From a virus (Duplodnaviria; Heunggongvirae; Uroviricota; Caudoviricetes): 20,599 bases of DNA. The stretch lies in the IMG/VR virus record IMGVR_UViG_3300049825_000338, positions 1-20,599 of that record. The stretch is one strand, 5' to 3'. Shown in pieces: positions 1 to 20,599 of this stretch. The position numbers and the translations under genes were made by a program. The notes under the pieces were generated by a model. The model saw only the letters and a list, made by a program, of their open reading frames with translations, had not been told where the DNA came from and did no database searches. The first letter of the stretch is position 1. Each line of letters starts with the position of its first letter.

Positions 1-87
1 TAAATCGTTACAACATCGGATGGCCTGGCGACATCCATAATGTTGCCAAAACCCAGTGGCGGAGTGCACTAGTCGTCACTGGGACTT

Positions 88-159
88 GGATGCGTGGCGC
101 AACGGTAGCGCAATTGCTTTACACGCAATTGGTTGGGGGTTCGAATCCCTCCGCATCTA
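88..159 (+). tRNA. tRNA-Val(TAC)
   Basis: Acceptor GGATGCG/CGCATCT, anticodon stem ATTGC/GCAAT, loop TT-TAC-AC, TTCGAAT T-loop. Confidence 0.93.
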
Positions 160-296
160 CTCAGGGAACAGCTAACGCTGGCCCGTTTCTAGACTGTGTT
201 ATCCCGAGCAGTCTGTAGTGCCGACGAAGGTGATCAACACCAGACGTCAACAGAGTAAGCATTTTTTCTGTACGTCATCGGGATAGTCGGCAACTT

Positions 297-370
297 GCTG
301 TGATGGACAAACAGGTAAAGTCACTACCCTCTCAAGGTAGAGTTTGCGGGTTCGACTCCCGTTCACAGTG
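297..370 (+). tRNA. tRNA-Glu(CTC)
   Basis: Acceptor GCTGTGA/TCACAGT, stem CTACC/GGTAG, loop CT-CTC-AA, TTCGACT T-loop. Confidence 0.93.
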
Positions 371-511
371 CGATCCCTCAGACGGATTACCGTACGCTCA
401 TAGGCGGATAGATGGTCTGAGCATCTTGCTGTAACGAAGTCCGTTTAGGGGCACCCGTAACTTTAGCCCCGTTTACCTTCATCCTGGGTAGTGATGTAAA
501 ACTGCCTTCTT

Positions 512-584
512 GGGTCAGTAGCTCCAACGGTAGAGCGAATGCTTTGCAAGCATTTGGTTGTCGGTTCGAATCCGACCTGATCCA
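512..584 (+). tRNA. tRNA-Ala(TGC)
   Basis: Acceptor GGGTCAG/CTGATCC with the G3:U70 Ala identity pair; loop TT-TGC-AA. Confidence 0.95.
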
Positions 585-711
585 CAATCCGGCACGTGCG
601 CAGGTATCCTTGACAGGACCAGCGTAACGACCGGACGCATTGAAGCTTTGAGTAAGCCTGAGAATTGTATTTCAGAGGCAGCAGGGAAGTCACGTCCTTG
701 TCGATGCATAA

Positions 712-785
712 CTGGTTGTAGGAAAATTGGTATCCCCACCTCGTTTGGGACGAGGATTTTGCGAGTTCGAGTCTCGCCAACCAGA
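712..785 (+). tRNA. tRNA-Pro(TGG)
   Basis: Acceptor CTGGTTG/CAACCAG, stem CCTCG/CGAGG, loop TT-TGG-GA. Confidence 0.93.
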
Positions 786-913
786 CAAATGGCGAACCCC
801 TCAGCACACAGTTGTGCTCGCGCCCGAGCGGAGGTCCGGTGCCTACTCCGGTAAGGTTCAATGCTATCAGGTAAAAATGTAGTACCGCTTCGCGGAAACC
901 AGATTTACCGCAT

Positions 914-981
914 ACGGTGGGCGCTGGGCACAGGGTTGTTTCCAAAACTACCCGTGACGGGTTCGATTCCTGTACACCGTG
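914..981 (+). tRNA. tRNA-Trp(CCA), atypical (reduced D arm, extended anticodon stem)
   Basis: Loop TT-CCA-AA, T arm ACGGG-TTCGATT-CCTGT, acceptor ACGGTG/CACCGT, disc G; 5' end may start at 910. Confidence 0.7.
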
Positions 982-1007
982 CTGGTTTCTGTACACCGTG
1001 CTGGTTT
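970..1007 (+). repeat. Perfect 19-nt tandem duplication of the tRNA-Trp 3' end
   Basis: CTGTACACCGTGCTGGTTT at 970-988 and 989-1007. Confidence 0.95.
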
Positions 1008-1067
1008 TGAGTCATTATGCCATTCAAAAATGTCGAACGGCAATGAGATCGCAAACACAACGATACT

Positions 1068-1140
1068 GCTTTTCTAGGCTAATGGATAAGCCAACAGACT
1101 TCTAATCTGTAATATGGGGGTTCGAGTCCCTCGAAAAGCA
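1068..1140 (+). tRNA. tRNA-Arg(TCT)
   Basis: Acceptor GCTTTTC/GAAAAGC, loop CT-TCT-AA, TTCGAGT T-loop. Confidence 0.94.
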
Positions 1141-1141
1141 C

Positions 1142-1228
1142 TGAAACGATGCGAAGATGGTGGTTACTTCTTTTCGACTAAGACTAGGGAGATGGCTCCC
1201 TTTCCACTGTCAGTCAGTTCACGTTTCA
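1142..1228 (+). ncRNA. Y RNA-like ncRNA, unit 1 (no tRNA-like domain)
   Basis: Terminal stem TGAAACG/CGTTTCA, ATGCGAA...GTTCA bulged helix, second stem GATGGTGG/CCACTGTC, TTACTTC, inner hairpin AGGGAG/CTCCCT. Confidence 0.7.
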
Positions 1229-1236
1229 AATTTCGC

Positions 1237-1330
1237 GGACGATGCGAAGGCGATGGTTACTTCTTCTACTATGAGCCGAGGGGGCACAGAAATGGCTGCC
1301 CCGATCTCCATTACCAAAGTGTTCACGTCC
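1237..1330 (+). ncRNA. Y RNA-like ncRNA, unit 2
   Basis: Stem GGACG/CGTCC, ATGCGAA...GTTCA, second stem GGCGATGG/CCATTACC (one mismatch), TTACTTC, inner hairpin GGGGCA/TGCCCC. Confidence 0.7.
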
Positions 1331-1339
1331 TCGTTTCTA

Positions 1340-1453
1340 GGCAGCGATGCGAATTTGTCGGCTACTTCCCAACCATTCAATGATAATCCTCAGCACTCGG
1401 GCAAAACCCGAACACGCTGGGGGCCATCCGATGAAGCTTTAGTTCACGCTGCC
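1340..1453 (+). ncRNA. Y RNA-like ncRNA, unit 3
   Basis: Stem GGCAGCG/CGCTGCC, ATGCGAA...GTTCA, second stem TTTGTCGG/CCGATGAA, CTACTTC, inner stems CCTCAGC/GCTGGGG and TCGGG/CCCGA. Confidence 0.7.
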
Positions 1454-1460
1454 GAGGTCT

Positions 1461-1535
1461 GGTGTGTTAGCTCAACGGTAGAGCACTTCCCTGTCGAGGA
1501 AGAAGTTACGGGTTCGAATCCCGTACACACCGCCA
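1461..1535 (+). tRNA. tRNA-Asp(GTC)
   Basis: Acceptor GGTGTGT/ACACACC, disc G, encoded CCA, loop CT-GTC-GA. Confidence 0.96.
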
Positions 1536-1538
1536 CAC

Positions 1539-1610
1539 GTCATTCTAGTGTTAGCGGTAACACATCACGCTTCCAACGTGGTATCATGGGTTCGAATCCC
1601 ATGAATGACT
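1539..1610 (+). tRNA. tRNA-Gly(TCC)
   Basis: Acceptor GTCATTC/GAATGAC, disc U, loop CT-TCC-AA. Confidence 0.95.
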
Positions 1611-2080
1611 CAACATGTGCCACCTGCAAAATCACAAAAACGTCTGCTGAGTTCTCAACAAGAACAAGAAATGGTGTGGTTATTCTTCAGTCGTCATGTA
1701 AGAGTTGCCATAAACTATACAGAAAAGTTCACTATGCAAATAATAGACAGCGATATCTAGATCGAACAAAACAAAACACAGAGAAGTATCGCGAAATTGC
1801 TGTGAATTATGTTAACGATATATTGTCAGTAAGCTCCTGCGCAGACTGCGGAGAAACTGACCCAGTCGTCCTTGATTTTGACCACGTGCATGGGGAAAAA
1901 TTAGCTAGCATTGCAAATCTTAAATGGAGACCGGAAGGGCCATCTATTAGTCGTCTTCGTAGTGAAATAGAAAAATGTGAAATACGATGCGCAAATTGCC
2001 ATCGTCGCCGTCACCACCAAGAGCGACGTAAGAAAGCACGAGAGTGTAGTTCAGCGGTAGAACACCTGCTTGCCAAGTAG
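1601..2080 (+). CDS. HNH endonuclease with N-terminal CxxC...CxxC zinc finger (probable free-standing homing endonuclease)
   Basis: CATC...CKSCH, then CADCG...DFDHV...CEIRCANCHRRRH HNH signature; in-frame ATGs at 1586 and 1601 lie inside tRNA-Gly(TCC); the ORF track's 1157 start runs through RNA genes. Confidence 0.8.
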   Translation: MNDSTCATCKITKTSAEFSTRTRNGVVILQSSCKSCHKLYRKVHYANNRQRYLDRTKQNTEKYREIAVNYVNDILSVSSCADCGETDPVVLDFDHVHGEKLASIANLKWRPEGPSISRLRSEIEKCEIRCANCHRRRHHQERRKKARECSSAVEHLLAK

Positions 2081-2110
2081 GATGCGAGGGTTCGACTCCC
2101 TTCACTCTCT
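2040..2110 (+). tRNA. tRNA-Gly(GCC)
   Basis: Acceptor GAGAGTG/CACTCTC, disc U, loop TT-GCC-AA. Confidence 0.94.
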
Positions 2111-2238
2111 CCGAAAGCCCCGTACTCGGCTCTGCTTAATTGTCATCCACCGGGCGACGAATGATCTAGAACGTTCGTCGGCATGCCAGTCCTGCACGCG
2201 TTCAGCGGTCACCTAGGCCTGATTAGGTATGGACACTT

Positions 2239-2309
2239 TGAGGTTTCGGCTAACGGTAAGCCAGGAGGTTTTGGCCCTCCGAATGAGGGTTCGACTCCTT
2301 CAGCCTCAA
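2239..2309 (+). tRNA. tRNA-Gln(TTG)
   Basis: Acceptor TGAGGTT/AGCCTCA, stem GGAGG/CCTCC, loop TT-TTG-GC. Confidence 0.92.
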
Positions 2310-2373
2310 CGAAGGATAGGCGATTGGCGGTAGAGCCAGATTCCTAGTAATAACTGGGGCAACCGCCCACTTT

Positions 2374-2451
2374 GCTGCGTTAGACAAATTAGGTAAAGTC
2401 ACCAGGCTTTCACCCTGGAATTTACGGGTTCGATTCCCGTACGCAGTTCCA
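2374..2451 (+). tRNA. tRNA-Glu(TTC)
   Basis: Acceptor GCTGCGT/ACGCAGT, encoded CCA, loop CT-TTC-AC. Confidence 0.94.
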
Positions 2452-2455
2452 TTTC

Positions 2456-2529
2456 GGTTCTATAGCTCAATCTGGTAGAGCAGCATTCTGATAAGATGCA
2501 TGTTGGAGGTTCAAATCCTTCTAGGACCA
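2456..2529 (+). tRNA. tRNA-Ile(GAT)
   Basis: Acceptor GGTTCTA/TAGGACC, loop CT-GAT-AA. Confidence 0.94.
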
Positions 2530-2534
2530 CTCAC

Positions 2535-2610
2535 GGCTCTCAGGTGTCCTGTTGGATAGGCACGTCTGCGTGAAGCCCAGAAGGGCAGGGTTCGATTCCC
2601 TGGGGAGCCA
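2535..2610 (+). tRNA. tRNA-Phe(GAA), atypical anticodon arm
   Basis: Acceptor GGCTCTC/GGGAGCC, disc A; stem TCTG/CAGA with C:C mismatch at 31:39, loop GT-GAA-GC; intact T arm. Confidence 0.7.
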
Positions 2611-2612
2611 CA

Positions 2613-2621
2613 TGGTAAACT
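2613..2621 (+). promoter_or_regulatory. Candidate extended -10 promoter for a leaderless transcript
   Basis: TGG-TAAACT followed by 6 nt and then ATG 2628; no Shine-Dalgarno. Confidence 0.45.
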
Positions 2622-2627
2622 AGGTAC

Positions 2628-2981
2628 ATGAAAAAATTTCGTGCAATACTAGTGTCACTAATCTTGTCAATTTCTAGCATAACTGGTGTTATTGCTGCAT
2701 CAGATGTCAAGCCTGTGTTGGCCTTGACAGACTGCGACTTCAACGGTCAGTTCTATGTTGGAGGTAACTACGCTTCAGTTATTTGTCATCGTGCGGGTGG
2801 TTACGACTGGATACGCGTTAGAGCAACTTGCCAGGATAAAGTATTCATTCCTAATCACGGATGGATTATTAGGTCGACTTATACAGTCAATGGGTCTTGG
2901 GTACCGTTCGGACGCACATCAAAGGTTGCCTGCAATAATACAGCACATAAATTTACAAAAATATGGCTAGAAACCGAGTAG
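2628..2981 (+). CDS. Small secreted protein with signal peptide and 4 Cys (hypothetical)
   Basis: MKKFR + hydrophobic core + A-x-A sites; four Cys in the mature part; fits exactly between tRNA-Phe and tRNA-Cys. Confidence 0.8.
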   Translation: MKKFRAILVSLILSISSITGVIAASDVKPVLALTDCDFNGQFYVGGNYASVICHRAGGYDWIRVRATCQDKVFIPNHGWIIRSTYTVNGSWVPFGRTSKVACNNTAHKFTKIWLETE

Positions 2982-3056
2982 GCGTCGCGAGGGGGATGGA
3001 GACCCGTCTGCCTGCAAAGCAGATTCAACGCAGTTCGATTCTGCGGCGGCGCTCCA
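2982..3056 (+). tRNA. tRNA-Cys(GCA)
   Basis: Acceptor GCGTCGC/GCGGCGC, disc U73, encoded CCA, loop CT-GCA-AA. Confidence 0.93.
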
Positions 3057-3062
3057 TCTTAG

Positions 3063-3136
3063 GCGCTTGTAGCTCAATTAGGTAGAGCAGTGGACTTTTA
3101 ATCCAACGGTTGGGGGTTCGATTCCCTCCGGGCGCA
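3063..3136 (+). tRNA. tRNA-Lys(TTT)
   Basis: Acceptor GCGCTTG/CGGGCGC, loop CT-TTT-AA. Confidence 0.95.
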
Positions 3137-3345
3137 CAATCCGCATGGGGAGATCATCACACCATGACGTCAGGTATGCGGCGATAGCATATCGGTTAGC
3201 TGATAGACCGTTTATCAGCTTGGATTCGTCTCCAAATACACAAGCACGATAAGGGGTGAAAAATCGCTTAGCCCCCGCCGTTAGATCACGGCGCTTCGCA
3301 TTATGAAGTTTTTAGAAGTAGAGGAGTGATGTCCTCAGATCACAA

Positions 3346-3418
3346 CGGTGTGTAGCACAACTGGTAGTGCCCCTGACTCTTAATCAGGCTTGTGCGGGTT
3401 CGAGTCCCGCTGCACCGA
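3346..3418 (+). tRNA. tRNA-Lys(CTT)
   Basis: Acceptor CGGTGTG/TGCACCG, stem CCTGA/TCAGG, loop CT-CTT-AA. Confidence 0.94.
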
Positions 3419-3419
3419 C

Positions 3420-3505
3420 TGCAAGGTAGAGAAGTCCGGTCCATCTCGTCAGCCTCATAAGCTGGAAAACGCCTTTAAGTGGTTCAAATCCCGCCCTTGC
3501 CTCCA
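3420..3505 (+). tRNA. tRNA-Met(CAT), initiator-like, with disrupted T stem
   Basis: U1:C72 mismatch, loop CT-CAT-AA, TTCAAAT T-loop, encoded CCA; extra CTTTAAGT in the 5' T-stem region. Confidence 0.7.
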
Positions 3506-3509
3506 TTTC

Positions 3510-3582
3510 GGTGCTGTGTACTGTTGGCAGTACAGGTTCTCCCATACGGAACCCTTCGGTCGTTCGATTCGACTCAGCGCCA
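3510..3582 (+). tRNA. Atypical tRNA with CAT anticodon (Met or Ile2, identity unresolved)
   Basis: Acceptor GGTGCTG/CAGCGCC; D stem GTACTG/CAGTAC with 4-nt loop; 6-bp anticodon stem GGTTCT/GGAACC; loop CC-CAT-AC; T arm GGTCG-TTCGATT-CGACT. Confidence 0.7.
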
Positions 3583-3597
3583 CGAAAACATCTTCTT

Positions 3598-3669
3598 TCC
3601 GGGGTAGTTCAATGGTAGAACACCGAACTGTTAATTCGGTTGTTGGGGGTTCGATCCCTCCTCCCGGAG
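3598..3669 (+). tRNA. tRNA-Asn(GTT)
   Basis: Acceptor TCCGGGG/TCCCGGA, disc G, loop CT-GTT-AA. Confidence 0.95.
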
Positions 3670-3676
3670 CGCTTAG

Positions 3677-3749
3677 GCATCACTAGCTCAATGGATAGAG
3701 CAACAGTTTTCGAAACTGTGTGTTGGCGGTTCAAGTCCGTCGTGATGCG
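3677..3749 (+). tRNA. tRNA-Arg(TCG)
   Basis: Acceptor GCATCAC/GTGATGC, loop TT-TCG-AA. Confidence 0.93.
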
Positions 3750-3751
3750 CT

Positions 3752-3828
3752 GTGGTCGTAGCTCAATCTGGTAGAGCGCGTGGATGTGGCCCACGTCGTT
3801 GAGGGTTCAAGTCCCTTCGATCACCCCA
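3752..3828 (+). tRNA. tRNA-His(GTG)
   Basis: Acceptor GTGGTCG/CGATCAC, disc C73, encoded CCA, loop AT-GTG-GC. Confidence 0.94.
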
Positions 3829-3832
3829 TCTT

Positions 3833-3907
3833 GGGAATGTAACTCAACGGATAGAGTAACGGTCTACGAAGCCGTAAGTGGGGGTTCGATTCCCTTCATT
3901 CCTGCCA
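3833..3907 (+). tRNA. tRNA-Arg(ACG)
   Basis: Acceptor GGGAATG/CATTCCT, encoded CCA, loop CT-ACG-AA. Confidence 0.95.
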
Positions 3908-3908
3908 T

Positions 3909-3981
3909 GCCCCTGTAGTTCAACGGTTAGAACGTCATGCTTATCACATGGTTGTTGCGGGTTCAATTCCTGCCGGGGGTA
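3909..3981 (+). tRNA. tRNA-Ile(TAT), with C37
   Basis: Acceptor GCCCCTG/CGGGGGT, disc A, stem TCATG/CATGG, loop CT-TAT-CA. Confidence 0.75.
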
Positions 3982-3985
3982 CTTT

Positions 3986-4064
3986 GCGCTAGTGGCGGAA
4001 TGGCAGACGCAGGAGACTTAAACTCTCCGGGGAAACCGTGCAGGTTCGACTCCTGTCTGGCGCA
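3986..4064 (+). tRNA. tRNA-Leu(TAA)
   Basis: Acceptor GCGCTAG/CTGGCGC, loop CT-TAA-AC, variable arm. Confidence 0.93.
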
Positions 4065-4069
4065 CACAA

Positions 4070-4143
4070 GTTTGCCTAGCCCAACTGGCAGAGGCGTCAC
4101 TTTCAAAAAGTGATAGGTGAGAGTTCGAATCTCTCGGCAAACA
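4070..4143 (+). tRNA. tRNA-Leu(CAA), short variable region
   Basis: Acceptor GTTTGCC/GGCAAAC, loop TT-CAA-AA, 5-nt variable region. Confidence 0.88.
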
Positions 4144-4205
4144 CAGTTAAGATTGAGGCGGAATTTGAACGTGTTCAGTATACTTTCCGCCGTATAGTCA
4201 ACTAA

Positions 4206-4279
4206 GAACTTGTAGCCCAATTGGTAGAGGCGCAACGATGAGAGCGTTGTTAGTGAGGGTTCGAATCCCTCCAAGTTCA
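4206..4279 (+). tRNA. tRNA-Leu(GAG), short variable region
   Basis: Acceptor GAACTTG/CAAGTTC, loop AT-GAG-AG, 5-nt variable region. Confidence 0.88.
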
Positions 4280-4294
4280 CTTACCGGTATACTT

Positions 4295-4376
4295 GTGAGT
4301 ATGGTGGAATTGGCAGACACGCTACCCTTAGAAGGTAGTGCCGAACGGCATGAGAGTTCGAATCTCTCTACTCATA
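4295..4376 (+). tRNA. tRNA-Leu(TAG)
   Basis: Acceptor GTGAGTA/TACTCAT, loop CT-TAG-AA, variable arm GCCG-AA-CGGC. Confidence 0.94.
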
Positions 4377-4401
4377 CAAGATGTAAATATTCATTCTCAA
4401 A

Positions 4402-4540
4402 TGTAGTGATGTGTAGAAGTGGGTTACTTCTCTTTGGCAGACGTGGTAGCAGGTTCGATTCCTGTCACGGTGACTTTCGCCGCCGTGTAGCTCATCGGTA
4501 GAGCACGTAAAATTTCCCGTTTCGATTTGTTCACACTACA
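4402..4540 (+). ncRNA. yrlA: YrlA-like Y RNA (circularly permuted tRNA mimic on a Ro60-binding-type stem)
   Basis: Outer stems TGTAGTG/CACTACA and GAAGTGGG/CCCGTTTC, TTACTTC motif; then ACGT/ACGT helix enclosing T arm (GCAGG-TTCGATT-CCTGT), loop-closed acceptor-like stem (CACGG/CCGTG), TA and D arm (GCTC-ATCGGTA-GAGC), in T-AS-D order. Confidence 0.85.
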
Positions 4541-4544
4541 ACAT

Positions 4545-4618
4545 TCCGGTTTAGTTCAATTGGTAGAACGTCTCCCTCTGGAGGAGAATGCTTGGGGGTT
4601 CGAGTCCTCCAACCGGAA
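4545..4618 (+). tRNA. tRNA-Gln(CTG)
   Basis: Acceptor TCCGGTT/AACCGGA, stem TCTCC/GGAGA, loop CT-CTG-GA. Confidence 0.9.
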
Positions 4619-4721
4619 CGCATCATGCTGTGTGGCCATTTGCGAACACTTGAGCCGCACACTGTATTGACGAGTACAGTGTCAGAAACATAATTAACTT
4701 CTTTCAGCATGACAGCATCTT

Positions 4722-4804
4722 GGAGAGTAGCGCGGAAAGGTCTGCAACCAGTCTTGAAAACTGGGCCAGGGTTACACCTGAGGGTTCGATTCCTTTACTC
4801 TCCG
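4722..4804 (+). tRNA. tRNA-Ser(TGA)
   Basis: Acceptor GGAGAGT/ACTCTCC, disc G, loop CT-TGA-AA, long variable arm. Confidence 0.93.
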
Positions 4805-4806
4805 CT

Positions 4807-4888
4807 GGAACGGTGGCGCAACTGGAAACGCAGCTACCTGCTAAGTAGTCGGCTGAAAGGCCTCTGAGTTCGAGTCTCAGTCGTTCCG
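4807..4888 (+). tRNA. tRNA-Ser(GCT)
   Basis: Acceptor GGAACGG/TCGTTCC, disc G, loop CT-GCT-AA, long variable arm. Confidence 0.93.
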
Positions 4889-4931
4889 CAAAAAACCCCG
4901 AAGTTGTGACGGCGTTCACTTCGTAAGCCTC

Positions 4932-5007
4932 GCCGGTTTAGCTCAGTTGGAAGAGCGCCATACTTGTAATATGGATGTCACGGGTTCGACTCCTGTAACC
5001 GGCTCCA
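4932..5007 (+). tRNA. tRNA-Thr(TGT)
   Basis: Acceptor GCCGGTT/AACCGGC, encoded CCA, loop CT-TGT-AA. Confidence 0.95.
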
Positions 5008-5040
5008 CCAAAAAACTCAACGCTCTCAGGAAAGATCATT

Positions 5041-5556
5041 ATGCAAGTACTCGTTCTTGATACCAGTTACAATCCAGTGGGCGTTATCTCTCCAGAGAGA
5101 GCCGTCACTCTGATCCTTACCGGACGTGCTCACACAGCACATGATTCCGATGTGGTCTGGCGTTCACCGTCAATGATGATTACCGTTCCTTCTGTGATTC
5201 GTTTGTTAGCTCAGATGTACATCAAACGAAAGCGTAATATGCAGTGGTCTAAGCGCGGCGTGATGATGCGAGACGGACACATTTGTCAGTTTGCTCATTG
5301 TGGAGGAAAGGCTACAACTATCGAACACCTTCAGCCAACCTCACGAGGTGGCGAAGCTCGTTCCTGGGAGAACACTGTAGCGGCCTGTAAGGCCTGCAAC
5401 GGCCGCAAGGCTGACAAGACTCTAGAAGAGATAGGATGGAAGCTTAGACGTAAGCCCAAGACTCCTGTCGGTCTCATGGTCGCTACCAAGAATCCTCCAG
5501 AAGAGTGGGCTATCTACGTTCCAGAACTGTCTTGGAGGTTTGAGCCAGCTCGCTAG
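5041..5556 (+). CDS. HNH endonuclease (McrA-like family)
   Basis: VLVLDTSY.P N-terminus; RDGHICQFAHCG...TIEHLQPTSRGG...WENTVAACKACNGRKAD HNH motif; AGGAAAG RBS. Confidence 0.9.
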   Translation: MQVLVLDTSYNPVGVISPERAVTLILTGRAHTAHDSDVVWRSPSMMITVPSVIRLLAQMYIKRKRNMQWSKRGVMMRDGHICQFAHCGGKATTIEHLQPTSRGGEARSWENTVAACKACNGRKADKTLEEIGWKLRRKPKTPVGLMVATKNPPEEWAIYVPELSWRFEPAR

Positions 5557-6491
5557 GACGCTACAATAAGACAGTATGCAGCGCCTCCAGCGCCTCCGTT
5601 GCCGCCAGAAACGACACCAGCACCACCACCACCACCGCCAGAACCAGGAGCACCGGCTCCTCCGGTTCCTCCGCTGAGTCCAGCTGTGTTAGTAGACCCT
5701 CCTCCTCCTCCGCCAGCAGATATCCAAGGAATGAAGGGATTTTGATTGTAGAATGACCCGAAAGCGCCATTGCCACCACCAGCAGTCCCACCAGCAATAG
5801 CTGGGATTGTTGTTCCAGAAAAAATGTACTGACCACCAGCAAAATCAGCTGACTGCGATCCTGCTCCTCCCGCTCCTCCGCCTGTTAGCGCTGAACCGGA
5901 AGCGGCCCCACCGACAGAACCTGCCGATGCTCCACCTGCTATGGCCGTTCCGCCTATAACTGCCACCCAAGAAGTGGATAAGCCGATGAAGATACCGTTA
6001 GTAGATGTTGCAATAGTGCCCGCAGTTCCGAGCGCTCCACCGGCAGCGTTAGAGCCACCTTGACCACCCCCGGCGTCAGCTGATCCTGATACGAGCACCC
6101 ATTCTCCCAGGGCTGTTGCGGAAGGTCTAATTGCTATAGCCGATCGCGCTCCCACCCCGCCAGCAGAGCCAGCGGCTCCGCCAGTTCCCCCTTGAGGTAT
6201 ATACAGGTATAGCGTATCCGGCAAAAGATAAAGAGGAAATCGTGCTCGTACAATGCAGGCACTGCCACCTCCACCTCCACCGCCCCCAGCAGACCCAACA
6301 GTCTTAGTAAATCCTCCTCCTCCTCCTCCACCAGCGCCGACAAGAAAGACGTCAATGAACTGACATCCCGCTACCCACGACTTGCTCCACGGAATCCACG
6401 CGTTAGTAGATGAAATAGCAAGGTTTTGTGATGTGCCGATGTACTCGAATATTCTGTCGGATTGATCAGCTAGGAAAAGACCTTCGGCCAT
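5553..6491 (-). CDS. Glycine-rich virion protein (fiber/minor structural-like)
   Basis: VGAGGGGGGG and GGGGGGS repeats typical of phage glycine-rich virion proteins; ATG 6491 (MAEGLF) sits just after the upstream gene's stop, preferred over the 6563 start. Confidence 0.75.
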   Translation of the reverse strand: MAEGLFLADQSDRIFEYIGTSQNLAISSTNAWIPWSKSWVAGCQFIDVFLVGAGGGGGGGFTKTVGSAGGGGGGGGSACIVRARFPLYLLPDTLYLYIPQGGTGGAAGSAGGVGARSAIAIRPSATALGEWVLVSGSADAGGGQGGSNAAGGALGTAGTIATSTNGIFIGLSTSWVAVIGGTAIAGGASAGSVGGAASGSALTGGGAGGAGSQSADFAGGQYIFSGTTIPAIAGGTAGGGNGAFGSFYNQNPFIPWISAGGGGGGSTNTAGLSGGTGGAGAPGSGGGGGGAGVVSGGNGGAGGAAYCLIVAS

Positions 6492-6498
6492 AGCCTGG

Positions 6499-6930
6499 CT
6501 ATACCGTAGCCCATCTAGATGCCGCAGCGGTGAACTGCCAGCCAGCAGCAACCGCCGTACCAATAGTAATGTAAAGACGGTATGTAGCCTTTAAGTCCTG
6601 CATCAAACGAGGAATAGGAATCCACAGCGGAGTCAACGCAGCCACTTCGGTGTTAGTAGTGGCAGGAAGTGATATCTGAGAAATCATTGCGTTATTAGAT
6701 GCTGTCGTCAGTACTCCGCCGTTGTTTAGAAATAATCTAGCGACCGACGCAACGTTCGTTCCTAGAGGCATAGCTAAGATGCCAGTAACAAGAGCACCAT
6801 CAGTAGGAGCTGTGTAGATAAGAGCGGCTGCTCCAGTTACTAGCGTCTTATCTGTATTGGCTGCTGTCACAGTCTGTCCCGGCTGAGTGTCAGCTAGTCC
6901 GGTGTATCGGGGTAATGTGTTTGCTGGCAT
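6499..6930 (-). CDS. Putative virion structural protein
   Basis: 143 aa, Ala/Thr-rich, in the structural operon; TNVASVARLFLNNG...LPAT pattern recalled from phage proteins next to Gly-rich genes. Confidence 0.7.
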   Translation of the reverse strand: MPANTLPRYTGLADTQPGQTVTAANTDKTLVTGAAALIYTAPTDGALVTGILAMPLGTNVASVARLFLNNGGVLTTASNNAMISQISLPATTNTEVAALTPLWIPIPRLMQDLKATYRLYITIGTAVAAGWQFTAAASRWATV

Positions 6931-7296
6931 TTAGTAAAGTCCTACTCCTATATTAACACGTCCGGAAGATATGGTGAAAATATCCGGAAACGCTCCACCA
7001 CCGGCAGGTGTAGCCCACGTTCCATCTCCCCTAAGGAAGGTCGTATTTGATCCACCAGACGGAACAACGCCTCTCGCTATGGTAGTGAAAGAGGTGCCGA
7101 TAGACCACGACGTTCCATTCCAATACATTAGGTCTTGCGTTATGGTAGAGACGATCGTAGCCCCGACAGTGCCAGGGTTAGGTGCCGTGTCTCCATCGGC
7201 AATGGCGAGACGCGGGTAGTCTACAAAATCTGCGCTTGAGATTTCTTTTACGCCTGGGCCGGTTGTTCTTCGACCAAGAATTTTTAGGAGTGCCAT
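6931..7296 (-). CDS. Putative fiber/decoration-associated virion protein
   Basis: FLRGDGTWATP and YWNGTSW motifs common in phage fiber proteins; AAGGAG RBS. Confidence 0.7.
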   Translation of the reverse strand: MALLKILGRRTTGPGVKEISSADFVDYPRLAIADGDTAPNPGTVGATIVSTITQDLMYWNGTSWSIGTSFTTIARGVVPSGGSNTTFLRGDGTWATPAGGGAFPDIFTISSGRVNIGVGLY

Positions 7297-7308
7297 GTAG
7301 GCTACTCC

Positions 7309-7830
7309 TTACGCTAGTTCGATGAACTCGTCGTCAATGTCCACGACAAGGGTTGTGGCGTTCAGAGCCTTACCCAAGTGCTGAACAAGGTGAGTAGCAG
7401 CTGCTGGCTGAGTCGCTGTTACAGCTCCCGGAGTGGTGTTTGACAGGTAGTAATGAGCGCCCACAGTCAAACCGGTCAAGGCAGCGTTAAGGTCTCCGTA
7501 GAATACCGTAGCTGAAGCAGCTGACGCTACACCAGCGGTAACGAAGCCGTTAGCCTCCTGCTGGGAAGCCCCTGCGTTAGCCTTGCGTACATTGGCGGTA
7601 CCGGCGTTGTTGAATAGTTGCACAAAATCACCCGACACAAGAGCTTCTGAGGCAACGGCAGCGAAAGTTGCAGCGCCGACTCCAGTAGGCATGAACGAAA
7701 TGTCCAAACGACCTGAAGCGTCTAGGTTAGGAATCTTGTTGGCGTCAGATGCGCCAGCAGAAGTCTGAACAGTTGAGACTTCTTTGAGTCCTGGACCAGT
7801 TGTTCGAGTTGTTAGATACTTTGTTGGCAT
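7309..7830 (-). CDS. Putative capsid decoration/cement-like protein (DUF2190-like C-terminal domain)
   Basis: SAGASDANKIPNLDASGRLD...ASEAL.SGDFV...RKA...GFV...YYLS..PG...LG.A pattern; AAGGAGG RBS. Confidence 0.65.
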   Translation of the reverse strand: MPTKYLTTRTTGPGLKEVSTVQTSAGASDANKIPNLDASGRLDISFMPTGVGAATFAAVASEALVSGDFVQLFNNAGTANVRKANAGASQQEANGFVTAGVASAASATVFYGDLNAALTGLTVGAHYYLSNTTPGAVTATQPAAATHLVQHLGKALNATTLVVDIDDEFIELA

Positions 7831-7848
7831 AGTAGTTGATGCGCCTCC

Positions 7849-8250
7849 TTAGCGCTCAATCGGTGGATGTACATCTATGATGAATGAATCAGCGTCACTA
7901 GAATAGCCTATGAATATAAGTAGGTCTGACGCTGGTTGAGTAGTCATTAGCGACCCATTTGGGCCAGCGTAGTAACTGGTAAATGGAATTAATGTCGGCC
8001 CAGCAAACGTAACGTTTCCGTGGAATTTAACGGAAACCGGATCATCAATAACTGAAGATGAAGACAAGGTGAGTCCCACACTTTTACCGGCTAGAGTCAA
8101 GTTAGCCGGATCAAACTTTGTGAGTCGTCCAGCGCTGTTAACGTAAACAACGCTGAATGCAGGGATGGGACCAGCAGCAGGAAGAAGCTCAACTTCTCCT
8201 GCTCCGCTTCCTCCAGATGAAGGAGGTGTAAATGACGCTCCTGCTGGCAT
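7849..8250 (-). CDS. Putative capsid decoration-like protein, probable paralog of 7309-7830
   Basis: A...I.AFSVVY...VGLT...V...G.V...YY.G.NG.L.T.QP...IG pattern shared with the neighbor. Confidence 0.6.
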   Translation of the reverse strand: MPAGASFTPPSSGGSGAGEVELLPAAGPIPAFSVVYVNSAGRLTKFDPANLTLAGKSVGLTLSSSSVIDDPVSVKFHGNVTFAGPTLIPFTSYYAGPNGSLMTTQPASDLLIFIGYSSDADSFIIDVHPPIER

Positions 8251-8260
8251 TTAACTTACC

Positions 8261-8737
8261 CTACAGTTTCTGATAAGTTACGTAGGCTTCACTGCCAACA
8301 GCACAGGTAATTGTGACGTATCCGGGGCCGTGCGTGGCGTTAGGAATTTCAGACCACGACCCACTTTGGCCAGCCTGGAAAGCAATAGCTTGTCCGTTAA
8401 CAGTTACGGTACTTGATGTTCCTAAGATACCTACAACATCGAGAGAAAGAAGTCCGGTTGGGCTAGTGAACGGTGTTGCAGAAGTAACGCGAGCATGTCC
8501 CCATGTCTGCGCTGGGTGGTCAAGTTGAGCCGCTGCAACAGCCAGACCAATAGCTTGAGGATCGGTAGCACAGAGTTTGACTATTTGAGCATTGGCAAAC
8601 CCCAGTACTTCTGAACCGCATGAAACAATATCACCAGCAGCGCCGCCGCCCCCACCACCACCGGTTACAGGAGGTGGAGGAGCGGGAAGAGCCAGTGTTC
8701 CGTCAGGTGAAACAAGGCACCCAGTTAGAAATGACAT
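8261..8737 (-). CDS. Hypothetical virion-associated protein
   Basis: 158 aa, Pro/Gly linker then beta-rich domain; tightly packed in the structural operon. Confidence 0.65.
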   Translation of the reverse strand: MSFLTGCLVSPDGTLALPAPPPPVTGGGGGGGAAGDIVSCGSEVLGFANAQIVKLCATDPQAIGLAVAAAQLDHPAQTWGHARVTSATPFTSPTGLLSLDVVGILGTSSTVTVNGQAIAFQAGQSGSWSEIPNATHGPGYVTITCAVGSEAYVTYQKL

Positions 8738-8744
8738 GATTTAC

Positions 8745-9569
8745 CTACCGGGTCACTTTAGCGGCAATGTGAACACAATTAGGATCGAACGAGGCAATAG
8801 CTTTTCGCTCAGATAGAAGAACAACATCGTTTGTTTGTCTGTTGATAACTGAAGTTTTGTCCTTTATCTCCAGAATTTCTCCTCTACGAATCTGGACAAT
8901 TCCTGTGGCATAAATCCACTCTTCGGACGCTGTAGGTACCTGACCGGCTGGGCCGGTTCCGGCATAGCCACGTCCTGGCACGATAATATCGTCAAGTGGA
9001 GTTAGCCACACATTACCCTCACGACGCGCTAAACGAGCCTCTACGAGAGCAAAGAGCTGGTATGGGCGCATATGAAACATAATTCGTCCACCGCGAGCCA
9101 GGTCTCCCGCAGCGTCAGACATTTGTGCTATAGCTTTTGAGACTGGTAACGCTGTTGCGTATGTGATAGCAGACGATGATGCTATTTTCGGATTGCTCAG
9201 TCCGAGTGTATCCGACCAAAGCTCTTGCTCAAGAACAAAGGATTCTGAAGCGGCAAGATTACGAAGAAGTCGAGAAGCTCGTTCATCAATTTCTCCATCA
9301 CGACCGATTCCCCAAGTTGAGCACTGGTCAGATGAATAAACGGTGTATGGAATGAACTTATTAAGCAGTCCGGAAGAAGGAAAGGCACATTTCGCTACCG
9401 TACCACAGTCGTCGTGAGCTAGAGCGTTTCCGCATCCTTCGCCCTTAATTTCGAATCCATTTTCCCATCTGTTACTCTCTTCAATAACGATTTGAGCGGA
9501 TGTGAGAAGGCTGACTGTTGGCGGCGTGAGCGGCGAAGCCTGTAGAGGTGTTGCAGGTCCAGTAGACAT
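8745..9569 (-). CDS. Probable second capsid protein (pentamer/minor capsid-like)
   Basis: 274 aa directly after the major capsid gene; P..SLL.SA...RWENG...C...ASES..LEQELW...GRGY.G.GP pattern recalled from actinophage genes at this position. Confidence 0.55.
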   Translation of the reverse strand: MSTGPATPLQASPLTPPTVSLLTSAQIVIEESNRWENGFEIKGEGCGNALAHDDCGTVAKCAFPSSGLLNKFIPYTVYSSDQCSTWGIGRDGEIDERASRLLRNLAASESFVLEQELWSDTLGLSNPKIASSSAITYATALPVSKAIAQMSDAAGDLARGGRIMFHMRPYQLFALVEARLARREGNVWLTPLDDIIVPGRGYAGTGPAGQVPTASEEWIYATGIVQIRRGEILEIKDKTSVINRQTNDVVLLSERKAIASFDPNCVHIAAKVTR

Positions 9570-9621
9570 TACAAGGTCTAGAATAGCCTATTCAGCCAAG
9601 ACAACATGACCCCTTATAACA

Positions 9622-9658
9622 CAAAGAACCTGCTACCAACTCGGCAGCAGGTTCTTTG
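9622..9658 (-). terminator. Probable intrinsic terminator/attenuator after the major capsid gene
   Basis: CAAAGAACCTGCT/AGCAGGTTCTTTG 13-bp inverted repeat, extendable by inner pairs on the minus strand, followed by a T-rich TGTTAT. Confidence 0.7.
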
Positions 9659-9726
9659 ATTAACGATTTTTGAACGTTACTTACTTTGGAATCTTGACAA
9701 TAATCATTGTTGTTGACTCCTCGAAG

Positions 9727-11412
9727 TTAGGCGCAGCTGTATGGAGCTACGGATGCCGGTCCAGTACCGTTCGGGCAGACAGTAGACGAAATCCACAATG
9801 ACTCGTGGCCACGGTTTACAATTCCGATGAACTCTTCTGACCAAACCTGGTAGTCGTTGGTTGAGTTGAGCGTGCTGTCACGTACTAGGCCGAGGTCGAT
9901 AGACCCACCTTCTAGCATCAGCCACGTGCCTTCGGCAAATAGTGCCCACTGAACTACGTCAGGGAACTCTACAAGCGCTCCAGCGGCCTGGGCAGCAAAC
10001 AGCTGCGTTATACCAGTTGTTGGCGTGTCAACGTAGAATGTCGGGTTAACTCCACGTACTGCGAACCAGTTGGCAATTTCGGCGTCAGAAACAGCCCACT
10101 CGTGAGCGTCGAACGAGTCGTTGGCTAGATCAACACGAATCAGGTCCTTCACCCAAACCGGGAACACGGCGCGAAGCGTGACGTTACCGCAGTAACGGTA
10201 GCGTGAGCGCCATGCAGCGATACCAGCAGAAATCTGACCTAGAAGTGAACGAGTTGCCCCATATCCGCCTAGAGAAATAGCCGTTACAGCTGTTGAGCCA
10301 GCCTTGATCTTGTCAAGGATGTACTGCTCAACAACCTTAGCCTGAGCAGCGATCGAGAGCTTCAGCCAGGCCTCAACCTGCTCTGGGTAGGTGCGTGATC
10401 CCATGTTACCGAAAGTCAAGCAACGAGAAACTGCGTCTAGCGTGGCGATAACTTCAGCACCACAGGCAATCTTGATGCACGGCTTAGGAGCAGTTGTGCC
10501 TGCCGGTGTCTGGGTTGTGTATCCAGCAGCATCCTGAGCAGCTGTTGTTACTCGAACCGAGCCAGCAGCAGCGTTAAACACCGGAGGTGTTAGGAAGCGG
10601 ATAGAGCCACGATCAGCACGGAAGACCGGCAGCGAATCTTGGGTCGGACGACAAGCGTCTGCACCAAGAACCGAAAGGTCATACAGCGATGTGGCCGGGG
10701 CGCAGATTCCACCAGAAGCAACTAGCGCCTGAGGAGCTAGCAAAGCGTTAATACGCTCTTCATTGATGTTGAAGTCTGACGTCAAGTAGCGACCTTCGTC
10801 GGTCTGACCGTAGTCGATAGAAGCGACGAGGTACGTGTTCCCCTCGTTGCCCCGATCTGTGCCCTTGATTTGGGGACGACGAGCAACGAACGCCTTGGCA
10901 ACGTCTGTCATGGTAGCTAGCTTCTGGCCAGCGGCGAATCCAGGAACGTCAGCCGACGCACGGACGGTTGGACCGACCTGCTCGCCCACTGTGTCGCTCT
11001 TGTCAACGTTGCCCTTGATTCCTACTGGAGAGAAGTCGAACTTCTTTTCATCCTCAACAGCTAGTTCGGCAGGAGCCTCTTCAACCACTACTGGCTCTTC
11101 AGCAACAACTTCAGCTGTCTTCTCGCGGAACGCCTGTGTAGCTGTGGCTCCAGCGGCAACCTTAGCGATTGCATCCTTACGGGCGCTGTCCAGTGCTAGA
11201 CGGCTCGACAGTTCCTGACGAACAGCGGCGATAGCCTCTGCAAGCTCAGTAATGTCGTCGGTGTCTTCTGCTGAGAACTCATCGGCTCCTGAGCGTGCCT
11301 CGAAATCCTCAACCAAGAAAGACTCCAGTTCAACGAGTGCCTCGGATGAAAGCTCGCTTAGTTCAGGAAGCTCCTCTTCAGCTACTTCAATCTCTTCTGT
11401 GTTTGTGTCCAT
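9727..11412 (-). CDS. Major capsid protein with an N-terminal acidic scaffold-like domain
   Basis: 561 aa after the protease; about 230 acidic, helical-looking N-terminal residues, then ALVASGGICAP...LP...RG.I.F...DLGLVRDSTLNSTNDYQ capsid-like region. Confidence 0.85.
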   Translation of the reverse strand: MDTNTEEIEVAEEELPELSELSSEALVELESFLVEDFEARSGADEFSAEDTDDITELAEAIAAVRQELSSRLALDSARKDAIAKVAAGATATQAFREKTAEVVAEEPVVVEEAPAELAVEDEKKFDFSPVGIKGNVDKSDTVGEQVGPTVRASADVPGFAAGQKLATMTDVAKAFVARRPQIKGTDRGNEGNTYLVASIDYGQTDEGRYLTSDFNINEERINALLAPQALVASGGICAPATSLYDLSVLGADACRPTQDSLPVFRADRGSIRFLTPPVFNAAAGSVRVTTAAQDAAGYTTQTPAGTTAPKPCIKIACGAEVIATLDAVSRCLTFGNMGSRTYPEQVEAWLKLSIAAQAKVVEQYILDKIKAGSTAVTAISLGGYGATRSLLGQISAGIAAWRSRYRYCGNVTLRAVFPVWVKDLIRVDLANDSFDAHEWAVSDAEIANWFAVRGVNPTFYVDTPTTGITQLFAAQAAGALVEFPDVVQWALFAEGTWLMLEGGSIDLGLVRDSTLNSTNDYQVWSEEFIGIVNRGHESLWISSTVCPNGTGPASVAPYSCA

Positions 11413-11499
11413 ATGTTTTTTGGTTAGGCCGTCCTTTTACGGCTGTTCGTTTCTGGCTACGCCAAGATGTAATTAGAATAGTAGAACATCCAGCTAGGA

Positions 11500-12741
11500 C
11501 TAAATGACGCCTAGCGAAATCTTCGCTTTCAAAACTTTGACTTTGCGAGCGTACTGTGCGGACAGTTCTTCTTCCGTCGCCTCAACAAAATTGGCCTCAG
11601 CGGTTTCGGTACTGTCTTCGGCTTCTTCAACTGAAACGTCCTCCTCGACAGCAGCCTCAACAACTTTCTTGGCGTCAGTTTCGGCACAATCAGCACAGCA
11701 CGGCTTTTTGGCGTAGTCCTCAGTCACAATTCCTGCGGCTACGAGAGCAAACTGCTCATCAGACGCATCGGCAACCAGCGCAGTTGTTCGCGGAACCGGG
11801 AAGCCCGGAGTGTTCACGGCAAGCAGACCGACTAGTTCTAGATTTCCGGCAACTTGTCTCCAGTCACCACTAATTCCAGAACCGGCCAACTCACGAACGC
11901 GCTCTTCAGTCACAGTTGGCCGCAACGCTCCGCCGAACCAGATTCCATTATCCAGCTCATATGTCACCACGTCCGCTACGCCAGCAGTCGTGTCGTCGTA
12001 GTGTTCCGTGGCCTGACGAGCGTTGAGCGTGATCTTTGCGTGACCTTTGGCCATAGTCACTACACCGGTAGAAAGCTTGTCACCTTCCGCTGTCTCGATT
12101 TGTCCAATTCGATAGTAGGCGTATTCTGTTTTGCTCTTAGGAGGAGTCAGGCACGCTGTCGGGCTGCCGATATGACACGTATCCCAACGTGCGGCAAACC
12201 CATGAACTCGGCCGTCATCTTCAACCGTTAGGGCGTAAGGTGAAGTGTCTTTGGCAGGAGCTTCAAACCAGGCTTTAGGAGGAAGAACTGGAATAGCAGC
12301 GGCAATTACTACTCTCGTATCGGCAAACGCTGGTATTGGTAGAAGAGTTACCGCAGCAATTTCTCCGCCCGTGATTCTTTCCAACGTCTGACCGCCGTCT
12401 TCGGCTAATTCAATTTCTTTCTTTGCACCTACAACGTCAGCTGAGATGCCTGTAAGAACACCGTTCTCTACTAGAGGAATGTACTCGGCGGCTGTGGCAT
12501 CGTCTGTGAACTCACCGCGGCCATAGATGGCACCGTTGTCACGCCAGATGTCATGAATCGCACCGATGGCAACGCTGTTCTTATGTCCTCCAGCCGGATC
12601 GTTTGATCGAATAGCCATCAAAGAAAGAGGCATTTCTCTCCATGAAAGAGTGTCAGGTACGAAATATCGTCCATCACTTGTCGGCTTTGTTTCATCCACA
12701 ATTTTCATTGAGAATTGACGCAAGGAGGTCTCATCTGCCAT
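11500..12741 (-). CDS. Capsid maturation (prohead) protease
   Basis: TSDGR...PLSLM...GGH..SVAIG.I..IW...G.G.F...GISAD protease-like N-domain; SGDWR motif in the C-domain; lies between portal and capsid. Confidence 0.8.
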   Translation of the reverse strand: MADETSLRQFSMKIVDETKPTSDGRYFVPDTLSWREMPLSLMAIRSNDPAGGHKNSVAIGAIHDIWRDNGAIYGRGEFTDDATAAEYIPLVENGVLTGISADVVGAKKEIELAEDGGQTLERITGGEIAAVTLLPIPAFADTRVVIAAAIPVLPPKAWFEAPAKDTSPYALTVEDDGRVHGFAARWDTCHIGSPTACLTPPKSKTEYAYYRIGQIETAEGDKLSTGVVTMAKGHAKITLNARQATEHYDDTTAGVADVVTYELDNGIWFGGALRPTVTEERVRELAGSGISGDWRQVAGNLELVGLLAVNTPGFPVPRTTALVADASDEQFALVAAGIVTEDYAKKPCCADCAETDAKKVVEAAVEEDVSVEEAEDSTETAEANFVEATEEELSAQYARKVKVLKAKISLGVI

Positions 12742-12761
12742 AGTAGTTCGATTGTACCACT
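12742..12761 (-). promoter_or_regulatory. Candidate extended -10 promoter (AGTGG-TACAAT-N9-ATG)
   Basis: Near-identical to the element upstream of 18143; no Shine-Dalgarno in the 9-nt spacer. Confidence 0.5.
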
Positions 12762-12785
12762 CGCTATTTATGGCAAAGGACGACT

Positions 12786-15149
12786 CTAAATCGGACGAGC
12801 TTCTCCAAAATTAGGTCCAATCCACGGAGTGACAACACATAAACAGCCTCGATGATCACCCGGACTCATGTACTCACGCTTGAGGAATCTGTAGGACTTC
12901 TCATCGGGCACGCGTAGCTCTTCATCAGTTTCGGTTCGAAACACCAAACCATCCAGCTGAATGTGAGGGTTAAATGACCCGTGAGGGCGACGAAGATTAG
13001 GCGAGTAAACCCACAACCATCCATCAATTCCTACGCCTAGCTGCTGCAAATACTCATTGACAATTCGTCCTGTAGCAGCACCTACCGGGAAGATAGAGGC
13101 GCTAGTCGATCCACCGCCAGCAATTTGGATGGCCTTACGGATATCACCAGGAGGAACCTGTAGACCATCAACTGAAGCCTCGCCTTCCGCTGATACCGGA
13201 ATACCGGCGTATAACCGCTCTCTGAGAAGGTCAATGAACGTTGCCAAGAAAGAAGCTTCGGCTGAAATTCTTGATTGTTCAACGATTGGAAGAAGATGCT
13301 TATAACCAATAGATTCAGTATCCGAATCAAAGTTAGACTCAATCAGCGACAACGCAGTAGTGACGGTTGTCTGACCGTATTCTGCTGCCTCAGCAGCCAC
13401 TTTGGAGAGATCAGCTCGAAGAAGATTGTCTTCGTTTAAGCCAATTTCTTGCATGCGCAGCATGTTGAGATATTCAGGAAGAAGAGCGTTGTCAACCCCC
13501 TTGTACTGCGCTGATTCCGTAGCGGTCAGCTTAGATCGCGCACGAGCGCCAAGACGTTCGGCCGTCCGCTTCAGCCCTGCTTCTGCCAGAACTCTTACCT
13601 GGTTAGTTAGTGAGATATCTAGCAGCGCTAGTTGTCGACTTACTGATTCAGCAGCCGAAGCGGTTATCGAACCAGGTTTGGCACCCGAAGACGGTCCGGA
13701 ACTTACCCGACGCATCGTTGATGTTTTCTGGGGATTAGCATTTACACCACCAACGGTGCTCCCTGGAGGGGTGTGTCCAGTCAGGGAGCCGTTAGGTCGC
13801 CCCCCGGCACCACCGCCCATAGGATCAGGTGGAGGAGTGGGTACGCCAGTAATGGCCATTTGCGGATCAGCTAGCTTCAGACCAACGCGCTTCGCTCGCT
13901 CTTCATCAGAAGGTTTAGCCTCTTGAGGAACACCAAGAGCTTCACGCAAATATTCATCGGAAGCAGCGAGACGATCGTATGCTTGAATAACTGCATCGGC
14001 CTTATCAGGCTGCACAATGAGCTTGCTGGCGTCGTACCACACAATGTAATCGCTGGCATCAGTAATTCCAGCACGGTTAAGGACCGGATTCAGATAACCA
14101 GTTGTCAATGAGTCACAGATAAGCTCAACAAATGGCTGGAAGTGAGCCGAAAAGGCGTCTTCCTTAACTACCCAGGCAGTCCAGTGATTAAGGTCTCCAA
14201 GACCAAGCAGGAAATCGGTAGGCAAGTCAATAGCAACGGCGATGCGTTTAATGGCCGACTCTCTCAATGCATTGGCAAGTTTGTCAAGAGGGCGTTCTAG
14301 CGTAATATATCGGATGGCTGATCCGTATTCGGCTGGACCGAAGATCATGATAGGTACGAGGTTGGACGGATGACCCTCATCCTTTGACGCTGCCATAAGA
14401 GCTTCCGCAATCCCCTTGTAAAGTGGGTTTGCATCAATTGGGTTAGGATTTCGGTCCTGCGTCTGCTGTGCTGGAGGAACTAGTTCTTGGGGTATGAATA
14501 GGATTCCTGACGAAGCAAATCTTGATCGAACCGCAGCCTTTTCGGCCTTTGAGATCATGAGCAACTTTTCGCAGTCGTCTTGAACGGTGCGCATAGCACT
14601 GTCCGCAAGGCGCGACCACCGAGGATGCGGTTTCCATACTCGCATCACAAGGGTTTCAAGAGGAACGTCAATAGGAGTCAAATATGGAGCTTCACGAATC
14701 TGCGCCTGAGGAATGTTTGTTCCGATGTGTGATGTGCCTGTGAATCTGATCTCGTCAATAGACCTAACTTCCCAGTGATCGCCGCCGACAATGTAAGCTT
14801 CCCCGGTGACGAAGATGTTTACGGCTAAGTCACGAAGAAGTCCGCGTTGCGTTCCAGTTGCGTCGACAAACTCGTTCATCGCACCGGCAACGTTACCCTC
14901 GGTCAGCTCCAACGGAGGGGCGTTGCTCTTCGGCCGTTTAGCTACAAACAACCTAATTCGTGCTAAGGCATTACCAAACAGATCAGCAGCCGATCTTATT
15001 TCAGGAACTAGATCATAGTAAACCCAAGCCTGACCTTGCCATTCCTGTTTTGCAGCTCGTGCATCTGGAACTTTCGTCCAGACATCAATCATCTGAGGCG
15101 CAGCCGCAGCCGCAGTTAGTACTTCGGGTGTTAGTTTGTTACGCGCCAT
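12786..15149 (-). CDS. Portal protein with a C-terminal MuF/head-morphogenesis-like extension
   Basis: W.YYD.VPE...RLF...VTGE...W.PHPR...ADS...SGILFIP.E...LG...NHWTAW portal-like region; ends with W...H..LDG...PGDHRGCLC. Confidence 0.8.
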   Translation of the reverse strand: MARNKLTPEVLTAAAAAPQMIDVWTKVPDARAAKQEWQGQAWVYYDLVPEIRSAADLFGNALARIRLFVAKRPKSNAPPLELTEGNVAGAMNEFVDATGTQRGLLRDLAVNIFVTGEAYIVGGDHWEVRSIDEIRFTGTSHIGTNIPQAQIREAPYLTPIDVPLETLVMRVWKPHPRWSRLADSAMRTVQDDCEKLLMISKAEKAAVRSRFASSGILFIPQELVPPAQQTQDRNPNPIDANPLYKGIAEALMAASKDEGHPSNLVPIMIFGPAEYGSAIRYITLERPLDKLANALRESAIKRIAVAIDLPTDFLLGLGDLNHWTAWVVKEDAFSAHFQPFVELICDSLTTGYLNPVLNRAGITDASDYIVWYDASKLIVQPDKADAVIQAYDRLAASDEYLREALGVPQEAKPSDEERAKRVGLKLADPQMAITGVPTPPPDPMGGGAGGRPNGSLTGHTPPGSTVGGVNANPQKTSTMRRVSSGPSSGAKPGSITASAAESVSRQLALLDISLTNQVRVLAEAGLKRTAERLGARARSKLTATESAQYKGVDNALLPEYLNMLRMQEIGLNEDNLLRADLSKVAAEAAEYGQTTVTTALSLIESNFDSDTESIGYKHLLPIVEQSRISAEASFLATFIDLLRERLYAGIPVSAEGEASVDGLQVPPGDIRKAIQIAGGGSTSASIFPVGAATGRIVNEYLQQLGVGIDGWLWVYSPNLRRPHGSFNPHIQLDGLVFRTETDEELRVPDEKSYRFLKREYMSPGDHRGCLCVVTPWIGPNFGEARPI

Positions 15150-15291
15150 TTACAGTCGTTTCTTCGGTCTTATTAGGTTCTTCCGGCGCATACGCAGTAC
15201 CTAATAGTGTTTGTGGCAGTACTGCCACCACAGGAGACCCAGGAACAGGTTTATCTCTGAATAATTTAGATCGTTGTCCGCAGCAAGGCAT
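15139..15291 (-). CDS. Small hypothetical protein, 50 aa (MPCCGQRSKLF...TVNGA)
   Basis: Translated by hand; fills the gap between DUF1360-like gene and portal; its stop overlaps the portal start by 11 nt; not in the ORF track. Confidence 0.5.
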   Translation of the reverse strand: MPCCGQRSKLFRDKPVPGSPVVAVLPQTLLGTAYAPEEPNKTEETTVNGA

Positions 15292-15316
15292 GGTCGTTGT
15301 CAATTATGCCGTAGAA

Positions 15317-15775
15317 TCAGTGTGATTCGTGACCTGCGATGATGCCTACAAGAGCTGCCAGCGCCCAAGGCATTGCGACGTACAGGACCCCAATCGGCCA
15401 AAGCAGCCAGCCAACGTAGGCAAGAACTGAAACCCAGAACCCGGTACACCAGTCGCAAGACGTCAATTCTCCAAGCCAGTGACCACGATTTACGTACCAC
15501 CTTTCCGCTTCGCCTCCGGTAGTAGCTGGCATGGACTTGTAACGATTCTTTAGTTCAGCGGGCTTACCTTTAATCCACCGAAAGGTGACCAGCCAGTGAA
15601 AGAATCGACGCGACGTTCGTCCTTCTCTGGTCACATAAAGACCGGCATACGGCCATCTATCATGAAGGCGGTACCGCAGCGGCTCAGTGATGGAATCTCT
15701 GGTGATTAGCCTTGTGACTCTAAATGCGGCAAGAGAAAGGACAATAAGCGCCATGAACGATAGTGAAGTAATCAT
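15317..15775 (-). CDS. DUF1360-like membrane protein
   Basis: AAFRVTRLITRDSITEPLR and LGELTSCDWCTGFWVS motifs with hydrophobic segments. Confidence 0.75.
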   Translation of the reverse strand: MITSLSFMALIVLSLAAFRVTRLITRDSITEPLRYRLHDRWPYAGLYVTREGRTSRRFFHWLVTFRWIKGKPAELKNRYKSMPATTGGEAERWYVNRGHWLGELTSCDWCTGFWVSVLAYVGWLLWPIGVLYVAMPWALAALVGIIAGHESH

Positions 15776-15841
15776 CAGAAGTAAACCTTAGTCGTTAATT
15801 GAGGTTCGGAACATTAATCGTGTCCTATGGTGGTGATCAAC

Positions 15842-17185
15842 ATGAACCCGGCATTACCAGACGACTGGTCTCTTTGGCCCGAAGAGAAGAAGAAGAAATT
15901 CCTAGAACGAATCAAATATGACTGGGAACTTTGGGCGCGACCTGAGCAATTGCCACCGGACGATGATTCTTGGAAAATTTATTTTGTGGCATCTGGTCGA
16001 GGCTTCGGCAAGACCAGGATGGGTGCCGAATGGGTACGTAGAAAGGCTTTACGTAATCCCGGCGTACGAATTGAAGCAATAGCTCCAACGTATTCTGGCC
16101 TAAGAGATGTCTGCTTTAACGGAGACAGCGGACTATTGAATATCTGCGCTCCGGGCGAGATTTTGAAATACAACAAGTCTCTTCACCAAATTGACTTCAA
16201 GAACGGTTCACAGGTTCAAGGTTTTTCGGCAGGAGAACCCGAAAAGTTTCGTGGTCCTCAGTTTCACTATGCCTGGATGGACGAGTTAGTGGCTTGGAAA
16301 TACCCGCGAGAAGTGTGGGACCAGGTAATGTTTGGTCTTCGTCTCGGTACTCATCCGCAGGTCATGGTTACGACCACACCTAAACCTACTGAGTTGATTG
16401 TCGAATTGATCAATCGTTCAGCAGACCCAACTTCCGGATTAGTAGTAGTCAAGGGATCGACTTTCGATAACTCGGCAAACCTAGCCCCAGCGGCTCTTGA
16501 TGAACTGCGAAGACGCTACGAAGGCACATCACTAGGTCGTCAGGAACTTTACGGTGAACTGCTTCTAGACTCCTCTTCCGCTCTCTGGACTCGCGAACTT
16601 ATCGAAACTTATCGTATCAACGAGGACTCGCTCCCTCCTCTTACACGAGTCATTGTAGCGGTCGACCCGTCCTTTGGTTTCCATCCTAATGAGACGCTGG
16701 AAGACGCAACGGCACTGACGCCATGTACCGGAATCATTGTAGTTGGCAAAGACAAAGAGGGTCATGCCTATATTCTTGAAGATGCTTCCGTCCTTAACCC
16801 TACGCCTGACCAATGGGCAAAGGCCGCAGTCGCTTCATACCACAAGCACAAGGCTGACAAGATTATCTTTGAACGAAACCACGGTGGAGCGATGGTCGAG
16901 TACACCATCAGAACAACGTGGCAGAACGCTCCACTAAAGTCGGTGCACGCCACTCGTGGCAAGCTAGTGCGGTCTGAGCCGGTTGCTGCTTTGACAGAGC
17001 AGGGAAAGATTCACTTCGTCGGCAACCACCCAATGCTCGAAGATCAGTTAACTTCCTGGGACGCATCGTCAAACTGGTCACCAGACAGAATGGACGCCTT
17101 TGTCTGGGGCGTCACCGAATTATGCCTTGACGGTGGATTTGGTGAAATATGGACCCCGAATCCAGCCGAATTAGGCTGGTTATGA
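15842..17185 (+). CDS. terL: Terminase large subunit
   Basis: Walker A SGRGFGKTR, Walker B RGPQFHYAWMDE, VTTTPKP, nuclease VAVDPS and SPDRMDA; GGTGGTG RBS favors ATG 15842 over 15827. Confidence 0.95.
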   Translation: MNPALPDDWSLWPEEKKKKFLERIKYDWELWARPEQLPPDDDSWKIYFVASGRGFGKTRMGAEWVRRKALRNPGVRIEAIAPTYSGLRDVCFNGDSGLLNICAPGEILKYNKSLHQIDFKNGSQVQGFSAGEPEKFRGPQFHYAWMDELVAWKYPREVWDQVMFGLRLGTHPQVMVTTTPKPTELIVELINRSADPTSGLVVVKGSTFDNSANLAPAALDELRRRYEGTSLGRQELYGELLLDSSSALWTRELIETYRINEDSLPPLTRVIVAVDPSFGFHPNETLEDATALTPCTGIIVVGKDKEGHAYILEDASVLNPTPDQWAKAAVASYHKHKADKIIFERNHGGAMVEYTIRTTWQNAPLKSVHATRGKLVRSEPVAALTEQGKIHFVGNHPMLEDQLTSWDASSNWSPDRMDAFVWGVTELCLDGGFGEIWTPNPAELGWL

Positions 17186-17499
17186 CGTTGGAATGGCGAG
17201 ATCGGGCGGCGTGCGCTGGACTAGATATGGCACTTTTTTATCCCGAAGTCTGTGGAGATGAGGTTCCTGAAGGTGACGTGTGCGAACCGGATGACGGACT
17301 TCGTGGCGGTACCGTTGACTTTTACGCGGAGGGAAAGAAAACCTGTGCAGGTTGTCCAGTAAGGCTGGACTGTCTAAGTCATGCTGTGGAGGAGAAAGAG
17401 AGGTACGGTCTTTGGGGAGGACTAAGCCCGCTGGAGCGCAGAAGAATTGATAGACGTCAAAGACGTCAAAGACTTAAAGAAAAACGTTCGATGGCTTAG
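17182..17499 (+). CDS. whiB: WhiB-family transcription factor
   Basis: WRDRAAC...C-x2-C-x5-C...YGLWGGLSPLERR; ATGA overlap with the terminase stop. Confidence 0.92.
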   Translation: MTLEWRDRAACAGLDMALFYPEVCGDEVPEGDVCEPDDGLRGGTVDFYAEGKKTCAGCPVRLDCLSHAVEEKERYGLWGGLSPLERRRIDRRQRRQRLKEKRSMA

Positions 17500-17794
17500 A
17501 CGGTTTATGGGTCTTAATTTTGTCCATAACGTAGGAACGAGAAGCGTGAGCCACTGAAAGTCGACCATCATTACTACGACCAATAAAGATTCCACCTGGG
17601 TCTTGGCGAACTTCCCCAATTTTCTGACCTTTAGCGTTCTTGATAGGTTGGTAACGGAGCTTCGCAGGAAGGCCTTTAGTAGATTTATAGGTGCCGGTTG
17701 ATGAACCGCCAGTTCCGCCAGAAGTGGGTGGCCTACAAGATGCCGAGTAGCACGCAAATGCTATGATTTCTGAAGAAAGAAATTTATTAGGCAT
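17474..17794 (-). CDS. Small basic protein, NKFL/CxxxxCxPP paralog 4
   Basis: MPNKFLSSEIIAFACYSASCRPPTSGGTGGS; start overlaps the upstream gene's end. Confidence 0.8.
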   Translation of the reverse strand: MPNKFLSSEIIAFACYSASCRPPTSGGTGGSSTGTYKSTKGLPAKLRYQPIKNAKGQKIGEVRQDPGGIFIGRSNDGRLSVAHASRSYVMDKIKTHKPSKPSNVFL

Positions 17795-18143
17795 TTTCAG
17801 TCATAGCCTTGCTGGCCCGAGCGTTCTTCTTACCGCCATTGGCGTGAAGACGTGCTCCGTACTTGGCAAGTGATGACTTAGCAATACTGTTGGTGTCCTT
17901 AGCTCGCTGACCTGACTTGATGTACCTAGCAATTGCCTCTGAGCGGCCCTTCATATGACCAGAGTGCGCACGCTTCACACCGCGAGAACCTGGCTTCATT
18001 TTGCCAAAGTGTCGTGCACCTGCCCCACGAGGGTATGAGCCGCCGTTTGGTGGAATGCATCCAGCTTGATTGCAGCCAGCACGGAAAGATTCAGAATCTT
18101 CAATCAAAACCGACATAGCGGCGTCAAGGAACTTATTGCTCAT
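17787..18143 (-). CDS. Small basic protein, NKFL/CxxxxCxPP paralog 3 (divergent)
   Basis: MSNKFL...FRAGCNQAGCIPPNGGS; Lys/Arg-rich C-terminus. Confidence 0.75.
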   Translation of the reverse strand: MSNKFLDAAMSVLIEDSESFRAGCNQAGCIPPNGGSYPRGAGARHFGKMKPGSRGVKRAHSGHMKGRSEAIARYIKSGQRAKDTNSIAKSSLAKYGARLHANGGKKNARASKAMTENA

Positions 18144-18163
18144 AGTGGCTCTATCGTACCACT
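18144..18163 (-). promoter_or_regulatory. Candidate extended -10 promoter (AGTGG-TACGAT-N9-ATG)
   Basis: Matches the element upstream of the protease gene, including ACT before ATG. Confidence 0.5.
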
Positions 18164-18581
18164 AGCCGAAATATCCTACTGACGAGTCATGTAAGCGCTT
18201 TTCTCGTGATCGTGCCATGTTAGAAATTAGTTGCTGAGAGGCACTGTCACTATAAATTCCAACACGAGTAACGGCATCGTTATGCTGAAAGACTTTAGTC
18301 GCAATTTTTCCCGTTTCTGGGTTGATGCTGGCTATGCGAATAGACGTTCTTGTTGGCCCAGGAGACGACAGAAAAACTCTGTGAGGCGCACCCTTACCGA
18401 GACTGATAGCGTCATCGACGTTGATGTACGTAGCGGCAACAGACTTACGAGCACTAGACTGAAGTGCACCTGCTCTGTTAACCGTGGTGGATGAGCCTCC
18501 TGTGCCTCCTGACGTAGGGGGGCGACAAGTTGCTGAATAACAGGCAAACGCCACAACCTGAGGAGTCAGGAACTTGTTCAA
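18162..18581 (-). CDS. Small basic protein, NKFL/CxxxxCxPP paralog 2
   Basis: TTG start at 18581, one nt after the upstream TAA, gives NKFLTPQVVAFACYSATCRPPTSGGTGGS, aligned with the paralogs. Confidence 0.8.
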   Translation of the reverse strand: MNKFLTPQVVAFACYSATCRPPTSGGTGGSSTTVNRAGALQSSARKSVAATYINVDDAISLGKGAPHRVFLSSPGPTRTSIRIASINPETGKIATKVFQHNDAVTRVGIYSDSASQQLISNMARSREKRLHDSSVGYFG

Positions 18582-18582
18582 G

Positions 18583-19020
18583 TTACTTCTTTCCGTATGC
18601 CGTTTCAAATGCTTTTGCAGCAGCTTTACGCTCAGCCGACCCGCGATCGAGTCGCGTCAGTTTAATAAGGTCTTGAGCACGATTGCCAGTAGTCTTGTAT
18701 TCACCACGGAGCGCCTTGGACCCGTCTTTGTTAGCATTTACCTTACGTCCTGGAGCACTTGGTGCCTTCTTCTTACCGTAGGCCTCCTCGAACATCTTCG
18801 CTGCGGCCTTACGTTCGGATGATCCTCGATCTAGCCGAGTCAATTTAATGGCGTCCGCTGCCTTGTTTCCAGTTGTCTTAAATGGGCTACGAAGCTGCTT
18901 CGACCCATCTTTATTGGCGTTTCGTCCAGAAGACGAGCCACCCTTTCCAACGGGAGGAGGGGCGCAAGCTGCTGCATGACAGGCAAAGGCAATAATTTCT
19001 CGGGTCAGGAACTTATTCAC
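18583..19020 (-). CDS. Small basic protein, NKFL/CxxxxCxPP paralog 1, with a duplicated 51-aa domain
   Basis: GTG start; MNKFLTREIIAFACHAAACAPPPVGKGGS followed by two Lys/Arg-rich repeats. Confidence 0.85.
   Translation of the reverse strand: MNKFLTREIIAFACHAAACAPPPVGKGGSSSGRNANKDGSKQLRSPFKTTGNKAADAIKLTRLDRGSSERKAAAKMFEEAYGKKKAPSAPGRKVNANKDGSKALRGEYKTTGNRAQDLIKLTRLDRGSAERKAAAKAFETAYGKK
18586..18921 (-). repeat. Intragenic duplication of a 51-aa unit
   Basis: Residues 34-84 and 95-145; 41 of 51 identical by manual alignment. Confidence 0.9.
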
Positions 19021-19032
19021 GGTGTGCCTATA

Positions 19033-20599
19033 TTACCTGATAGGGCAAGCGCCTGATGAGCAGTCGTCCATGTCCGGTATCAGAGCCTCAGTTCCAGACC
19101 AGTCTATTGCTCTGATGCTGCCGGACCTATTCATGAACTCCGACTCGCTGATCGGTTCATACGGCGCTAGTCGGAAACCATGGTCGGAGTATGGCAGAAA
19201 CGAAACGCACTTCAACTGATCCCAGTTCTCTCCCAGCCATGACTTGATAGTAGGAAGTTCTTCCGGTTTGAACGTTACGGTCACAGAAACCGCCTGATCA
19301 GCCCACTCACGCTGTACGCGGGCGGCGACCTCCAACTGGTCTACTGCTGTGAACTGATCCGAAGTAGGGGTTCCTATAGGTGTCTTCACAACAAACTCGG
19401 CTACCTTATGACCCTGCTTCACTGAACCATCGAAGTTTTCGTCATCAACGATACGAACGCCAGCGGCAGCAAGAGCTTTCACAGCTGGGTTGTAGTCTAA
19501 TAATCGAACACGACGGATGTACTGATCAGCATAGGCTGCATGAATGCCGGACGTGCAGCCAGATAGCAGGCTTACAGTGCCCTCGGGCTTGACGGCAGTC
19601 AGCCGCACGGACTCCGGTCGTCCAGTTTTCTTAGACCACTGCTTATCCACGATGCGCAGAGCGCTGTAGATGTCAGGCATCCACTCTCGCTGGGCCTCTG
19701 TCGCTTGTAGATAGCCAGTCATTGACAGACCTAAACGTGAATCGCCGTTCATGCGGCGCTGTGTGGCCTCGTGAGGGTGTGGTAGTGCTGAGATAGCCTT
19801 CTGAACCTTGTAGAGCAGTGTGGCGGCATCTAGCGCTTCGTCAAACGTGCTCAGGTTAGGTAGATGAAGCGTGGCGAGATTGCATGATCCATATTTTGGA
19901 AGGCTAGCCTCACCGCACGGATTATAAATTTCGATGGTGTCTTCACGAATAACAGGCTCGCCAGTCCGACCAAACTGTGAAGACTTGGCTAGGTCAACTA
20001 TGCCGAAAGGCTCGCCATCGGCGTAGGTCTGCCAGAAGTCAGTTCCGAGTCCAGATGGGTCACCAGTATTGACTGAGAAGTTGGCCTGCGAACGCCAGCC
20101 TGGAATGTCGCCCTGACTCCACCGCTTAGCACCGAGGTAGTCCGTGTCATCATGTGAACCTAGAGCAAGCTGCGCCGATCTACGCTTTGAACCGGCAACA
20201 ACCAGACGACCAACAATGTTCATGATGTCCGATAGGTCAATGGACCGTAAGTGCTTTCCTGCACGTGCGTTTATAACCGCAGCTATATCCCTAACGCCGT
20301 CTATAAGCGGAAGCGGACCTGACGCTGTTCCGCCGAACGTGCGAAGTGGTGCCCCTTGCGGACGCAACGATGCTGTATTGAACTTAAGGGTTCCGCCATA
20401 CAGACAGGTCTCTACAGTCTCTCCAACAAGTTCTGCCCACGCTTCCCGCGTGTCTTCTAGTGTCCATGCGTCGAAGTCGGTTGAATGCACAACTTCACCG
20501 CCAGCCACCATTGGCCACTTGTCTACATGCACGTTCTCGACTGAGTAGCCGACTCCTCCGCCTACCATGAGGCGGTTCGTGGCCCAGATAAAGTCTTCC
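19033..20599 (-). CDS. nrdJ: Class II (adenosylcobalamin-dependent) ribonucleotide reductase, 5'-partial
   Basis: GGGVGYS, LR.FGG.ASGP.PL, NPCGE, SCNL, VKPEGTVSLL and C-terminal DCSSGACPIR; frame is open to the window edge (EDFIWATNRLM...). Confidence 0.93.
   Translation of the reverse strand, partial: EDFIWATNRLMVGGGVGYSVENVHVDKWPMVAGGEVVHSTDFDAWTLEDTREAWAELVGETVETCLYGGTLKFNTASLRPQGAPLRTFGGTASGPLPLIDGVRDIAAVINARAGKHLRSIDLSDIMNIVGRLVVAGSKRRSAQLALGSHDDTDYLGAKRWSQGDIPGWRSQANFSVNTGDPSGLGTDFWQTYADGEPFGIVDLAKSSQFGRTGEPVIREDTIEIYNPCGEASLPKYGSCNLATLHLPNLSTFDEALDAATLLYKVQKAISALPHPHEATQRRMNGDSRLGLSMTGYLQATEAQREWMPDIYSALRIVDKQWSKKTGRPESVRLTAVKPEGTVSLLSGCTSGIHAAYADQYIRRVRLLDYNPAVKALAAAGVRIVDDENFDGSVKQGHKVAEFVVKTPIGTPTSDQFTAVDQLEVAARVQREWADQAVSVTVTFKPEELPTIKSWLGENWDQLKCVSFLPYSDHGFRLAPYEPISESEFMNRSGSIRAIDWSGTEALIPDMDDCSSGACPIR

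What the first reader, a model, noticed from the sequence alone, without database searches (positions are those of the whole stretch)
1142..1453. Three tandem, diverged Y RNA-like genes lacking the tRNA-mimic domain
Seen: three units of 87, 94 and 114 nt share CG-ATGCGAA-N5-6-GG(T/C)TACTTC...GTTCA-CG. Their helices differ in sequence but keep pairing: terminal stems GAAACG/CGTTTC, GGACG/CGTCC, GGCAGCG/CGCTGCC; second stems GATGGTGG/CCACTGTC, GGCGATGG/CCATTACC, TTTGTCGG/CCGATGAA. The conserved core pairs as U-A, G-C, bulged C, G-U, A-U. A pyrimidine-rich stretch and a variable hairpin follow. Known: the Ro60-binding helix of Y RNAs has a bulged C followed by G-U and A-U pairs, and Y RNA loops are pyrimidine-rich. 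The TTACTTC and GTTCAC motifs are shared with the YrlA-like RNA at 4402, so the phage appears to carry a four-member Y RNA family. Inference: these cargo-swapped Y RNAs could decoy host Ro60 (Rsr) and its PNPase/RtcB-linked RNA decay or repair, or give a phage Ro60 different adaptors. No Ro60/TROVE gene is in this window. Phage YrlA is known; I know of no description of a tandem tRNA-less set like this.
Basis: partly seen in the sequence, partly recalled or inferred. Interest (0 to 1): 0.85.

Follow-up and report, generated by a model that had tools for sequence, protein, structure and literature searches.

The report
Three phage Y-RNA-like genes without tRNA domain
Inside a phage's tRNA gene cluster sit three small RNA genes that carry the docking stem of "Y RNAs", the partners of the RNA-handling protein Ro60. 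The phage encodes its own Ro60 elsewhere in the genome, so this is a real but fairly ordinary new example of a known phage RNA-protein system.

Summary
Units at 1142-1228, 1237-1330 and 1340-1453 share stem 1, AUGCGAA, an 8-bp stem 2, YUACUUC, a variable insert, stem 2', a 5-6 nt linker, GUUCA and stem 1'.

- **Not chance:** shuffled downstream sequence completes the design in only about 0.15% of trials per site.
- **Copies in the genome:** a covariance model built from tRNA-less units finds four copies in the 106-kb genome. These are the three units and the YrlA-like RNA at 4402-4540.
- **Same handle elsewhere:** 43 units share it across other phage contigs, in arrays of 3-7 that mix tRNA-less, T-arm-only and full tRNA-like cargo. 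Covariation is strong.
- **Link to Ro60:** 17 of 18 contigs with such units encode a TROVE/Ro60 protein, against 0 of 21 contigs with chance motif hits.
this phage has its own Ro60 (TROVE+vWA, 509 aa) at genome 36,682-38,211. Its nearest solved relative is Thermus phage phiLo Ro60.

The units are therefore most likely adaptors for the phage's own Ro60, not decoys for a host Ro60. Tandem tRNA-less phage Y-like RNAs that bind phage Ro60 were published in 2025, and tRNA-less bacterial Y RNAs (YrlB, Yrn2) in 2014. This scan has also noted similar arrays on other DNA. The unusual point is location: inside the tRNA array, about 35 kb from Ro60 and on the other strand. Binding and expression are untested.

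The parts
1142..1228 (+). Unit 1 (87 nt). Stem 1 is 1142-1148 with 1222-1228; AUGCGAA 1149-1155; stem 2 is 1156-1163 with 1204-1211; UUACUUC 1164-1170; 33-nt insert with hairpin GGGAG-AUGG-CUCCC; linker 1212-1216; GUUCA 1217-1221.
   Evidence: model R1 71 bits; fold.
1237..1330 (+). Unit 2 (94 nt). Stem 1 is 1237-1241 with 1326-1330; AUGCGAA 1242-1248; stem 2 is 1249-1256 with 1308-1315 (7/8 paired); UUACUUC 1257-1263; 44-nt insert with a GC-rich hairpin; GUUCA 1321-1325.
   Evidence: R1 57.7 bits over 1235-1332.
1340..1453 (+). Unit 3 (114 nt). Stem 1 is 1340-1346 with 1447-1453; AUGCGAA 1347-1353; stem 2 is 1354-1361 with 1428-1435; CUACUUC 1362-1368; 59-nt insert with a long hairpin; 6-nt linker; GUUCA 1442-1446.
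   Evidence: R1 51.4 bits; fold z-score -2.3.
4402..4540 (+). Fourth family member. It has the same two-helix handle (AUGUGUA, UUACUUC, GUUCA) but carries a permuted tRNA-like domain (T arm, then D arm), the YrlA type.
   Evidence: Rfam YrlA 38.6 bits on 4441-4510, below the gathering score of 69. R1, not trained on it, gives 41.2 bits over 4402-4540.
1068..1141 (+). tRNA-Arg(UCU), ending 1-2 nt before stem 1 of unit 1. Its 3' processing would set the 5' end of unit 1 (inferred).
1461..1535 (+). tRNA-Asp(GUC), starting 7 nt after stem 1' of unit 3. RNase P cleavage at its 5' end would release the 3' end of unit 3 (inferred).

Best explanation
The three units are separate small non-coding RNA genes of the bacterial and phage Y-RNA-like class. 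They are the tRNA-less kind, like YrlB, Yrn2 and phiLo Yrl1/Yrl2.

**Design.** Each RNA closes its 5' and 3' ends into a two-helix handle: stem 1, then an asymmetric core with 5' AUGCGAA opposite GUUCA, then stem 2, then the invariant UACUUC. The handle is the docking site for Ro60. It displays a different cargo hairpin in each unit.

**Proposed steps, all inferred.**
1. The units are co-transcribed with the 31-tRNA array and released largely by the tRNA-processing enzymes that cut the flanking tRNAs.
2. Together with the YrlA-like RNA at 4402, they bind the phage's own Ro60 (genome 36,682-38,211, minus strand).
3. By analogy with D. radiodurans and Salmonella Rsr-Y RNA-PNPase, and with phiLo Ro60-Yrl-PNPase, the RNAs gate the Ro60 ring or tether it to host factors. 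The most likely factor is host PNPase, since the phage has none.
4. This redirects or dampens host RNA decay during infection, possibly together with the neighbouring RNA-repair genes.
For: **Shown here.**
- Exact shared architecture with compensatory stems in all three units, at a chance completion rate of about 0.15% per site.
- Model R1 finds only these three plus the YrlA-like RNA in the whole genome.
- 43 family members occur in other phage contigs. 89% of pair cells are paired against 63% in shuffles. 216 cells show changes on both sides against 69. The covariation score is 0.68, against 0.17 in shuffles and 0.11 with slid partners.
- The CGAA motif and UACUUC are nearly or fully invariant.
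- TROVE is present in 17 of 18 contigs carrying such units and in 0 of 21 contigs where the motif is a chance hit.
- None of 5 capsid-related contigs has TROVE. The three of their whole records searched with R1 give no hit, and no unit turned up in the loci fetched from all five.
- In L014/L043 five units, the last two tRNA-less, lie directly upstream of the Ro60 ORF.
- The phage's own Ro60 has TROVE at 48.7 bits and Ro60-vWA at 21.7 bits, and its best solved relative is phiLo Ro60 at E 1.7e-21.

**From the literature.**
- A CGAA-containing 5' motif is the proposed Rsr site, and each studied bacterium has a second Y RNA without a full tRNA-like domain (PMC4201824).
- phiLo Ro60 binds two tRNA-less Yrl RNAs. 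CGAA mutation lowers binding, and the complex engages host PNPase (PMC12135203).
Against: - No binding or expression data exist. No RNA run was available.
- The units are about 35 kb from Ro60 and on the opposite strand. Described Y RNAs lie within 4 kb on the same strand.
- The published motif GNCGAAN0-1G is matched only in part. The units read UGCGAAG, and unit 3 reads CGAAUUUG.
- No Rfam Y_RNA or YrlA hit was found.
- The core helix nucleotides are invariant, so covariation cannot confirm that pairing, and the U-A pair fails in most relatives.
- The alignment behind the covariation counts was fitted to the model.
- The nearest Ro60 relative found (L060, 31% identity) has no R1 hit in its 78%-complete record.
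Confidence: 0.78

Rival explanations
1. The units are decoys or sponges for the host's Ro60 (Rsr). They would titrate it away from host RNA quality control or repair, independently of the phage Ro60.
For: The handle resembles the Ro60-binding module of YrlA, and four copies would give a high dose.
Against: The phage encodes its own Ro60. The handle co-occurs with phage-borne TROVE genes in 17 of 18 contigs. The host is unknown. In the one studied case, phiLo, the host lacks Ro60 (PMC12135203).
Confidence: 0.08
2. The units are decaying duplicates of the YrlA gene that lost the tRNA-like domain. On this view they are non-functional remnants kept only because they sit in a transcribed array.
For: Units 1 and 2 look like a recent duplication, since their stem-2 strands cross-pair 7/8. 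The family clearly grows by tandem duplication.
Against: Stems 1 and 2 differ in sequence between units yet still pair, so changes were compensated. The core and UACUUC are intact in all three. tRNA-less units recur in unrelated arrays in L006, L007, L010, L014, L019, L030 and L039. tRNA-less Y RNAs are functional Ro60 ligands elsewhere (PMC4201824, PMC12135203).
Confidence: 0.07
3. The units are unrelated to Ro60. They could be processing or spacer elements of the tRNA precursor, ligands of another phage protein, or part of a protein-coding frame (ORFs 1114-1383 and 1157-2080).
For: Two reading frames stay open across the units, and the unit spacings of 93 and 105 nt are multiples of three.
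Against: Both ORFs run through tRNA genes, and the 1114 start lies inside tRNA-Arg. No Pfam match is better than E 0.1. Conservation follows base pairing, not codons. The statistical tie to TROVE is strong.
Confidence: 0.04

Closest known systems
Yrl1 and Yrl2 of Thermus phage phiLo with phiRo60 (PMC12135203; PDB 9KOP, 9L5Y)
   Same: Both are phage-encoded, adjacent Y-RNA-like RNAs with a stem-bulge-stem design, a CGAA motif and hairpin cargo, with no tRNA-like domain described. Both phages have their own Ro60 and no PNPase. phiRo60 is the best solved relative of this phage's Ro60 (E 1.7e-21).
   Different: The phiLo RNAs lie directly upstream of the Ro60 gene. Here there are three units plus a YrlA-type RNA inside a 31-tRNA array, about 35 kb from Ro60 on the other strand. 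Sequence similarity of the RNAs themselves was not compared because the phiLo sequences were not at hand.
YrlA (Rfam RF02553; Chen et al. 2014, PMC4201824)
   Same: The handle layout is shared: ends paired, a CGAA-containing 5' strand, a second stem, then an ACU-containing single strand. Relatives in the same arrays align to the full YrlA model. The window's own YrlA-like RNA carries the identical handle.
   Different: The defining T-arm and D-arm tRNA-like domain is absent, and there is no Rfam score at all.
YrlB of S. Typhimurium and M. smegmatis, and Yrn2 of D. radiodurans (PMC4201824)
   Same: They are second, smaller Ro60-bound RNAs encoded beside a tRNA-like Y RNA. They have paired ends, the CGAA-type motif and a pyrimidine-rich loop, without a full tRNA-like module.
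   Different: Those are single genes within 2-4 kb of rsr in bacteria. No public model exists to test homology. M. smegmatis YrlB keeps a T arm, which the three units here lack.
Metazoan Y RNAs (Rfam RF00019)
   Same: They share the general plan: terminal stem with a bulged conserved helix bound by Ro60, a pyrimidine-rich loop and variable upper parts.
   Different: No detectable sequence or structure match. The bulged-C position differs by one pair from the vertebrate helix as I recall it, which was not tested.

Membership tests
Bacterial/phage Y-RNA-like RNAs (Ro60 partners) | The 5' and 3' ends pair into a terminal stem that leads to a second stem across an asymmetric internal loop. | tested here: met
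   Family covariation shows 89% of cells paired against 63% in shuffles.
Bacterial/phage Y-RNA-like RNAs (Ro60 partners) | A CGAA motif near the 5' end (PMC12135203). The full form is GNCGAAN0-1G (PMC4201824). | tested here: inconclusive
   CGAA is present in all three units and nearly invariant in 43 relatives. The first G of the long motif is U here (UGCGAA), and unit 3 has CGAAUUUG instead of CGAAN0-1G.
Bacterial/phage Y-RNA-like RNAs (Ro60 partners) | Encoded in a genome that has a Ro60/TROVE gene. | tested here: met
   The phage's own Ro60 lies at genome 36,682-38,211. 17 of 18 contigs with the handle have TROVE, against 0 of 21 controls.
Bacterial/phage Y-RNA-like RNAs (Ro60 partners) | Located within about 4 kb of Ro60 on the same strand (search criterion of Chen et al. 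2014). | tested here: not met
   The units are at 1.1-1.5 kb on the plus strand and Ro60 is at 36.7-38.2 kb on the minus strand.
Bacterial/phage Y-RNA-like RNAs (Ro60 partners) | Physical binding to Ro60. | not testable with these tools
   Needs a gel-shift assay (EMSA) or co-immunoprecipitation.
YrlA (RF02553) | A tRNA-like domain with T arm and D arm. | tested here: not met
   No ARAGORN or Rfam signal was found, and no T-loop or D-arm motif is present in the inserts.
YrlA (RF02553) | Score at or above the Rfam gathering threshold of 69 bits. | tested here: not met
   No hit at E<=10 on 1135-1460.
Metazoan Y RNA (RF00019) | A match to the Rfam model. | tested here: not met
   No hit at E<=10.

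The most novel reading that the evidence does not exclude
The two-helix handle with its invariant UACUUC may be a portable Ro60-docking cassette that phages graft onto interchangeable cargo: plain hairpins, T arms, permuted tRNA bodies or even whole tRNAs. The cassettes would be scattered through tRNA arrays so that tRNA-processing enzymes release them. Each of the three distinct tRNA-less cargo hairpins would then recruit the phage Ro60 to a different host or phage factor, not only PNPase, for instance the neighbouring RNA-repair enzymes. That would give the phage a small programmable adaptor set.
Probability: 0.2. Interest if true: 0.6.

Novelty: new member of a known kind. Interest (0 to 1): 0.3.

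Why it matters
The result adds a clean case of a phage with one Ro60 and four Y-like RNAs, three of them with non-tRNA cargo. Such RNAs can evidently hide inside tRNA arrays far from the Ro60 gene. Published searches would have missed them there, because they were limited to 4 kb around Ro60, discarded hits overlapping annotated tandem tRNA genes, and relied on the tRNA-like domain. The handle model also gives a simple way to find tRNA-less Y RNAs, which current Rfam models cannot see. The biology (Ro60 adaptors, probable hijacking of host PNPase) is already outlined in the literature, so the gain is incremental.

Tried and rejected
- **Rfam:** no hit on the units at gathering threshold or at E<=10.
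- **BLAST against 50,697 phage records:** no match with the units (distant mode) or with 15.6 kb of the window (near mode).
- **MAFFT on the four own units:** it misaligned the 3' strands (A1). I replaced it with a descriptor scan and a model-guided alignment.
- **The search for related loci with the Ro60 protein:** one relative only, at 31% identity. Its record has no R1 hit.
- **Capsid relatives (40-45% identity):** they carry large tRNA arrays but no units, and their GGYTACTTC hits are coding sequence.
- **Promoter/terminator scan of 1-5700:** counts at or below the shuffle background, so uninformative.
- **Sequencing runs:** no RNA holder listed. The only full holder is a freshwater sediment metagenome that may be the source. 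No reads were laid.
- **Protein-coding reading:** rejected.
- **Alternative UACUUC pairings:** pairing with GAAG of the core or with the linker was considered and dropped, because variation at those positions is not compensated.
- **Literature not available:** the Chen 2014 supplementary tables and two Wolin-lab reviews were not held.
- **RtcB and PNPase:** neither was found in the phage genome.

Full report
**Context.** The window is the first 20.6 kb of a complete 106,011-bp IMG/VR phage record with terminal repeats. It is about 51% G+C. The only run holding the full stretch is a freshwater sediment metagenome that may itself be the source. Positions 88-5007 carry 31 plus-strand tRNA genes. 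These are followed on the minus strand by tail-like, major head, portal-family and ribonucleotide reductase genes, with the large terminase on the plus strand. The finding lies in the 320-nt gap between tRNA-Arg(UCU) (1068-1141) and tRNA-Asp (1461-1535).

**Observation.** A descriptor scan requires five things: a 5' motif close to ATGCGAA, an 8-nt strand, YTACTTC, a downstream partner strand with at least 7/8 pairs, and then a 2-9 nt linker, [GT]TTC[ACT] and at least 4 closing pairs.
- Stem 2 pairs 8/8, 7/8 and 8/8, and stem 1 pairs 7, 5 and 7 bp.
- The strands differ between units but match their own partners best.
- With each 5' half held fixed and the downstream 210 nt shuffled, only 26-35 of 20,000 trials complete the design.
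- GGYTACTTC occurs five times on both strands of the genome, four of them in these units and the RNA at 4402.
- None of the inserts has a T-loop or D-arm, and ARAGORN and Rfam see no tRNA or YrlA there even at E<=10.

**The units form one family with the YrlA-like RNA.** I built covariance model R1 from nine tRNA-less units, the three here plus six from other phage contigs (A2). Over the whole genome it finds four hits only. These are the three units (71, 57.7 and 51.4 bits) and 4402-4540 (41.2 bits, E about 1e-8), which was not in the training set. The inner part of that RNA matches Rfam YrlA at 38.6 bits, below the gathering score, through its permuted T and D arms.

**Relatives elsewhere.** The pattern ATGCGAA-N6-GGYTACTTC hits 39 viral contigs.
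- About half of these hits are chance matches with no downstream structure. The rest are true units, usually preceded by CG.
- R1 finds 43 units at E<=0.001 in the loci held. All but one borderline hit are in contigs with a Ro60 gene. None is in 13 loci from capsid relatives or in chance-motif loci.
- Units come in tandem arrays: seven in L019, five each in L014, L007, L010 and L039, four in L011 and three in L030.
- Arrays mix units without any tRNA element (67-117 nt), units with a T arm only, and units with both T and D arms.
- In L039 the units sit among tRNA genes, and in L006 they lie about 3 kb from a block of more than 20 tRNAs, as in this window.
- In L014/L043 five units lie directly upstream of the Ro60 ORF, and the last two are tRNA-less.

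**Structure support.** The counts below come from the model-guided alignment of the 43 units.

| Measure | Observed | Shuffled partners | Slid partners |
|---|---|---|---|
| Pair cells that are standard pairs | 89.2% | 62.7% | 42-48% |
| Cells changed on both sides | 216 | 69 | 43-52 |
| Covariation score | 0.68 | 0.17 | about 0.11 |

- 15 of 19 pairs show double-sided changes.
- The alignment was fitted to the model, which inflates these numbers somewhat. The paralog comparison within this genome is independent of it.
- In the core, G-C is invariant and G.U is kept in 38/43.
That pair is therefore not a family feature.
- The single-stranded UACUUC after stem 2 is invariant in 43/43, and CGAA is nearly so.

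**Link to Ro60.**
- A TROVE search of the whole records gives a match in 17 of the 18 contigs that carry true units. The exception is L005. It gives a match in 0 of the 21 contigs where the motif is a chance hit.
- None of five contigs related by capsid protein has TROVE. The three whose whole records were searched with R1 have no hit, and no unit turned up in the loci fetched from all five.
- The window's own genome has a 509-aa ORF at 36,682-38,211 (minus strand) with TROVE at 48.7 bits and a Ro60-type vWA domain at 21.7 bits.
- The best solved relative of that ORF is the Ro60 of Thermus phage phiLo, at E 1.7e-21, ahead of Xenopus Ro60.
- On the same strand, 3-6 kb downstream, lie NAMPT, an RlaP RNA-repair nucleotidyltransferase, a metallophosphoesterase and an RNA ligase.
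- There is no RtcB and no PNPase in the phage.

**Known biology.**
- Chen et al. 2014 (PMC4201824) found YrlA-like RNAs near Ro60 in 254 bacteria and 22 phages and proposed the 5' GNCGAAN0-1G motif as the Rsr site.
[quoted passage not shown] M. smegmatis YrlB still keeps a possible T arm.
- Their search kept only hits within 4 kb of Ro60 and discarded hits overlapping annotated tandem tRNA genes. It would therefore have missed RNAs placed like these.
- The 2025 phiLo study (PMC12135203) showed that a phage Ro60 binds two adjacent phage-encoded stem-bulge-stem RNAs, Yrl1 and Yrl2.
- That study also showed that mutating CGAA lowers binding, and that the complex engages host PNPase and slows it. 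The phiLo host has no Ro60.

**Interpretation.** The units are best read as tRNA-less Y-like RNAs that serve the phage's own Ro60.
- Shown: the architecture, its conservation, and its statistical tie to phage Ro60 genes.
- Inferred: release by tRNA-processing enzymes (unit 1 starts 1-2 nt after tRNA-Arg, and unit 3 ends 7 nt before tRNA-Asp), binding to Ro60, and recruitment of host PNPase or other factors through the three different cargo hairpins.
- The host-decoy idea is not excluded but loses its rationale now that a phage Ro60 is known.
- Decayed duplicates are unlikely, given the compensated stems and the recurrence of tRNA-less units in unrelated arrays.
- A coding reading is rejected. 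The open frames run through tRNA genes and match no family.

**Novelty.** This is a new member of a known kind. The less usual points are the location inside a tRNA array about 35 kb from Ro60 on the opposite strand, three non-tRNA cargoes in a row, and the invariant UACUUC element, for which I found no description in the papers read. Earlier notes of this scan describe similar tandem Y-like arrays beside phage Ro60 genes on other DNA, so the scan has seen this system before. No expression or binding evidence could be obtained.

Noticed in passing
window 1601-2080 (+): The start of an HNH endonuclease ORF (PHROG 2255, E 7e-30) lies in the 3' end of tRNA-Gly(UCC). Its stop lies inside tRNA-Gly(GCC).
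   Followed up: partly
window 4620-4721 (+): The spacer between tRNA-Gln and tRNA-Ser folds into a closed three-way structure with a perfect 10-bp hairpin (z -3.78, 0 of 200 shuffles as stable). It contains UGCGAA and UAACUUC but not in the Y-handle arrangement, and R1 does not hit it. It may be another small RNA.
   Followed up: partly
window 161-296 (+), especially 217-294: A structured spacer (z -3.26) whose terminal stem GCCGAC/GUCGGC is followed by GAAGG, so it reads GACGAAG, the published GNCGAAN0-1G motif. It could be a Y-like RNA of a different design and is not detected by R1. Spacers 586-711 (z -2.95) and 4145-4205 (z -2.73) are also unusually stable.
   Followed up: partly
L039:2481-2620 (-): A Y-handle unit whose cargo scores as an ordinary, non-permuted tRNA (Rfam tRNA 50.5 bits at 2507-2579), in a 94-kb Ro60-encoding phage contig where Y-like units alternate with tRNA genes.
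   Followed up: no
own genome 30.2-38.2 kb (L046:4244-12212, minus strand): The Ro60 gene sits in one same-strand cluster with NAMPT, an RlaP nucleotidyltransferase, a metallophosphoesterase and an RNA ligase with a PHA02142 OB domain. This looks like a phage counterpart of the bacterial rsr-rtcBA linkage, built around a different ligase.
   Followed up: partly
window 971-1007 (+): The 3' acceptor strand of tRNA-Trp (tgtacaccgtgctggttt) is directly repeated once, immediately after the gene.
   Followed up: no
window 2628-2981 (+): A 117-aa ORF with a signal-peptide-like N-terminus sits inside the tRNA array and has no PHROG match.
   Followed up: no
window 1114-1383 and 1157-2080 (+): Two reading frames stay open across the three units because the unit spacings (93 and 105 nt) are multiples of three. 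Gene callers could mis-annotate a repeat protein (RCExxGYF motif) here.
   Followed up: yes
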